From positions 1 through 64,000 of the forward strand of contig JAEOTZ010000058.1 of assembly GCA_016839585.1 (NCBI GenBank): a stretch of DNA of 64,000 nt, in the 5' to 3' direction. Below the pieces are notes generated by a model, which was not told the DNA's origin, made no database searches, and worked only from the letters and a program-made list of their open reading frames with translations. The translations under genes and the position numbers were made by a program. The stretch is from Promethearchaeota archaeon (lineage in GTDB: Archaea; Asgardarchaeota; Lokiarchaeia; Sigyniarchaeales; SOKP01). This document shows, piece after piece, positions 1 to 64,000 of this stretch. Within the stretch, counting starts at the first letter, position 1. Each line of letters begins with the position of its first letter.

Positions 1-56
1 GTCTCATATTCTATTATATCTCTGGATTTACAGCGGGGGCAATAGTATTTTGACAT
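1..56 (-). CDS. 5' part of a small Zn-ribbon protein running off the window (MSKYYCPRCKSRDIIEYE...)
   Basis: Manual translation: ATG at 56, CPRC motif, open to the window edge; an upstream in-frame ATG at 194 is also possible. Confidence 0.55.
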   Translation of the reverse strand, partial: MSKYYCPRCKSRDIIEYE

Positions 57-237
57 GAAGTAGTTAAAAACACTATTAATAATTAATAAAATAATCATGC
101 AGACTATAAAATAATTTTCATTCTGAGTTAGACTAAAATGGATCATAAGTTTTTCACCAAGTGATACGTTGAGCTTATTTATCACTTTTATCATAGCAAT
201 TCTTTATAAATAAAAAGTAGCTTACCTGAGCTCTTCT

Positions 238-251
238 TTTTTCTTTAAATA
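238..251 (+). promoter_or_regulatory. TTTTTCTTTAAATA promoter-like motif (T-rich BRE position + TTTAAATA TATA box)
   Basis: Exact copy upstream of ORF 290. Confidence 0.65.
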
Positions 252-289
252 TGTTCGAAAGAAAAAATATTTTAAGATAATTATTAAAT

Positions 290-670
290 TTGTTGAGCCT
301 TTTGAAAAAGAATGAATACGTGATTATAGGAACATATCGAAATAATAAAAAGTGGACTTTGTATTTCTTTTTTGGAATTTTAGTGTTTGTTTTACTTTTC
401 TTTCCGTTGTTTGCTGTTACTTGGAGATATAAAGTAGGAAGGAGTCTCTCCCTTATCTTTGATACAATAGGGGCTATATGTCTTATGGTTGGAGCATTAT
501 ATACATTTTTAGGGGTGATGGGTATTTTTACCAGAGGCTATGGATGGACTAATAAGCTTATTGTAGGCATTATTCTTCTATATATAGGGTGCTGGCTAAC
601 AGGTACCGTTCTCGAATTTCTCGGAGTGGAAATCGGTAGATCGGGATCTACAGATGACGGCTATAATTAA
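290..670 (+). CDS. small membrane protein (about 3 TM helices)
   Basis: Three hydrophobic segments; preceded by the shared motif. Confidence 0.75.
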   Translation: MLSLLKKNEYVIIGTYRNNKKWTLYFFFGILVFVLLFFPLFAVTWRYKVGRSLSLIFDTIGAICLMVGALYTFLGVMGIFTRGYGWTNKLIVGIILLYIGCWLTGTVLEFLGVEIGRSGSTDDGYN

Positions 671-673
671 TCT

Positions 674-901
674 TTATACATTAATATCTAAATGAAAATA
701 TTCGATCCCGGTATAAAGTCCGCATACTGCTAAAAGAATAACAGATACGATCAACATTCCAATCATTTTTTGACGGTTAAATTGACCTAAAAACATCCAT
801 CCAAGGATTCCAACGATAAGACCTAGCAAACCAATTACCGAACCTAAAGCCATTAGAAACTGGATTGCTTCTTCAATCCCATCAAAATAATCAAACATCA
901 T
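674..901 (-). CDS. small 2-TM protein, pilin-like (VirB2/CedA1-like size and topology)
   Basis: 75 aa, two Gly-rich hydrophobic helices separated by a short basic loop (QFNRQK); motif 25 nt upstream; family assignment is inference. Confidence 0.6.
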   Translation of the reverse strand: MMFDYFDGIEEAIQFLMALGSVIGLLGLIVGILGWMFLGQFNRQKMIGMLIVSVILLAVCGLYTGIEYFHLDINV

Positions 902-925
902 AATACTATTAAGATCGTCTGGATC

Positions 926-968
926 TATTTAAACAAAAAAATACCCTATCCACTTTTTTCTTTATATA
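926..968. promoter_or_regulatory. divergent pair of motif variants: TTTTTGTTTAAATA (-, 926-939) and TTTTTCTTTATATA (+, 955-968)
   Basis: Back-to-back copies in the intergenic region between divergent genes. Confidence 0.65.
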
Positions 969-1018
969 TCTTGAACTGTACCTACTACTAATTTAATTCA
1001 TAAAAAAAAAGAAAAAAA

Positions 1019-1339
1019 ATGAGAAAATTAAGTGAAATCGGCACTTGTCCAAAATGTCAATGCTCAATAACCATATTTAAGACAAAAAATTATAAACGCT
1101 TTGCAAAGTGTGAAATCTGTGGGTCCTCTTATCCCTTACCGAAAAGAGGATCGATTAGCAATTCAGCATTACTTTGTCCTTTAAATAAATATCCTATTCT
1201 AATCATTGAACGTAATAACATGCGTGCCTACTTTTGGTCAGATCATCCCTGTTTCAGTTGTACAAAATATGATGGATGTCAACCAATAAAAGAACTAATT
1301 ACTGAATTTACAGAATTAAAGGTGTATGGATATAAATAG
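1019..1339 (+). CDS. Cys-rich Zn-ribbon protein (topoisomerase-type Zn-finger-like)
   Basis: CPKC...RFAKCEIC..SYPLPKRG, resembling stand-alone topoisomerase Zn ribbons. Confidence 0.7.
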   Translation: MRKLSEIGTCPKCQCSITIFKTKNYKRFAKCEICGSSYPLPKRGSISNSALLCPLNKYPILIIERNNMRAYFWSDHPCFSCTKYDGCQPIKELITEFTELKVYGYK

Positions 1340-2339
1340 TAAAAAAAGTAAATTGGAAATAAAAACAATCTTGTTAGTAGCTTTACTACTATCATTAGGA
1401 TTTAGTTTTGCAGACATAGGCAATTCGATAAAAAATGAACACATATCTACTCCAAGAACAAGTGATGTGGAACTAATAGATAAAGTGTATGCCTTTACGA
1501 CTTCTAACAGTTCGCTATTTTTTGATAAAAGTCTATATTTTGAAGAATTTACCTACTACTACATCTCAGTTATGGTTGTAACTCCTCACCAATGTGCAAT
1601 GAATATTATTCTATGGGATCCTGAAGATGATAAATATGAAATTTATTATCGAGAAAATATGAATCAGGGAGAAAATTCAGAAATTCCTTTTGGAACGGCT
1701 TTGTCTGGAAATTATAGTATGCTTTTTGATGTGGAACTAGAATATAACTTAAATATTAGAATAAAAATAGAAGAAGGGGAAGGTTGTCTAAGAAACAATA
1801 TAGATCCCGAAGCATTTGAAGAGAGAGAACTGTATAATGTAAAAAAATTCTATGATGGAGAATCAGTTCAAGATTATATTTATCTAAAAACGGATTATTA
1901 TTATTATTTCTATTTTGGGCGGGTATCGGCAATATCGGCAAATAAAAGCTATGATGTGGACCTTAACTATACGATTACTTGCCCAGAAGATATTGGATAT
2001 ATCATCTATGAAAATAAAGCTCTACCAGAAGTAACTGAGATAATAAGTTTTAAATTTGGAACAGCAATTCAGGGTCTCTATTCTGTGTATTTAACTATTT
2101 ATTGTGAGGTTCCTCATGTGAATATTGCTTATGCCGTAATTGAGGGTAGTAAAATTAGCGATGTGATAAATGGAACCGAGCCTGAGCCAACAAACGAAAC
2201 AGACACTCCTACTTTTATTGTGTCAATACCGAAAGAATGGACTATTGGATTCGTGGCAATCATAGGAGTCTTAGTGTTAATAGTAATAGGAGTCGTAATC
2301 TACCACAGAAAACGCAATGTTCTAAACCTAAACCTATAA
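1326..2339 (+). CDS. exported/cell-surface protein with C-terminal TM anchor
   Basis: N-terminal signal-like helix, beta-rich body, PEPTNET linker, C-terminal TM followed by HRKR. Confidence 0.8.
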   Translation: MDINSKKSKLEIKTILLVALLLSLGFSFADIGNSIKNEHISTPRTSDVELIDKVYAFTTSNSSLFFDKSLYFEEFTYYYISVMVVTPHQCAMNIILWDPEDDKYEIYYRENMNQGENSEIPFGTALSGNYSMLFDVELEYNLNIRIKIEEGEGCLRNNIDPEAFEERELYNVKKFYDGESVQDYIYLKTDYYYYFYFGRVSAISANKSYDVDLNYTITCPEDIGYIIYENKALPEVTEIISFKFGTAIQGLYSVYLTIYCEVPHVNIAYAVIEGSKISDVINGTEPEPTNETDTPTFIVSIPKEWTIGFVAIIGVLVLIVIGVVIYHRKRNVLNLNL

Positions 2340-2609
2340 AGGATATTTATTTTCTTTAAATGCTTTTAAATTACAAAATAAGTATCTTTGTTTAGCTTAG
2401 TATGTCCAAACTCATCAATTTCCCATTCGAGACCTCTCATGTTCTTATATAAAATCTGAAGTCTTGCTTGAAGGCGATAAAGGTTATCATTTATTTTTCC
2501 GAAATCTCTCTTCTTTTTTTTTAATATTTACTTATCTTAAAAATCCTCAAGACTAGCTTCTATTAATCTGTTAACATTAACCAAAAAAAGATAAAAAAAA
2601 TTAAAGAAG

Positions 2610-3842
2610 TTAGGTCTTTATTAATATTTTAGCATTTTTCTGCCAATTTCTCACTGTATTTGGGGAAGCACCGCTCATTTTTGCAGATAACTCCTCTGGA
2701 TTGATATCTAAAAGTTCTTCAACAGTACTAATTCCAAAGGCTTTCAAACTTTCTGCTGTCCCTTTACCAATGCCTTTTACTTCAACTAAAGGTGAGTTCT
2801 CCTCTTCCTTAAGATCTTCAGCTACTTCGGTATCATCACTTTCTTCATATAATTTTTCAACCTCAAAATCCAATCCTGATGTTTCAGGAAGATCAACTTT
2901 ATCGGTATCAGCAATTCCAGCACTTGTTATAAAGAACTCACACTCCTCTGGAGGTAAATCAGGAGCGTCCACGATAACCGCTCTTCGCATTAATGAATTA
3001 TTTGAAGAAAATCCTTTTGTTTTGAACATTACTCTGAAATGACATCCATGAGCAACAATATTTCCTCCTATAGCATCATTGCCTGAAAACATTCCCATCA
3101 TTCTTACAGCAACTTGATTAGTAAGAAGTATAGCACAGTTATATGTCTCGGCGACTCTCGATAGTCCATGAATCATATTATTAAGAACTGCTTGTCGAGG
3201 GGCAAGGCTTCCGATACCCACATATTCAGAACGCAATAAAGCCATCAAGCTGTCCACAACAATCACTCTTACTCCACGAGTTTTGCATAAAGTCTCTGCC
3301 TTTTGGATCATCTGCGACTGATGATCGGAAGAATAGATCCTTGCATGAAATATTTTTGCTAATACTTCTTTTGGATTTAAACTAAATCGTCTTGCAATTC
3401 TTTTAATCTTTTCCTTAGAGAAGGTATTTTCTGTATCAATATATGCAATTGAGCCATTGAGTCCCCCTTTTTTGGGGGGCAATTGAACAGTAACAGCTAT
3501 TGTATGTGCTAGTGCTGTCTTCCCTGACTTAAATGGTCCATAAACTTCCGTTAGTTTACCTGTTTGAAAGCCTCCTCCCAATATTCGATTAAGCTCAGAA
3601 GATCCAGTAGTAATAAATTCCACATTATCATCAATCTCTCCAGCAGGAATAAATTCAGTCATCCCTAAAGCATTTCTTGCATTCCAGATGAGCTTTTTTG
3701 CTGTTTTATCCCCTAACCCATCGATTTTAGATACGATATTACTGGGAGACATTGCCAATGCTTCTGAGGTACTGATCCCATTTTCCTGAAGTAGTTTGAT
3801 CTGACGGGCATTGATTCCTTTTATTTGACTTAAATCAGCCAT
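2610..3842 (-). CDS. radA: RadA/Rad51-family recombinase paralog with an extra C-terminal HhH domain
   Basis: N-terminal HhH, ITTGSSELNRILGGG, Walker A GPFKSGKT, YIDTENTF, VVDSL, TNQV, GGNIVAH; acidic linker then VKGIGKGTAESL. Confidence 0.92.
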   Translation of the reverse strand: MADLSQIKGINARQIKLLQENGISTSEALAMSPSNIVSKIDGLGDKTAKKLIWNARNALGMTEFIPAGEIDDNVEFITTGSSELNRILGGGFQTGKLTEVYGPFKSGKTALAHTIAVTVQLPPKKGGLNGSIAYIDTENTFSKEKIKRIARRFSLNPKEVLAKIFHARIYSSDHQSQMIQKAETLCKTRGVRVIVVDSLMALLRSEYVGIGSLAPRQAVLNNMIHGLSRVAETYNCAILLTNQVAVRMMGMFSGNDAIGGNIVAHGCHFRVMFKTKGFSSNNSLMRRAVIVDAPDLPPEECEFFITSAGIADTDKVDLPETSGLDFEVEKLYEESDDTEVAEDLKEEENSPLVEVKGIGKGTAESLKAFGISTVEELLDINPEELSAKMSGASPNTVRNWQKNAKILIKT

Positions 3843-3901
3843 TCTTTTTTATTATCACCATTTTACAAATAATTCTAATTATCTATTGTCTACAGTGAGA
3901 G

Positions 3902-3915
3902 TATTTAAAGAAAAA
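3902..3915 (-). promoter_or_regulatory. TTTTTCTTTAAATA motif upstream of radA
   Basis: Exact copy, 60 nt from the start codon. Confidence 0.7.
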
Positions 3916-3953
3916 ACCAATTATTGAAGAATTCTTTCTTGGAAAAGGAGCTT

Positions 3954-4331
3954 TTATTCTTCAAGGATAAATTTCAGATTCTCAATATATTCTTCAGGAG
4001 AAATTCCATGTAATAAAGCCCTATGAAGCATTCTGATATTTAACTCTTCAACACCATTTTCTTCATAGATAGGAAGGAGATCAGTATGAATGGCTTTAAG
4101 AATTCTAAGTATTGAAAATTCAGAACGCCTAAACTGACCAAAATATCCACCAAAAGCCGTAAATAAGTTAGCCATTAATTCAAGATCTTCGCTAGTAAAT
4201 TTTCTGTAACACTCAACACACGCAATCCCATAGTTAACACCAGTTTGACAAAGCGTTGCTCTATCTTTAATTTCATGTCGGCAGATAGAACATTTTATTG
4301 ATTGACCAAAATCTTGTGATTCAGTTATCAT
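3954..4331 (-). CDS. small Zn-finger protein (CxxC...CxxC)
   Basis: CSIC and CVEC motifs; motif 22 nt upstream. Confidence 0.75.
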   Translation of the reverse strand: MITESQDFGQSIKCSICRHEIKDRATLCQTGVNYGIACVECYRKFTSEDLELMANLFTAFGGYFGQFRRSEFSILRILKAIHTDLLPIYEENGVEELNIRMLHRALLHGISPEEYIENLKFILEE

Positions 4332-4352
4332 GAAATATAATAAAAGTATCTT

Positions 4353-4366
4353 TATTTAAAGAAAAA
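4353..4366 (-). promoter_or_regulatory. TTTTTCTTTAAATA motif, leaderless spacing
   Basis: Exact copy ending 22 nt before ATG 4331. Confidence 0.7.
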
Positions 4367-4690
4367 GAGAAGAGAAAAGGAGGAAGAAAATGAGAGGAGA
4401 CGTATGTTTTTTTTAGTTACTATTTTACTATTTGCTTCCTCAGTTTCTCTATTAATCCTATAAAATGCAGCTATTTAAAAGAAAATAATATAGAGATATT
4501 TAAACTAGGAAAAAAAAGAAAAAAAAAGAGAAATAAAATCTACAAAAACTTTGAGGAGATATTCACGGGTTAGGAGTTATTTTATTCCTCTTTCTTAATG
4601 GTAACACCATAATACCAATATATTTAAACAAATAAACAAGAAAAATAAAAATTATAAGTAGAAATTATTATAATACAAATATAGAGAGGT

Positions 4691-4885
4691 GTGTTCATGG
4701 AAGATTTTAAAAAAAAAATTGACAATTTAGAAAAAGATATCGAAAATTTGGAAAAAGATGTCGAAGATTTGGAAAAGGAAGTTATGTTAAATTCTCGATG
4801 GCGTGTTATTATACAATGGCTACTTGCTATTGGATTTTCTATAAATATAATATTAATTCTCTTATCATTACAGTATATATATTAA
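4691..4885 (+). CDS. tail-anchored coiled-coil miniprotein
   Basis: GAGGTG RBS; heptad repeat (DNLEKDI/ENLEKDV/EDLEKEV) from an imperfect 21-nt tandem repeat; C-terminal TM. Confidence 0.65.
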   Translation: MFMEDFKKKIDNLEKDIENLEKDVEDLEKEVMLNSRWRVIIQWLLAIGFSINIILILLSLQYIY

Positions 4886-4888
4886 TAC

Positions 4889-5599
4889 CTATTTTATTTC
4901 CAATCCCCTATCATGCAATTTATATTGAAATTCCTGACAATAATCTTGAGTAAAAATTCTTACTCTACGATCACGTCTGTTACACACATACTCTAAACCT
5001 ATTTTTAAGGTATCTAGCCTATCATATAACTTGAAAAGAAAAGATTGATTTTTTTCAGCTTTCGGATCATAGGAAATTTCATGAAGCAACACCAAGTAGA
5101 TCCCTTTTCTTTGACAAAACATTATTAATGGAAGAAGCTGAGAATCATAAAAATCATCTATAAGTAAGGTAATGAACTTAATATCCTTATACTTAGAAAT
5201 TTCATACCGAAGATGATTAGAAATATTGTCAATTACAATGAATCTTAAATTCGGTGGTATAGCTGTGTCTCCATTAATAATTTTTTCAAAAAGTTGAGAT
5301 TGATCAAAATAAGTGCTCAAAGTAAAATTACGAGGAGTGATGAAGATATTTTTTTGCAGATAGGAAACCTTTTCAGGATAAATTTTAAACATTCGTAAGA
5401 GTCGTTTTATTGGGAATAACTCACTTGCTTGAACCCAAATACAGCACTCTTCAAAAGGATGAGAATTAGTCAAATAATTACCGACAAGTTGTAATGCAAG
5501 TGTGGTCTTTCCTGTACCAGACTCTCCCGAAATATTTAGGATCTTGTGTCTTGTCATTAGTTTATGCAATAGAGCAAGGATTCCAGATAATATCTGCAT
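4889..5599 (-). CDS. RadB-like / Rad51-paralog RecA-fold ATPase
   Basis: ISGESGTGKTT Walker A, FPIKRL, FIVIDNIS Walker B; no N-terminal HhH domain. Confidence 0.8.
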   Translation of the reverse strand: MQILSGILALLHKLMTRHKILNISGESGTGKTTLALQLVGNYLTNSHPFEECCIWVQASELFPIKRLLRMFKIYPEKVSYLQKNIFITPRNFTLSTYFDQSQLFEKIINGDTAIPPNLRFIVIDNISNHLRYEISKYKDIKFITLLIDDFYDSQLLPLIMFCQRKGIYLVLLHEISYDPKAEKNQSFLFKLYDRLDTLKIGLEYVCNRRDRRVRIFTQDYCQEFQYKLHDRGLEIK

Positions 5600-5604
5600 A
5601 CAAC

Positions 5605-5955
5605 CTACTCACCATCCAACAATTCAAGAACCTCATTCCTAGCTTTTTCGAGCTTCTCGTCTTGTGTTTTTTTAGGATCTGGTCGACGACCATAATTATC
5701 ATCATGAGAAGAAGCTAATAATTGCTGAAGCATAACAAGGGTAATTAAGTCATCCATGTTATGGTTCTCCTGCTGGTGGTTACTCCCACTGAGAAATCTG
5801 GATATCCCCGAACCAGAATCGGAAGTTCTAGACTTGTAAAAGATATAAATTCCCAAACCAACAACAACTATAACAATTGTAAAGACGGGGTTAGTTTGGA
5901 AATACATAAGAAAAGCGACAATCAACACCAGACATAATATACTCTTTATATTCAT
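5605..5955 (-). CDS. small 2-TM membrane protein with cytoplasmic tail
   Basis: Two N-terminal TMs; operonic spacing with neighbours. Confidence 0.75.
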   Translation of the reverse strand: MNIKSILCLVLIVAFLMYFQTNPVFTIVIVVVGLGIYIFYKSRTSDSGSGISRFLSGSNHQQENHNMDDLITLVMLQQLLASSHDDNYGRRPDPKKTQDEKLEKARNEVLELLDGE

Positions 5956-5961
5956 TTTTTA

Positions 5962-6714
5962 TCACCATGGAGCTTCTTCAATTCCTATTTTATGAGGTTT
6001 TTGAGGTTTATACCTGCGACGGGCAATTCTTCTAATTCTTAACTTATGAGGTTTCTTACTTCTAGAATGGATAAGAAATATTATTTTAGTTATTCCCATA
6101 AAACTCAGCTTTAAACTCCAATAAATCACGGCTATACTAAGATAATAAAAAACATCAAGGAAAAATATAATTTCAAAATAGTATAGAAATGCCCATAAAA
6201 TAAATATTGAAATGACAATGAGAAAAATTTGATAAAGGGTATTCACGGGATCAAATCGTATAGACCGAAAAAAACATGAAATATCAGCACTTGAAGGAGC
6301 AGCACCAATTATAGTAGAAATCAAGATTAAAACGGCGATAAACCGAATACCAAACCAAACATTGGAATATGCTATAATAGTAAAAAAAAGTACAGCTAAC
6401 CAAGTTGAGATATAAAGCGGGGCAAAACTAATTAAAAACGCTTGTAGAAAACTTTCTGGTTTGACCTGTACCGCACCATGGGGAGCAACATATCCCATTT
6501 TTTCATGCCTGAATTTAATCTCTATTCTACGAGGCTTTACACCAACCAAAAGACTAATTAGGTAATGGCTTACCTCATGAATCACAACACCTATATACGC
6601 TAACCTTATAAGAATACCATAAAATGGTCTGATACTTTCACCCTTTGATATAAGATATTTAAAAAACAGGGAAATCATAAAAATTATGACAAACACAACT
6701 AACTCATCTAACAT
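5962..6714 (-). CDS. membrane metalloprotease (M50/site-2-protease-like)
   Basis: HEVSH, G-x-V, ISFAP, APSSAD motifs, multiple TMs; start moved to ATG 6714 because it lies 22 nt from the promoter motif at 6736-6749. Confidence 0.8.
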   Translation of the reverse strand: MLDELVVFVIIFMISLFFKYLISKGESIRPFYGILIRLAYIGVVIHEVSHYLISLLVGVKPRRIEIKFRHEKMGYVAPHGAVQVKPESFLQAFLISFAPLYISTWLAVLFFTIIAYSNVWFGIRFIAVLILISTIIGAAPSSADISCFFRSIRFDPVNTLYQIFLIVISIFILWAFLYYFEIIFFLDVFYYLSIAVIYWSLKLSFMGITKIIFLIHSRSKKPHKLRIRRIARRRYKPQKPHKIGIEEAPW

Positions 6715-6735
6715 GAAGAAAAATTTCATTGAACA

Positions 6736-6749
6736 TTTATAAAGAAAAA
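6736..6749 (-). promoter_or_regulatory. TTTTTCTTTATAAA motif variant
   Basis: Heads the M50 / 2-TM / RadB-like operon. Confidence 0.6.
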
Positions 6750-7015
6750 ATTGTCATTAATCTAAGTGATAAATTTTCAAAAAATCTAATATCTAAGTTT
6801 AAAACCAATTCTTCAAGTTATTATATATTTTTCTTCTTTCGAATTAAAACTAATATTAAATTTAACAGGATTAATCTCTACGCAATTTTCCTTGAATTTT
6901 CATTTGTGGAGTTGAAGGGCAAAATTATTGCTGGATTTAATTTTATACATTTTTGTGAAAATCAAAAATTCTAAACTGTGAGTAGACGGTCTCTTTTCAT
7001 CATTTTTCATTTCAT

Positions 7016-7030
7016 GCAAAATATTTAAAA
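7016..7030 (+). promoter_or_regulatory. canonical-type BRE-TATA (GCAAAATATTTAAAA) upstream of the TFB paralog
   Basis: A-rich BRE position followed by TTTAAAA, 45-60 nt before the start. Confidence 0.5.
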
Positions 7031-7074
7031 GGGGTAGTGGTACTCAAATATTTCTTAGTTATTAAAAAAAAATA

Positions 7075-8322
7075 GTGATCAAAAAAACAATGGTAACTTA
7101 TAACCTAATTCAAAAATCAAAATTTGATTCTAATGGAGAAGAAATCTCAGAATTGCAATGTGATTTATGCAATTCAGTTAATATTAAAGAAACCAATGAA
7201 GGCTATGTATGTGGTGACTGTGGAATTGTATTAGAAGTCCTAAAATTACAATATTATCGTCCATATAATGATGATATCCTTCAGTATGCCCCATTAGGAC
7301 AAACCCAAATAGGCACAAAACGGGAAAGGCATTGTTTTCCTAACTCTATTCAATGGGAAAATTGGAATAAACTTCATTCTATCCGTGAAAATGAAAAAGT
7401 TGTATTAGATAACGCTAAGCAAACGATCTCAAAAATTTTCAGTAATTTGCATTTACCTAATACTTATCAAAAAATTGTTTTTCAAAGATTTAATAAAGTG
7501 AGATCTAAGCTTAGACCAAGTACGAAATATCGGAGTGTTGAAAAACTAGTTCCAGTTATTATTTATTATACATTTAAGCTTAGAAATATCTCTATTAATG
7601 AGGAAGAATTAATAAATGCGTCAGGTATATCGAAAAAAGAATTCAAGGATTTTTTTCTACAATTAAGGAATTTTATTCCTGAATATGCAAAAAGAAACAG
7701 ACAAGATTATATAATTCAAAAAATGCTCCAAGTAACCGAATATTTTGATTTAGGTTTAAGATTTTATTATTTATCTAAGAAGATAATGTATAAATTATGG
7801 GAACTTATTAAAAATACAACTGACGATGTTATTGCAGGGGTTGCGACTTCAATCTCGGCACTATGTTCATATAAAGATTTTATAAATGTTAACGCAATAT
7901 GTAAAATGTTAGGAATTAAAATGTCAACTGTTCAATTTCAAGTAAGAGAAAGAATATTTAGAAAATTAAAGGTTGATGGATTTATTAGTTTAGTACGATC
8001 TTCCGATCTTTTAAATGAAATCATGGAAAAATTAGGACTCTTAAAGCTAAAAGAAAACCATACTGATGAAGAACCTGCAGATTTTGTTGAAATAGTGCTG
8101 GGAAATGCATCACAGGTATTTAATTGCCATAATGGAATTGATTATTATTTTTTTGCTATAAAAGATGATCATAATAATCCCGTATTAATAACAATTAATA
8201 TTTACAATCCAATTATACACAAAGAACATAATCAAAGCTATCAAGCTCAGGAGGCGAAACTATTTGATTGTGAGCGCTTGGTGTATTATCGAACAAAAGA
8301 TCCTCCCTTGAGTATTGTTTGA
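7075..8322 (+). CDS. tfb: divergent transcription initiation factor B (TFB/TFIIB) paralog
   Basis: Zn ribbon CDLC...YVCGDCGIVL, two cyclin-like repeats, terminal HTH (VNAICKMLGIKMSTVQFQ); lacks EWRAF B-reader; has a C-terminal extension. Confidence 0.82.
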   Translation: MIKKTMVTYNLIQKSKFDSNGEEISELQCDLCNSVNIKETNEGYVCGDCGIVLEVLKLQYYRPYNDDILQYAPLGQTQIGTKRERHCFPNSIQWENWNKLHSIRENEKVVLDNAKQTISKIFSNLHLPNTYQKIVFQRFNKVRSKLRPSTKYRSVEKLVPVIIYYTFKLRNISINEEELINASGISKKEFKDFFLQLRNFIPEYAKRNRQDYIIQKMLQVTEYFDLGLRFYYLSKKIMYKLWELIKNTTDDVIAGVATSISALCSYKDFINVNAICKMLGIKMSTVQFQVRERIFRKLKVDGFISLVRSSDLLNEIMEKLGLLKLKENHTDEEPADFVEIVLGNASQVFNCHNGIDYYFFAIKDDHNNPVLITINIYNPIIHKEHNQSYQAQEAKLFDCERLVYYRTKDPPLSIV

Positions 8323-8412
8323 CGATGACTTTTAAATTGTATATCGTTTAACCCTTTTTTTCTTCTGTCTCTTTCTATCGTTTTCCTGATTTTCTTAATG
8401 TTGATTTGATGT

Positions 8413-8426
8413 TTTTTCTTTAAATA
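8413..8426 (+). promoter_or_regulatory. TTTTTCTTTAAATA motif
   Basis: Exact copy; continues CTCTTAC, like the radA copy (CTCTCAC). Confidence 0.65.
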
Positions 8427-8474
8427 CTCTTACCATATTATGAACTAACTAAATTATATTAAAGTCATATATAT

Positions 8475-10823
8475 ATGCAAACTGGAAAAAAATTAGCTTT
8501 AGTGAGTATATTTTTACTGGTATTAGGATTCCTCGTATCTAATATAATACAAATGCCTGTAACTAATAAATTGGGGAGTCATAATTCCACACTACCTCGT
8601 TCTTCAGATCAATACCATGATGATCTCAATTCTGTTTTTACAAAAAAACTCACCGATTATGAGACTTTTGCCTATTTTCCGCAGATTTACGAACCATCAT
8701 TACAGGCAACCTATTATGCTCTCTATGTTTACAATGCTATTGGAGAATTGACTCAGGTAAATGGGGAGGAAATTAAAAATTATATCATGTCTTGCTATGA
8801 TTCAGTTAGTGGTCTGTTTTATGATGAATATGCCTATCGATATCTAGATCTTGATCCAAGTCAAGGTTATTATCCATATACCTCTCTACTTCAGGTGAAT
8901 TGTTATGCCATACAATCCTTAGCTCTTTTAAGTAGATTGAACTTAATTGAAAACCAAAGCTTTATCAATTTTATTTGGAGCTGTTACAATCCTGTCTCTG
9001 ATGGATTTATAGGACAACCTTATGATTTAAGTCTAGATGCTATTTTTAGATTAGCAACTATGGATAATATTTATTATGCGGTTATAACCTTGGATACTCT
9101 TATGGAAAGCTGGGATGAATATACAACAGAGAAGAACAAAATTATTCAATTCATAAACAACTTACAGATATCACTTAATACTGACTGGAAATATGGTGGC
9201 TTTTATAATGATGAGGATAGTTCATTTGACAGCATAAAACCTACCAGAGAACCAAGCCTTCTCTCTGCTTATTATTCTATCAAGACATTGGAAGTGTTTG
9301 AAATGGAAGAGACAATTAATGTAAATAGCTTCCATCAATTTCTTGAGGAGCATTACAAGGATGATACCTATTTTGAGATGTCATACCCTGAGCATAATAT
9401 AACTAATATAGTAGCTACAGCACTTGGATTAGAACTTTCCAACATAATGGGATTTTCAGAAATAAATGAGAGTAATGTAGTCAATTTTATCCTTAATAAT
9501 AGAAATTCTCAAGGTACATGGGATTCTTCAACAACAGTTGACATGCATGAATTAATGGATACGTTTCAAATCATCCGGTCTTTAGTTAATAGTGGAGCAA
9601 TTTCGAACCTAACATCGTTAGATAAATTTGAGATTGTTAGTACCTTGAATACCTATAAACAGTATAAAGGTTTTTCCCTTGTCTCTAAAGAATATACCTC
9701 CCTATATCTTCTCAACACCATCATCAGTTCCTTTCAAATGTTTGACATGATCTCAGATTTAGAAATCCAAGATATTTATGACCATATAGAAGCATGTTTC
9801 AGATATTTTAGTTATCCTGAAGACTGGTATGCTTTTCTGCCTTACATTAATGCTGATTTATTGAAACCAGAATTTCGTTCATATCCTATTGAGTATAATA
9901 ATCGAGGGTATCATAACTATATTACACGAATAGATTACTTATGTTCATTTAAGACTATGTATTTTGCTTTAGATTCAATGGAAAAAATGTTTAAGTTAGA
10001 TGATTTTAAAGATATGGCTGTTCTTAACAATTTAATTAATGATATTATACAATCACAGTTTTTAAATGACTCGTTTCCTAATGTCTATGGGGCGTTCGTT
10101 CCTATGAGGGGCTATACTTTTTTTTCCAATGAAAGTCAAGCACAAAAAATCTTTTTTGAATATTCCTACTATGCGACAAGATCTTTAGAATTGCTAGCAA
10201 CCCAGCTAGAACTGGGTAATCTAACTGATATACCATTTGATAAAGATGCTCTTTATACCTATATAGATAATAACATAATCGAGAACTCTATGAACCTTTA
10301 TTTTAATTCATGGTATACTAATGATATTGCTATTAGATTTCAAAACACCTATTATATGGTATATGTATTGAAAGCAATGGATAGATACGACTTAGATAAT
10401 GATAAAATAAAAAATTTCATAATCAGTAATTTGGATTATACTAATATTAAAAATATCTATTATGCCTTTAAACTATCAAACTTTTTGGATCTAAATATTC
10501 CCTTTAATCTACCTTCTAGTGTTAATATAGTAGAGCAAATATTTTCAGAATTACATAAGGAATACTACCTTACGACAGCAAAAGATAATATTGAACAAGA
10601 AATTGTAATGTGGATCTCTGAGATGTTAAAAGATAACTTTTTTCAATATAATTCAGGAGATACCGTAAAAAGCTCAAATATTAATGTAGATCCTGCAATT
10701 CCTTTAGCACTTGTATTTATTATCGTACCTGGCGCTGTTATTTTTGTATCTACTAAGCAGTTGAATGGCAAAAAAAGAAGGCTACATACTAGTAAAAATA
10801 CCGATAAAAATACCAAATTTTAA
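8475..10823 (+). CDS. exported prenyltransferase/squalene-oxidase-repeat (alpha/alpha barrel) protein with C-terminal TM
   Basis: Signal peptide; repeated TYYA...L..L and GGF/DGF motifs; C-terminal TM + basic tail. Confidence 0.75.
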   Translation: MQTGKKLALVSIFLLVLGFLVSNIIQMPVTNKLGSHNSTLPRSSDQYHDDLNSVFTKKLTDYETFAYFPQIYEPSLQATYYALYVYNAIGELTQVNGEEIKNYIMSCYDSVSGLFYDEYAYRYLDLDPSQGYYPYTSLLQVNCYAIQSLALLSRLNLIENQSFINFIWSCYNPVSDGFIGQPYDLSLDAIFRLATMDNIYYAVITLDTLMESWDEYTTEKNKIIQFINNLQISLNTDWKYGGFYNDEDSSFDSIKPTREPSLLSAYYSIKTLEVFEMEETINVNSFHQFLEEHYKDDTYFEMSYPEHNITNIVATALGLELSNIMGFSEINESNVVNFILNNRNSQGTWDSSTTVDMHELMDTFQIIRSLVNSGAISNLTSLDKFEIVSTLNTYKQYKGFSLVSKEYTSLYLLNTIISSFQMFDMISDLEIQDIYDHIEACFRYFSYPEDWYAFLPYINADLLKPEFRSYPIEYNNRGYHNYITRIDYLCSFKTMYFALDSMEKMFKLDDFKDMAVLNNLINDIIQSQFLNDSFPNVYGAFVPMRGYTFFSNESQAQKIFFEYSYYATRSLELLATQLELGNLTDIPFDKDALYTYIDNNIIENSMNLYFNSWYTNDIAIRFQNTYYMVYVLKAMDRYDLDNDKIKNFIISNLDYTNIKNIYYAFKLSNFLDLNIPFNLPSSVNIVEQIFSELHKEYYLTTAKDNIEQEIVMWISEMLKDNFFQYNSGDTVKSSNINVDPAIPLALVFIIVPGAVIFVSTKQLNGKKRRLHTSKNTDKNTKF

Positions 10824-10861
10824 CTTTTTTTCTTTTTATTTGAATAGCTGATTTAGATCTG

Positions 10862-11449
10862 ATGACTGAAGGATCATTTTCTAAGGACTTTGTTAATATG
10901 TTAAATTATGTTCTTGAAGCTCTAGAGGGTTTTAGGGACAATTATACTAAGAAATTCAATTTTAGTAAATTAATAGAGCATTTAAAAGTTCCAAAATCGG
11001 AGATTGATAATTTTATTTATCTAATTTTGAATTTTCAAGAGAAATTTAACGGTGTATTTAAACATCACGTACTTAAGAAAAAAATGGATAATGGAACCAT
11101 TTATTTAATAACAGAGAAAAAGAAAAATTCAGTCATTCATATCCCTGAAATTATTAATATAAAACAATCAGATCTTCCTATTCTTAGTGATATTATCTAT
11201 CTGTTTAAGTTTGTGAAACGAGGGAAAGGTTTTAATAGCAATTCAAATGGAACAGATCTTTTAAGAAACCTCAAAAAACTCCAACAACAATATCCTTATC
11301 TATTCGAAGTAAAAGACAACGGGTTAATCTACCCCTCAGACTTAGGTCTAAAATTTGGGGAATTAATCCTCTCTTTTAGCAAAAACAATAAAGAAATTAC
11401 AGAAGCTAAAATGGATAATTACTCCTTTAGGGTGATTCACAATGAGTGA
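10862..11449 (+). CDS. hypothetical protein, probable winged-helix
   Basis: Overlaps the hef start; IYPSDLG wHTH-like ending. Confidence 0.7.
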   Translation: MTEGSFSKDFVNMLNYVLEALEGFRDNYTKKFNFSKLIEHLKVPKSEIDNFIYLILNFQEKFNGVFKHHVLKKKMDNGTIYLITEKKKNSVIHIPEIINIKQSDLPILSDIIYLFKFVKRGKGFNSNSNGTDLLRNLKKLQQQYPYLFEVKDNGLIYPSDLGLKFGELILSFSKNNKEITEAKMDNYSFRVIHNE

Positions 11450-13574
11450 TACTGTAGATAATCATCAAATTGAATTTAGAAAATATCAATCCACGATTGC
11501 AGAAAAGTGTATCAATAAAAACTCGTTAGTAGTATTACCAACTGGCTTAGGAAAGACGATAATTGCCGTTTTGGTGGCAAGTAAGACATTGGAATTATTC
11601 CCCTCTGAGAATAAAATAATAGTGTTGGCACCTACCCGTCCTTTAATTAACCAACATTATGAAACTTTTCACAAATTTTTAAATATCCATGAAAAAAATA
11701 GCTATATTTTAACAGGTAAGGTGTCTCCTGAAAAAAGAACACAGTTGTTTACGGAAAATCAATTCTTATTTTATACCCCGCAAACCCTAAGAAATGACTT
11801 GGTAAATCAAAAATATGATCTTTCAGAAGTCTCACTAATTATTTTTGATGAGGCACACCATTCTACCGGAGATTATCCATACCCGCTTATTGGAGATAAG
11901 TATATTGATCAAAATCCCGATGGAACTATCTTAGCACTAACCGCTTCACCTGGAGCATCAAAAAATAAAATTAATGAATTATGTAAGAGTCTACACATCC
12001 CTATTGAGAATATCCATATACGAACCAGAAAAGACCAAGATGTCAAGACGTACATAAAACCAATGGACATTTACAAGGTTAGCGTAAACATGACAAGCAT
12101 AATGAAGGATGTCTATACGGCAATTAATGGAATTCTAGAAGAACGGCTCCAATATCTTTCTCAAGTCAATTTTCTGGAAAAAAAATCAGATCCGTTTTAC
12201 AAAAAAATCATAAGAAAAGATCTTCTTAGATTGAACAAAGAATTAGTTAGCATTTTACACAGCAATGGAGATAAGACGGGGGTATATAGTGCTTTATCAA
12301 TTAATGCTCAAGGACTCATTTTGTATCATATGATTGAATTAGTAGAACAACAGGGACTAGATGTATTACTTCAATATCTGGAAAAAGTCAATAAGGATGC
12401 AAAGAAACGCACAAGTTCAAAGGCTATTAAAATTTTGGCAAGTGATCATCGACTTAGAAATATATTTCTAGAGTTGAAGAAAAACAAAGATTTCTCCCCT
12501 GAAAACTTAACTCATCCCAAATACCCTGTTTTAGTTAAAATTATCTTAGAGGAGTTAAAAAGAAATCCTAGGGCACGTATTCTTGTGTTTGTGAAATTAA
12601 GAGATTCCATAAAAAACATTGTTAAGAAATTAAGTAGGTATGAAAATATTAAAGCGACACGGTTTGTTGGTCAGACTACGAAATCAGAGGACGATAAAGG
12701 TTTATCACAAAAACGACAAATAGAGATTTTAGACGAATTCAAACAGGGAATTTATAATGTATTGGTCTCAACTAATGTTGGAGAGGAAGGACTCGATATT
12801 GCTGAATGTGACCTTGTCATTTTTTATGATGTAGTCGCTTCAGAAATACGTTTAATTCAGAGAAAGGGAAGAACTGCTCGGCACAGGGAAGGCAAAGTAG
12901 TCATTCTATATTGCAATGGAACGCATGATGAGGTATATCTTCGAATTGCTTTAAGTAAATTAAAAAGAATGAATGTCAACCTAAAAAATCCATCTCAGCT
13001 AAAAACATATTACGAGCAAGAGAATAACAAAGAAGCAAAGTTTGAAGTTCCTGAAGATATAGAGAGTATATCCACTTCGACTGATATTAAGCCAAACAAA
13101 AAGCAATATCAATCTAAATTGGAAACTTTTATGAACAGTCCTCCAGAGCAACAACAACAAGTCCTTCAAGAAAAAAAGATCTCAAATATTAGGATTAGTA
13201 GAAATTTTCCTACTTCATTTGGACTAAGAAAGAAATTACAAGGGGATGCTATTGAATTTCAAATTGTTGATTTTGATCTCCATATTATTCTTTACAATAA
13301 GGTTCTAATACAGATATTTGATCCAAAAAATTGCTCATTTAAGGATTTGCTTTCAGAAATCCAAGATCTAAAGCAGATCTGTAAACTCCTTATTATAATA
13401 TTCGATTTTATAGACTACAGACAAGATTTTGGGGGAGAAAGGCGAATATTGAAGAAAAAAATCAATGATTTTGCTACTAATCATTCATTGCATATCATCA
13501 ATGTAGACGATCCTGAAGAACTCTATTTTATTGTGAAAAATATTTATGAGAATCCGCAAGAAGAGAGGTTATGA
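11442..13574 (+). CDS. hef: Hef/FANCM-like SF2 helicase with degenerate C-terminal nuclease-like domain
   Basis: LPTGLGKT, LAPTRPL, DEAHH, LTASPG, RFVGQ, GEEGLDI, QRKGRTAR; no ERKxxxD XPF motif seen in the C-terminus. Confidence 0.9.
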   Translation: MSDTVDNHQIEFRKYQSTIAEKCINKNSLVVLPTGLGKTIIAVLVASKTLELFPSENKIIVLAPTRPLINQHYETFHKFLNIHEKNSYILTGKVSPEKRTQLFTENQFLFYTPQTLRNDLVNQKYDLSEVSLIIFDEAHHSTGDYPYPLIGDKYIDQNPDGTILALTASPGASKNKINELCKSLHIPIENIHIRTRKDQDVKTYIKPMDIYKVSVNMTSIMKDVYTAINGILEERLQYLSQVNFLEKKSDPFYKKIIRKDLLRLNKELVSILHSNGDKTGVYSALSINAQGLILYHMIELVEQQGLDVLLQYLEKVNKDAKKRTSSKAIKILASDHRLRNIFLELKKNKDFSPENLTHPKYPVLVKIILEELKRNPRARILVFVKLRDSIKNIVKKLSRYENIKATRFVGQTTKSEDDKGLSQKRQIEILDEFKQGIYNVLVSTNVGEEGLDIAECDLVIFYDVVASEIRLIQRKGRTARHREGKVVILYCNGTHDEVYLRIALSKLKRMNVNLKNPSQLKTYYEQENNKEAKFEVPEDIESISTSTDIKPNKKQYQSKLETFMNSPPEQQQQVLQEKKISNIRISRNFPTSFGLRKKLQGDAIEFQIVDFDLHIILYNKVLIQIFDPKNCSFKDLLSEIQDLKQICKLLIIIFDFIDYRQDFGGERRILKKKINDFATNHSLHIINVDDPEELYFIVKNIYENPQEERL

Positions 13575-14104
13575 TGGAAGAAACAGAATGGAAAAAGGAT
13601 GAGACCCCTTACTTAGTATTTAGGTGTCATAAATGCAAGCGTTATCTGTATGTAAAGACAATTCAAAAATCTAAAAAATGTCTACAATGTGGTCACATGC
13701 ATAAGGTCTCTACTATTTTAAAATCGGGAGAAATCATAGATGGTCTGACAAACGCAATAAAAACCGTAAAAGAAAGACAAAATGAACTAGCTCTAAAAGA
13801 AATGGGAAATAGACTTGAATTTAGAGGATCACAGGATTTTACAATTGTTAGAAAGCAAAAAAACAAAAAATCTCAACTTACTAACAATGATAATGAAAAT
13901 GATTATGAAGAGAAATTTAAGAAAATGCTTATGGAAATATCTAAGACCTATAAAGAGTTTCCTTACTATATTATTGAAGTAATGGCAGAGAACTACGGTA
14001 TTCCGAATTCGGAATTAAAGATCCTAACAAGATATTTCTTAAAAAAAGGATTTTTAACACGGTTAGAAAATTACCTATATTCTATAAATTGTAAAAGTAG
14101 TTAA
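13571..14104 (+). CDS. Zn-ribbon (DUF1922-like) + winged-helix protein
   Basis: YLVFRCHKC...KKCLQCG; C-terminal FLKKGFL wHTH-like. Confidence 0.75.
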   Translation: MMEETEWKKDETPYLVFRCHKCKRYLYVKTIQKSKKCLQCGHMHKVSTILKSGEIIDGLTNAIKTVKERQNELALKEMGNRLEFRGSQDFTIVRKQKNKKSQLTNNDNENDYEEKFKKMLMEISKTYKEFPYYIIEVMAENYGIPNSELKILTRYFLKKGFLTRLENYLYSINCKSS

Positions 14105-14342
14105 TTTTTTCAAAAAATTTTCTTAAATCTCCCCCAAATTCATATTGAAAAATAGTCTGATATTCAGGATGGCGTTTTTTAAATGGAATTTCTTCATTTC
14201 CGTTATAAATATATAAAGGTTTAACATGGTCTAAAAGTTCCGAAAACGGAACTGTAAGTTCTTTAATATTAATAGGCCTTTTCTTGGAAATCTGGTCTTT
14301 GGTACTATCGTGAATTTTTTTCTTAACGGTTTTAGAACTCAT
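14082..14342 (-). CDS. small hypothetical protein
   Basis: Motif variant TTTTTCTTTAAAAA (14367-14380) 25 nt upstream. Confidence 0.65.
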   Translation of the reverse strand: MSSKTVKKKIHDSTKDQISKKRPINIKELTVPFSELLDHVKPLYIYNGNEEIPFKKRHPEYQTIFQYEFGGDLRKFFEKINYFYNL

Positions 14343-14390
14343 CTTAATTTATTAATATTGTGGATATTTTTAAAGAAAAATTATTATTTA

Positions 14391-14672
14391 CTATTCACTA
14401 TTTTTTATTTTTTCTGTTAATTGTTTTAGATACAATTTCATAAAATATCTCTCACTTTCGGCAAATTCTAATTTCTGCTTCTTTGTAAGGTTGATACAAT
14501 TCAATAAGATTGAATGGACTTTTTTGAGAGTAATAAGATTTTCATCAATAATATCCTCTAGATTCTCATTCGAAGATTTATCAGAGTTAATACTTTGGAA
14601 AAATGATTCTTTAGAGTCTTTTAACCCTTCTGAAATATTTTGAGTATCTTTCTTATCTGTTTGCGAATCCAT
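14391..14672 (-). CDS. small hypothetical protein
   Basis: Operonic, directly downstream of the Hel308-like gene. Confidence 0.6.
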   Translation of the reverse strand: MDSQTDKKDTQNISEGLKDSKESFFQSINSDKSSNENLEDIIDENLITLKKVHSILLNCINLTKKQKLEFAESERYFMKLYLKQLTEKIKNSE

Positions 14673-14684
14673 ATCTTCTTTTCT

Positions 14685-17171
14685 CTATTTTTTAGTTCCC
14701 TTAATTATCTTCTTACAAAGATTTATCCCTAGTCCTGTCTTTTGATTAAGGACATAAGGGTTTTCTTTTTTCACTTGAGAAGAGGTATGATATCCAGCAT
14801 TATATAAGATACGTGCTCTTGCGCGTGCCACATCATTTAACCGTAACACTAAGTCAAATAATTCTTCTCGTATCCCATAATGAATTCTAATTCTCAGAGT
14901 CTCTGACATTTCTGCCACATTGGTAAGTTTATCTTGTAAATCAATTCCGCTTGTGCTTAAATTACTTGCTATTATTCTAATGAAGTTTATTATTCTTTCA
15001 ATATTATCTCTTACCGAATAGAGATCGCCTGCCATAGCGTTATATCTCTCTAAAATAAGGTCAATTGGTTCCTCATCTGCCCATTCTAAAATAGGATTTA
15101 GCATAGTATAATCCCGAATTCTATTTTCTAATTTTAAAATATCAAATGCCTCTTTTATCAACTCCTGATACGAGTTTATCTCCTTACTTTCAAGCTTGTA
15201 CCGTATTAAAACTCCAGAAGCAGGATATAAATAAAGACGAATGATAAGTTTGCCAAATTGAGAACACTTTATAGTACCATCAGGTTCTTTAATAACCAAT
15301 CCTTTCTCAAAAAGATAGTTCAAGATATATTGATTTCTAATTGATTTAGGTATAATATCATTAACATATTTCTCAAAATTCTTGTCTGGAAGCTCAATTA
15401 AATACAGCAAAAAGGAAGTGATATGATCGCAAAATTCAAAGGAAAACTCATCAGAGGTAAAATTATCGGAAATTCCATTCTTAAATCCACACGAACATTG
15501 AATTCCAGAATCAATATCAAATTGACATGAATACACCCCAAAATCAGTCTTAAGATATCCTGAAATAGTTGTATTAGTTAATTTGGTAATTTTTATAGGG
15601 TAGCTATGACTTTTTAGACTCTTAACCTTTTTAGGATCAGAATGCAATTTTAAAATATTTACAGGAGTAATTTCTTTAATCAAGAGCAATTGTTCAATGG
15701 GAATACTATTTTCTTTCATTTTTTGCTTGATACAAAACCAAAAATAAGTCTTTTCAAAAAATTGTTTTAATTGTGCTAATGAAATTTTTTTTTCCTCGTA
15801 AATTCTTAAAAGCACCTGTTCTTTTAGGGTATTTAATTTATTTAATCCCGAAGTTAAATCGTTATATTTTGGAACAAGACCATCTGAAAGGTTATCTTCT
15901 TGAAAAAAATGATCCTCGACCCAATGTTTCTCTTCAATATCTTTAGTAAGAATGATCCCATAACCAACTGAATCGAGTCCCGGTCTCCCTGCTCTTCCTA
16001 AAATCTGAAATACTTCATTTGCAGAAAAAGATTTGAAATAGGAAAATCCATTTCCGTTTTCGTAATACCCCGTAAAATTCTTAATATTTTGGATTGAAGT
16101 TACATATTTCTTATAATCTTTTAATATAACTACTCGTGCTGGAGTATTGATACCTGCTGATAAAGTGGTGGTACAGCAAATAACTTTGATGATTCGTTTT
16201 CTGAAATTATCTTCGATCGTCTTTCTTTCTTTAGGTAAAAGTCCAGCATGATGAAAGGCAATCCCATGCTTAATCACTTTCCTTAAATCTCGATGACTCC
16301 CTCTAATTGAACTTAAACTCTTGTCTAACGCTTTACACACATTTTTTTCTGGATCTTCTATATAAGTATCTACAAGATTCTTAAGATATTGTGCTGTTTG
16401 TTGTGCCCCCTTTCTTCGATTCAAAAAAATTAATACCTGCCCTTTATTCTCTAATGTTCTTTTCACGATCTTTTTAATAGTAGAATCTTTATTTTGGGTG
16501 ACTTCAATTCGATAATGAAGAGGTACGGGTCTTGAATCAGAGGTAATTAAGGTCGTTATATTTCCTAATGAAGAGAGCCAAGAATTAAAATATTTGGGGT
16601 TAGCTATGGTCGCTGAGAGTCCTATAATTTGTGGATTATGCAATAACTCATTCAATCGTACAATTAAGGACTCTAATCGTGGACCACGATCACTTTCTCC
16701 AATAATATGTATTTCATCAATAATGACCGTAGAAATAGTAAAGATCCAATCCTTATCACAAAAATTACGGAGAATAGAATCCATTTTCTCGTAAGTAGTT
16801 ATAATGATATCTGCCTTTTCTAATTTTGAATCGTCTACGTCATAATCTCCAATGGATAATTCAATCTTTACTCCAAACCGTCCATAATTCTTTTTAAAGT
16901 AAATGTACTTTTCAATTGCTAACGCCTTGTAGGGTACTAAATATATAGATTTCCCGAAGTTCTGGAATATGTTATTAAAGGCACAAACTTCTCCAATCAA
17001 GGTCTTACCACTCCCTGAAGGGGCACAAACTAAAAAAGATTTTCGAAAAAAGAGTCCCTTTTTAATGGCTTCCTTCTGGATATCCCGTAATTCAAAGATT
17101 TTGTTCTCGAATAAAACTCGTAGAATTCTCTTATCTAAAATATATTTAAATATCTCTCTCTCGGTATCCAT
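14685..17171 (-). CDS. hel308: Hel308/Ski2-like SF2 helicase with inserted SWIM Zn finger
   Basis: APSGSGKT, DEIH, GLSAT, HHAGL, TLSAGIN, GRAGRPG; CSC-x(n)-CDH SWIM; C-terminal HhH (ARARARILY); may start at ATA 17213. Confidence 0.88.
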   Translation of the reverse strand: MDTEREIFKYILDKRILRVLFENKIFELRDIQKEAIKKGLFFRKSFLVCAPSGSGKTLIGEVCAFNNIFQNFGKSIYLVPYKALAIEKYIYFKKNYGRFGVKIELSIGDYDVDDSKLEKADIIITTYEKMDSILRNFCDKDWIFTISTVIIDEIHIIGESDRGPRLESLIVRLNELLHNPQIIGLSATIANPKYFNSWLSSLGNITTLITSDSRPVPLHYRIEVTQNKDSTIKKIVKRTLENKGQVLIFLNRRKGAQQTAQYLKNLVDTYIEDPEKNVCKALDKSLSSIRGSHRDLRKVIKHGIAFHHAGLLPKERKTIEDNFRKRIIKVICCTTTLSAGINTPARVVILKDYKKYVTSIQNIKNFTGYYENGNGFSYFKSFSANEVFQILGRAGRPGLDSVGYGIILTKDIEEKHWVEDHFFQEDNLSDGLVPKYNDLTSGLNKLNTLKEQVLLRIYEEKKISLAQLKQFFEKTYFWFCIKQKMKENSIPIEQLLLIKEITPVNILKLHSDPKKVKSLKSHSYPIKITKLTNTTISGYLKTDFGVYSCQFDIDSGIQCSCGFKNGISDNFTSDEFSFEFCDHITSFLLYLIELPDKNFEKYVNDIIPKSIRNQYILNYLFEKGLVIKEPDGTIKCSQFGKLIIRLYLYPASGVLIRYKLESKEINSYQELIKEAFDILKLENRIRDYTMLNPILEWADEEPIDLILERYNAMAGDLYSVRDNIERIINFIRIIASNLSTSGIDLQDKLTNVAEMSETLRIRIHYGIREELFDLVLRLNDVARARARILYNAGYHTSSQVKKENPYVLNQKTGLGINLCKKIIKGTKK

Positions 17172-17228
17172 TTCTTCTTTATTGGTATCTTTCGTAAAAT
17201 CTAAAATGGTTATATTTTCTCACCTTAC

Positions 17229-17546
17229 TTAATATGGATTTGTCCAATTCTTTAACATCTCTTTAAACGTCTCAGAATCTCTTGAAAATTCTATGCTTTT
17301 GATAACTCCTACATTTCGGATATATAATTCTGTGTTAAAATAACAGATAAGAGCATGAAGTGGATTTCCATGAATATTAATATGGGGGCAATGAAGAAAT
17401 TGATTAGGGTTTAAGGTCTTTAAAACGCTTAGTTTAATGCCGATTTCGATCTCTTTTTTACAAAATGGACATCTAACCTTATTCTTTACTTTTTTCTTAA
17501 TTTCATTGCGATCTTTAATCTTTCCATAAACAATTACGATAGTACA
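17229..17546 (-). CDS. unannotated Zn-binding protein (CPFC...H-x-x-x-HGNPLH) lacking an in-frame canonical start
   Basis: Manual translation ...KVRCPFCKKEIEIG...CPHINIHGNPLHALICYFN...WTNPY*; motif TTTTTCTTTATATG at 17584-17597. Confidence 0.7.
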   Translation of the reverse strand, partial: CTIVIVYGKIKDRNEIKKKVKNKVRCPFCKKEIEIGIKLSVLKTLNPNQFLHCPHINIHGNPLHALICYFNTELYIRNVGVIKSIEFSRDSETFKEMLKNWTNPY

Positions 17547-17766
17547 TCACATTCCTTTGTTTATTCTATAATAAGATCAAAAGCATATAAAGAAAAAAGA
17601 AAAAGACAATGCTTGCCACAAAACTTAAGTACAAGGTCGAAATTACAAACCTTTTTTCTAATTTTAAGGTAAATCTTAAATATCAATCTACCCAATTTTT
17701 TCATTAGCAAAAATCTTTTAAAAATTAACTGATATTTTGTAAAATATAAAATACAGTGGTGATTTA

Positions 17767-18462
17767 ATGAAAAAATTAGGAAAAAAATCACTTTTGGGTC
17801 TATTGATAATAAGCATAGGAATAATGAGTTTTTCAAGTGTTGGATATGCTGGTATTTTCCTACCACCACCTAGACCACCAAGAGGACCGCTAAAGATTGG
17901 GATTTTCATTTGGAGTTCAGAAGTTTGTACTCAATCAATAATTGATGGATATGAAGATATACTTAGAGATGAAGGATATATTACATTCTTTAACTTTCCA
18001 GACTGTCATATTTATAGTGCCTTAGATACTATTGATGCTTTTGAGAAGGAAGGAGATACACTATTCTTCTATTTCTATGGTCATGGGGAGTATGATGAAA
18101 ATACAGATAATTCAAGATTTTATTATAAATCAGGTTTAGGGATATCTTCTTATCCACTTAGAACAGAGTTAGATCAACTCGAAGCTCATGCAAAAGGCTT
18201 TTTAATAGATTCCTGCTATTCAGGAGGATTTGTGGATGACTTTAACGATGAGCCTTATTTAGCGATGTCATCTGCAGATATATATCATAAAGCTAAGGGA
18301 ATAGGCGAACCTCCTGGGCCAGGAAAATTCTCTACTTGGTTTTGGTTAGCTGTATCACTTGGAATGCCTGATATATCGGCATTTAATTTTGCGTGCCAAT
18401 TTACTTCGTCCCAACATCCTCAAATAAGTGATATGTCCGATCATACATTCTTTGCCTCTTAA
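17767..18462 (+). CDS. secreted clan CD (caspase/legumain-like) cysteine peptidase
   Basis: Signal peptide; FFYFYGHG (His) and LIDSCYSGGF (Cys) dyad. Confidence 0.85.
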   Translation: MKKLGKKSLLGLLIISIGIMSFSSVGYAGIFLPPPRPPRGPLKIGIFIWSSEVCTQSIIDGYEDILRDEGYITFFNFPDCHIYSALDTIDAFEKEGDTLFFYFYGHGEYDENTDNSRFYYKSGLGISSYPLRTELDQLEAHAKGFLIDSCYSGGFVDDFNDEPYLAMSSADIYHKAKGIGEPPGPGKFSTWFWLAVSLGMPDISAFNFACQFTSSQHPQISDMSDHTFFAS

Positions 18463-18574
18463 ATTGAGCGAAAAATAACAGCAAATAATATCCACATTAA
18501 AATTTTTTTTTTCATTTTTGCAACAAAAAAATTGTTCTTTCATTATAAAATAGACTTGATCCTCAGTATCTTGT

Positions 18575-18588
18575 TTTTTCTTTAAATA
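18575..18588 (+). promoter_or_regulatory. TTTTTCTTTAAATA motif heading the 18.6-26.9 kb operon
   Basis: Exact copy 19-28 nt before TTG 18607 / ATG 18616. Confidence 0.7.
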
Positions 18589-18606
18589 TAAAGATAATAA
18601 TGGGGT

Positions 18607-20685
18607 TTGATACGCATGACGGATGTCTCAGAGAGTGTATTGGGAAAAAAATTGGATCTGAAGACCTATTATAAATTGGCACAAGATGCATTTGAAGCAA
18701 AAGATCTCTCTCAAGCAAAACAAATCTCTGAAAATGGTTTAAAACAAGCTCAATTAGAGAATAATGGTGAATGGACTCAAAAATTTGATTCGTTTAATTC
18801 TGAGTTAGCTCAATTTTATATGGATCGTGTTAAAGAAGGAGATATGCGCTTTACCAAACAAGAGGTAATCAGTAAACCTGAGTTAGTATCAGTCAAAGAG
18901 GATCTCACCATTGTAAAGGGAATAGGCAAAACGGTAGCAGAAAAGCTATATCAAGCGGGAATTACCTCAGTACACGAATTAGCCTTAGCAACTAAAGAAC
19001 GACTTATGACGGTAAAGGGGATAGGTTCGGAAACAGCAATGAGGTTTATTGATGCTGCTAAATCCAGTGTAAATGTTCCAACATTAAATACTTTTACAGG
19101 ATCTAAGCCCTCAGTACAAGAACAAGAAAATCTAATCGAGGAAGAATCTAATCAAGAAGTATCATCAAATAATAATGATAAATGGTTTGATGGTAAATTT
19201 AAAAGACCAAAATCTGGAGTATGGTATTCACCGCAAGGGCAGGAAGTTCCAAAAAGTAAGACATTATCTTCTTCAACTCAAGTTCCTCCACTTACCGAAG
19301 ATGATAATGATGAGTCTTATGAAATTGAAGAATTACCTAACTATGAACATATACCTAAACACACAATCCTTGAGACAAATAATTACCAGAAAAGTAATTT
19401 CATTGAAAATCAACAACAGCTACCCTCAACACCTATAGAGAGAACTCCTCAAGTAGAAACAAAAAAACAAACCAACATCATAGAGAAAAGGAATGCAGAA
19501 AAATTATCCGCTGTTGAATCAAATTCCCTAAAATCAGAAGTACAAGAGGAACTTTCTTCTAATGGTTATTATATTATCAATGACAATCCGTTTTTACAAG
19601 ATATCTTTAAAAACATTGATCTTTTAGGAGTAAAAATCATTCAAGTCAATGAACTCTTAGATCTATTACTCCTAATTCCAGTTAGAATAAATTCAATTAA
19701 AGGACCTTTAATAGTCTCAGAAGATTCTGCAAAATATGATTTTTCTCAGGAAACAGGGAAGTGTTATAGCCGAACTGTAACTACGCTACTTAATGTTAAT
19801 TTTGATAAAATTACTCAAGCTCAAGAATTAATCTTTAATGAGCTTGTAGCAGAAGGAAATATTTTTCAATTCTTTCGAAAATATTTAAAACTTAATATCT
19901 CTGTAGAGAAAACCATCACTAACAGGAGATTATTTTTTAGGGCGGGAGCACTTCAGTTAAAAGTATTAATCGAGCCGGTTATAATCAACCAAGGTAATGT
20001 AGGGTTAATCGAAAAGGTACTTCCGTTTGCGTATCAAAAATATAGAAATTTACATATTCTTGAACTAGAAAGTCTTTCTGAACTGTTATCGTACCTAGAA
20101 AAAAAGTATTATCTTATTGAAACCCAACCCGATCAAGAAACTTCTATTAATCGCTACTTTAAAGCTACGGCGTCTCTAATGGAAGAACTACGACTCTATT
20201 CAATCCCATTTATAGGATTTGGGATTATTTTTGCATTTGTATTACTATCCCAAGTTCCTGAGCTAATTCAAGTATTCATGAATTTGGGATTTGGTTTGAT
20301 TATTACTTATGGAATAACCGTTGGATATTTATATTATAAATTTTACAAAAAGAAAGCCAAACTACAACAAGAGTTTCATACACCTTATTATCAAAAATCA
20401 TTAGAATTAGATGAGACAAGTTTGATTTTGATCAATGAAGAATTTTCTCCTGAATTGATGGCCCAATTTTCCTATGAATGTCTCGGTAAAAACGTTCCTT
20501 TTCCTCTTATCTCCCAATTAGAAAGAAATCGAGCAGAAGATCTTCTGACTAAAAAGAAAATAACCACAGAAATCGAGAAAGGAGAGTTCTTTGAATCTAC
20601 CCCAGAGGTAACTAAAACAAAGGTAAATGATACCAAAATAAAAGATAAATTAATTTCAAAATATGGTTCATTTTTAGAGGATTGA
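18607..20685 (+). CDS. membrane-anchored helix-hairpin-helix DNA-binding protein
   Basis: Tandem HhH (VKGIGKTVAEKL, VKGIGSETAMRF), low-complexity linker, two TMs near the C-terminus. Confidence 0.8.
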   Translation: MIRMTDVSESVLGKKLDLKTYYKLAQDAFEAKDLSQAKQISENGLKQAQLENNGEWTQKFDSFNSELAQFYMDRVKEGDMRFTKQEVISKPELVSVKEDLTIVKGIGKTVAEKLYQAGITSVHELALATKERLMTVKGIGSETAMRFIDAAKSSVNVPTLNTFTGSKPSVQEQENLIEEESNQEVSSNNNDKWFDGKFKRPKSGVWYSPQGQEVPKSKTLSSSTQVPPLTEDDNDESYEIEELPNYEHIPKHTILETNNYQKSNFIENQQQLPSTPIERTPQVETKKQTNIIEKRNAEKLSAVESNSLKSEVQEELSSNGYYIINDNPFLQDIFKNIDLLGVKIIQVNELLDLLLLIPVRINSIKGPLIVSEDSAKYDFSQETGKCYSRTVTTLLNVNFDKITQAQELIFNELVAEGNIFQFFRKYLKLNISVEKTITNRRLFFRAGALQLKVLIEPVIINQGNVGLIEKVLPFAYQKYRNLHILELESLSELLSYLEKKYYLIETQPDQETSINRYFKATASLMEELRLYSIPFIGFGIIFAFVLLSQVPELIQVFMNLGFGLIITYGITVGYLYYKFYKKKAKLQQEFHTPYYQKSLELDETSLILINEEFSPELMAQFSYECLGKNVPFPLISQLERNRAEDLLTKKKITTEIEKGEFFESTPEVTKTKVNDTKIKDKLISKYGSFLED

Positions 20686-20689
20686 GAAA

Positions 20690-21442
20690 ATGGAATTTAA
20701 AATTATCAAACTTAAAGTCAAACAAATCTTTAAGGCATTATTTTTAGTAGGAATTGTCTTCCTGTTTATCTCATTGTTCTTAAATTGGTACAGTTATCAA
20801 GTCTATGACATAAATAATGATCTAATTGCCTCATGGAACTATAACCTTTTTACTGGATGGAATACACCCCTTTCAGCCGCATTTACTCTAAATAAACTTT
20901 TTAGACCTGATAATCTGAATCTTTCCCCTATAATGCACATTCTTCTTATTGGTATTAGTGTAATTTGTGTTTATATAGCATTGATAAAGGATGTTGACCA
21001 AGATGTTTCCCCTCAAAGATTAAAAAATTATTCCTATCTGAATTTTTTCTTACTTTTACTGGTGGGATTCTATGTAGTAATCTTTCCCGTAGCATACCTA
21101 TTATTAAATGATCTTTACTTTCCTTATCTTAAATATGAGGATATTCAAGCTAACATAACGTATGTATATTCCTTAAATATTGGCTATTATTTTCAATTAA
21201 TTGCCCTAATTCTCATCTTTCCTTATATTTTGTTCTATTATCAAACGATTACTACCTTTGAACGAGAAGAACATACTATGGAAAAAGCCATAGTGAGATA
21301 TATTGAAAAAAATCAAGAACCTCTTGACCTGGATAAGTTTATAGCCGAAGAAGAGTTAAAACAAAAGGTTGGCCAAAAAGAACCATTAGATGAAGTAGAG
21401 CTTATTTATTCCCAATTTCAAAAAAAAAGGGCAAGAAAATGA
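20690..21442 (+). CDS. 4-TM membrane protein
   Basis: Four hydrophobic helices; operonic. Confidence 0.8.
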   Translation: MEFKIIKLKVKQIFKALFLVGIVFLFISLFLNWYSYQVYDINNDLIASWNYNLFTGWNTPLSAAFTLNKLFRPDNLNLSPIMHILLIGISVICVYIALIKDVDQDVSPQRLKNYSYLNFFLLLLVGFYVVIFPVAYLLLNDLYFPYLKYEDIQANITYVYSLNIGYYFQLIALILIFPYILFYYQTITTFEREEHTMEKAIVRYIEKNQEPLDLDKFIAEEELKQKVGQKEPLDEVELIYSQFQKKRARK

Positions 21443-22293
21443 ATGAAACCATAATTGATTCTAAATTAAAACATTTAATCCAAGTCTGTAAAGAGACTCA
21501 AAATTATAAAAAGTTAGCAGTCTCTGGATTCATACTTATAAGTAATAAAATGGATGAGATGGGGATAAGGTTAGGATTACGTCCACGAAATAAGGAAAAG
21601 GATGAGATGCTTTTTGAGTATATGAAGCTTATCAATGATGTGTTTATGACCAATTTAAAAATACATATTTTTAAGCAAGAACGACTTGAGACTTTAAAAC
21701 AATGTGAGACATTATTTCTTAGGAAAAAAGGGGACGTTCCTTATAATTATGTCAAAAAGATTTTTTTACTTTATTATGAACTAAGAAAGCTAGACATTCC
21801 TAATCTCCATGAGCAGTTAAAAGAAGATAATCTTATTAAAACGACCAATGCTAACTTATTTTCCTTTCTATCCCCCAAAGGTAGACAGAAGAAAAATGAC
21901 ACTAATAAGTTAAGACCTCTCATACTCCATAAAGTTAGGGAAAAAGAAATTGCCCTACGTGAGACCTTAAACTATGATTTTAATGCAAAAACATTTGAAC
22001 AGGCAATATATTTGAAAAAAATTAAAAAAGGACTTGAAGAGAATGGAAAACATAAAATCGTGATCCAAGGGGCGTTAAAGGACAATATCAACTATCAACT
22101 CTCGTTGAAGAGTATTTTAGGCTACTTTATTCTTGGTGTATTTTTGGTTGCGTTTTGTTTTGGGTTTGTTGTATTAATTGAAATGATGCTCTTTCCGTTT
22201 ACGGTGGGGATCTTTGGCTTATCGATCTTACTTTTATTTGGAGTGGCTGCTCTTTTTCTCATATTATATTGGCAAAATTTTAGAGGTGAATAA
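21439..22293 (+). CDS. hypothetical protein with C-terminal TM hairpin
   Basis: ATGA overlap with the upstream gene; two C-terminal TMs. Confidence 0.8.
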   Translation: MNETIIDSKLKHLIQVCKETQNYKKLAVSGFILISNKMDEMGIRLGLRPRNKEKDEMLFEYMKLINDVFMTNLKIHIFKQERLETLKQCETLFLRKKGDVPYNYVKKIFLLYYELRKLDIPNLHEQLKEDNLIKTTNANLFSFLSPKGRQKKNDTNKLRPLILHKVREKEIALRETLNYDFNAKTFEQAIYLKKIKKGLEENGKHKIVIQGALKDNINYQLSLKSILGYFILGVFLVAFCFGFVVLIEMMLFPFTVGIFGLSILLLFGVAALFLILYWQNFRGE

Positions 22294-22294
22294 G

Positions 22295-25200
22295 TTGATA
22301 TCCAAATATCGTGATACGAAACTAAAAGCAAAGGAAGTCAAGGTTAAGTTTAAAGAGGAGGAGGGTTCTGAGGATACAAAATACTTCATATGGAAAGTCA
22401 ATCCCTCCTTTAAAGATATTAAGACTAGCACTGCCATTTTAAAATCAATATTTATTGTCTCCTTATTGGGGTTCATCATTTCTTTTGTCTATATATCTAC
22501 TTCTGATCTTACGATAAGTATAGTGGTAGGAGTAATAATCTTTATATTATTTATCATAGTATTTCATGACCAATTTTTTAGTCTCAGTTCTCTTTTTTCC
22601 TATACATTCCGAAAGTTTAGTTCCTTTGATCCATTCGAAAAGATGATCTTTTGGCAAGAAAAAGACAATCCGAGAATAATATATCTTTCGAATAGACAAG
22701 ATCTAACACATATTGGTCTGTGTATTTTCAAAATAGAAGTTCTACCAGAGAATGTTCATGCTGCAATCGATACGTTCATTCGATCACTAAGTGAGGGGAG
22801 TAGTCTAACTCCTTATTCCTATCAGGTGGTTCAAAACCCCTATTATGTTAGGCGCTCAATGTCAAGAGACACGGTAGTCGGCTCTCAAGAATCAATTGAG
22901 ACCTACATTTATTTTAGTGTTTATTATAAGATAAAAGGAATCCTGCGTGAAAATAAGAGAGAGCTTTTAAAATACAAGTTAAATCAAATTACAAACAAAT
23001 TAAAATCAGATTTTGTCTCTAACTTTCATCATTATAGGATTGCACTTCTTTCTGGAACACGATTACTCAATACATTAAGAACCCATTTTATTCGGGATAA
23101 TAGAACTTACCAAAATAAAGAGGTAGATATTGACTCTTATTCTTTTGAAAGTAATCGATCTATTGTGGTTGCTAAGCTGTTTTTTTGCAGTTTGCTAATA
23201 TTAACCTGTGATTATCTTTTATTTGCTAGTACTATTAGTTTTGGGTTTATCCTACTCTTTAATATGATTTTAATAGGAACCATATGTATTCTATGGTGGA
23301 GAGAACTCTTATTTCAAGTATCGAAAAAACAACTGCTAAATAATGAAGAAATCAGACTTATTGCTCCTTTTGCCGATGTTGATTTTTTTCACTTTAAAAA
23401 GATTCCTGATAGTATTTTTCTTCTGGTTGATAACACACTCCTTATTAATCGCAAAATGATTAACCTTCAATATGCCTCTCCTCCTGCCTATGGTAGTGCT
23501 GATAAGTTTTATCAGGCATTAATGAGCCAAAAAATTCCGTTTACTTATACCGCATTAAACACACCCCTTTCCTTCTATCGGTTCTATAAAGAAGGCTTCA
23601 AATATCTAAGGGATGATGTAATTAAAAAATTAGTATATGAAAAGAAATTTAGGTTAAAGACCACTCAAGATGAGCTTAATTGGTTAAATAAACGCTCTGG
23701 AATATGGAGAACCATTTTACTTATATCAACCTCAAGCTACAAGAAAGTTGATTCCCTTAAAGTAGAATATATAATGGAACTGGAAAAAAAGTTGCAATCC
23801 GACATAAATTTGTTGAAAAATGCTTTTCATATGAATTTTTTGAATTATAAACTTGTCGAGCTTCAGAAACGAAAACTGGTCTCAGGATATTTATGCGAGA
23901 CTGTGAAAACCAAATTTACCCGATTAAACGGCACCCATTTAGATTATGTTCTATTCCAAGGAAAAATCTTGAATAATCTGACAAGAATAGTGGACATCCT
24001 TAAAAAAGGGGTTGAGACTCGTATTGCTGCTGAATTTAATACCCCACTTCACCTACAGAACTTTATAACAATCGGACAAACTATTAATACCGAGGTACTT
24101 GAAGAAGAAATACCATTTGGATTTCTGTTGGAGCAGTTAAACAATCTTCTCATTACCAATGGAACAGCAAAAAGTAGAGAGTTGGCTTGTATGAAAATAG
24201 TCTCAGAATTGGTAAAGGCAACTATCCCTTCTATTATATTTGATTTTAATGGTACTTGGTCAAAATTAATCACTTACTTTAAAGATTCTCGGTATGAAAA
24301 TGATTTCTTATATTTTAAGTTAGGAAGTACATTTACCTTAGATCCGCTTTATTCGGATATCCCTTATGATCAAAGTAATTCTGCCTTTCTGGAATATATG
24401 TATAATTCGTATGCTTTAGCGTTTAAAAAAGATGAGAGAACCATCGATATGTTCCGTGCCACTATTCAGAAACATCCAGAGATGGATCTATCTTCTCTAA
24501 ATTTAGAAATTCGGAATCAAAGGGAATGGGAAAAAAAACCAATGAACTCGACGTTAACAAGTCTATTTAGTGATTTTTCTCAAGAAGATCTTACCCGATT
24601 CTTCTCTTCTCATAAAGGCTCTAACGGAAGTATTTCCCCTCTTAAGTTTATAACTAATGAGAAGACCATAATTATTGATTTGTCAATATCTAGTGATTTT
24701 CGAAAACAACTCTTCTTTACGTTTATTGTCATTTCTAAGATATTGCATTATATAAGGAACTCTCATGAGTTTATACCAAAAGTATTGATCATTCCTCACA
24801 TTGATTTGTATTTCGATAATTATTATATTGAGCAAAGAAAGAATTATGGGATCATCGACACCTTCTTAGATCCTCTAATTCAGCGTGGCTTTGGTTTAGT
24901 CTTTAGTGCCAATCAAATCTATTACCTCCATTCGAACTTTTATAATATAATTAATAACTTTCTTACTTTTAGGGCAACAGACAAACGTGATATTGCCGTA
25001 TTAAAGAATCAAATGAATTTACAGGAATTAGTCGGAAGGGGGTATTATTCTTCTACCCGTAATAATACCTATCAAATTGATTACTTAATGAATTTAAAAG
25101 ATGATGAGGTGATTGCTAAAAGAAGTGACATTTATCAACCCTTCCCTGCAAATATAACATGGTCTAATCTAAAAGTGATTAATATGTTGGAAATGGAAGA

Positions 25201-26098
25201 GATCATTCATTTTATGAAAGAGCAAGGCTATGACTTAAAATCAGCCGAGCAACAAATTTTACAACAGGCAAAGCAAACAATATTTGAGAAGGACTTAGGG
25301 AGCTATTTCTTGTATCTTAACGAGATCCAACAATTTTTAGAGCAGTTGAGAACTGTCGATCAAATAGGCAATTTGTATAAGAGTAAGATTACTAAAGAGT
25401 TAAAGCAATACATTGCTCCTAAAGCTAAAAAACGACATTATACCAATCCAGAAATAGTTAAGTTAGTAGATCAATTGTTTACTATATTAGTAAAGCACGG
25501 ATACTTGGTTGAGAACCATCCTAAAAAAGCAAGTGGTTCAGAAGCAATAAGAACTTCTTATTCTGTGGGTGATCAGCTTGATAGAGCAATTGAGGATTAT
25601 TATCAAATAAAAGCTGATATGGAAGTTGCTGTAGATGTCTTAGAAAAGGAGTCAAAAGAACCTGTTGACTATAAGAAAGCGTTCCAAGAACAAAAAAGAT
25701 CTTATATTATTAAGAAGAAGAATCTAAAAGAAGCATTTGCTCGTGAATTTAGCGATCTTTATTGGATAATTTTTAAGGCACATTCTTTTATCAATCATAA
25801 GGAGTATCGAAATGCATTAAAGATCCAGCATAATTTAATTAAAAAGTATCTTATGAGTGTCTATAAACATTTCTATAATGCTGATTACCTAGTTACTTCA
25901 AAAGATTTAGAGAAGTTTATTACAGAAATTTCCAAAGATCCCGATATTCTCTTTACTCAAGAAGAATTACATAAATACCTGGATAAGTACCAAGTTATTA
26001 ATTTTGATGAGGAAAATCTCAAGGAATTAGCAATAAAGATGTATACCTATTATTCACAATTTTTTGAAAAAATTCAATTATATATCAATAAAGCATAA
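22295..26098 (+). CDS. large membrane-anchored HerA/VirB4-family protein with degenerate Walker motifs
   Basis: Two TM hairpins; LLITNGTAKSRE at the Walker A position, IIFDFNGTW, LDPL, IIIDLS, VLIIPHID at the Walker B position, RGFGLVFSANQ, FLTFRATDKRD; start TTG 22295 after GAGGTGA. Confidence 0.72.
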   Translation: MISKYRDTKLKAKEVKVKFKEEEGSEDTKYFIWKVNPSFKDIKTSTAILKSIFIVSLLGFIISFVYISTSDLTISIVVGVIIFILFIIVFHDQFFSLSSLFSYTFRKFSSFDPFEKMIFWQEKDNPRIIYLSNRQDLTHIGLCIFKIEVLPENVHAAIDTFIRSLSEGSSLTPYSYQVVQNPYYVRRSMSRDTVVGSQESIETYIYFSVYYKIKGILRENKRELLKYKLNQITNKLKSDFVSNFHHYRIALLSGTRLLNTLRTHFIRDNRTYQNKEVDIDSYSFESNRSIVVAKLFFCSLLILTCDYLLFASTISFGFILLFNMILIGTICILWWRELLFQVSKKQLLNNEEIRLIAPFADVDFFHFKKIPDSIFLLVDNTLLINRKMINLQYASPPAYGSADKFYQALMSQKIPFTYTALNTPLSFYRFYKEGFKYLRDDVIKKLVYEKKFRLKTTQDELNWLNKRSGIWRTILLISTSSYKKVDSLKVEYIMELEKKLQSDINLLKNAFHMNFLNYKLVELQKRKLVSGYLCETVKTKFTRLNGTHLDYVLFQGKILNNLTRIVDILKKGVETRIAAEFNTPLHLQNFITIGQTINTEVLEEEIPFGFLLEQLNNLLITNGTAKSRELACMKIVSELVKATIPSIIFDFNGTWSKLITYFKDSRYENDFLYFKLGSTFTLDPLYSDIPYDQSNSAFLEYMYNSYALAFKKDERTIDMFRATIQKHPEMDLSSLNLEIRNQREWEKKPMNSTLTSLFSDFSQEDLTRFFSSHKGSNGSISPLKFITNEKTIIIDLSISSDFRKQLFFTFIVISKILHYIRNSHEFIPKVLIIPHIDLYFDNYYIEQRKNYGIIDTFLDPLIQRGFGLVFSANQIYYLHSNFYNIINNFLTFRATDKRDIAVLKNQMNLQELVGRGYYSSTRNNTYQIDYLMNLKDDEVIAKRSDIYQPFPANITWSNLKVINMLEMEEIIHFMKEQGYDLKSAEQQILQQAKQTIFEKDLGSYFLYLNEIQQFLEQLRTVDQIGNLYKSKITKELKQYIAPKAKKRHYTNPEIVKLVDQLFTILVKHGYLVENHPKKASGSEAIRTSYSVGDQLDRAIEDYYQIKADMEVAVDVLEKESKEPVDYKKAFQEQKRSYIIKKKNLKEAFAREFSDLYWIIFKAHSFINHKEYRNALKIQHNLIKKYLMSVYKHFYNADYLVTSKDLEKFITEISKDPDILFTQEELHKYLDKYQVINFDEENLKELAIKMYTYYSQFFEKIQLYINKA

Positions 26099-26099
26099 A

Positions 26100-26936
26100 A
26101 TGAGTATATCAAAATCACAAGGTCAAATTTTAAACGCATTATTGGAAAAGATTTTTTTTAGTAAGAATGAATTGGATATTTTGAAAGATAAGATAAATCA
26201 GGTATACCTGAAGGCAATAACCCCAAAAGAATTGAGGAATCATATTTTTGGAGATCGGGTTCGTATTATGGAAGAACTCATCGAATTCTTTCCCTTCTAT
26301 CTCAAGGAATCGATAAATAGTAATTTCGATAGTGAAGACTTACAATCTGAAAGGGATGGAACTTTATTAGAACAAGTAAAAGAGAGAGAGGAACTCTTAG
26401 AAATTATAGCAAAGCGGCTTATGAACATTTATAACAAGCTAAAAGAGAAAAGAAATCCTGAAGATTATAATGATATAAAGGAGATTTCAAAGGAACAAAA
26501 GGATCAAAAACAAGACGCTAAATTGCTGGTAGTGGATCTTTCTAATATTTTAAACTTGGATAAGGATCAAAATGAAAAGTTAAAAATTGAGAACATTTTA
26601 AAACTTTATAATACAATAGTAGAGCTTGGTTATGAACCCCATATGATAGCCGATGCAAATATGAAATACCATTTGAACTCTGATGACCAATATGAAGACC
26701 TGAAAACAAAAGGAATCATAACTCAATCCCCTGCTGGAACAAAAGCAGATGAGTGGGTTTTAGATGTTGCTAAGCGTGAGAATCGCAAATTCCTCAGCAA
26801 TGATTTGTATAGAGATTATCGAGCTGAATTTGGAAATGAGTGGGTTTTTAATAATCGTCTTACTTGCATTTTTTCTAATGGAAAGTTCATCATACGAGAA
26901 AATAAAAATAATAAAAGTCATAAAACCGTTAATTAA
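26100..26936 (+). CDS. NYN/PIN-fold (Zc3h12a-like) ribonuclease domain protein
   Basis: VVDLSNI, IADAN, PAGTKADEWVL, LSNDLYRDY acidic active-site pattern; ATG at 26100. Confidence 0.82.
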   Translation: MSISKSQGQILNALLEKIFFSKNELDILKDKINQVYLKAITPKELRNHIFGDRVRIMEELIEFFPFYLKESINSNFDSEDLQSERDGTLLEQVKEREELLEIIAKRLMNIYNKLKEKRNPEDYNDIKEISKEQKDQKQDAKLLVVDLSNILNLDKDQNEKLKIENILKLYNTIVELGYEPHMIADANMKYHLNSDDQYEDLKTKGIITQSPAGTKADEWVLDVAKRENRKFLSNDLYRDYRAEFGNEWVFNNRLTCIFSNGKFIIRENKNNKSHKTVN

Positions 26937-27068
26937 AATTAACTTACTTTTTTTTACAGACAGACATCTTCACTATATAAAGGAAAAAAAGAACCTCTGC
27001 TCTCTTCTTTTTATTTAAATATATTTGTATAAGGTAGATCTTAATTTTCAAATACATACAAAAAAAAG

Positions 27069-29030
27069 ATGCAAACAATGCTTTCCGAAGAAACTATATC
27101 GATTCGTGGAATCTCGTTAAATAAGTTATTTTGCGTCTCTACCGATGAGTTTTTGAGACCATTTGAGGATGTAATTGATCCTGATATCAATAAGGGGATG
27201 TATCTGGATTTTGAAATCTGTGATAGGTATCATCAACACAAAATAAGTCCTATTTTAAGATTAGCTCGTCCAGAAGATGCGCAAGATATTGTAGAAATTT
27301 ACAAGGAATTGTATGATGGTACCTATCCTTATAAAGAGATGGAAGATGAGGAAGAAGTGAAAAAAATGATAAGAGATCCCAATATTCAATGGATTATCTA
27401 CCAAGATCCTTCATTTAACGTAGCGGGTTGTATTACTTTTGTCTTAGATTTTGAGAATAAGAGAGGATATATTCGAGGATTCATGTTAAAGAAGGAGTAT
27501 CAAGGATACATTGACATAACAAAGGCGATGATTGGGTCTATGATTGGGATGTGTCATAAATTTAGGGATGCGATCTTTACTTGGTATGTGGAAAATAGAA
27601 CTGCTCATGCAAAATCTCAATATTCAATGAGAGTGTGTGGGATTGCTCCAATTGGGTTCTATCCTAATAAGGATATTTTTTTAGGTGACGTAGAATCTGA
27701 CATAATGCAAATTCTGTATGATGAACGGGTGTTAAAAGTATATAGAAGCAAAGAGATCCCTCAAATTTTACCTGAAGTTAAGAACTGCTTTTCATATTCT
27801 GATGAACGGTATAATTTAGGAGAATATAAAATTGATGAACCTTGTATCGAGTTTGATTTTAAAAAATTGATGGCCCTCAAAGAAAGGTTCGTTAAAAAAG
27901 TTATAAAAGAGAGGTTTGGCTATGAGACAATTTCTTTTTCCTTTATTGGATCCACTTCCTTTTTTAAATTCTTATATACTCCAAGTGTTAAAAATTTCGA
28001 GAAAACAGAGTATAAAGTCAGAAATTTAGAAGAATTATATGTATTTGTCCAAGAATTTATGAAAGGCAAAAAAGAACTCAATGTGCGCTATTGCGAGGTC
28101 TTTTTATCAGCATATAATCCTTCTCATCAGAAGATCTTTAGGGATGCAGGATTTTCTCCCAGAGGTTATATCCCAAGCTGGAAGTATAATCATAAAATAG
28201 GTGTGTTTGAAGACCAAATTCTGTTTAATTATTTTGAAGGTCACATAACTAGTAAAATGCAGTTAATTCAAGAAGCATGGGAGCTTTTTAAGACCATAGA
28301 TGCTAGACCAAATAGAAAAGTACATGAAAGAAAAAATGATTATCTAATCTATTTCGAAAGTAAAAGGCTTGAGCCCCCTAAAATGACTACCACTGAAAAT
28401 GTACTTTCTCCAAAAATAATAAGTCTAATCCTATTAGGTGGGCTCTGCGCGTATTTACTTCTATTATTTAGTAGTATTATGATAGCCTCTTTTTCACATA
28501 AATCCCAATTTAATCTGATGACTCATACGATTAGTGCCTTAGGATCGAAAACCATCACTCCCTTACCATTTCTATTTGATACAGCCTGTATAATCGGAGG
28601 ATTAACGACCATCCTTCTTAATGATAAATCATTTAAGCAGTTAATGTCTAATTCTTCCATTGATTTCAAGAAATCTCATACAAACTTTAAAATCGTAAGA
28701 TTTAGATTACTTTTTGGTATGGTTGGAAATGTGGGATATATCTTAGTGGGAATTTTTAGCTCAGATAGGGCAGGACCTTCTGGACTTATTCATGGATGCT
28801 TTGCTGCGATGGCATTTAGCGGATTTATTCTATCTATTTTCTTATTTAGTCTCAGCATCATGTTTTTTCAAGGGACAGCCCAGAATCGATGCTGGATATT
28901 CGGTTTAATTGCTCCATTATTTGCCTTTTTACTCTATTGTGTCCTTATATACCCTATAGTAGAGTGGATTCTGTTGTTTACCATCCTTATCTCATTAATT
29001 CCGCAATTTTTTTGGAGTATAATTCATTAG
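27069..29030 (+). CDS. GNAT-fold protein fused to a DUF998-like multi-TM domain
   Basis: LRLARPEDAQDI GNAT start; C-terminal HTISALG...GIFS...HG membrane domain; motif variant TTTTTATTTAAATA at 27008-27021. Confidence 0.75.
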   Translation: MQTMLSEETISIRGISLNKLFCVSTDEFLRPFEDVIDPDINKGMYLDFEICDRYHQHKISPILRLARPEDAQDIVEIYKELYDGTYPYKEMEDEEEVKKMIRDPNIQWIIYQDPSFNVAGCITFVLDFENKRGYIRGFMLKKEYQGYIDITKAMIGSMIGMCHKFRDAIFTWYVENRTAHAKSQYSMRVCGIAPIGFYPNKDIFLGDVESDIMQILYDERVLKVYRSKEIPQILPEVKNCFSYSDERYNLGEYKIDEPCIEFDFKKLMALKERFVKKVIKERFGYETISFSFIGSTSFFKFLYTPSVKNFEKTEYKVRNLEELYVFVQEFMKGKKELNVRYCEVFLSAYNPSHQKIFRDAGFSPRGYIPSWKYNHKIGVFEDQILFNYFEGHITSKMQLIQEAWELFKTIDARPNRKVHERKNDYLIYFESKRLEPPKMTTTENVLSPKIISLILLGGLCAYLLLLFSSIMIASFSHKSQFNLMTHTISALGSKTITPLPFLFDTACIIGGLTTILLNDKSFKQLMSNSSIDFKKSHTNFKIVRFRLLFGMVGNVGYILVGIFSSDRAGPSGLIHGCFAAMAFSGFILSIFLFSLSIMFFQGTAQNRCWIFGLIAPLFAFLLYCVLIYPIVEWILLFTILISLIPQFFWSIIH

Positions 29031-29105
29031 GAAGTAAGTAAATGTAAAAAGAAGGTTAATAATAATTTTTTTTCAAGACATTTAAACGAGAATCCTCATA
29101 CGTCT

Positions 29106-29918
29106 TTACTTCTTATATAGCCCAAAGAAAATTATTAGGAAAACAAAGATGTCAACTAATTCAGTTATTATGATATAACTTGCTTCTTCCCCTAAAATAT
29201 TTTGCATGACCGGTCGAAAAATGCTAGAAAATAAGTATAAAAGAAAACCAAGGGTTAATATACCTGGTTTTACTACTGTAAGACGGTTTAATCTATAAGC
29301 TAAGTAAAAAATATATACAATTCCTATTAGTGAAGGGATGACAATACTAGGTAAGAGCATACCCATAGTTGTGATGTTTGGAGCCATAATTACTACAAAT
29401 GACTCAATACCAACAACAATTAATATAATGCTCATTCTTAATTTATTCATGTATTTTTTATCTTTTAATTTTTGAAATCGATCTTCCAGCCTAAAAAAGA
29501 TTATTTCGAGACCGAGATAAATTAAGGGTGCTACTTCGAAAATAATTATGAAAAAACGGAATTTTAGAAATAGTAAAACTACAGAGTCATTGAATGTATA
29601 GAATGTAAGATCCCAAAGTAAATCAATTGCCTTACCAAAGGTAAGGATAAGAAAAAATAGAGCTAATAAAAATGGAATGTCGGATAAATATTGGGCTTCT
29701 TGTTTAAACCATTTATGAAATAAATAATAAGCAGTTATAGAAAGGATTATTATTCTGATGGATATAATCAAAACGACTTCGAAGGCGCCTTCATAATCTT
29801 CAAAAGTCTGAATTATTAGTGAAAAATTGAGGTAATATAAAATAACAATCCCAGCAATGGCTAAAATAAGACATATGAAAAGCGATAATTTGTAACGTCC
29901 TTTTTTTGATAATTCCAT
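29106..29918 (-). CDS. multi-pass membrane protein (7-8 TM)
   Basis: Hydrophobic helices throughout. Confidence 0.8.
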   Translation of the reverse strand: MELSKKGRYKLSLFICLILAIAGIVILYYLNFSLIIQTFEDYEGAFEVVLIISIRIIILSITAYYLFHKWFKQEAQYLSDIPFLLALFFLILTFGKAIDLLWDLTFYTFNDSVVLLFLKFRFFIIIFEVAPLIYLGLEIIFFRLEDRFQKLKDKKYMNKLRMSIILIVVGIESFVVIMAPNITTMGMLLPSIVIPSLIGIVYIFYLAYRLNRLTVVKPGILTLGFLLYLFSSIFRPVMQNILGEEASYIIITELVDIFVFLIIFFGLYKK

Positions 29919-30009
29919 ACATTTTTATATACTTTTATCTTTTTAAATTGAACTGAAAAAAATTATTAATCAAATTTACAACTGTAGAAGAAAAATATAA
30001 AAAAAAAAA

Positions 30010-31173
30010 TTAAGAAATAACGTGTTGAATTGACTTTCTTCTTTTCTTTCGAAACATATCCTTGTTTAATTCAATTTGTTCTCTATTCGCATCCTGTTCT
30101 AATTGAGTATGAATTTGTTCTAATAATACTTCTTGAGAAACACCGATTTTCTCTAAGAATTGAGTCACTTCCTTTTCTTTGAATTTATTTTCCAGAATTA
30201 AAGGAGCAGCAATCTTTAAGGTTCGAAGCCACTTTTTTCTGGATTCAGTTTCTTGGCGTACTAATTCGGCATATTGGTATGCATAAAGAATCCCACCATA
30301 GCGATTAAAATCATAAAAGGTTGCCGCATGTACCACATTACAATTGGTTAACAGGGGATCAGCATGTCCTTTTTTAATATAATTTTTTGATTCGACAAGA
30401 TTTATAATATCTTCTTCTCTATAAGGAATTACATGATAAGGAAGGAGTATTCGTGGTATTTTACCACTACTAATTTCTTCTTCTGTTAAATACCATCTTC
30501 TATCGCTCTCCTTAAAGGGTTCTCGAGTAATAATTTCTGGCTTCCAATGGTGAATGACTTCTTCTTGAGGCATTTTATAGAAGTATCTAAAAATTTGGTC
30601 AGGAGAATAGCCAAACAGTACATAAGGAATCTTATATTTCATCGCTTCCTTTACCACAATGCTGTGAATTAAATCAGAACAGTAATCGCAGATATATCGT
30701 GCCAATAACGTCTCATTGGAAAAATGATTTAGAAAATGATATTTATAGAGTTTTATAAAGGTACTTGCCGCATTTTCGATTAAAACATGATCCACCTGAA
30801 TTTGCTGTAATGTGTCTTTTATATTTTCTTTTGCAATATCTGTCATAAAGCCTGTATCAGAAGTTACTGCTAATGGTGTCAATCCGAGATTGTTAACCAA
30901 ATGATCCAAAAGTGCCGTAGAATCCTTTCCTCCAGAATAACCAAGCACACAATCATACTTTACCTTTTCATGATTCTTTTTCATATCAGCTACAACCATA
31001 TTCCAATCAGAAAGAGAATTTTCCCTTCTCTTTTCATCAATAATTGTACGTGACCAGTTGTTATTCTTATGATTAGGATCAGCACAGAAGTCGCATACCC
31101 CATCCAAATTTAGTTGTACACCTAAAAATCCATCCGGTAATATACATTTTCTACAAATTTGTTTTTCTATCAT
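30010..31173 (-). CDS. PP-loop ATPase, N-acetyl sugar amidotransferase-like
   Basis: CRKCILP, GVCDFC, YDCVLGYSGGKDS, CDYC; likely start ATG 31173 (the track's upstream extension spans the promoter region). Confidence 0.85.
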   Translation of the reverse strand: MIEKQICRKCILPDGFLGVQLNLDGVCDFCADPNHKNNNWSRTIIDEKRRENSLSDWNMVVADMKKNHEKVKYDCVLGYSGGKDSTALLDHLVNNLGLTPLAVTSDTGFMTDIAKENIKDTLQQIQVDHVLIENAASTFIKLYKYHFLNHFSNETLLARYICDYCSDLIHSIVVKEAMKYKIPYVLFGYSPDQIFRYFYKMPQEEVIHHWKPEIITREPFKESDRRWYLTEEEISSGKIPRILLPYHVIPYREEDIINLVESKNYIKKGHADPLLTNCNVVHAATFYDFNRYGGILYAYQYAELVRQETESRKKWLRTLKIAAPLILENKFKEKEVTQFLEKIGVSQEVLLEQIHTQLEQDANREQIELNKDMFRKKRRKSIQHVIS

Positions 31174-31231
31174 AATTATTGCCTTTTTTTTAACAATTTT
31201 TACAAAGGTTACAACAAAATTCTGATGATTA

Positions 31232-31284
31232 GTTATAAAGAAAAAAATAGATGATTGCCTTCCTTCTACTTTTTCCTTTAAATA
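31232..31284. promoter_or_regulatory. divergent motif variants TTTTTCTTTATAAC (-, 31232-31245) and TTTTCCTTTAAATA (+, 31271-31284)
   Basis: Back-to-back copies between divergent genes. Confidence 0.6.
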
Positions 31285-31330
31285 GAAATGAAAAAATAAT
31301 TTTCTTAATAAAAAAAGAGGTGAGTTACTC

Positions 31331-32521
31331 ATCGTTCAAGTATTACAAAAAATTGATAAAGAAGTCATAAAAGTATATGAGACAGAAGATATCCAAGAAA
31401 TTAAAAAAATTCTTGAAACGTTACTTTATGTTCCTAATGATAAGATAAAGCCACAGATTATAGCTACATTAATTGATTATTTATCCGAAAGATTTTCCGA
31501 TATATCTTACAAAATAAAAGTTTTTGTCGCCTATCGAGATACGGAACCTTGTGGCTTTGTTCTTTCTGATCTAAATCCTGAGTATAAGAGTTATAGCAGA
31601 AGATGTGGAACATTTGGATGGTTACTCGCTGAAAGTAGAGAAGTTTGCAGAATTCTCCTGAAAAATTGTGAAATATTTGCGAAAGAAAATAAAATCAGAA
31701 GAATTCGAGGTCCTATTAATTTTCCTAAAAATGCCATGGGCTATGGACTACAAACCCAAGGATTTGACCAATCATTGCTTTATGGAGTAGCATTCAATGA
31801 TCCACAATCTCACTTATATGAGCTTTTGTCTAGCGTAGGCTATGAGGTTGAGTCAGAATATACCTGTGTAAAAGTGATGGAAGAATCGTGGAAGAAAGGA
31901 AATTCTTTAGCTCGGAATCTAAAATTGTGTTGCCTAACGTTAGATGAGTTAATGGAAAAAGTAGATGATATTGTGGAACTTGCCCGTGATTCTTTTAGCA
32001 CCTTACTTCCCGACACTTCCGGTGGGGGAAGAGAAAATGTGTTGGAACTCATTGATTTAGCTATTAGCGTACCAAAACCTTATTTTCACCATAAAATTTG
32101 TTATGATCCCTACAAACATTATAGCCATATTCCAGAATTCATTGAAGCATGGAAAGAAGCAGATCTGGAAAATATGATTACCGTATTTCCTATGGCTCTC
32201 GAAAGAAAGACAAATAGACTTGTTGGAATGTTAATCGGAGTCCTTGATTATTACCAGTATTGGAATGGCAATTATATATCTCGAGTAAATGTTCATACTG
32301 CTATGGTACGAAAAGGATATAATGGAATGGGGATCTTTTCTTCCTTAAACAATTTTGGACAGGCAACCAATAGGTCTATGTGGGGGCTAACATATTATGA
32401 AGGAACGGCAATTTGGTCTAAAAATTCGAAGGGTGTCAATAATGATAAGGCCATAAGTTCAATATTCCCTCACTGTAAGCCAATTAGAAGGCATGTGGTA
32501 TTTGAAAAACGCCTTAAGTAA
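31331..32521 (+). CDS. tandem-GNAT (YghO-like) acyltransferase, probable ATC start
   Basis: Frame open 135 codons upstream of ATG 31736 (GTFGW, RIRGPINF); GAGGTGA RBS 7 nt before ATC 31331; no ATG/GTG/TTG between in-frame stop 31289 and ATG 31736. Confidence 0.75.
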   Translation: MVQVLQKIDKEVIKVYETEDIQEIKKILETLLYVPNDKIKPQIIATLIDYLSERFSDISYKIKVFVAYRDTEPCGFVLSDLNPEYKSYSRRCGTFGWLLAESREVCRILLKNCEIFAKENKIRRIRGPINFPKNAMGYGLQTQGFDQSLLYGVAFNDPQSHLYELLSSVGYEVESEYTCVKVMEESWKKGNSLARNLKLCCLTLDELMEKVDDIVELARDSFSTLLPDTSGGGRENVLELIDLAISVPKPYFHHKICYDPYKHYSHIPEFIEAWKEADLENMITVFPMALERKTNRLVGMLIGVLDYYQYWNGNYISRVNVHTAMVRKGYNGMGIFSSLNNFGQATNRSMWGLTYYEGTAIWSKNSKGVNNDKAISSIFPHCKPIRRHVVFEKRLK

Positions 32522-32586
32522 ATTATTCTTTAAGAAGAAAAATAAAATTTATTTTTATAAAATTTAAAATAATCTCATTTTTTCTC

Positions 32587-32600
32587 TTTTTCTTTAAATA
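32587..32600 (+). promoter_or_regulatory. TTTTTCTTTAAATA motif (last exact copy seen in the window)
   Basis: Exact copy upstream of 32660/32793. Confidence 0.6.
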
Positions 32601-32659
32601 TGCTGAATTGAAAATAATAATAATAATAATTCTAATTACAGATTTAAATTTGACATTTT

Positions 32660-32812
32660 ATGACCGAAAGCAGGCATATTGAATATGATATCCCTTGGAA
32701 ATGGAGTGAAGAACAAATAAAAGAGAAAATAAGAAAAAACAAGGTTGTTAACAAAATTCGAAACGATCTACTGAAAACAAGATTAGTGAAAAATGATGGC
32801 AGGATTAGATAG
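32660..32812 (+). CDS. 50-aa basic small protein (MTESRHIEYDIPWKWSEEQIKEK...)
   Basis: Below the track cutoff; follows the promoter motif and overlaps the next gene start. Confidence 0.5.
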   Translation: MTESRHIEYDIPWKWSEEQIKEKIRKNKVVNKIRNDLLKTRLVKNDGRIR

Positions 32813-33197
32813 AATGTATGATGCTCAGGCAGATATTCAAGGCTATATCGAAAAAAGTATTAGAGAACTATTAGAAGAGGATATGAATGAATTACAAGAT
32901 CCTAATTGGGTGCAAGCAGCAACACTTTTTGGGCATGTGGTTATCCCATGTGAGTCGTATATAAGGGATTATTGGTATGATTTAGCAAAAGATATTGTAA
33001 AGAAAGCAGAACAGCATGATAATCGAGTTGTGTATCAAGATATTTCTCCTAGGTTGTATAATCAAGAAGTAATCGATTCTCATTCCGTCGATGTGAACAA
33101 TTTACCTGATGGTGCTAATGTGGTGGAGTATGGGAATCTCATTGAAAAGATCAAGAAATGGATGACCAATTTTAAAAAGACTATGGCTCAATTTTAA
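32793..33197 (+). CDS. hypothetical protein
   Basis: ORF with typical composition. Confidence 0.7.
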   Translation: MMAGLDRMYDAQADIQGYIEKSIRELLEEDMNELQDPNWVQAATLFGHVVIPCESYIRDYWYDLAKDIVKKAEQHDNRVVYQDISPRLYNQEVIDSHSVDVNNLPDGANVVEYGNLIEKIKKWMTNFKKTMAQF

Positions 33198-33219
33198 AAC
33201 TTTTTAAAAAGGTAACAAT

Positions 33220-33468
33220 TTATTTTATATGTCGAATCAAGAATTCTTCAAGTTCCTTTATTAAATCATCTTTACATTGAGGATTCGACCAATCCCCTTT
33301 ATTAAATAGATCCTCCTCTGTTGCTTTACGTTGTAATCCTAATTTGGCAATTACATAATAAACATGGCGATAAAAATCGCTAAATTCGTCCTCAGAACAG
33401 ATCTCATCTAAAGCTAACTGGAACAATAGCTTTCTTGCTTGCTCAATTTTTTTATTCTCTGCATTCAT
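33220..33468 (-). CDS. small hypothetical protein
   Basis: ORF with typical composition. Confidence 0.6.
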   Translation of the reverse strand: MNAENKKIEQARKLLFQLALDEICSEDEFSDFYRHVYYVIAKLGLQRKATEEDLFNKGDWSNPQCKDDLIKELEEFLIRHIK

Positions 33469-33661
33469 TTATCGTATAAAGAGAATAAAGAATGATTAAA
33501 AACGAAGAGTCTACAGAAATTTTTTATAAAATTCAGATTTATTATCGGAATTTAGCTAAATTTAGCAAAAATATTAAAATGCAAATGATAGCTGTCACAT
33601 CAATTATATTTCGAATTATTGCTTTTTCTTTAACTATCTTTATTCCACTAAGTTATTAAAA

Positions 33662-33820
33662 GTGATTTATGATGATGTGGATTTCTTAGATAACTATAAT
33701 CCTTTAAAGAATTTGAAATGGAGCGAAAAAGATAAGAGATGGATGAATCAGAAGTTATTTAATGAGAAATTTGAACCAGTACACCCCCCATTAATCCCTG
33801 AAGAAGCGGACGAGAGTTAA
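33662..33820 (+). CDS. 52-aa ORF or gene remnant (MIYDDVDFLDNYNPLKNLKWSEKDKRW...)
   Basis: Manual translation from GTG; protein-like composition. Confidence 0.35.
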   Translation: MIYDDVDFLDNYNPLKNLKWSEKDKRWMNQKLFNEKFEPVHPPLIPEEADES

Positions 33821-34101
33821 ATATTATTATGTGATATGTCTAAACAAATCTTTATCTAAGAGATAATATTATTATCTATTTAAAAATTAAATCTATAAGA
33901 TTGATGAACTTATTCACCAGACTTTAATAATTCCTCATATCTTCTTTTTGCTTTTAGATATGCCCTTAAAAAAAGCAATCCTATGAAAGGAAAATAAGGG
34001 TAATTATCGGGATAATCCAGAATGTTCTTTACTTCTTATTTTGAACTTATATAATACTTATATAAAATTTTTAAAAAAAAAAATTAAATTTAGATTTTTA
34101 A

Positions 34102-34500
34102 TTATTCTTGAATACTCCGAGATCTTCTGATAAAAATTGCAATAGTAGATACTGCCGCTGCTAACGATATGAATCCTATCAGTAAAATCGGAACCCAATT
34201 AATTTCTGATGGTTTAGAGATTGTAGGTTCTCCAATTGTAAACACATAGTCGTTCTCATCATACCCACTCCCACCAAACCCATCGTCAACAGTCACCCTA
34301 ATTAATACCGTATCGCAAAAGTCTATACCGCTAATATCCCAATCATAATAATTCCCACTAACACTAGTTTCTATCAAACGCCATCCAGTATTGGCAAGAT
34401 TATATGCAATTGTAAACGTAAGATTATCGCCATCAGGATCCAAAGCAGACCATTCGATTCTCAAGGTATTTTCGAAAACTTCATTTCCATTCGGCTTGTA
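34102..34500 (-). pseudogene. 3' remnant of a cell-surface protein (PNGxE Ig-like module + TM anchor)
   Basis: Frame extends to YKPNGNEVFENTLRIEW..., cut off by TAG 34507-34509; no signal peptide. Confidence 0.7.
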
Positions 34501-34759
34501 ATGAGTCTAGTTTTTTAATTTCATTAGTAAATTCAGTAAAAACTTCAGCAAATGTTATTGATAATCGTATAAAAACTAAATAATCGAATATCTCGAAAAA
34601 GAAATTCAATATATTCTTTAGATTTCAAATGTTCAAATAAAAAGGTGCCCTTTAAATATTCAGGAGAAAAACAAAAAGTAATAGTTTGATCACTATTTTT
34701 CTCTATTTTTTAAGAGAATATAATGGAAGGATTTTTAGTTGTAGCATACTATTTCTCTC

Positions 34760-37700
34760 ATGCCTTCCATTTTTCTCTCATCATTAAATTTTATAATTTT
34801 TGAACTCTATCGGAGTCATCCTGTGATGCCTCAAATAGTGTTATATAATCCAATTGTATTAAGCGAACAATGGTATAATCAATTACAACCTGATTTAGGT
34901 CATTTAGTTGTACAAGTGCAATGTCCAGAGTGTGCTATCTCATCAGGAATGGGTGCCTATAATATGAGCTATGTGGAGAATCAAGCGGGATATAAGGCAA
35001 AGATTCCTCTGTTCAGTAATGGTTTTGAATATCCAATTAGCCATATATCCATTGATTTTGTAAAGGGTCATCCTCAAGATGGTGTAAGTTATTTTGCTCA
35101 GGATCTTGTTATCAATGAGTCTTATTATTCCATTGATAGTGGTAATCTATATTTCACCATGCCTGTTGAAGAGATTATATCTGAAAAGTATCAATTTTAT
35201 GATGATGTCTTGCATGAAATAAGGATAGGGAGCTATGCTGATTCTAATATTTATTATGATATGCATATCTATTTTGATATTTTTATACCCGACACCACCG
35301 AAGAAACGCATAATTTGGCATTAGCTCAGGCTACCTCTTATGCCATTATGGACTACTTTAATCAATATACCTATGCTGAAATCACGGCTAATATGATTTC
35401 TGAGATTGCCTATACTGAATCAGTTACCTTCTGGTCTACCTTAATTAGTGCCCCCTTAATGTGGTTTGGATCGTGGACTACAAAGGGAACAGAGACTGCC
35501 TTAGGGCAGGCAGGATCGAAGTCAATTGGTGCTGTGATCGCAAAAGGGATGGCGCAGGTAATTACTGCTCCTATTAAGGAAGTATTTGAAGAGATTATTA
35601 AAGATGGCTTCATTGAGGCATTCGCAGAGGGTCTTACTGATATTATGGGCTGGGCTGAAGATGTTGGATTTTGGATATCTTCGATGGCTACTTCTGGTAG
35701 GGAGACGGTGGGATCGTTAGGAAAAATTGCGTTGGGAAAGACTGGTGTAAAAGCTAATTTTAAGAATGCAGTTGCTTTAAGTAGAGCTGTAGCTGCAGGT
35801 GATATGAAGGCAGTGGCTGATATTCAGCAAAAAATTAAGCAAGAGGCACAACAACAACTAGAGCTTGCCCAGCAGAGAGAGCAGGACAAGAGTATGTGGC
35901 AGAAGCTAATAGGATCTAATTTCTTTAAGGGGTTCACAATGATGATGCCAGGCTTGTTTGTTGGAACTTTCGACTTTTTATCATTTGCGGGGCTGAGTAA
36001 TATGCTTGCTGGAGCTATTAATATTGTCCCTAGCGCATATGCACATTATAGGGCAAAGATTCAGGCATATAAGAGTAATAAGATTACAAAGGTTGTGGGG
36101 GATAAGGCACTCTATTCCTATGATATTTTAGTAAAACAGATGAAAAAGCCAGCAGATATCGATGGTGAAGCTCTTAATAATTTATTTAGAGGATTACAAG
36201 AGACGGGTATCATTAATGAACCTGCAATCGATATTTCCGTCCTCTTTAATCCTAATCCAATACAGACTCAGCAGATTGAAATTTTTAGCAAATTTCAAGA
36301 ACTCTCATCAGCTAAAAGTATCCAAGAGAAATTTCAATACAAGAGAGAAGATGAGAAAATGCTAGATGAGGAACAAATTTATAGACCTACTATACATAAG
36401 ACCGAAATTTCTATTGCTGATGAGGAAGGAGTATTCTCTAGTTTTGACAGAGACCTAATAGAATATCTCTATAATGAGTTTTTGTTGCTTGAAGATAGGC
36501 AACCTCAAAAAGCCCCTGATAAGAAGATCTCAAGAATTCCTTTCCCTGTAGATTTACTGAGGGATGCGATTGACATGCTTAGTTCAACATGCTACGATGG
36601 ATTACCAGTTATTGTTGAAAAAGAGCAAGATATTGCTATAAATGATGAGATTTCTAGTAAAATCATCAATAAAATAGAGAGCGGTCTACAAATCAATAAA
36701 CTTGAAAGAATCATTATGGATGTTGGAATCCTCATAGCAGGAGGTTATCAAATTGATGGAAAGGTAAATTCAGAGTCTGATTTCAATGAAAATTCCATTG
36801 AAAAAATTAAGGAAAATCAAGACAAACTGATTGTAGCAAAAGTATTAGGAGTATCAATGTATCCAATATTAAAACCGGGAACAGATGTTCCTATAAAAAC
36901 AATGCCACAAGGCTATAAATACAAAACGGGAGACATCATCGTTTTCAGTAGAGACGGAGTGAATATTATTCATCAAATTATAGATAGTTATGTTTATAAC
37001 GGTAAAATATATTATGTCACAAGTGGTTTAAATCCTGATACAAATCCTTATGTAGATAGTTCAACAATTTCAGAAGAACATATCATTGGGAAGGCTGATA
37101 TCTCTAAAGAAGCATTGGCAGGTATCGATGAACTTGTTAAGCAAGGAAGAGTACATTATATCGGAGCCTTTGGGCTGATTAATTATGGTGATTCAGAGGT
37201 TTATAGATCTGTCTTCGAAGATGGATTCAATAAATTACGTGAGCAAATTGAAACCTTAGATAAATCTTACAAAGAAAAACTATTAAATGAATTCCTAAAA
37301 GAAAATCTATTTGATACTCTTGTAGAATACTCTCAATATAAGGAAAATGAATATAAAGAATATGCTGAAAAAGATGGTGTAATAAAAAGTATCCATAATC
37401 CAACATGGAATAATGATGATAATGCAAAAAGAGTACAACGATTATTATGGGGAATTTTAACTGATTTTCGACATCCACTTACAGGTGAAAAAATAGATAA
37501 TCTTGAGGAATGGTTATCTTTTTCACTTCATCATTGGAGGACATCAGATGGTCAACTAAATAATAAGTATGATTGTAGGTTTTTATCACTTATCCCATTA
37601 CCAAGAGCAGGGGATAAAGGACATTCTCAAATCACTGCTCAAATCAGGATTGATGAGAATAGAGGTCTTTATTGGGAGAATGAAATAAGAAAAGCAATTA

Positions 37701-37855
37701 AATCAATTTTCGAAGGTGAGGCACCAAAAAGCTGGATTCCCTCATCTAAAGATGCCTTTAATACATATGCAAAGTCAATTAAACAAGTGAGAGAATTAAT
37801 AAAAATGTTCATAGCACATGATCCAAATTTTATGAAAGAATTAAAACTAATATAG
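34760..37855 (+). CDS. polymorphic-toxin-like protein: hydrophobic helical region, S26/S24 peptidase domain, C-terminal HNH-like nuclease
   Basis: KVLGVSMYPILKPG...GDIIVF...IIHQI...IIGK (~36840-37095); LHHW...NKYDC..LSLIPL...GHSQI (~37525-37635); probably 5'-truncated. Confidence 0.65.
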   Translation: MPSIFLSSLNFIIFELYRSHPVMPQIVLYNPIVLSEQWYNQLQPDLGHLVVQVQCPECAISSGMGAYNMSYVENQAGYKAKIPLFSNGFEYPISHISIDFVKGHPQDGVSYFAQDLVINESYYSIDSGNLYFTMPVEEIISEKYQFYDDVLHEIRIGSYADSNIYYDMHIYFDIFIPDTTEETHNLALAQATSYAIMDYFNQYTYAEITANMISEIAYTESVTFWSTLISAPLMWFGSWTTKGTETALGQAGSKSIGAVIAKGMAQVITAPIKEVFEEIIKDGFIEAFAEGLTDIMGWAEDVGFWISSMATSGRETVGSLGKIALGKTGVKANFKNAVALSRAVAAGDMKAVADIQQKIKQEAQQQLELAQQREQDKSMWQKLIGSNFFKGFTMMMPGLFVGTFDFLSFAGLSNMLAGAINIVPSAYAHYRAKIQAYKSNKITKVVGDKALYSYDILVKQMKKPADIDGEALNNLFRGLQETGIINEPAIDISVLFNPNPIQTQQIEIFSKFQELSSAKSIQEKFQYKREDEKMLDEEQIYRPTIHKTEISIADEEGVFSSFDRDLIEYLYNEFLLLEDRQPQKAPDKKISRIPFPVDLLRDAIDMLSSTCYDGLPVIVEKEQDIAINDEISSKIINKIESGLQINKLERIIMDVGILIAGGYQIDGKVNSESDFNENSIEKIKENQDKLIVAKVLGVSMYPILKPGTDVPIKTMPQGYKYKTGDIIVFSRDGVNIIHQIIDSYVYNGKIYYVTSGLNPDTNPYVDSSTISEEHIIGKADISKEALAGIDELVKQGRVHYIGAFGLINYGDSEVYRSVFEDGFNKLREQIETLDKSYKEKLLNEFLKENLFDTLVEYSQYKENEYKEYAEKDGVIKSIHNPTWNNDDNAKRVQRLLWGILTDFRHPLTGEKIDNLEEWLSFSLHHWRTSDGQLNNKYDCRFLSLIPLPRAGDKGHSQITAQIRIDENRGLYWENEIRKAIKSIFEGEAPKSWIPSSKDAFNTYAKSIKQVRELIKMFIAHDPNFMKELKLI

Positions 37856-37915
37856 TAATTTAAATATCATTTTTTTTTAATTAAATTAATGAATAAGGAG
37901 ATAAATGTATAAAAT

Positions 37916-38752
37916 ATGTTTTTTGGAGCAGAATTAGGTACAAAACGTAATGGATTGTCTAGTGAAGAACTTGAAATTATTGAGAAAATCGAATTAGGAA
38001 CTGTTGAGAAAACGTACATAAAAGTTAATGATAATTATAAAATAATATCATTAGATATAATGGACAATAAAATCGATCATATACCCGAGGAGATTCATAA
38101 ATTAAAATTTTTAGAAAGATTAACTATAAAAGCGAAAAAATTAAGTGAATTACCTGCTACGATAGGAAGTCTTTCAAATTTAAAGCATTTAATAATTTTT
38201 GAAAGTAATATTACAACTTTACCAAATTCAATAAAAAAATTAACTAATCTTGAAGAGTTGTTATTGAGTAAAAGCAACATAAAATATTTTCCCTTACAAA
38301 TTTCTGAGCTAAATAGTTTAGATTCACTTAGTTTAAATAATAATCAAATAAGAGAACTTCCTGAACTTATTGGAGATTTAATTAATTTACAATATCTATT
38401 TTTAAATGATAATAATATAGAGAATCTTCCCGAATCGATCTGTAACCTTAAAAATATTGACACATTTATTCTTGATAATAATCAAATAGAAGAACTTCCA
38501 GAAGATATTGGTAATATGAGCAATCTTGGAACTCTAAAAGTTAAGAATAATAAATTGAATTCACTTCCTAATTCTTTTATGAATTTGAAATGGTTAAGCG
38601 GTTTAGATTTAAGTGGGAATCGCTTCAAAGAGTTTCCAGAAGTATTAAAGAAGGTAAATCTATATGAACTTGACATTTCAGGAAATCCTATAAAGGAATT
38701 ACCAAAAAAACTTAAGAACATTAGATTAAAGGAAGATGGAAAGTATATTTAG
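37916..38752 (+). CDS. leucine-rich repeat protein (candidate immunity protein)
   Basis: About nine 23-aa LRRs (LxxLxLxxNxIxxLP); AAGGAG RBS; directly downstream of the toxin-like gene. Confidence 0.88.
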   Translation: MFFGAELGTKRNGLSSEELEIIEKIELGTVEKTYIKVNDNYKIISLDIMDNKIDHIPEEIHKLKFLERLTIKAKKLSELPATIGSLSNLKHLIIFESNITTLPNSIKKLTNLEELLLSKSNIKYFPLQISELNSLDSLSLNNNQIRELPELIGDLINLQYLFLNDNNIENLPESICNLKNIDTFILDNNQIEELPEDIGNMSNLGTLKVKNNKLNSLPNSFMNLKWLSGLDLSGNRFKEFPEVLKKVNLYELDISGNPIKELPKKLKNIRLKEDGKYI

Positions 38753-38849
38753 ACAATTATTTAAAATTCTCCCTCCCCCGTGGTGCCCCCTCCTAAAAAA
38801 GTAAGAGATTTTAAAATTAAGTACTATTTAATTGATAAATGAAATGATA

Positions 38850-40006
38850 CTAAAACCAATCACTCATTTTAGTTTGAGGTTCAAACAAATCTTTCTTTAA
38901 ATCCCCGTTTTTATACTCCCTGCTCTAGAATTTGTCATTACTTTATCTTTTTCAGGAATTAAAGCTAAGATATCAATTCTTTTATAATGACTCCCTTTTA
39001 TTCTTTTAACCATTTTTCCCGAGCTAATTTCCCAAATAATGATATCGGATTCACAACTAGTTGCCACATATTTTCCATCTGGGGAAATAGCAAAATGTGA
39101 AAATCATATATTTTCTTCCAGTTTTCCATTAATCGACCTAATAAGATCTCCCGTTTGTATTTTCCATATTTTTAAAGCGTTTTTCTCGTTGGAATATCCC
39201 GCTGAGCTGCTAATTAGTGTTTTATCATCTATAGAAGTTTTAATATCGCCAATTTCGTAAGGATGTTCTTCAATCTTTCTGATAAGCTTTTTATATTTTA
39301 GACTAAAAATAGAAATGGTCTTATCAAACGAACTACAAATTAAAAAATTGCTACTTGGAGATATATGTATATTCGTAATATGTCCGCTATGTGGCAATTT
39401 AATAGTATCCCGTCTAAAAGTCTTAAAATCGTAAATGTTAACCTCCGATCTCCATCCACCTCCAATGACTAAATGTTCGACGTCAGGAGAAATGGCGACA
39501 TGATTTACTTCTCTATTATAATCACTAATAGTTCGCACTAAATCACCTGTTTCAATATCCCAGATTTGAGCATTATTAGCTTTGGGGTTGAATTCACTGC
39601 TCGATCCCACAACTATTTTTTTTCCGTTTTTCGATATTGCAACGGCAGTAAAGGATGATTCTTCCTCATTGTAAATGGTTTGAATAATTTTTCCAGTTCT
39701 TAGTTCCCATACTCTTACGTAATTGTTAGAATACCCTACTACAAGTCTATCATCAGAGGATATAACAAACCCGTTTGAAACACCAGTTAGACCTTCTAAT
39801 GTTCTCACAAAGTTTCCAGTACTGAATTCCCATATCTTTATGGTTTGATCCCATGAACTAGTTAAAAAGTATTTCCCATCATGAGTAAAAGAAATACAGC
39901 AAATTTGTTTATTGTGCCCAAAATTGGAAGTTAAACGGAATCCTTTGATTAAACCTTGCTTTTGTTCCACATATTCCTTAGGATGCTTTAAATATTCTTG
40001 TTGCAT
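38850..40006 (-). pseudogene. WD40 beta-propeller gene with nonsense TGA and a later 1-nt deletion
   Basis: WD repeats continue in frame after TGA 39104-39106 (FSHFAISPDGKYVAT...IIIWE); ACGGGGAT near 38905 is one base short of TWD; shifted frame ends at TAG 38850. Confidence 0.8.
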
Positions 40007-40139
40007 AGCGAATTTCTCTTAAGTTTTTTGTCTTATATTTGTATAGGATACTCAAAATTATAAATTATTTTAAATCCTTGAGTGCTGAATTTTTCTGATA
40101 TATATCAATAAACAATTAAATTTTACTTTTTTTAACTTT

Positions 40140-40328
40140 TCTTGGGCTTCTGAAGAGACAACTAAAATTATACAAGACCTTAATGATAAATGGTGGGAAA
40201 TTGAACGTCCCCTAAGAGCTTCTATAGTTATATGTCCCATATGCAATAGACATAATAAGAATATGGTGTATCATAAGAAATCTAAAACGTGGTTCTGCGA
40301 GGAGCATTATATAGTACAGGTTAGTTAA
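40140..40328 (+). pseudogene. 5'-truncated Zn-finger gene, paralog-like to 50057-50497
   Basis: LRASIVICPIC...KNMVY...WFCEEHY versus LNSSILRC...KDMVW...WICINCY; no start codon found. Confidence 0.55.
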
Positions 40329-40596
40329 GTAGAAATAATGTATGTAGACACAATAGATCATATACTTCCAATAATGAATACAAAATTCCCCTCCAAATAC
40401 CTTACACTTTTTATTTTGTAATTTTATCGCTTTTTTTTCAAGATCAAAATGTCGCCATAGTTAATTTATTGACCAACTGTAAAAAATTATTAATAATAAT
40501 TTTAATAATAATTATAAGAAAATTAATATAATAATTCTCATTGAATTCGTACAATTATTAAAGATATTAAAAAAATTTATAGACGAGGCGTCGATA

Positions 40597-41004
40597 TTGA
40601 AAGACGTTAAAATTATAACTATTGACAATCGTGGTAGAATTGTCATCCCTTTGGTTACTCGTAAAAGTTTAGGTCTTACAACTAATACTCAATTAATGTT
40701 AGTGAGTGACTCAGAAACTAAAGAGATAAAAATAACACCAGTAGGTATTTCAGAGGAAGAGAAGCCAATAAAATTCAGGATCACTATGGAGGATATCCCA
40801 GGAGCTTTAGCTAAAATTGCTACAACTTTTGGAGAGATGGGGATTTCTTTAATATATGGTGAGTCTGTAATTGTAGAGAAGGATAAAATAGCGATTTGGA
40901 CTGTGATTAGTCCCACTCCAAAAGAAATTACTTTGGAGGAACTAAGAGAGAAGTTAATAGAAAACGGAGAAGCGCTTAATGTTGAGGTTCTTCCATTAGA
41001 TTAA
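40597..41004 (+). CDS. AbrB/MraZ-type DNA-binding + ACT domain regulator
   Basis: IDNRGRIVIP...RKSLGL; DIPGALAKIA ACT motif. Confidence 0.85.
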   Translation: MKDVKIITIDNRGRIVIPLVTRKSLGLTTNTQLMLVSDSETKEIKITPVGISEEEKPIKFRITMEDIPGALAKIATTFGEMGISLIYGESVIVEKDKIAIWTVISPTPKEITLEELREKLIENGEALNVEVLPLD

Positions 41005-41051
41005 ATTAGAAATAATTATAAAGGCTGTATTAGACATAGAGGTTAGTGTAA

Positions 41052-41795
41052 ATGGGTAAAAAGAAAAAAAAAGCACAAAAGAAAGGAAAAATACAAGAAA
41101 AACCCGAACAGGATGCAGAGGTTGCAGGTTATCGATTAGGTAATGCTTTACAATCAGCAAAAAAAACGGAAACAACCTTACAAACTTTATTAAAGGGAGT
41201 ATCTGAAGGAGATGGATTTGTATATCCGAAAAAAGAAACACAAAGGATTAAACCACAGTTATCACATGAGAGTAAAAGAAGAATAGCTGAAACTTATGTA
41301 CTGGAAGATGTTCCTATAACTGAACAACTATTAGTTAAAAAAGGTGCAAGAACTCCAATAACGACGGTAGGTAAACCAACCCAACCTCCTATTACATCAA
41401 CAAAAGTAGAACCTTCCTTTATTAAAAAGGAAAATATCTATAAAAGATTAGCTGAATTTTTCGAAGAATTATTAAATGGGTATACAGAGAGATATAATCG
41501 CTGGGAAAATTCAATATCTGGTATTTTAGGTATAATACGTAAAATGCGTAAAATTACAAAGAAAAATACAGAAGATCTAGTCGAATCAATCAAGAATTTG
41601 TATGAGAAAATTCAGATAAATTTGGAACAGTTCAAAGTAAAACGCAAAGAGGTTGAGAAAGTAGCGGGAGTAGATATTGAATCAATGTCAAATGAATTTA
41701 AACGAGTTTTAGGAATACTTGAATTGCAAATAAAAGAATACCAATTAAAGAAGGTAGTAGATGACTATATACATGAACAAAAACAATTGATTTAG
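41052..41795 (+). CDS. coiled-coil protein
   Basis: Lys-rich N-terminus, long heptad C-terminal half. Confidence 0.8.
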   Translation: MGKKKKKAQKKGKIQEKPEQDAEVAGYRLGNALQSAKKTETTLQTLLKGVSEGDGFVYPKKETQRIKPQLSHESKRRIAETYVLEDVPITEQLLVKKGARTPITTVGKPTQPPITSTKVEPSFIKKENIYKRLAEFFEELLNGYTERYNRWENSISGILGIIRKMRKITKKNTEDLVESIKNLYEKIQINLEQFKVKRKEVEKVAGVDIESMSNEFKRVLGILELQIKEYQLKKVVDDYIHEQKQLI

Positions 41796-41844
41796 TAAAT
41801 ATATTACCTATACTTTTATAAAATAAAATATTTTAGGATTTCAA

Positions 41845-43044
41845 ATGAATATGTCATCTAAGAGCAATGACCAATTACGTCCATTGATTATTGACATTGG
41901 AAGTAATAGATTTCGCCTTGGATGGGCTGGTGATGACTTTCCTGATATTATTACTCCTAGCGTATATGTCGATATTAATGATTACTTATTTACATCTGAA
42001 GTTATTGATGGATTAGAAGACATTTTTATTGATAAGGAAAATGTTCAGAATCATTTATTCGGAAATGATGCTTTAAAGTATCAAAATATTTTAAAAATTC
42101 ACGAGTTCAAGAAAGTAAATAATTATACTATACTTACCAAATTCTTTTATTATTATTATCAACAATTAGATATATCTGAAGAATATCAATTCAAACAACC
42201 TATTATTATTATTACTCCGTTTTTTATGCCTGAATTGACACAAAACAAATTAAAAGAAATCTTTTTTGATATTTTTGGGTTCCCATCTATTTTGTTTTTA
42301 TCTGAAACTCAGGCAATTCTTTCCACTTTACAAAAAACAAGTGGAGTAGTTTTAAATATGGGGGAATCAAATACGTATATTTCAACAATTTTTCATGGAT
42401 TTACAAATGTAATGGCGAGGGATATTTTTCCAATTTCAGGCAAAGATTTAACAAATCATCTTCTTAACATGATTTTAACAAAAAAGAGTTCTAAAATTAC
42501 CATTTATCTTGATTATATGACAGCTAAAGAGATTAAAGAAAGATTATCATTATGTGTTCTTGATCCGATTGGAGAGATGAAGCGAGTAAAATCTGGATTG
42601 GCAATGTATAATAGAAATGTTAACTTACCAGATGGTTCCAATATAGAGATAAATTTAGAAAGGTTTATGCTTATTGAACCCATATTTGATCCAACATTAA
42701 TTCATATAGATTATATTGGTTTGGGAGAAACAGTATCAAAAGTCATAAAAACATGGGATCGGGAGAATTGGGAAGAGCTAGTGCCAAATATCATTCTCTC
42801 CGGAGGAGGAAGTCTGGTTCCTGGATTAGATAAAAGATTAGAATTAGACCTGTCAAATTATTTTTCAACTAAAATAAGAGATAAGATTAAAGTAACAGCA
42901 GCTTCTGGTAGAGAAAATATGGGCTGGATTGGGGGGAGTATTTTATATTCTCAAGGGAAATTAAAAAAGGGATGGGATGATAATCCAACGTTTAAAACAT
43001 TAAAAGGACAAAATTTAGAAAATAATAATCAAAATCCAAATTAG
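41845..43044 (+). CDS. actin-related protein (divergent Asgard ARP)
   Basis: IIDIGSNRFRLGWAGDDFP, TSGVVLNMGE, SGKDLT, EIKE, LPDG, ERF..EPIFDP, IILSGGGS, WIGGSIL. Confidence 0.92.
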   Translation: MNMSSKSNDQLRPLIIDIGSNRFRLGWAGDDFPDIITPSVYVDINDYLFTSEVIDGLEDIFIDKENVQNHLFGNDALKYQNILKIHEFKKVNNYTILTKFFYYYYQQLDISEEYQFKQPIIIITPFFMPELTQNKLKEIFFDIFGFPSILFLSETQAILSTLQKTSGVVLNMGESNTYISTIFHGFTNVMARDIFPISGKDLTNHLLNMILTKKSSKITIYLDYMTAKEIKERLSLCVLDPIGEMKRVKSGLAMYNRNVNLPDGSNIEINLERFMLIEPIFDPTLIHIDYIGLGETVSKVIKTWDRENWEELVPNIILSGGGSLVPGLDKRLELDLSNYFSTKIRDKIKVTAASGRENMGWIGGSILYSQGKLKKGWDDNPTFKTLKGQNLENNNQNPN

Positions 43045-43069
43045 AAATAAAAAACTAAAAATTATATAT

Positions 43070-45655
43070 ATGTCTGTTAGTTTAATTGTCAAAAAAGAAT
43101 TTTTAGAGAATTTTCAAAAGAATATTATCCAAGGACGCAGGTTACTTCAATCAGCGAATCATGTGTGGGCTGATCGTTTATTAACTGATTTATATTTTGA
43201 AATCGAAAAGACAGAATGGTTAGATATTCAAAAAAAGCATCAGTTGATAATGGTAATATCAAATTCATGGTGGATATACTTAAATTCACTTACAAAGAGA
43301 GATGAGGAACAGGTTGATATTGATTTAATAAGATATATTGATGCTTATAAAAGATTTTTCTCATTTTTATCTAAACTGAATGATTTTTACTTATTTGATA
43401 GCTTTTGCACAAACTTACTTAAGACATTTATCAATTTGGAGGAGGTATCTCAAGTAGGAATAACCAAATTCATTAATTCTTTTTCAATAAAGTTAAAAGA
43501 AAGAGAAGAATATCTCAAATTAATAGAATTACAGATTTTATTGATGTTTTTAAGAAAATCTGTTATCCCTTCTGAATATTTCCACTTAAGCATGGAAATT
43601 TTAGGTCGAATATTATTTAAACTAGAACCAGCAAAAAGACCTTTATTTTTATATTTCTTTTTAGAAAATATCTGTTTAAAATATCAACTTATGGAGGATT
43701 CAGCTGAATTTGTAAAAATTATAAACAAAATTTTAGTTAATCGCCTTCCAGGATATTTGAAAAATGAATTTAGTAATATAAGTAGGATTTCAATTAATGA
43801 AAGAAGCTTTAATACTATTTTAGTTGACCTTGAAGAGCTTATATATTATTTAAACGATATTGGTGAATATCTGTGGATCATGATAATTATAAGAAATATA
43901 TTTTACAAAATTCAAGAATATCAGTCATTTGGAGATGCTGTCACTTATATTCGAAAATATATTGATTTTTCAATAAATAGAAACCGATTTGAAATTGCTT
44001 ATGAAATATATGATTTTTTAGAAGATTTATTTATGTTTCAAACAGATCTTTCTTATGATAACATATTAATTGAGCTTTGGGTTGAAGCTTGTAAAAAATT
44101 CGTTGATATGAAAGAAAAAAGATATTTACTTCAGTCTTTAGAAAAATTGAATACTCATTTAAAGATGCCTCAAACAAGTGCTCAAATTTTTCATTATTTC
44201 TATACATGTAATCTACTTTGGAAATTTAAATCAATATTCTTTTCTTTAGAACAACGCGATTTCTGGAGAATGATGTTCTATCGAGCATTATTTGAAGAAA
44301 AAAATTATGATCTAGCTCAAAAAATTCTCCTTCATTTAGATGAAAAATTTATTAAAATTATCACCAATTTAAATACATTGTATAATGAGTCTGAACCTTT
44401 AAAAAATCAGATCTATTCATTTGAAGATGAAATTACTCCAATATACCTACAAGATTTTGTTATAAAACAGATAATCATAAGAATAAACTCTAAAGGTATT
44501 ATTAGTTATCGAATGATATCATTAGATAATCAAATTGTTGAGGGATCAATAGTTACCGAATTTTGGAATGATACTCAAATTCTCGAAATATTTAATGAAC
44601 TGTTTTCTGAATCAGAACATAAGAAATATTTTTTTGATTTCACAGAATACGGTCAGTTGTTTTATATTTTTTTACCTAAATTAGTTAGAGATTTTTTTAA
44701 ATCGTTCAAAATTGAAAGTTTGAATTTAGTACCTCAGATATACTTTATATTGGATAATATGACTATTCCTTTTGATTTAATATATGATAATAATTTTTTC
44801 TTGTTAAAATATTCAACAGGTTATAAAATTGGCGAAGCACCTTTAGGTGGTATTGCTTTTGAACAAATTAGTCAAGAAGAGCCAGAATCTGAACCCTCTC
44901 AAAATATTTGTAATGTATTAATTATTGAAGCTATAAATTCAACGGGTCCAAAAAGATGGAATGAAGATATTAAAAATAAGGAACTGATTTTTCCATTTCC
45001 AGCCGGAGCCAATGAACTAAACTATATAATAAATTTTCTTAATGAGAGAGATGAAGTAAATCAAATAACTCATTTAATTGGAGCAGTTTCAACTCGGGAA
45101 ACAATTCTCTCGCATATATCTGATGGAGCATATCATATCATAATTTTTGTTGGAAACATATTTTATTCTAAATGGAGCCCAAATGATAGTTTTTTCATAA
45201 CTAATGATGGCAATATCATAACAATAAACGAGATTAATAAACTTATAAACCAAAATAAAGCAAATTTACAACCTTTTTTATTTTTTAATGTTCAAATCTA
45301 TAATGTTGAGGGAAAAAAATTAAGAAATGTTTTAAGGAAATTAGGTGAAATTGTAGCTCAATTTGATTATGATAGGATTACAGGTATTATCTCTCGTAAT
45401 TACCCTATTTTTAATGATGAAGCAAATGAGATTATAGCAAATTTTTTCACTTATTTATTTCAAGGGGATAGTCAAGGAATAGCCCTTCTTACAGCACGGC
45501 AACAATGCATCTCTGAAAAAATGATTAAACTAGTTGAAAAACAGTTTAAAGATCTAACAACAGATGATGGAAGTAAACATATTGATTTAGAAAGTAGTTT
45601 AGCTTTATCCAGTTACATCTTGTTTGGAAAGCCATGGAAAAAATTAGTATTTTAA
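43070..45655 (+). CDS. alpha-solenoid + CHAT-like domain protein, probably catalytically dead
   Basis: IPFDLI, GANEL, YHIIIFVGN (His position), FLFFNVQ (Cys position), ALLTARQQ...SYILFGKP. Confidence 0.7.
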   Translation: MSVSLIVKKEFLENFQKNIIQGRRLLQSANHVWADRLLTDLYFEIEKTEWLDIQKKHQLIMVISNSWWIYLNSLTKRDEEQVDIDLIRYIDAYKRFFSFLSKLNDFYLFDSFCTNLLKTFINLEEVSQVGITKFINSFSIKLKEREEYLKLIELQILLMFLRKSVIPSEYFHLSMEILGRILFKLEPAKRPLFLYFFLENICLKYQLMEDSAEFVKIINKILVNRLPGYLKNEFSNISRISINERSFNTILVDLEELIYYLNDIGEYLWIMIIIRNIFYKIQEYQSFGDAVTYIRKYIDFSINRNRFEIAYEIYDFLEDLFMFQTDLSYDNILIELWVEACKKFVDMKEKRYLLQSLEKLNTHLKMPQTSAQIFHYFYTCNLLWKFKSIFFSLEQRDFWRMMFYRALFEEKNYDLAQKILLHLDEKFIKIITNLNTLYNESEPLKNQIYSFEDEITPIYLQDFVIKQIIIRINSKGIISYRMISLDNQIVEGSIVTEFWNDTQILEIFNELFSESEHKKYFFDFTEYGQLFYIFLPKLVRDFFKSFKIESLNLVPQIYFILDNMTIPFDLIYDNNFFLLKYSTGYKIGEAPLGGIAFEQISQEEPESEPSQNICNVLIIEAINSTGPKRWNEDIKNKELIFPFPAGANELNYIINFLNERDEVNQITHLIGAVSTRETILSHISDGAYHIIIFVGNIFYSKWSPNDSFFITNDGNIITINEINKLINQNKANLQPFLFFNVQIYNVEGKKLRNVLRKLGEIVAQFDYDRITGIISRNYPIFNDEANEIIANFFTYLFQGDSQGIALLTARQQCISEKMIKLVEKQFKDLTTDDGSKHIDLESSLALSSYILFGKPWKKLVF

Positions 45656-45755
45656 ATCATTATTTACTTTAAGAGAGTAGCACACTAACAAATATTTATA
45701 TAAATTTAATTTAGATTATTTATTTATAACAATAAATAAAAATAAGTGGATTCAT

Positions 45756-46295
45756 ATGTCCGACAGATTAACAGAACTTAGAATTAAAAATAAATCACTT
45801 AAAGACCAAGTGCTAAGCTTAGAAGAGAAAGTTTTATCATTAGTAGGAATGATTAGCTTAGAAACCTCAGGAGGCCCAAATAAGAAAAATGTGCTAAATG
45901 ATCAACTAATTAATTTAATTCAAGAAACAAAAGAACAACTAAATATTGTGTCTCCTAAAATTGATAAATTATATACAACAGAGTTAAAGAAAGTTGTGAA
46001 AAGAGGTATACCTGTATTAATAATAACTAATGATAGAGGAGGAATTCCACAAGAATATCATGAATTTTATGATGAGCTTAAAGTCACACCCGGAATAAAC
46101 GTAATAAATAATCCAAATGTGAAATACTTATTAGTATTTAATACAGAATTGGCTATTTATGCAGGAGGGTCCTTGGATAAAGAAGAGTTAGAAAGATCAA
46201 TTTTAATTGTTACAATGGTAAAGGAAACATCAAAGTTAAGACAAATTGCTGAAATTTTTAGTCTAATGCTCCCTTCATTCATGAGAGGCAAATAA
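45756..46295 (+). CDS. coiled-coil + PLD-like (TrmB-type) fold protein lacking HKD
   Basis: LNIVSPKI...RGIPVLIIT...AIYAGGSL pattern. Confidence 0.65.
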   Translation: MSDRLTELRIKNKSLKDQVLSLEEKVLSLVGMISLETSGGPNKKNVLNDQLINLIQETKEQLNIVSPKIDKLYTTELKKVVKRGIPVLIITNDRGGIPQEYHEFYDELKVTPGINVINNPNVKYLLVFNTELAIYAGGSLDKEELERSILIVTMVKETSKLRQIAEIFSLMLPSFMRGK

Positions 46296-46356
46296 TTCTA
46301 ACTTTTTTTAATATGATATTTCCTTTTAATTTTAATTGAAGAAAAGGTCAACTTTT

Positions 46357-46518
46357 ATGAATAAAGCTTTGAATGAAAAATCTCAAGTTGTTTTGAAACA
46401 TAACAATATAAAAGAAAATAAGGACAAATCAAAAAGAGTAAAAATTATTGTTGATGAAAATTCTGAATTCGATTGGGATTGGATTTTTGATAGAGAATGG
46501 TTGAGGACAAAAAAATAA
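46357..46518 (+). CDS. small hypothetical protein
   Basis: Short ORF overlapping the MTase start, WDWIFDREW ending. Confidence 0.4.
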   Translation: MNKALNEKSQVVLKHNNIKENKDKSKRVKIIVDENSEFDWDWIFDREWLRTKK

Positions 46519-48692
46519 TTAACTCTAAAGTCATTTTAAACGCTTTTGGATTAAATTCTAGTATTTTTAAAGATTCTTTGAATTTCCTTGAAAAAGAAGC
46601 AGAAATTAATGAAGAAAAATTCCAAAAAAAATTAAAGGTATGGGAATCACTCTTTAAGAGCTTTTATGGAGAAGAAACAGATTCTAAATTATTTATAAAT
46701 CATTCCTATTTTGCTTTAATTTTAAAAATTTTAATTTTGAGTAAATTATGTATCATTCAGAATAAGAATACAGAAGAGATTTACCAATTTATAAAATCTA
46801 ATAACTTTGATGCCTTAAATATTTTTGAGTTTGAATATTTCAACTGGACTCATTTTAATCGATTAATATTTAAAAAAATCTATCATATAATTGAAAAGAC
46901 CAGTTTTGCACGACAAGATTTATTTCAAAGTCTCTATCAACAAATATTTTTAACGCTAATAAGGCATAAAATAGGAGAATTCTATACGTTTCCTAATCTT
47001 GTTAAGAAAATGGTTGATGATTTTTATGAATTTGGGTTAAAAATATTGGATCCATCCTGTGGTTCAGGGAGTTTTCTGATAGATATTGTAATTAGTATTA
47101 TTAATTCGAATAATCCAGATTCCTCAAAAATTGAGGCTATCAATAAAGTCTATGGCTTTGATATAAACCCTTTAGCAACATTAACTGCTAAAGTTAACCT
47201 TTATTTATTATTTTTAGAATATTTTGACTTAAAGAATAATAAATTACCTAAAATTAATATATTTTTATTAGATTCTCTATTTCCTGAACAGTATGAAAAA
47301 AAAATTAATGTAGATATAAAGAAATTATATAATACTTTTGATCTAATTATTGGCAACCCTCCTTGGTTAACTTATAAAGACATACATAGCAAAACCTATC
47401 AAAACAAAATAAGGAGTTTATCAAATAATCTGGGAATTAAACCCCGTAGTCAATATATTACACATATTGAATTAGCAGCCCTATTCTTCTATGCTATTCC
47501 TTTGAAATTCTTAAAAATTAACGGAAAAATATTTTTCGTTATTACTAAAAGTGTTTTAAATGGAGACCATTGCTTTAAATTTAGAGGTTTTTCAATTTTT
47601 AACAATTTAGAAATCTGGGATTTTCCCAAAGATTATTTCTTTAATGTGAACCATGTCTGCTTGAAAGCAAGATATATTAGTAATAATAGTAATATCTCAC
47701 TTTCTGAAAAGTATCCTATTAAAACTAAAATTTTTAATAATAATCTTGAAAATCTAAAAGAAACCTATTATTCAAGCTTGAAAATCGAAAATGATGGTGC
47801 AAAATTATTACTCCCTGAAAAAGAACTAAAAATTATTAGTGAATTATCAAATAGTAAATATAGGAATATGTTTTTCCAAGGAGCTACTTTAGTTCCTCGG
47901 TCATTAGTCTTTTTTCAGATCGAGGGAAAAAAAAATGACTCTCTCGTAATATCTTCAGACCTAGATACGTTATCAAGGGCAAAAAGTAGATGGAAATTTA
48001 CTTTTAAAAATAAAGAAATTGAGAAAATTTTTAGATATAGGACCTTTTTAAATAGAGACCTTGTACCTTTTTGCATAAAAAAATTGAAAAATGTGTTCCT
48101 TCCTATCAATGAGAGTTTTAATTTTGATCAAAAAAATCTTCAGAAATATCCTAAAGCTATGAGTTTCTATAAGGAAATAAACACTCTTTATCAAACGCAT
48201 AAAAAAGAAACTAGTAGCATAAATACTTTATATGAAAATCTAAATTACTGGAATAAATTAAAAAAACAATTCAAATGTAAAAGTTATATTGTTATATACA
48301 ATGCGAGTGGTTCCAATGTTAAAGCAGCTGTTATAAACAATAATAAACAAAGAATTATCATTGGTTCAGAAAATTATTACTATTCAACTGAATCTGAAAA
48401 TGAAGCCTGTTATTTATCAGCTATATTAAATGCTCCTAATTTATCAAAATATATAAAATTAATAAAAAGTTCCAGACATATTCATAAACGACCGTTTATG
48501 TTTCCAATCCCTATATATGATGATAAAAATGAAAACCATAGGTTATTAGCGAAATTAGGGAAAAAATATCATGCTTTTGTTAAAGACCTTGTTGTAAATA
48601 ATCCAAAAATAACTTCAGAAAAAGTTAGAATATTCATTAATCAGAAGTTAATGAAATTAGAACGATTAACTGAAGTTGCTGTTTTTCAATAA
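46497..48692 (+). CDS. N6-adenine DNA methyltransferase with target-recognition region
   Basis: GEFYT, LDPSCGSGSF, GFDINP, IIGNPPW. Confidence 0.88.
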   Translation: MVEDKKIINSKVILNAFGLNSSIFKDSLNFLEKEAEINEEKFQKKLKVWESLFKSFYGEETDSKLFINHSYFALILKILILSKLCIIQNKNTEEIYQFIKSNNFDALNIFEFEYFNWTHFNRLIFKKIYHIIEKTSFARQDLFQSLYQQIFLTLIRHKIGEFYTFPNLVKKMVDDFYEFGLKILDPSCGSGSFLIDIVISIINSNNPDSSKIEAINKVYGFDINPLATLTAKVNLYLLFLEYFDLKNNKLPKINIFLLDSLFPEQYEKKINVDIKKLYNTFDLIIGNPPWLTYKDIHSKTYQNKIRSLSNNLGIKPRSQYITHIELAALFFYAIPLKFLKINGKIFFVITKSVLNGDHCFKFRGFSIFNNLEIWDFPKDYFFNVNHVCLKARYISNNSNISLSEKYPIKTKIFNNNLENLKETYYSSLKIENDGAKLLLPEKELKIISELSNSKYRNMFFQGATLVPRSLVFFQIEGKKNDSLVISSDLDTLSRAKSRWKFTFKNKEIEKIFRYRTFLNRDLVPFCIKKLKNVFLPINESFNFDQKNLQKYPKAMSFYKEINTLYQTHKKETSSINTLYENLNYWNKLKKQFKCKSYIVIYNASGSNVKAAVINNNKQRIIIGSENYYYSTESENEACYLSAILNAPNLSKYIKLIKSSRHIHKRPFMFPIPIYDDKNENHRLLAKLGKKYHAFVKDLVVNNPKITSEKVRIFINQKLMKLERLTEVAVFQ

Positions 48693-48852
48693 AAAATGTA
48701 TATCGAGTTACAAATTATATAAAAAAAAATGGTAGATTTTTAAAAAAAAAATACAATATTCAATAACATTTTATTAGAAAGGTTTTTCTTTAAAGAAATA
48801 TTTTCTTTATTGAAAAAGTGTGATAATACGATAAATGTAATTGTGAAATAAA

Positions 48853-50001
48853 CTGAAATTTGAAGATTTAGGTATTAATAAAAAAAATATTAGCGTTCTA
48901 AAAAGTTTAAATATAAACTCACCTACCCCTGTCCAGAATAAAGCAATTCCTTTAATTCTGAAGGGCCAAAATATTATGGCTCAGGCAAAGACGGGAAGTG
49001 GTAAGACTTTAGCATTTGTTCTTCCAATTTTTGAGCGCTTAGAAGGTATTAGAAATGAGGTACTTATTTTAGCACCCACAAGAGAACTTGCGAAACAAGT
49101 CAACCAAGTAATTAAAGATTTAGGGAATTCAATTATAAAGTCTATGACTATATATGGGGGTGTTTCAATTAATAATCAGATAAGAAAATTGGATCTGGGA
49201 GTTCACATAATAGTTGGTACACCTGGTCGAATTATCGATCTCTATAAAAGGAAGAACTTAAAATTTAATAATATAAGATTTGTTGTAGTTGATGAAGCTG
49301 ATAGATTGTTTGATATGGGATTTGCTCCTGATGTCAAATATATTTTAGATCAAATCAAAACCAACTACCAATTTCTACTATTTTCTGCGACGCTTCATAA
49401 TAATATTAGAGAATTAGTGAAGAAGTATTCTAAAAATAAATTTCAATTCATTAATTTAAGTAGAGATAATTTAACTGTAAGTAACACTAAACAATTTTAT
49501 TATTTGATTGATCGATTTGAAGAAAAATTTAAAACTTTCCTGAAGATATTAAGAAGAGAAAAACCAAAGCATACTTTAGTATTCGTTAATACAAAAAAAA
49601 CTGCAGATTGGCTAAATAGACGGTTAAAATCAACTCATAATTTTTATTATAAAGTGGATATTATTTCAGGAAATTTATCTCAACATCAACGAGAAAAAAT
49701 CTTAAATTCCTTTAGAAATCATAAAATTAATATGCTCATAGCTACAGATGTTGCCTCAAGAGGTTTGGATATTGAAAATATCTCACATGTAATAAATTAT
49801 GATGTTCCTAAATATCCAGACGTTTATGTTCATCGAATTGGGCGAACTTCACGAATGAATAAACGTGGTGTTGCTATTACATTATGTTTAAAAGATGAGT
49901 ATGAATATTTATGCCATATTGAAGGTCTAATTGATAAAGAAATTAGGCAAAAAACATTACAATATCAGGAACAAGAAAGATATCATAATCCTTTTTATTA
50001 A
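48853..50001 (+). CDS. DEAD-box RNA helicase, probable CTG start
   Basis: Q motif (KFEDLG...PTPVQ) lies upstream of the track ATG; AKTGSGKT, PTRELA, DEAD, SAT, HRIGRT; in-frame TGA at 48844. Confidence 0.9.
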   Translation: MKFEDLGINKKNISVLKSLNINSPTPVQNKAIPLILKGQNIMAQAKTGSGKTLAFVLPIFERLEGIRNEVLILAPTRELAKQVNQVIKDLGNSIIKSMTIYGGVSINNQIRKLDLGVHIIVGTPGRIIDLYKRKNLKFNNIRFVVVDEADRLFDMGFAPDVKYILDQIKTNYQFLLFSATLHNNIRELVKKYSKNKFQFINLSRDNLTVSNTKQFYYLIDRFEEKFKTFLKILRREKPKHTLVFVNTKKTADWLNRRLKSTHNFYYKVDIISGNLSQHQREKILNSFRNHKINMLIATDVASRGLDIENISHVINYDVPKYPDVYVHRIGRTSRMNKRGVAITLCLKDEYEYLCHIEGLIDKEIRQKTLQYQEQERYHNPFY

Positions 50002-50056
50002 AAACTAGCTTTAGCATGTAATATTTGGATATTAAAGCTAAATACATTTTTGAAAA

Positions 50057-50497
50057 ATGAGATTAAAAAGTTGGAGACCTATTATCTTAAAAGACTTCCG
50101 TTTGCGGGTAATAAGGGAGAATTTAAGAACTCTTATTAGCTTAGCTGTGGATGCAGAGATTAGTCGATTGAATGAAAAAGAAGATTTATACAGACAAAGA
50201 CGTATTAATCATAGACAGACTCCCTCTCAGTGGAGAAGGGAATTGTCTATTTATGATAAGAAGGAGAGCATTATGAAGACACTAAATAGCTCAATATTGA
50301 GATGCTCCGAAGGTTCGACTTGCAAATCTAGGGAGATAATGCCCTTAACTCAGGATATTTTGACTTTAGATAAAGATATGGTATGGAATCCTCTCCTTAG
50401 ACATTGGATCTGCATAAATTGTTATAATTTTTACTATAAATCAGAATCAGCGAAGAGAAGATTGGAGGAATTCCTTAAGCAAGATGATCTTCAATGA
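50057..50497 (+). CDS. Zn-finger hypothetical protein
   Basis: C...C...WICINCY. Confidence 0.65.
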   Translation: MRLKSWRPIILKDFRLRVIRENLRTLISLAVDAEISRLNEKEDLYRQRRINHRQTPSQWRRELSIYDKKESIMKTLNSSILRCSEGSTCKSREIMPLTQDILTLDKDMVWNPLLRHWICINCYNFYYKSESAKRRLEEFLKQDDLQ

Positions 50498-50654
50498 AAT
50501 TTATAATGAAAAAAACCAAAGTTTTTTGGAAAAGATATTTTTATATAAAATAAGTTTTATACTACTATTATTAGGTTTATGTTAAAAAATGGAAATAAAA
50601 AGTGGAAATTTAGTTATGAATCATTTAATTATAAAGCGAGGAGGTTGGTAAGAA

Positions 50655-51299
50655 GTGCCCTCACGTAGAGGAGATGGGACTCTCGTCTTTAAAATTTGTT
50701 TTTATGGACCTTCACTCGGAGGAAAGACAACCGCATTGGAATGGGTCTACAACAAGGAAGGACTTGCTTCAGGTGATTTTAGCTCTCGAATCGAGATTTA
50801 GTACCAGATGCAGCAAATCCAAGATCCTACCGGCAGAACCCTATTTTTTGATCGTGTTGTGGCTCGTGTGAGCAATGTTGTATTCCAAGTATACACCGTT
50901 GCTGGCCAGAGACGTCATAAATTTCAACGCCAAACGGTTTTGAAAGGCACAGACGCTTGTATATTTACATGGGATAGCTTAATAGATCAGTGGCAAGAGA
51001 ATGTGTGGTCTTTAAAGGAATTAATGAGATTCTATGGAGATAAACTAATTCCAACTGGACCTGCTGAACCCCCGGCTGTCCCGCTTGTTGTATTGGCTAA
51101 TAAACGTGATTTAGAGGATATTGTTGAGATAGCTAAAATACGTCAAGTATTTGATACAGCTAAATTAAATCATACACTTATTTATGAAACGATAGCCATC
51201 ACAGGGATAAATGTTAAAAGAGCTTTTGTATATGGAGCTCGACAAGCAGTACTTAATCACTACAAGAAATTATCAGGTAAGTCAATGGAAGCTGCTTAA
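50655..51299 (+). CDS. mglA: MglA-family small GTPase, split by a 30-nt insertion (join 50655-50777, 50808-51299; 204 aa)
   Basis: GGAGGT RBS; exon 1 has KICFYGPSLGGKTT (G1); exon 2 has GRTLFFD (G2), YTVAGQ (G3), NKRD (G4), ETIAITG (G5); both in the same frame. Confidence 0.9.
50778..50807 (+). other. putative bulge-helix-bulge (tRNA-endonuclease-type) mRNA intron
   Basis: TTTAGCTCTCGAATCGAGATTTAGTACCAG; in-frame TAG 50799; central helix GGUG/UACC flanked by 3-nt bulges AUU and AGA. Confidence 0.82.
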
Positions 51300-51339
51300 A
51301 GTTTACTAACTTATTTTTAAATTACTTGTTATTAGATTT

Positions 51340-51870
51340 TTATAAATAGATAATTTCGAAATTTACATCTTCCTTAGAGATTTTAAGAAATCCGTATGAA
51401 TTTATATCAGTAAATTTTTTATCGGTAGGAGTTCCAGGGCTTATGTATAATTTACCATCTCTCCACTTTTCATTATATGGATGGTGAACATGCCCAAAAA
51501 TAATAACATCATATTTAGATAAGTCAAAATATTTGTTCAATCGTTTAATGATAATATTTGGTCCTCCCATTCCATGAGTCATAAAAATTTTATGACCATA
51601 TAAATCAAATTCAATTTTTTCAGGTAAAATCTTTATCAATTTATAATCGTCCATATTCCCTCGAATTCCAATAACTTTATCTTTTCCAAAAGTCTCTAAT
51701 AGGTCATTATACACTTTAAATTTGGTAAAATCTCCTAAATGAAAAAGATAGTCAATATTTCTTTCTTTAAAATCATTGATTATAATTTTAGGAATTTCAA
51801 GACCTCTTGATGGGATATGAGTATCCCCAATTAGTCCAATAAGTAGCTCATCTTTTTCTGTTTTAATCAT
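51340..51870 (-). CDS. YfcE/Vps29-like metallophosphoesterase
   Basis: GDTH, HLGD, RGNMD, THG, FGHVH, SPGTP. Confidence 0.9.
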   Translation of the reverse strand: MIKTEKDELLIGLIGDTHIPSRGLEIPKIIINDFKERNIDYLFHLGDFTKFKVYNDLLETFGKDKVIGIRGNMDDYKLIKILPEKIEFDLYGHKIFMTHGMGGPNIIIKRLNKYFDLSKYDVIIFGHVHHPYNEKWRDGKLYISPGTPTDKKFTDINSYGFLKISKEDVNFEIIYL

Positions 51871-51912
51871 CGTAAGAACTTAAAAATGTTTTTCTGATTT
51901 ACCGAACCCGAT

Positions 51913-52845
51913 CTATTCTTCTTCTTTATTTTTTTCAACTTCTTTTATTCTAATTTTTATCACTCTGAGAGCGAAATTAATTACGTCATCCATATTACTC
52001 CATCTGCCTTCATCAAGCATTTCTTTAATCCAGTAATAGAGATCTTGTTCTATTGGAATAGTCATATAAATTGGTTTATATGTCTGTTCCTCTGTAGACT
52101 GTGCTTTATTTAATAACCAAGAAATCAAATTTGAGACTAATTTAAAATTATCTGCTGCATTGATACCATAGGATTGCTGTAAACTTGAAAATAAAGATAA
52201 ATTACCTAAAGCTACAACTTTTCCTAATCCAAAATGCGTGATACCAATCACAGGAATTTTTTGGACTGGTTCCTCAACCCAATCATTACCATCAAAATAT
52301 TTATGCCGTGACGATTCCTCAGAAGAAAATGCTATTGCTTTAACATCAATTTTCTCATTCTCAATAGATTTATCTATATTTAAAGTACAACCGCTTGAAT
52401 GAATTATTTCTGCTATTTCTTTTGTAATAAAATGTTTTTTAAAATCTTTAATAATTGGATGTGAGCTTTTTTTTGAAAAATTTTTATCATCAAATAACCT
52501 ATCAGAGTTAAAGGTTATGCCAAAATGTTTAGTAAGTTCTGATAAGTTATTTTTATTATCATAATCGCCACCTTTATCGTTTAATAATAAAAGGCTTCCG
52601 CCATCGTTAACATATTTAACTAATGCTTCAATCTCATCAGGATTAAGATTAGAATCTGTAGTAGGAACACCAATAATGAAGATATTATATTTATTCAATT
52701 TTTCATAGCTAATTCCGGCTTCAATTTTTCCAAGTTGAAAGTCAGAATTAAATAAGTATTGGATAAAATCAGTAAAGGTTTCATTTTCAATAACTAATTT
52801 ATTATTATGGGAATAATCAAATCCAATCGCTTTTTCATTCAACAT
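51913..52845 (-). CDS. GIFT/GldG(IFT52)-like class I GATase-fold domain + C-terminal ribbon-helix-helix
   Basis: FDYSHN, EIEALVKYVNDGGSLL, FGITF, GLGKVVALG, DNFKLVSNLISWL; GRWSNMDDVINFALR. Confidence 0.7.
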   Translation of the reverse strand: MLNEKAIGFDYSHNNKLVIENETFTDFIQYLFNSDFQLGKIEAGISYEKLNKYNIFIIGVPTTDSNLNPDEIEALVKYVNDGGSLLLLNDKGGDYDNKNNLSELTKHFGITFNSDRLFDDKNFSKKSSHPIIKDFKKHFITKEIAEIIHSSGCTLNIDKSIENEKIDVKAIAFSSEESSRHKYFDGNDWVEEPVQKIPVIGITHFGLGKVVALGNLSLFSSLQQSYGINAADNFKLVSNLISWLLNKAQSTEEQTYKPIYMTIPIEQDLYYWIKEMLDEGRWSNMDDVINFALRVIKIRIKEVEKNKEEE

Positions 52846-52922
52846 AATATATATTTCTCCGTAAATTCTTATTTAATTTTGTATTAATTTGATATTATCA
52901 TAAACAAATAAATATATAAATT

Positions 52923-53285
52923 ATGCTAAAAAAAAATTATCGAGATGTTCAAGCTAAACCTGCAACCTTAATGGATGGCACTCTAGTAGAAAATGTCTTT
53001 GTAAGATGGCTAATAGATGAACAAACAGGAGCAAAAAATTTTGCTATGAGGCGTTTTGAAATCAAACCCGACACAAAAGTTTCTCTCCATAATCATCCAG
53101 AAGAGCACGAAATTTATATCTTATCTGGAACCGGAAAATTTTATAATGTTAAAGGGCAAGAAGAAATAGCAAGTACGGGAGATTTTTTATATATTCCCCC
53201 TAATGAAAAGCATGGGTTAGACAATATAGGAGAAGATAATCTAATTTTTTTGTGTCTTATTCCGTATCTTAAAAATAGAAATTAA
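52923..53285 (+). CDS. cupin-domain protein
   Basis: LHNHPEEHEIYILSG, GDFLYIPPNEKH. Confidence 0.9.
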   Translation: MLKKNYRDVQAKPATLMDGTLVENVFVRWLIDEQTGAKNFAMRRFEIKPDTKVSLHNHPEEHEIYILSGTGKFYNVKGQEEIASTGDFLYIPPNEKHGLDNIGEDNLIFLCLIPYLKNRN

Positions 53286-53289
53286 AATA

Positions 53290-55728
53290 TTAGGTTTCTT
53301 TTTCACATTTTCCAATTGTTACAACTAAGTCTTTTTCATATAGCTTGATAACTCTAACACCCTTAGCAGTTCTATGTGTGATCCTTATCGAATCAACGGG
53401 TACTCTTATAACTTGACCTTGTTCTGTTCCGACTAATAGATCCATGTTTTTTGCTATTTTTATAGCTATTACTTCATCATTTTTTGTTTTATTCAATGTG
53501 ATATTCTTTACACCTTTAGCGGACCTACCAGTTTTACGATATTCTTTAACGTAAGTTCTTTGTCCATACCCATTTTGAGTGAGTGTTAATATTATCTCAT
53601 CATCTGATACAAGAAGGGCATCAATTACTTCATCATTATCTCTTAATTCCGCTCCTTTCACTCCCATAGAATTACGTCCTAACTCACGTAATTCAGATTC
53701 ATCAAACCTAACCGCATATCCCAATTTAGTAGCTATAAAAATATCTTGAAGTTCATTTGAGAGCCTTTTAACACTTACTAACTCATCATCTGCCCTTATT
53801 CTTTGGGCTCTTACTCCAGTGTTCTTAAATTTTGAGAATAGTTTTAAGGGAGTTTTTTTAATAATACCTTTCTTTGTAGTCATAATAAGCATTTCATTAG
53901 TATTGAAGTTATTAATTGGGATCATAGCTGATATATTTTCTCCTGATTGCAGAGGAATAAGATTTATTATTGGTTTTCCTCTAGCAGTACGTTTTTGTAA
54001 AGGAATATCATAACATTTAATCGAATATACTCTTCCTTTCGATGTAAATATTAAAATTGTGTCATGGGTGGTACAAACAAATAAATCTGTAATAAAATCC
54101 TCTTCGCGTATGGTCATACCTTTTTTCCCACGCCCTCCACGTCTTTGAGCTTGGTATTCTTCCAAAGAAATTCTTTTGATATATTGATTTTTTGTGAAAA
54201 TCACAATAGTAGTTTCTTTTTTAATTAAATCTTTCTTTTCAATTTCTTTTACTTCTTGTTGTTCAACCATTTTAATTTCAGTTTTTCTCTCATCTCCATA
54301 TTTTTTGATTAAGTCAAGTAAATCGCTTTTAATCATGCCCAAACGAACATTCTTATCTTCCAGAATTTTATTATATTCCTCAATACTAGATTGTAATGAT
54401 TTTTGTTCATCAACTAACTTTTGTTGTTCCAAATTTGTTAGTCGTGACAAAGGCATACTCAATATAGATTGAACTTGAATATCACTTAGCTCATAAGCTA
54501 CTTTTAATTTATTTTTCGCTTCACTTGTATCTTTCGAATTTTTAATTATTTTTACTACATTATCGATATCATTTAATGCGATTAAAAGCCCTTCAACTCT
54601 ATGAAGTCGATCTTTTGCCTTCTTAAGAAGATATTCGGTTCTTTTATAAATGATAATTAAACGATGTTCAATATATTCATTAATTATCTCCTTTAAATTG
54701 AGAATTTTTGGTTGTTTACCTTCATTAATTAAAACTAGATTAGTTGTGCTAAATGTTGTTAAAAGTCTAGTTCTTTTAAAAAGAATATTTTTTAGTATTA
54801 CTGGTTGAGCATTTCTAGATAAATCTAATACAATTCGCATACCATTCCTATCGGATTCATCTCGCAAATCTCTAATATCTTTAAGGACTCTATCTTTAAT
54901 TAGCTTAGCAATAGATTCAATCAAATCTGTTTTATTAACTAAATATGGAATTTCAGTAATAATTAAACTAGTTTTATTTCCTTTTATTTCAGTCTCAACC
55001 TTTCCACTAATATTTATCGTTCCATTACCGGTAGTATATGCATTGTAGATACCATTTGTATCAGTGATAATACCCCCTGTCGGAAAATCAGGACCTTTAA
55101 TGATTTCCATTAATTCTTCTATAGATATTTTAGGATCATCTATAGCTGCAATAATCCCACTACATACTTCTGTTAAATTATGGGGGGGCATAGATGTTGC
55201 CATTCCTACTGCAATTCCTTTAGTGCCATTTAATAAGATATTAGGAAGTTTTGCAGGTAGATATGTGGGTTCAGAAGTACTGTTATCAAAATTAGGTTGA
55301 AATTCTACAGTTTCTTTATCTAAATCTTCAATCAGTTCATTTGAGATTAGTGATAATTTTGCTTCAGTATATCTATACGCAGCAGGTGGATCTCCATCTA
55401 TAGATCCAAAATTCCCTTGTGGATGAATTAAAGGATATCTTAATGAAAAGTCCTGTCCCATTCTAACTAATGCATTATAAACTGCCAAATCACCGTGTGG
55501 GTGAAAATTCCCTAAAGTCTCGCCTACAATCTTAGCACATTTCACTGTGGAACCTGCATAATTCCAATTATTTGTTGCCATGGCGTAAATAATACGTCTA
55601 TGAACAGGCTTCAGACCATCTCTGACGTCTGGAATGGCTCTTCCAACGACCACGCTCATTGCATAATCGATATAGCTGCTTTGCATTTCTTCTTTTAATA
55701 AAATCTCTTCAATCTGTTCTGAAGTCAA
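53290..55728 (-). CDS. gyrA: DNA gyrase subunit A
   Basis: RDGLKPVHRR, HPHGD, AAYRYTE, GyrA-box QRRGGRG, C-terminal pinwheel repeats. Confidence 0.97.
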   Translation of the reverse strand: MTSEQIEEILLKEEMQSSYIDYAMSVVVGRAIPDVRDGLKPVHRRIIYAMATNNWNYAGSTVKCAKIVGETLGNFHPHGDLAVYNALVRMGQDFSLRYPLIHPQGNFGSIDGDPPAAYRYTEAKLSLISNELIEDLDKETVEFQPNFDNSTSEPTYLPAKLPNILLNGTKGIAVGMATSMPPHNLTEVCSGIIAAIDDPKISIEELMEIIKGPDFPTGGIITDTNGIYNAYTTGNGTINISGKVETEIKGNKTSLIITEIPYLVNKTDLIESIAKLIKDRVLKDIRDLRDESDRNGMRIVLDLSRNAQPVILKNILFKRTRLLTTFSTTNLVLINEGKQPKILNLKEIINEYIEHRLIIIYKRTEYLLKKAKDRLHRVEGLLIALNDIDNVVKIIKNSKDTSEAKNKLKVAYELSDIQVQSILSMPLSRLTNLEQQKLVDEQKSLQSSIEEYNKILEDKNVRLGMIKSDLLDLIKKYGDERKTEIKMVEQQEVKEIEKKDLIKKETTIVIFTKNQYIKRISLEEYQAQRRGGRGKKGMTIREEDFITDLFVCTTHDTILIFTSKGRVYSIKCYDIPLQKRTARGKPIINLIPLQSGENISAMIPINNFNTNEMLIMTTKKGIIKKTPLKLFSKFKNTGVRAQRIRADDELVSVKRLSNELQDIFIATKLGYAVRFDESELRELGRNSMGVKGAELRDNDEVIDALLVSDDEIILTLTQNGYGQRTYVKEYRKTGRSAKGVKNITLNKTKNDEVIAIKIAKNMDLLVGTEQGQVIRVPVDSIRITHRTAKGVRVIKLYEKDLVVTIGKCEKET

Positions 55729-55775
55729 TTATAACACCATTTCTATTTTAAATTATTTAAATTAAATAAGCAGTT

Positions 55776-57800
55776 TTAAATATCTAATATGTTAACTTCA
55801 TCAAAATTACTAATAATAAACTTTTTTCGAGCTTTAACTTCTTTACCCATCAATTTAGTAAAGATTAAATCATTTTCCAGATAATCCTCATAAGTAACTT
55901 TTTTCAGTGTTCTGGTTTCTCTATTCATAGTTGTGTCGTAAAGTTCATTTGGGTTCATCTCCCCGAGACCCTTATAGCGTTGAATTTTTATGGAATCTGT
56001 GTTCTTTAAATTATATTTTGATTTGATGCTTTTAAGCAAACTTTCTTTTTCTATATCTGAATAAACGTATTCTCTCGTTTTTTTGTAAGATACTTTATAT
56101 AAAGGAGGTACAGCAATATATAAATGTCCTTCATCTATTAAAGGTCTCAAATATCTAAAAAAGAAAGTAAGCAATAAAGTTTCGATATGAAATCCATCGA
56201 TATCTGCGTCGCACATGATTATTACCTTATAGTATCTAAGTTTACTCAAATCGAAACTCTCTTCTGCTTCATCTCCATTCTCTTCTAGCTCGCCATTGAC
56301 ACCATTTATTTGATTATCTTCTTGAAATCCAACTCCTAAAGCTTTGATTATAGCTTGGATTTCATTATTTTGCAGTACTTTATCTATTCTAGCTTTTTCA
56401 ACATTGAGAATTTTACCTCTAATTGGAAGAATTGCTTGATAAGTCCTATCTCTTCCTTGTTTTGCAGGACCACCTGCTGAATCTCCTTCTACTATGAAAA
56501 TCTCTACTTTTTCTGGATCATTTGATGAGCAATCAGCAAGTTTTCCAGGCATTCTAGCACTGTCTAATGCTGATTTTCTTCGAATTAATGTTCTCGCTTT
56601 TTGAGCAGCTTCTCTGGCTATCTTTGCATTAATAGTTTTTAAAACAATCCTTTTAGCAGTTTGCGGGTGTTCTTCGAAATACTGAGTTAATTTTTCAGTA
56701 ACAATTTGGCTAACAATTTGTCTGATTTCGGGATTACCTAACTTTATTTTTGTTTGACTTTCAAATTGAGGATCGGGAAGTTTAACAGAGATTACTGCAG
56801 ATAGACCTTCTCTTGTATCACTTCCACTTAATATATGTCCTTTATACTTCTTTTCCATAAAGTTTTCTACATATGAGTTAAATGCCCTTGTTAAAGCGGA
56901 TTTAAAACCAGTTAAATGAACTCCACCTTCAATTGTATTTATAGTATTTGCATAAGAGAGAATAGTCGTTTGATATCCTTGATTATATTGCATCGCAATA
57001 TCGCAAAGTACCACCGATCCATCTTTATCTTTATAAGAGTCGCTTATGTAAATAATATCATTATGTAGTGGTTGTTTATCCTTGTTTAAATATGAGATAA
57101 ATTCTTTAAGACCACCCTCATAATGAAATTCTTCTTTTTCATTTGTATTTTTATCATGAATCTCAAATCTTGCGTGAGGAGTAAGGAAAGCAAGCTCTCG
57201 CATTCTAGTACTAATAGAAGATACATTAAAAAGTGGTTCTTTTGGATCAAATTCAAAAATTTCCTTATCCGGATAAAAAATTATTTTAGTATAAGACTCC
57301 TTTACTTGTGTTTCTTTTATCTCTGGTTCTGATGCTTTTTTACCCTTTGAAAATTTTTGTGTATAACAAAGCCCATCGCGGCACACTTCAACATCCATCC
57401 ACTCAGTTAATGCATTCACAACTGAAAGTCCAACGCCATGCAAACCACCTGATATTTTATAACTTTTATTGTCAAATTTTCCACCAGAATGTAAATATTC
57501 CATAATAACTTCGAGGGCCGGTTTATTGTATTCAGGATGATTATCGATAGGAATACCTCTACCATTATCAAATATTTGGACAGAATTGTTTTTATTTAGG
57601 GTTATTTTTATCTCATCCGCAAACCCGCCCATTGCTTCGTCGACACAATTATCCAAAACTTCAAAAATAAGATGATGGAGGCCCTTCTTTCCTGTGGAGC
57701 CAATATAGAGTGCTGGTCTCTTCCTAACACCTTCTAAACCTTTTAAAACCTTTATGTCCTCAGCCTGATAAGAGTTTTGGTCAGAGGATTTATCATTCAT
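55776..57800 (-). CDS. gyrB: DNA gyrase subunit B
   Basis: EVLDNCVDE, DNGRGIP, GGLHGVG, EGDSAGG, PIRGKILN, DADIDG, RYKGLGEM. Confidence 0.97.
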   Translation of the reverse strand: MNDKSSDQNSYQAEDIKVLKGLEGVRKRPALYIGSTGKKGLHHLIFEVLDNCVDEAMGGFADEIKITLNKNNSVQIFDNGRGIPIDNHPEYNKPALEVIMEYLHSGGKFDNKSYKISGGLHGVGLSVVNALTEWMDVEVCRDGLCYTQKFSKGKKASEPEIKETQVKESYTKIIFYPDKEIFEFDPKEPLFNVSSISTRMRELAFLTPHARFEIHDKNTNEKEEFHYEGGLKEFISYLNKDKQPLHNDIIYISDSYKDKDGSVVLCDIAMQYNQGYQTTILSYANTINTIEGGVHLTGFKSALTRAFNSYVENFMEKKYKGHILSGSDTREGLSAVISVKLPDPQFESQTKIKLGNPEIRQIVSQIVTEKLTQYFEEHPQTAKRIVLKTINAKIAREAAQKARTLIRRKSALDSARMPGKLADCSSNDPEKVEIFIVEGDSAGGPAKQGRDRTYQAILPIRGKILNVEKARIDKVLQNNEIQAIIKALGVGFQEDNQINGVNGELEENGDEAEESFDLSKLRYYKVIIMCDADIDGFHIETLLLTFFFRYLRPLIDEGHLYIAVPPLYKVSYKKTREYVYSDIEKESLLKSIKSKYNLKNTDSIKIQRYKGLGEMNPNELYDTTMNRETRTLKKVTYEDYLENDLIFTKLMGKEVKARKKFIISNFDEVNILDI

Positions 57801-58076
57801 AAGAAAATAACCTGTAGAATTTTAATTTGTAATCATAAAAATATTCAAAATACCATTATATTTTGCTGATTTACATATAATAAATAGTAATACTCAAATT
57901 TAAATATAAGCTCAAATCTTTTTAGCTCAAAAATAACAATATGTCTTAATTATTAACCAGAATTTATATATATCAAAAGTTATAAGAGATTTCCTCAAAT
58001 TTATCCTAATTTTAAAATAGTTCTTTATTTTGGTCCAAATCTTAAGAGATCACAAAAATTAAAAAATGACTATTAT

Positions 58077-58940
58077 TTACTGATATCTTCTAATTTCTTC
58101 AGCCATTTTTACAATGTCTAATAATTGGTTATTCACATCATGAGTTCGAATAATATGAGCACCATTATAAACTGCTATCGCAGTAGAAGAAAGTGTTCCA
58201 TTTAGTCGATTTTCAGGGTCTGGAATATTCAGTGATGTTCCTATAAAAGATTTTCTTGATACAGCAATCAATATGGGTTTATTAAGTTGCCTTAGTTTAT
58301 TCAAATTCCCTATGATTTTTAAATCATATATATGTACTTTTTTTTCAATCCATTTTCCAATTCCAGGATCTAATACAATATTATTCTCAGCATATCCATT
58401 GGTTTCAAGTTTTTTTATAGTTTTTTCAAATTCTTTAATTATTTCTTCAATTGTACATAAATCTCCAGGAACTTTTTTAGACGCCATCAAAATTACAGGA
58501 AGATTATTTTCAATAATAAATTCTTGTAAGGAAGGATCTGTTTTTAAACAGCTTACATCGTTGATTATTATTTTTCTTTTTGATTTAAGAGAGATATCAT
58601 AAGCAATTTGAGCAACATTACTGTACTGTGTATCAACTGATATTATTATATCTTCAGGAATTATTTTACAAACTAATTCCATAGCGGGGGTTAACCGACT
58701 AATCTCTTCTTCGATAGTTATTTTATCTGACCAAGGAGCAGTAGATCGAGCTCCTAAATCAAGCATTTTTGCTCCATTTTTTATCATATCTAAGGTGGCA
58801 TTCTCTATTTCCCTATCGTCAGAATAAACTGATCCTTGGTAAAAGGACTCGGGGCTTAAATTTAAAACACCCATAATCACTGTAGGAAAATCATCTCCAA
58901 TTTCCAAGGAATCATAAATTTTTGAATAGATTTTTTTCAT
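58077..58940 (-). CDS. folP: dihydropteroate synthase
   Basis: MGVLNLSPESF, DLGARST, SVDT, DPGIG, SRKSF, RTHDV. Confidence 0.92.
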   Translation of the reverse strand: MKKIYSKIYDSLEIGDDFPTVIMGVLNLSPESFYQGSVYSDDREIENATLDMIKNGAKMLDLGARSTAPWSDKITIEEEISRLTPAMELVCKIIPEDIIISVDTQYSNVAQIAYDISLKSKRKIIINDVSCLKTDPSLQEFIIENNLPVILMASKKVPGDLCTIEEIIKEFEKTIKKLETNGYAENNIVLDPGIGKWIEKKVHIYDLKIIGNLNKLRQLNKPILIAVSRKSFIGTSLNIPDPENRLNGTLSSTAIAVYNGAHIIRTHDVNNQLLDIVKMAEEIRRYQ

Positions 58941-58996
58941 TCTGCATCAAGAAAAGAAAAAAAGTATATCAAATAAGTTTAATTTTTTTACCCACT

Positions 58997-59776
58997 ATGG
59001 AATTATTTTCAATAAAGCTTCCACTAATTAAAGAGAATGCTCCCCTATTAGACATTATAATAAAAAATATTAAGAAATCTGGGAAATTGTTAAAAGAAAG
59101 AGATATTATAGTAATTGCTGAAAAAGTAATTGCAACATCTCAAGGACGAATAGTCAAATTATCTGAAGTAAAACAGATATCAGAAAAAGCAAAAAATTTT
59201 GCTAATAAATATGATATGGATGAAAGATACGTGGAATTAATTCTTCGAGAAGCCTCAATGATACTGGGAGGAATGAGGCATGTTATATTAGCAAAAGTTA
59301 ATGATTTTCTAATAGCTAATGCCGGAATTGACCAATCTAATGCTGGTCCTGATAATGTTGTTTTATTACCAAAAAATCTTAATGAAGTGGTCTGGGATTA
59401 TTGGAAAGAACTGAAGAAAGTATTTAACATAAATAAATTAGGAGTTATTATATCTGACTCGAGAGTACAACCTCTTAGGAAGGGTACGATTGGAATAGCG
59501 ATAGCTACCGCTGGATTTGAACCAATTGAAGATCTACGTGGTCATCCAGATCTTTTTGGTAGACCTTTAGAGATTACTATGAGAGCCATTGCTGATGATC
59601 TTACAAGTGCGGCTCAATTTCTTTTAAGCGAAGCTGATAAACAAACTCCCGTGGTTATTATTAGAGGTAGTAATGTTGAATTTACTGAAAATCCGAAAAC
59701 TACACCAGAAATACCTCCGGAAGAATGTCTTTATATGAATATTTTTTCTAAATATCTGCTTAAAAAACAAGATTAA
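58997..59776 (+). CDS. cofE: coenzyme F420-0:L-glutamate ligase family protein
   Basis: EKVIATSQG, ANAGIDQSN, ISDSR..PLR.G, DLFGRPL, ADDL; ATG 58997. Confidence 0.88.
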   Translation: MELFSIKLPLIKENAPLLDIIIKNIKKSGKLLKERDIIVIAEKVIATSQGRIVKLSEVKQISEKAKNFANKYDMDERYVELILREASMILGGMRHVILAKVNDFLIANAGIDQSNAGPDNVVLLPKNLNEVVWDYWKELKKVFNINKLGVIISDSRVQPLRKGTIGIAIATAGFEPIEDLRGHPDLFGRPLEITMRAIADDLTSAAQFLLSEADKQTPVVIIRGSNVEFTENPKTTPEIPPEECLYMNIFSKYLLKKQD

Positions 59777-60076
59777 TGGCAGAAATTTGACAAATAATTA
59801 ATAATGGTCATCTATTTATTTAAATTGTTTATATAACCTAGAAATTATAGAGATTTTAAAATCATAGTATGGTCAGTCTAGATATTCTAAAACATTTATA
59901 TTTTAATTCCATTTTAAATCTCCCAATATAAAGCCATGGTTTTTTTCTAAACTATGAACATATTGATTTTCTCATTAATTAAGATCACATCTATTATCTT
60001 ATAATTCAGTCAAATTTTTTAGAAATCATTAACTAACTAAGACATACTAATTGTAGACTATTCTTTTAATTCAAAA

Positions 60077-61378
60077 ATGACAGAATCAAAATATACAACT
60101 ATAGAAGAAGCTCTAAATAAGGGTTCTACTGATGTGAATCTAAGAGGTTGGGTATACAGAGAAAGAAAATCAAATAAGTTTGTATTCATTGTTTTACGGG
60201 ATGAATCTGATATAATACAATGTGTTATATCCAATGAAAAAAATCCAAAACTCTTTGAAAGAGCTGAAAAACTGACTATTGAATCTTCAGTTATGATTTC
60301 GGGAGAATTAAAAAAGGATGAAAGAGCTCCCACCGGTTATGAAGTTTCTGTAACTGATTTGGAAATACTCCAAATTGCTGAACCATTTCCAATCACTGAA
60401 CACCAATCACCTGAACTTTTATATGATAATAGACATTTGTGGTTAAGATCAAGGAAATTAAATGCTATCTTAAAAATTAGACACACCATTGTTGGAGCAA
60501 TTCATGAGTTTTTTAGAAGTCATGGATATTATGAGTTCGATGCACCAATCTTCCAACCTAGCCAGTCGGAAGGTGGTGCCACTTTATTCGAAGTTAAATA
60601 CTTTGAAGATAAGACTTATCTAAGCCAAACTTGGCAGTTATATGCTGAAGCAGGGATCTTTTCATTAGGGAAAATTTATAATATGGCACCAACATTTAGA
60701 GCGGAAAGATCAAAAACTTCAAGACATTTAGCAGAATTTTGGATGGCTGAAATGGAAGCTGCATGGATGAAACTTGATGAAGTTACTGAAGTTGCTAAAG
60801 ATGAAATCAGGTATATTGTTCAACAAGTTTTAAAACATAATAGAAGAGAACTTGAAATCTTGGAGAGAGATATAAAGTTACTAGAGCATTATGCAGAAGT
60901 AGAATACCCTACAATAAAATATGCAGAAGCTCTAGACATCCTTAATAAGAAATATAAAATGAATGTTCCATGGGGTAAGGATCTAAGGACCATTGAAGAA
61001 GCAAAAATAGCTGAATATTTTAAAGCTCCTGTGGTTGTGACACACTATCCTACAGAAATAATGGGTTTTTACAAACCGCCCAGTGAGGAAAATCCTCAAG
61101 AAGCATTATGTTTTGATATGTTAGCTCCTGAAGGATACTGTGAAATTGTTGGCGGCTCAGAGAGATCTTTGTTACTCGATGATATGATAAAGAGGCTAGA
61201 AGCTGATGGCGAAGATCCAAAAAATTATGAGTGGTATTTTGAATTAAGACGTTACGGTAGTGTACCTCATTCAGGTTATGGTGTTGGTGTTGAAAGAGTC
61301 GTTATGTGGTTATGTGGAATAGATAATATAAAAGATGCTATTCCTTTCCCTAGAACAATGATAAGAAAAACACCTTAA
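60077..61378 (+). CDS. asnS: asparagine--tRNA ligase
   Basis: OB-fold LRGWV, FRAERSKTSRHLAEFW, EIVGGSER, YGSVPHSGYGVGVER. Confidence 0.88.
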   Translation: MTESKYTTIEEALNKGSTDVNLRGWVYRERKSNKFVFIVLRDESDIIQCVISNEKNPKLFERAEKLTIESSVMISGELKKDERAPTGYEVSVTDLEILQIAEPFPITEHQSPELLYDNRHLWLRSRKLNAILKIRHTIVGAIHEFFRSHGYYEFDAPIFQPSQSEGGATLFEVKYFEDKTYLSQTWQLYAEAGIFSLGKIYNMAPTFRAERSKTSRHLAEFWMAEMEAAWMKLDEVTEVAKDEIRYIVQQVLKHNRRELEILERDIKLLEHYAEVEYPTIKYAEALDILNKKYKMNVPWGKDLRTIEEAKIAEYFKAPVVVTHYPTEIMGFYKPPSEENPQEALCFDMLAPEGYCEIVGGSERSLLLDDMIKRLEADGEDPKNYEWYFELRRYGSVPHSGYGVGVERVVMWLCGIDNIKDAIPFPRTMIRKTP

Positions 61379-61491
61379 TAAAAACTAAAAAAAGTAAATT
61401 CTTTTAAATTTTTTAGAAATATAGAATTATTATTGATAAGTTATTTAAGCGATACTAATCCTAATTTATTCAAAAGCGTGGTTTGTTATAA

Positions 61492-62973
61492 ATGGAAATC
61501 TATAATTACATGGGATATGAATTAATCGAAAAAATAAGAAGCAAAGAAATCACAATTCAAGAAGTTATCCAACAGACTTATGAGAGAATTGAAGAAACAG
61601 AGGAACTTTTACATTCTTTCGTTTATTTATCAAAAGAGAGAGCTTTGAAGAGAGCTAAAAATTTAGATGCTCAATTAAAGAATGGTAAAACCACTGGAAA
61701 AGTTCTTGGATTACCAATTGGTGTAAAAGATCTTATATGTATAAAGGATAGCCCTACTACTTGTGGTTCAAAAATATTAGAAGAATATCGACCTCCTTAT
61801 AATGCAACTGTTATAGATTATTTAATTGAAAGGGAAGGAGCTATTTCTGTAGGACGAACAAATATGGATGAATTTGCTATGGGTTCTTCAACAGAAAATA
61901 GCAGTTATGGTCCAACCTATAACCCATGGGATTTAGAGCGAGTTCCTGGAGGATCTAGCGGTGGTTCTAGTTCGTGTGTCGCATCAGGACAGACACCTAT
62001 CTCCTTAGGAAGCGATACTGGTGGTAGTATCAGGTGTCCTGCCGCATATTGTGGAATTGTTGGTATAAAACCCACCTATGGAAGGGTCTCCAGATATGGA
62101 TTAGTATCTTATGCTAACTCCTTAGATCAAATTGGCCCATTAGGGCGATGCGTATATGATGTAGCACTAATACTCGAAATAATCGCAGGGTATGATCCTT
62201 TAGATTCAACAACCGTAGATATAGGAGTTGATGAGTATACAAAAGAACTAAATAGATCTATAGAAAAAAAGACTCTTGGTATCCCGAAGGAATTTTTTGG
62301 AGAGGGTTTACAGAAAGATGTTAAAGAAAAAGTAAAAAAATCAATAAATAAGTTAGAGGGCTTAGGAGCAAATGTAGTGGATCTTTCATTCCCTCACTTA
62401 GAGTATACAATTCCTACATATTATTTAATAGCAATGAGCGAAGCTAGTTCAAATTTAGAACGGTATGATGGATTAAGATATGGAAAGATGAGTGATGATT
62501 TAAAAGGAGATGTATATGAAGTATTTAGTAGAACACGTGGTGAGAGATTTGGATCAGAAGTAAGAAGGCGAATTATCCTTGGTACATATACACTATCAGC
62601 GGGATATTACGATATGTTTTATATTAAGGCATTGAAAGTAAGGACTCTAATTAAGAAGGATTTCCAAAACGCTTTTGAACAATGTGATGCGATAGTATGT
62701 CCAACAATGCCAACTACAGCATTTAAAATAGGAGAATTAGTTGATGATCCTTTGCAAATGTACTTAATGGATGTGTTAACATGTCCGGTAAATCTCGCAG
62801 GATTACCAGGACTCTCCATTCCTTGCGATTATGATAACAAAGGACTTCCTATTGGGTTTCAAATTATTGGAAATTATTTTGATGAAAAGACAATTTTAAA
62901 TATTGGGTATCAACTTGAACAAGAGTTAAATATATATCGTAAGATTCCCCCATTAACAATTAGAGGTAATTAA
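61492..62973 (+). CDS. gatA: Asp/Glu-tRNA amidotransferase subunit A
   Basis: GVKD, NMDEFAMGS, GGSSGGS, GSDTGGSIR, RYDG, EVRRRIILG. Confidence 0.95.
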   Translation: MEIYNYMGYELIEKIRSKEITIQEVIQQTYERIEETEELLHSFVYLSKERALKRAKNLDAQLKNGKTTGKVLGLPIGVKDLICIKDSPTTCGSKILEEYRPPYNATVIDYLIEREGAISVGRTNMDEFAMGSSTENSSYGPTYNPWDLERVPGGSSGGSSSCVASGQTPISLGSDTGGSIRCPAAYCGIVGIKPTYGRVSRYGLVSYANSLDQIGPLGRCVYDVALILEIIAGYDPLDSTTVDIGVDEYTKELNRSIEKKTLGIPKEFFGEGLQKDVKEKVKKSINKLEGLGANVVDLSFPHLEYTIPTYYLIAMSEASSNLERYDGLRYGKMSDDLKGDVYEVFSRTRGERFGSEVRRRIILGTYTLSAGYYDMFYIKALKVRTLIKKDFQNAFEQCDAIVCPTMPTTAFKIGELVDDPLQMYLMDVLTCPVNLAGLPGLSIPCDYDNKGLPIGFQIIGNYFDEKTILNIGYQLEQELNIYRKIPPLTIRGN

Positions 62974-62974
62974 T

Positions 62975-64000
62975 TTGAGCGATACTCCCCAAGATGTTAT
63001 TATAGGGTTAGAAGTTCATATCCAACTTGCAAATTTGAAAACAAAATTATTCTGTAGTTGTAGCAGTGATTATCGTAGTGCAGAACCGAATACACACGTA
63101 TGCCCTATTTGTCTCGGATTACCTGGTTCACTTCCGGTAATAAATAAAAAATCTATAGAATTTGCTACTAGATTAGCTTTAGCTTTAAACTGCAAAATAA
63201 ATCCTAAATTTTGGTTCTTTAGAAAGAATTATTTTTACGTTGACCTACCGAAGGGATACCAGATTAGCCAGTATAATAAGGCAGGAGGTAAAGCTTTTGC
63301 TGATGGTGGGAAAGTTACGATAAAAATAAACTCCTCTAAGAAAGAGATCCTTTTAAATCGAATACATCTTGAAGAGGATCCGGCAAGATTGGTTCATAAG
63401 GGAAGTATTAGAACATCACCCTATACTTTAGTGGACTATAATCGTTCAGGGATTACTTTAATTGAAACAGTAACAGAACCAGTCCTGAGTTCACCAGCAG
63501 AAGCAAGAGAGTTCCTAAATCAGCTTAAACTGATTGTGCAGTATACTGGAATTTCAGACTTAAGTTTAGAGGGTACTTTGAGAGTAGATGCGAATATTTC
63601 AATCAAAGGACATCCCAGAGCGGAAGTGAAAAATATTACCAGTTTTAAAGAAGTTGAAAGCGCCTTAATATATGAAATAACTAGGCAAAAACATGAAATA
63701 AAAAAAGGAAAAGAGATTATGCAAGAAACAAGACATTGGGATGGAAGAGTTACTATACCATTGAGAACAAAAGAGTTTGAAAAAGATTATAGATATTTTC
63801 CAGAACAAGATTTAGTTCCTATTGTAATCAAGAAAGAATTTATTGACGAAATAAAAGACTATTTGCCAGAAATGCCAAATGAAAGAGTTTTACGCCTTCA
63901 AAAACAATATATGTTATCTGAGTTTGACGCTGAAAATCTAATCCTGGACAAGTATATTGCTGATTTTTATGAAAACGGAGTTAACAAAGACCCTACATTT
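62975..64000 (+). CDS. gatB: Asp/Glu-tRNA amidotransferase subunit B (runs off the window)
   Basis: Manual translation from TTG 62975: IGLEVHIQL..KTKLFC, CLGLPG, RKNYFY, HLEED, DYNRSG, RVDANIS, YRYFPE. Confidence 0.93.
   Translation, partial: MSDTPQDVIIGLEVHIQLANLKTKLFCSCSSDYRSAEPNTHVCPICLGLPGSLPVINKKSIEFATRLALALNCKINPKFWFFRKNYFYVDLPKGYQISQYNKAGGKAFADGGKVTIKINSSKKEILLNRIHLEEDPARLVHKGSIRTSPYTLVDYNRSGITLIETVTEPVLSSPAEAREFLNQLKLIVQYTGISDLSLEGTLRVDANISIKGHPRAEVKNITSFKEVESALIYEITRQKHEIKKGKEIMQETRHWDGRVTIPLRTKEFEKDYRYFPEQDLVPIVIKKEFIDEIKDYLPEMPNERVLRLQKQYMLSEFDAENLILDKYIADFYENGVNKDPTF

Follow-up and report, generated by a model that had tools for sequence, protein, structure and literature searches.

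In archaea, the selection of promoters is generally attributed mainly to gene-specific regulators, and TFB paralogs that clearly have a core-promoter sequence of their own are, to our knowledge, rare. Asgard archaea, members of which are now culturable, are the archaeal lineage closest to eukaryotes. Among the TFB paralogs described from other archaea, TFB3 of Sulfolobales is DNA-damage-responsive and activates the ups and ced DNA-exchange genes (PMC6101594). It is truncated, consisting of a ribbon and a coiled coil, has no DNA-binding core and acts beside TFB1 (PMC6101594, PMC5817253). In S. acidocaldarius the promoters targeted by TFB3 have a weak BRE and, upstream of it, A(N)TTTC at positions -44 to -39, and the tfb3 promoter itself bears the hexanucleotide motif (PMC5817253). 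For the cell-cycle paralog TFB2 of Sulfolobus, the BRE and TATA box resemble those of TFB1 and the spacing differs (bioRxiv 10.64898/2026.09.06.749720).

The window, i.e. the whole 64,000-nt stretch of DNA analysed, is AT-rich (~30% G+C) and comes from a Loki-lineage Asgard archaeon. It contains an intact ORF at 7075-8322 on the plus strand, encoding a divergent paralog of the TFB/TFIIB family that we refer to as TFBx. Neither this family nor the T-rich motif that accompanies it was found described in the literature searched. We regard TFBx as a TFB subfamily that is new and highly divergent, and that may have a core-promoter class dedicated to it. Its start was placed at ATG 7090, giving a protein of 410 aa, because the Shine-Dalgarno string, the spacer and the start codon are conserved in an alignment of orthologous upstream regions. 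In these, AATAGTGATC was followed by a spacer of 7-9 nt, ATG (TTG in some genomes) and GCAAC. The GTG at 7075 falls within the conserved Shine-Dalgarno sequence GTGATC, at 7075-7080.

Pfam and NCBIfam searches with TFBx by themselves gave only sub-threshold TFIIB matches, with Zn_Ribbon_TF (Pfam) scoring E 0.011 for the protein of the window. The same model matched 33 of 47 TFBx family members (best E 3.8e-6), and a profile of 47 TFBx homologs, searched against PDB, matched cyclin 1 of human TFIIB at E 1.5e-5. In an AlphaFold2 model the core had a pLDDT >90 over residues ~110-320. The top 41 Foldseek matches of this model were all TFIIB, TFB or Brf. Both cyclin folds aligned with the P. woesei TFB core (1ais_B, 1d3u_B) at TM 0.76, with an rmsd of 3.4-3.9 A over 200 columns (3.4 A for 1d3u_B), and identity to the structural matches was only 14-18%. 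Because of the profile match, the zinc-ribbon matches in 33 of the 47 members and the Foldseek superposition, TFBx is placed by predicted fold and by profile in the TFIIB/TFB family. The preliminary description had located a TFB paralog within a motif-bearing block, and this holds, as the window also contains 14 TTTTTCTTTAAATA sites with one mismatch or fewer. Human Orc6 and cyclins were present low down in the same Foldseek list.

Eight canonical TFB genes, which vary in ribbon and helix, occur in the genome to which the window belongs, and these were aligned with TFBx as the reference for comparison. The following parts were recognised.

7090..8322, plus strand: TFBx coding sequence, 410 aa, with the stop codon at 8320-8322 (from translation, Shine-Dalgarno conservation, fold and homologs)
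7159..7221, plus strand: TFIIB-type Cys4 zinc ribbon, with C29, C32, C46 and C49 (numbered from GTG 7075)
7231..7374, plus strand: remodelled B-reader/B-linker (from alignment with canonical TFBs and family conservation)
7381..7962, plus strand: two cyclin folds forming the TFB core (from the pLDDT, Foldseek and TFIIB cyclin 1 profile results given above)
7918..7950, plus strand: recognition helix of the C-terminal HTH, KMSTVQFQVRE, residues 282-292 (from alignment)
7963..8319, plus strand: C-terminal extension of ~120 aa, absent from canonical TFBs (from alignment)

TFBx is similar to the canonical archaeal TFB (Pyrococcus; 1AIS, 1D3U) and to TFIIB in possessing a Cys4 ribbon, a flexible linker, two cyclin folds and an HTH that ends the second fold. 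The four ribbon Cys were invariant across the 47 family members. Unlike canonical TFB, it has GPEWRAF replaced, a shorter linker, the helix (R/K)MSTIQxQVK and not TEVTVRNRYK, and the extension of 120 aa. The B-reader had initially been regarded as lost. The motifs conserved in this region of the TFB/TFIIB family are (G)PEWRAF and GLST.I, and GPEWRAF is indeed absent by comparison with the eight canonical TFBs. However, a shorter, different and highly conserved segment stands in its place: the stretch from ribbon to cyclin fold is ~23 residues shorter than in canonical TFBs and is strongly conserved as LQYxRPYNEDxxQYA..LG.TQIGT.RER, of which only RP(Y) and the TQIG stretch align to canonical TFBs. 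Judged from these alignments, another segment has taken over from the B-reader, so that more than a mere loss has occurred. The linker region had low pLDDT in the model, as expected for a flexible linker.

The proposal that the BRE-reading HTH is non-canonical was confirmed. KMSTVQFQVRE was found and aligned with the (V/I)TEVT(V/L)R(N/S)RYK helix of the eight canonical TFBs, having Gln at both Arg positions of canonical TEVTVRNRYK. The variant is a family-wide trait, (R/K)MST(I/V)QxQV(K/R) being conserved over ~35 cluster representatives. In the extension a conserved helix, GFxSLVKSSDLL, is followed by a beta-rich segment of variable sequence, and (K/G)(D/G)PP stands at the end. A separate AF2 model of the extension gave three strands at low confidence (pLDDT 60), and a protein-atlas look-up detected no similarity of the extension to anything. 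In combining a TFIIB-like core with a C-terminal extension TFBx resembles eukaryotic Brf1/Brf2 and Rrn7/TAF1B, and Brf was among the fold matches. Unlike those factors, it has an extension without detectable similarity and occurs in one Lokiarchaeia family only.

TFBx homologs formed 296 clusters at 90% identity, conserved over their full length, and 158 representatives among the 50% clusters were recovered at E 1e-30 or better. Within the Asgard archaea they were found in 53 of the 68 genomes of a single GTDB family (Lokiarchaeia), and a search of 232 genomes belonging to 29 further Asgard families gave no match with an E of 1e-20 or better. Absences in four genomes (G231, G147, G249 and G156) were due to contig ends and were left out of the absence count. 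Since the family is confined to a single Lokiarchaeia family, TFBx is a late innovation of this lineage rather than ancestral to the eukaryotic factors; descent of Brf/Rrn7 from TFBx was considered and rejected for this reason. Some genomes possessed 3-6 copies, and the genome of the window had one full copy together with decayed fragments. The idea that a divergent second TBP (contig C89) might be the dedicated partner of TFBx was also rejected, its distribution being patchy and not tracking that of TFBx.

The genes around TFBx were compared in 80 loci containing TFBx. In most of them the order was RadA paralog/g3954/RadB-like/g5605/M50-like, diverging from TFBx/Pren/g10862/helicase/DUF1922. 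The leftward arm encodes the RadA paralog, a 125-aa gene product, a RadB/KaiC-like ATPase, a small membrane protein and an M50-like membrane protein. The rightward arm begins with TFBx and continues with a prenyltransferase-toroid surface protein (Pren), a 195-aa protein, an SF2 helicase and a DUF1922 zinc protein. Farther out lies Hel308, often together with an HhH-membrane / HerA-VirB4-like operon. TFBx showed conserved linkage to the RadA paralog, the RadB-like gene, the helicases and the HerA/VirB4-like membrane operon. The genome of the window has four full-length Rad51/RadA genes, of which the one in the island is an extra paralog, and genomes without TFBx had only the two housekeeping Rad51/RadA types. 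The module behaves as an accessory island, because three near-complete genomes without TFBx (G141, G117 and G180) were also without orthologs of Pren, g10862, the helicase and the RadA paralog wherever each was searched. Co-occurrence within it was not strict: among 71 genomes, 40 had both TFBx and the RadA paralog, 12 TFBx only, 6 the RadA paralog only and 13 neither. TFBx was the sole member with a recognisable domain of a DNA-binding regulator or transcription factor, none being found in the other module genes.

Upstream of TFBx, three elements were distinguished.

7016..7031, plus strand: TFBx core promoter, with a purine/A-rich BRE-like element and a TTTAAAA(G) TATA box
6980..6998, unstranded: candidate operator, an imperfect palindrome of the GAGnAGA-N5-TCTnCTC type, ~20 nt upstream of the BRE/TATA
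7032..7089, plus strand: initially transcribed and leader region of TFBx, conserved in an alignment of 60 upstream regions

The promoter of TFBx had been said to look canonical, and the orthologous loci agree. GCAAAATATTTAAAA is found at 7016-7030, within a conserved upstream region in which the purine-rich BRE and TATA box take the form GAGGAAAAGG-TTTAAAA-GCAAACTCC, and the T-rich motif was present upstream of TFBx itself in only five of 77 loci, 72 being without it. The leader is ~35-45 nt long and has a Shine-Dalgarno sequence. The palindrome was found in most syntenic loci, with variation in both half-sites, and is likely to be an operator of TFBx. With a different promoter type, an mRNA led by a Shine-Dalgarno sequence and a likely operator, TFBx fits the first step of the proposed cascade, in which the canonical machinery would induce TFBx and TFBx would then redirect RNA polymerase to the T-rich promoters.

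The motif of these promoters, TTTTTTC-TTTAAATA, has TATA geometry, and its T-rich heptamer coincides precisely with the position of the BRE. A logo made from 327 sites in the 80 loci consisted of T, TTTTTC, TTTAAATA, a purine five bases on and an A (72%) 21-22 nt past the TATA, and in many motif genes the A at +21/22 is the A of the ATG. Because T6C stands at the BRE position and is followed by a TATA and then by an A 21-22 nt downstream, we read the motif as a genuine archaeal promoter with start-site geometry and, in many genes, predicted leaderless transcripts. Exact TTTTTCTTTAAATA occurred 32 times in the 3.45-Mb genome vs ~1.4 expected from base composition, with six of them located no farther than 33 kb into the window. 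The 14 sites with one mismatch or fewer in the window compare with 1.3 expected, a count reached in none of 100 shuffles. Across TFBx loci 115 exact sites were counted in 1.3 Mb, vs 9 per Mb genome-wide, and site density near TFBx was ~10 times the genome average (~70 genomes). When upstream regions were analysed in bulk, no clean BRE of a general kind emerged. The T-rich element was also considered as the default leaderless promoter, and this was rejected since it accounted for 11 of 389 (~3%) strong-TATA leaderless-type configurations.

T-rich promoters were assigned to the following positions. The ortholog counts allow two mismatches or fewer and come from ~50 genomes whose proteins are only 40-50% identical.

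8413..8426, plus strand: exact TTTTTCTTTAAATA, Pren gene, directly after TFBx (42 of 54 orthologs)
6736..6749, minus strand: variant TTTTTCTTTATAAA, divergent M50-like/RadB-like operon (48 of 56 orthologs)
3902..3915, minus strand: exact, RadA paralog (31 of 39 orthologs)
4353..4366, minus strand: exact, 125-aa gene at 3954-4331 (g3954), with leaderless spacing (34 of 35 orthologs)
238..251, plus strand: exact, gene at 290-670 (g290; 16 of 18 orthologs)
18575..18588, plus strand: exact, HhH-membrane / HerA-VirB4-like operon (5 of 11 orthologs)
27008..27021, plus strand: variant, DUF998-domain gene (6 of 6 orthologs)

Nearly all transcription units of the island other than that of TFBx had the motif before their first gene. 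Upstream of internal operon genes the motif was present in 0-2 of 42-50 loci. Non-syntenic (paralogous) and decayed copies of TFBx likewise had the motif downstream.

The preliminary description had drawn an analogy with Sulfolobales TFB3, which stands at the level of function and not at that of structure. Both are TFB paralogs associated with DNA-repair, DNA-transfer and membrane genes, here by gene linkage, and the target elements of TFB3 (PMC5817253) and the candidate elements of TFBx are alike in being short, non-palindromic, T-rich and ending in C. However, TFB3 is truncated and does not bind DNA (PMC5817253, PMC6101594), whereas TFBx has kept the full core and possesses an extra domain. 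The motif linked to TFBx occupies the BRE position itself, whereas the Sulfolobus element lies upstream of the BRE, and TFBx is without the motif that the tfb3 promoter bears (PMC5817253). In being full-length, TFBx resembles Sulfolobus TFB2 and the multiple TFBs of haloarchaea, which direct RNA polymerase to a promoter subset. It is far more divergent than these, however, and its candidate targets have a clearly different, near-invariant sequence at the BRE position.

Our preferred reading, which we hold tentatively and rate a little short of an even chance, is that TFBx is an alternative TFB that directly uses the T-rich promoters and is the dedicated regulator of the island of recombination/repair and membrane-complex genes. 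TFBx would be transcribed from its own purine-rich BRE/TATA promoter, controlled by a factor binding the upstream palindrome, and would replace the housekeeping TFB on TBP-bound promoters with TTTTTTC at the BRE position. RNA polymerase would be recruited through the zinc ribbon and the remodelled reader/linker, while the T-rich element would be contacted by the altered HTH helix, with its two changes from Arg to Gln. The C-terminal extension may provide regulatory or partner-binding input. For TFBx we infer binding of TBP and RNA polymerase, direct reading of the T-rich element, a cascade and an inducing signal. In favour of TFBx as the reader are the position of the element, the altered and conserved helix, the lack of another regulator in the island, the co-occurrence at family level and the presence of the motif by paralogous and decayed copies. 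A stronger version, which we regard as rather doubtful, would make TFBx the first TFB paralog shown in archaea to specify a core-promoter class of its own. The two Gln would then read an 'inverted' T-rich BRE, and TFBx would be a sigma-like switch for a recombination and possibly intercellular DNA-transfer island (RadA paralog, helicases, HerA/VirB4-like membrane complex and surface proteins), with the extension and the palindrome as signal inputs. The cascade idea has been strengthened circumstantially and is plausible, and as a sigma-factor-like switch TFBx is a good candidate, but neither is proven.

It had been proposed that the TFB clade and the motif would co-occur across genomes, and that the motif in genomes without the clade would speak against the cascade. 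TFBx and motif enrichment were indeed both confined to one GTDB family, a co-occurrence that represents a single evolutionary event. However, the contrary observation was in part made as well, in one genome of 99% completeness (G264). Its M50-like and Pren genes are directly adjacent, TFBx having gone cleanly from the syntenic site, and no copy was found elsewhere in the assembly; the motif (0-1 mismatch) is nevertheless retained beside five module genes, the homologs of Pren, g290, g1326, Hel308 and the DUF998 gene. Three further results, described below, also weigh against the preferred reading: the location of most exact sites outside the island, the motif enrichment in family genomes without a TFBx match, and the unchanged motif in a subclade with an altered helix.

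Such retention favours a second reading, possible but with a limited chance of being correct, in which TFBx regulates the island as a co-activator or bridge beside the housekeeping TFB, and TTTTTTC is read by another protein or by a canonical TFB paralog. TFB3 serves as a precedent for it, since this TFB paralog switches on genes for DNA damage and DNA transfer although it does not itself bind DNA (PMC6101594, PMC5817253), and the genome has eight candidates among its canonical TFBs, varied in ribbon and helix. Helix variants also point this way, since a subclade with a changed helix, MSTINYQ, kept the same motif in the one readable locus, so that covariation of helix and motif was not seen. 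However, whereas TFB3 is truncated, TFBx retains its two cyclin folds together with a conserved HTH, and the module is without another conserved DNA-binding protein. Moreover, the T-rich element abuts the TATA exactly where TFB sits, and this leaves little room for a separate factor.

It is unlikely that TFBx and the motif are functionally unrelated, i.e. that the motif marks a strong promoter class of the general machinery, that the island shares expression needs or ancestry, and that the targets of TFBx lie elsewhere. The ten-fold motif density around TFBx, the systematic lack of the motif before TFBx itself, its recurrence downstream of paralogous and decayed copies and its small share of strong-TATA leaderless-type promoters all argue against such independence. 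So does a genome in which the module is absent (G117), where the DUF998 ortholog, the sole regulon ortholog examined and a single case, was without the motif. Nevertheless, no hexamer 5' of TTTAWATA was more enriched across the genome than TTTTTC (38 observed vs 5.7 expected), and 26 of the 32 exact sites in the genome of the window (G000) lie outside the island. Retention of the motif in G264 is consistent with independence too, as is the persistence of motif enrichment in family members without a TFBx match: the ratio of motif to reversed-pattern control was 1.9x in these genomes, several of the absences being contig breaks, vs 2.4x in those with a match.

That TFBx is not a transcription factor, its TFIIB-like fold being reused as a scaffold in a recombination/repair or membrane complex, is very improbable: Orc6 has a TFIIB-like fold and appears with cyclins low in the fold search, the gene is embedded among RadA, RadB-like and helicase genes and the B-reader motif is replaced, but the TFIIB-type Cys4 ribbon is kept invariant, the HTH helix is conserved and the best structural matches are all TFIIB/TFB/Brf, aligned over both cyclin folds.

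If TFBx does use the T-rich promoters directly, it would represent sigma-like promoter switching built on a TFIIB scaffold, and Asgard archaea would have a candidate system for responding to DNA damage or for DNA exchange. The system is compact and testable, with a changed helix, a near-invariant 15-nt promoter element at the position expected for that helix, a separately controlled promoter of the factor and a defined target island. Should this reading be refuted, a conserved T-rich promoter class and a TFB-like family of hundreds of members would still be in need of explanation.

Elsewhere in the genome the motif preceded a FEN1/XPG-like gene, the genes for a second prenyltransferase-toroid protein and an FG-GAP propeller protein, and unknowns. 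One of these motif groups outside the island adjoined a decayed TFBx copy.

Elsewhere in the window's own genome (G000), the family of TFBx, the divergent TFB paralog, was represented by one decayed paralog and by short fragments at three sites:

G000:C87:62998-70008 (locus L100), region with the decayed TFBx paralog; cyclin part, with two in-frame TAA
G000:C64:34716-34862, reverse strand, ribbon fused to another ORF
G000:C16:34857-34997, forward strand, C-terminal piece of 47 aa
G000:C57:2047-2175, reverse strand, HTH piece

The fragments point to earlier duplication and decay. In locus L100, an exact T-rich motif was found 20 nt after the decayed paralog and was followed by a 248-aa gene. 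The motif-bearing genes surrounding it included a FEN1/XPG-like nuclease.

Four TFBx copies with near-identical upstream regions were found in the MAG 9R3_44 (L011-L014), all of them outside the usual synteny. Two of the four had an M50-like gene and giant genes of HerA/VirB4-like type as neighbours. The arrangement suggests that the copies were duplicated recently or lie in a mobile setting. In-frame stops were detected in orthologs from three related genomes. G315 and G177 had a single TAG each, and the third ortholog had more:

G192:C64:44273-45358, TFBx ortholog with three in-frame stops, TAG each time

The G192 ortholog could be a pseudogene, or TAG could be read through (pyrrolysine-type) in some relatives. 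Nearly all the long members of the TFBx family ended in a short (K/G)(D/G)PP motif (window 8305-8319), which persisted even where the preceding 80 residues were too diverged to align, and may be a docking motif.

G000 possessed four full-length RadA/Rad51 paralogs, located in the window (2610-3842, reverse strand) and on contigs C60, C2 and C16. The window copy, which carried an extra C-terminal HhH/DUF4332, and the one on C16 both belong to accessory types. These two types were absent from several related genomes, which themselves lacked TFBx. A second TBP was also identified:

G000:C89:65494-66096 (L153:1465-2070), reverse strand, divergent TBP paralog of 201 aa

Its orthologs (at least 49% identity) were found in only about 20 of the 71 genomes of the GTDB family, and across these 71 genomes its distribution did not match that of TFBx.

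Two features were located upstream of TFBx and at its divergent M50-like neighbour:

window 6980-6998, imperfect palindrome GAGTAGAC-G-GTCTCTTTTC, about 20 nt 5′ of the TFBx BRE/TATA
window 6714-6749, reverse strand, M50-like gene from T-rich promoter to second ATG

The palindrome, which reads GAGAAGAAGSCTTCTTCTC in relatives, was kept in most syntenic loci with variation in both half-sites, and is a candidate operator controlling TFBx. The annotated ATG of the M50-like gene (6729) lies just 6 nt past the end of the T-rich TATA, whereas the second ATG (6714) lies 21 nt downstream; the true start is therefore probably 6714, giving a leaderless mRNA. Leaderless spacing (22 nt) was also found at two large G000 genes, G000:C33:5779 and G000:C63:45775, which share the exact T-rich motif and near-identical sequence 3′ of it:

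684 aa, large motif-bearing gene with a LAGLIDADG-like segment
863 aa, large motif-bearing gene with no assignment

What the first reader, a model, noticed from the sequence alone, without database searches (positions are those of the whole stretch)
50655..51299. Candidate bulge-helix-bulge intron in an Asgard protein-coding gene (MglA GTPase)
Seen: the P-loop half (GTG 50655) and the G2-G5 half (ATG 50808) are in the same frame but separated by 30 extra nt containing TAG (50799). The RNA folds into a full BHB. Outer stem: 50760-50771 with 50809-50820 (10 of 12 pairs). Central 4-bp helix: GGUG 50772-75 with UACC 50802-05. 3-nt bulges: AUU 50776-78 and AGA 50806-08. Inner hairpin: UUAG/UUAG then UCUCG-AAU-CGAGA. 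Established: the archaeal tRNA splicing endonuclease cuts after the 2nd nucleotide of each bulge. Here that removes exactly 50778-50807 and joins ...GGT GAT|ATG CAG..., giving an intact 204-aa MglA (EGLASGD-MQQIQDPTGRTLFFD). The established mRNA precedent is the crenarchaeal cbf5 intron. Inference: expression of a signalling GTPase is gated by EndA/RtcB splicing, conceptually like unconventional HAC1/XBP1 splicing. Unspliced RNA would give a 48-aa stub, and possibly a P-loop-less product from ATG 50808.
Basis: partly seen in the sequence, partly recalled or inferred. Interest (0 to 1): 0.96.

Follow-up and report, generated by a model that had tools for sequence, protein, structure and literature searches.

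The report
tRNA-type mini-intron in Asgard GTPase gene
A 30-base insert that breaks an MglA-like GTPase gene of an Asgard (Loki-type) archaeon has the shape and exact boundaries of an intron cut by the tRNA-splicing enzyme, and comparison with relatives shows the gene stays functional with it, so this messenger RNA is almost certainly spliced, which is very rare in archaea.

Summary
The gene 50655-51299(+) is interrupted by 30 nt (50778-50807) that carry an in-frame TAG, and the flanks fold into a full hBHBh' motif.

The motif alone is weak evidence. The fold z-score is -1.86, and genome-wide scans find such shapes no more often than mirror-image controls. The comparative evidence decides the case:
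- 40+ intronless orthologs read exactly across the predicted cut sites.
- At least 8 independent assemblies, in two clades, carry a 30-nt insert at the same site, with compensatory changes in the helices.
- Two carriers differ by dS 0.48 but dN/dS 0.05 in both exons.
- Synonymous exon sites of carriers strengthen the exon-exon helix.
- Across the genus, the same 615-nt gene carries 29-33-nt inserts of the same build at seven sites. One of them shifts the frame.
- The genome encodes an alpha-like and a beta-like EndA and RtcB.

No RNA data cover the gene, so splicing itself is inferred.

This scan had already flagged similar mini-introns in other genes of this genome. I verified three of them (RNase HII, PFK x2). 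I found no paper describing such introns in Asgard mRNAs.

The parts
50640..50644 (+). Shine-Dalgarno-like GGAGG, 10 nt upstream of the GTG start
   Evidence: sequence
50655..50777 (+). Exon 1: 41 codons covering the P-loop GPSLGGKT and helix alpha1, ending ...GGT GAT (Gly-Asp)
   Evidence: Identical in register to intronless orthologs. Substitutions in a related strain (run X5) all fall on 3rd codon positions.
50760..50771 (+). Outer helix h, 5' strand (exon 1). It pairs with 50809-50820.
   Evidence: 10 of 12 pairs. Carriers average 9.4/12 pairs against 6.6/12 in non-carriers.
50772..50775 (+). Central helix H, 5' strand GGUG (exon 1). It pairs with 50802-50805.
   Evidence: 4 of 4 pairs. 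Compensatory changes occur in other carriers (GGCG/CGUU).
50776..50778 (+). Bulge 1, AUU. The predicted 5' cut lies between 50777 and 50778.
   Evidence: The cut site equals the indel boundary against intronless orthologs.
50778..50807 (+). 30-nt intron with an in-frame TAG at 50799-50801
   Evidence: Present in source DNA contigs and in an independent study's contig with no gaps.
50779..50801 (+). Inner helix h' and loop: UUAGCUCUCG-AAU-CGAGAUUUAG
   Evidence: 9 of 10 pairs. G.U to A-U changes occur in G056, L062 and X5.
50802..50805 (+). Central helix H, 3' strand UACC (intron)
50806..50808 (+). Bulge 2, AGA. The predicted 3' cut lies between 50807 and 50808.
50809..50820 (+). Outer helix h, 3' strand (exon 2)
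   Evidence: The synonymous CAG (not CAA) at 50811-13 is found in 8/8 carriers against 7/44 non-carriers.
50808..51299 (+). Exon 2: 163 codons plus stop, with switch I RTLFFD, G3 TVAGQ and G4 NKRD

Best explanation
Bases 50778-50807 are a bulge-helix-bulge (hBHBh') mini-intron inside the coding sequence of an MglA-type small GTPase.

Proposed mechanism:
- In the pre-mRNA, exon 1 (50760-75) pairs with the intron's last 4 paired bases and with exon 2 (50809-20).
- This presents two 3-nt bulges on opposite strands of a 4-bp helix.
- The organism's two-subunit, (alpha-beta)2-like tRNA-splicing endonuclease EndA cuts after the 2nd base of each bulge.
- RtcB joins the exons and probably circularises the 30-mer.
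- The spliced mRNA encodes the normal 204-aa protein.

Shown here: the structure, its exact coincidence with the indel boundaries, its conservation and covariation, purifying selection on both exons of carriers, and the presence of the enzymes. Inferred: the cutting and joining themselves.

The element belongs to a family of ~30-nt look-alike introns. Each has one bulge base, a 9-10-bp hairpin, 4 bases complementary to the upstream exon, and A-N. The family sits at A-N|A sites in this and other genes and is gained and lost quickly, so the intron is most likely removed constitutively and is not a regulatory switch.
For: 1. Exact boundaries. 17 same-genus and 2 same-order orthologs, and later about 40, are uninterrupted and read ...GD|MQQ... 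The indel boundaries are unambiguous and equal the cut sites predicted from the structure alone. The chance of such a motif at a fixed place is 9.3e-6.
2. Same site, other carriers. G056, G021, G042, ENA/Logan contigs L059-L063 and a contig of run X5 from another study all carry 30 nt there. The sequences are diverged (15/30 identical between clades) but the geometry is kept. Central-helix U-A changes to C-G, and G.U changes to A-U in the hairpin.
3. Covariation. On 7 inserts, 77% of cells are paired against about 40% when slid. All 4 central-helix pairs change on both sides, and 0 of 500 shuffles reach the observed value. On 13 inserts, H is 90% paired.
4. Selection. G000 against G056 (both carriers) gives dS 0.475 and dN/dS 0.05, low in both exons. 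All listed exon differences in the X5 strain are at 3rd codon positions.
5. Exon-exon helix. Pairing is 9.4/12 in 8 carriers against 6.6/12 in 44 non-carriers. The synonymous choice CAG is found in 8/8 carriers against 7/44 non-carriers.
6. Seven sites. Inserts of 29-33 nt with the same build lie at seven sites of this gene across the genus, one of them frameshifting (29 nt).
7. Enzymes. Two EndA paralogs have both N and C domains, and one keeps Y..H..K. RtcB is present.
8. Other genes. I verified further CDS inserts of the same build in this genome: RNase HII and PFK x2.
Against: There is no transcript evidence. The only RNA run that holds part of the stretch covers 49222-49606, not the gene. 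The spliced 35-mer junction is absent from the metagenome contig collection. No database protein equals the predicted spliced product.

The fold is not exceptional on thermodynamic grounds (z -1.86). A structure-only census of the genome shows no excess over a mirror-image control. A covariance model of the family finds only the query at a significant E-value, so the shape by itself does not identify introns.

Carriers form only two clades, so counts across carriers are not independent. In an organism with coupled transcription and translation, it is unexplained how a BHB that includes 16 nt of exon 1 and 13 nt of exon 2 forms ahead of ribosomes.
Confidence: 0.85

Rival explanations
1. The splicing occurs but is regulated. 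It would gate production of the GTPase, as unconventional HAC1/XBP1 splicing does.
For: Unspliced RNA can only give a 48-aa stub, so output must depend on splicing efficiency. Nothing else supports this reading.
Against: The closest relatives (G057, ENA L051/L052/L064; 98-99% protein identity) lack the intron, yet keep the same protein. G043, sister of G000 in the gene tree, has lost it or never had it, and carries another insert elsewhere. Look-alike inserts sit in housekeeping genes (RNase HII, PFK). No sensor or regulated nuclease was seen.
Confidence: 0.08
2. The gene is a pseudogene, inactivated by insertion of a small hairpin element (MITE-like). Nothing removes the insert.
For: An in-frame stop lies in a 30-nt hairpin insert. 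The element family appears mobile, since inserts at different sites are similar to each other (21/30 identical between G042 nt103 and G021 nt123).
Against: dN/dS between two carriers is 0.05 at dS 0.48, in both exons. There is no other lesion in any of 8+ carriers. The insert is retained through speciation in two clades. Exon synonymous sites are tuned to pair across the insert. G042 keeps three such inserts in an otherwise perfect gene.
Confidence: 0.03
3. The insert is dealt with during translation, by stop-codon read-through or by ribosomal bypass (hopping) as in phage T4 gene 60.
For: The 30-nt length keeps the frame, and there is a hairpin next to the take-off position.
Against: The stops differ and multiply between carriers: TAG in G000, TAA in G056, TAG plus TAA in G021. 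The 10 inserted codons are not conserved as protein. The take-off codon GAT has no matching landing codon in frame; the only nearby GAT (50807-09) would land in the wrong frame. Sister inserts of 29 and 31 nt shift the frame. The conserved features are base pairs of a BHB, not bypass signals.
Confidence: 0.02
4. The gene is truly split. A 48-aa P-loop peptide and a 163-aa fragment starting at ATG 50808 are made separately and assemble.
For: Exon 2 happens to begin with ATG, and gene callers annotate 163-aa proteins in many assemblies.
Against: That Met is a conserved internal residue in all intronless orthologs. There is no SD upstream of it. Inserts at the other six sites are not followed by start codons. 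The covariation concerns RNA pairing, which a split gene would not need.
Confidence: 0.01
5. The insert is an assembly or sequencing artefact, or a DNA-level variant.
For: None found.
Against: The source run's contig spans it at depth about 37 with no differences and no 30-nt joint. An independent study's contig (X5) carries it with 25 substitutions and 0 gaps. Carriers appear in NCBI, JGI, ENA and Logan assemblies.
Confidence: 0.01

Closest known systems
cbf5 pre-mRNA intron of Crenarchaeota (Aeropyrum, Sulfolobales, Desulfurococcales; Watanabe 2002, Yoshinari 2006, Yokobori 2009 = PMC2738675)
   Same: Both are BHB-type introns inside a protein-coding gene, removed by the tRNA-splicing endonuclease of the hetero-oligomeric (alpha-beta)2 type. 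Both are patchily gained and lost among relatives.
   Different: The phylum differs (Asgard/Loki-type versus Thermoproteota), and so does the gene (MglA-like GTPase versus pseudouridine synthase). Here the length is a uniform ~30 nt. The intron is one of a family of look-alikes at seven sites in one 615-nt gene and in other genes of the genome. Splicing is experimentally shown for cbf5 but not here.
Non-canonical BHB introns of archaeal pre-tRNAs, including the heavily interrupted tRNA genes of Asgard archaea (Marck & Grosjean 2003; PMC11291895; bioRxiv 10.64898/2026.10.13.758758)
   Same: The geometry is the same: a 4-bp helix and two 3-nt bulges, each 3' of its helix strand, cut after bulge base 2. 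[quoted passage not shown] The enzymes are the same. This genome is also rich in tRNA introns: ARAGORN recognises only 18 tRNA genes, 11 of them with introns.
   Different: The host is an mRNA. The exon half of the motif must therefore be encoded within codons, and here it is visibly tuned through synonymous sites. The RNA is also exposed to ribosomes.
HAC1/XBP1 unconventional mRNA splicing (IRE1 plus tRNA ligase)
   Same: Both are spliceosome-independent: an endonuclease cuts an mRNA at two structured sites, and RtcB (in metazoa) joins the exons.
   Different: The nuclease (IRE1) and the motif (twin 7-nt loops) differ, and that system is stress-regulated and shifts the frame. No sign of regulation was seen here. 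This is an analogy only.
Bacterial MglA polarity GTPase (PDB 5ymx, 6h17, 3t12)
   Same: MglA chains are the best solved relatives (E 3e-21). The sequences are collinear, both have Thr in place of Asp in G3 (TVAGQ versus TVPGQ), and both have the RTLFFD switch I.
   Different: Identity is only about 35%. No adjacent MglB/Roadblock gene is present; the neighbours are a DEAD-box helicase and a YfcE-type phosphoesterase. Database names vary (Arf-like, SR-beta).

Membership tests
Archaeal BHB (hBHBh') intron | [quoted passage not shown] | tested here: met
   GGUG/UACC with bulges AUU and AGA. The same register holds in 13 related inserts, with H 90% paired.
Archaeal BHB (hBHBh') intron | Flanking helices h (exon-exon) and h' (intron) | tested here: met
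   h has 10/12 pairs and h' has 9/10. h is stronger in carriers than in non-carriers.
Archaeal BHB (hBHBh') intron | Cuts after the 2nd base of each bulge give the functional junction | tested here: met
   The predicted junction equals the sequence of about 40 intronless orthologs, with no sliding ambiguity.
Archaeal BHB (hBHBh') intron | Base pairs maintained by compensatory change | tested here: met
   Covariation score is 0.68 against 0.15-0.26 when slid, and 0 of 500 shuffles reach it. Caveat: two rows had their boundary chosen within a 2-nt sliding ambiguity.
Archaeal BHB (hBHBh') intron | Splicing endonuclease EndA encoded, of a type with broad substrate range | tested here: met
   Two paralogs, each with PF02778 plus PF01974. 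One keeps Y/H/K and the other lacks the His (my reading of the sequence). PMC5829648 reports that Asgard EndA is (alpha-beta)2 with the L1 loop.
Archaeal BHB (hBHBh') intron | RtcB-type RNA ligase encoded | tested here: met
   PF01139, E 2e-168, uninterrupted frame.
Archaeal BHB (hBHBh') intron | Excision and exon ligation observed in RNA | not testable with these tools
   The one RNA run found does not cover the gene. The junction 35-mer is not in the metagenome contigs.
MglA-type small GTPase | Ras-like G domain with Thr replacing Asp in G3 (TxxGQ) and an RTLFFD-type switch I | tested here: met
   TVAGQ and RTLFFD are seen in the translation. The best PDB hits are MglA. Pfam matches are Arf and Ras.
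MglA-type small GTPase | Partner MglB/Roadblock GAP encoded next to it | tested here: not met
   The flanking genes are a DEAD-box helicase, an ORF without a family, a YfcE phosphoesterase and a GIFT-domain protein. The rest of the genome was not searched.
HAC1/XBP1-type regulated unconventional splicing | IRE1-type kinase/RNase and twin stem-loops with conserved 7-nt loops | tested here: not met
   The structure is a BHB, not twin 7-nt loops. IRE1 was not searched for.
Translational bypass (T4 gene 60 type) | Matched take-off and landing codons in the correct frame | tested here: not met
   Take-off is GAT 50775-77. There is no in-frame GAT before 50808, and the intron ends differ between carriers (CAG, TAA, AAT).

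The most novel reading that the evidence does not exclude
This genus of Loki-type Asgard archaea hosts a proliferating family of ~30-nt BHB mini-introns. They insert into protein-coding genes at A-N|A sites. Each carries 4 bases complementary to its upstream exon. They turn over quickly: seven positions in one 615-nt GTPase gene, up to three in one allele, plus RNase HII, PFK and others in this genome. If so, routine mRNA splicing by the tRNA-splicing machinery, together with intron gain and loss dynamics, exists in the closest prokaryotic relatives of eukaryotes.
Probability: 0.6. Interest if true: 0.92.

Novelty: new variant of a known kind. Interest (0 to 1): 0.82.

Why it matters
In the papers I could search, protein-coding introns removed by the tRNA-splicing endonuclease are documented in archaea essentially for one gene, cbf5 of Crenarchaeota. 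A 2025 paper on EndA (PMC12397907) still cites only those studies for such introns.

Here a signalling GTPase of an Asgard archaeon carries such an intron. The comparative data show that it is old, selected for its RNA shape, and only one of many. The same small gene has been invaded at seven places within one genus.

This makes several questions directly testable:
- How a prokaryote with coupled transcription and translation splices mRNAs.
- How BHB introns spread to new sites.
- Whether gene interruption and protein-enzyme splicing were already common in the archaeal lineage that gave rise to eukaryotes.

There is also a practical consequence. Gene callers mis-annotate these genes as truncated (163-aa entries in NCBI, JGI and ENA), so Asgard proteomes are systematically under-called.

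Tried and rejected
1. Transcript evidence. When laid, the RNA run covered only 49222-49606 (the helicase gene) and not the GTPase, so it says nothing about splicing.
2. A scan of metagenome contigs for the exact 35-nt spliced junction found nothing.
3. I looked for the spliced protein among the 18 members of its 90% cluster. There are 204-aa members, but all differ by 3 or more residues and come from multi-gene DNA contigs of intronless strains.
4. Genome-wide census by structure. Three scans combined BHB geometry, an ORF-joining test and a codon-usage filter. They gave the same counts as a mirror-image-geometry control, for example 35 against 39 and 127 against 135 loci. Only the very strictest setting gave 11 against 1. 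I therefore give no intron count for the genome.
5. A covariance model built from 7 inserts found only the query itself (E 3e-7); the next hit had E 0.9. The tool scored only 150 of 2848 candidates.
6. MAFFT misaligned the 13 equal-length inserts, so I counted pairs on the ungapped stack by script.
7. Rfam found no family in 50400-51400.
8. Five literature searches found no description of BHB introns in Asgard mRNAs, only in their tRNAs.
9. I rejected the pseudogene, read-through, bypass, split-gene and artefact readings, for the reasons given under the rival explanations.

Full report
OBSERVATION. The window is contig C47 of a 3.45-Mb, 99% complete assembly. A small-GTPase gene starts at GTG 50655, 10 nt after GGAGG, and stops at TAG 50799-801 after 48 codons. 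It resumes in the same frame at ATG 50808 for 163 codons.
- Outer helix 50760-71/50809-20: 10 of 12 pairs.
- Central helix GGUG/UACC: 4 of 4 pairs.
- Bulges AUU and AGA.
- Inner hairpin: 9 of 10 pairs with loop AAU.

The bulges lie 3' of their helix strands, as in canonical pre-tRNA. There the helix is formed by positions 32-35 and the cut falls at 37/38. This orientation is from my own knowledge of the motif. Cutting after bulge base 2 removes 50778-50807 and gives a 615-nt CDS.

IS THE SHAPE ALONE SIGNIFICANT? Not really. RNAfold recovers most of it, but z is -1.86. In this AT-rich genome, loosely defined BHB shapes are as common as their mirror images, even when they are required to join open frames. 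A covariance model of the family recognises only the query. The case therefore rests on comparison with other sequences.

COMPARATIVE EVIDENCE.
- Intronless orthologs. Of 54 genomes of the genus, 44 have the ortholog, and about 40 copies are uninterrupted. They read ...EGLA[ST]GD|MQQIQDPTGRTLFFD, which is exactly the predicted junction. The indel boundaries cannot slide, because the flanking bases differ. A motif of this quality at a fixed place and length has a frequency of 9.3e-6 in this genome.
- Other carriers at the same site. These are G056 (97% protein identity), G021 and G042, metagenome contigs L059-L063 and a contig of an independent study (run X5: 25 substitutions, 0 gaps). In the 90% protein cluster there are five distinct 163-aa and six distinct 204-aa alleles, from NCBI, JGI, ENA and Logan.
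- Phylogeny. The carriers fall in two clades of the gene tree. G043, sister to G000, lacks this insert.
- Divergence with conserved shape. Insert sequences between the clades are only 15/30 identical but keep the geometry. The central helix is GGUG/UACC in one clade and GGCG/CGUU in the other (U-A to C-G). Within the G000 clade, the changes are G.U to A-U at two hairpin pairs, plus loop changes.

SELECTION.
- G000 and G056 both carry the insert. They differ by dS 0.475 but dN 0.0245 (dN/dS 0.05), and the ratio is low in exon 1 and in exon 2 separately.
- The 14 exon differences listed for the X5 strain are all at third codon positions.
- The insert differs at 5 of 30 sites between G000 and G056. 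That is about half the raw synonymous difference of about 0.35.
- The exon-exon helix has 9.4 of 12 pairs in 8 carriers against 6.6 in 44 non-carriers. The synonymous choice CAG, whose G pairs with the Ala-codon C, is found in 8/8 carriers against 7/44 non-carriers. G043, which lacks the insert, has only 5 of 12 pairs.
- These figures are not phylogenetically independent, because carriers form two clades. Still, both clades show the effect.

A dead gene would not behave like this, so the insert must be neutralised before or during translation.

A FAMILY OF INSERTS.
- Elsewhere in the genus, the same gene carries inserts at CDS positions 38, 103, 133 (29 nt, frameshifting), 223 and 304 (33 nt). 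A further insert sits inside the P-loop (GG|K). G042 has three at once.
- Thirteen inserts, including three I verified in other genes of this genome, stack without gaps on one scheme: 4-bp H, bulge A-N-N, 10-nt arm, 3-nt loop, arm, 4 nt complementary to the upstream exon, bulge A-N-A. The three other-gene inserts are RNase HII at C52:9654-9683(-) restoring DEAGR|GP, and PFK at C62:43464-43494(-) and 43149-43178(-) restoring TGGG|DCPGLN and IGG|DDTLG.
- On this stack, 79% of cells are paired against 33-44% when slid, and H is 90% paired. On the 7-row alignment, all four H pairs change on both sides and no shuffle reaches the observed covariation.
- Inserts at different sites resemble each other (21/30 identical between G042 nt103 and G021 nt123). 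This suggests spread from site to site.

MACHINERY. The genome has two EndA paralogs of about 200 aa, each with the N-terminal and catalytic domains. One keeps the Tyr/His/Lys positions and the other lacks the His (my reading). This fits the (alpha-beta)2 enzyme with broad substrate range reported for Asgard archaea (PMC5829648). RtcB is present and intact. ARAGORN recognises only 18 tRNA genes, 11 of them with introns, in a 99% complete genome. This fits the heavily interrupted tRNA genes described for Asgard archaea.

THE PROTEIN. An intronless allele that is 99% identical (P0001) matches MglA structures best (E 3e-21). It shares TVxGQ and RTLFFD with them. Pfam sees only Arf and Ras. No Roadblock gene is adjacent.

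WHAT IS NOT SHOWN. No RNA data cover the gene. The junction is absent from the metagenome contigs. No database protein equals the spliced product. Splicing is therefore an inference, although I consider it hard to avoid.

THE GATING IDEA. Near-identical strains with and without the intron coexist (L062 against L064, from neighbouring samples). The same kind of insert also sits in housekeeping genes.

RIVALS. Read-through is excluded by the variable and multiple stops and by the unconserved inserted codons. Bypass is excluded by the lack of a matching landing codon in frame and by frameshifting sister inserts. A split gene is excluded because the ATG is a conserved internal Met and the other sites lack start codons. 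An artefact is excluded by independent assemblies.

NOVELTY. In the searchable literature, BHB introns in archaeal protein genes mean cbf5 of Crenarchaeota (PMC2738675; still the only references in a 2025 EndA paper). Asgard papers report introns in tRNA genes only. This scan had already noted similar mini-introns in other pieces of this genome and in relatives. I used those notes as leads and re-tested three of them. My verdict is that this is a real tRNA-type intron in an Asgard mRNA, one member of a fast-turning-over mini-intron family. It is a new variant of a known kind and of high interest, pending RNA proof.

Noticed in passing
window 50005-50509: The 505-nt stretch holding ORF 50057-50497 (146 aa, no Pfam or NCBIfam family) is skipped in contigs of related strains (joint 50004>50510 in runs X5 and X6). 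It is also absent between helicase and GTPase in L051 and L064, but present upstream of the GTPase in the intron-bearing strain L062. It looks like a strain-variable one-gene insertion.
   Followed up: partly
window 48838-48978: The DEAD-box helicase ORF is listed from ATG 48976, at motif I (AQAKTGSGKT). Its conserved N-terminal part (KFEDLGI...PTPVQ, the Q motif) lies upstream in the same frame, with no ATG/GTG/TTG after the preceding stop. The start is either unusual or there is a further small interruption.
   Followed up: no
G000 C52:9654-9683 (-); C62:43464-43494 (-) and 43149-43178 (-): Three more 30-31-nt BHB-shaped inserts in coding genes of the same genome: RNase HII within DEAGR|GP, and phosphofructokinase within TGGG|DCPGLN and IGG|DDTLG.
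   Followed up: yes
L043 (G042:C162), L042 (G052:C67), L027 (G043:C48), L044 (G057:C1), L055-L058: Orthologs of this GTPase carry 29-33-nt inserts at six other positions. G042 has three in one gene, G052 has two (one of them 29 nt), and a P-loop insert is seen in five contigs from four samples.
   Followed up: yes
G057:C27:44577-45065 and G057:C1:3-422: The closest species genome holds two versions of the gene. One is intronless and complete. The other is a contig-end fragment with the 33-nt insert at CDS position 304. This could be strain mixture in the MAG or a duplication.
   Followed up: no
G000 whole genome: ARAGORN recognises only 18 tRNA genes (11 with introns, one call with a 1376-nt 'intron') in a 99% complete genome. 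Most tRNA genes are presumably too interrupted to be recognised.
   Followed up: no
window 51340-52845 (-): Two genes converge on the GTPase: a YfcE-type (Vps29-like) metallophosphoesterase and a 310-aa protein whose homolog is listed with PF23355 IFT52_GIFT. This gene trio is conserved in relatives (L062).
   Followed up: no
all 13 stacked inserts: Both bulges always begin with A, and the first base of the 3' exon is A in 12 of 13 inserts. The exon junctions therefore read A-N|A. This is either a target-site preference or an enzyme preference, and the canonical BHB definition does not require it.
   Followed up: partly
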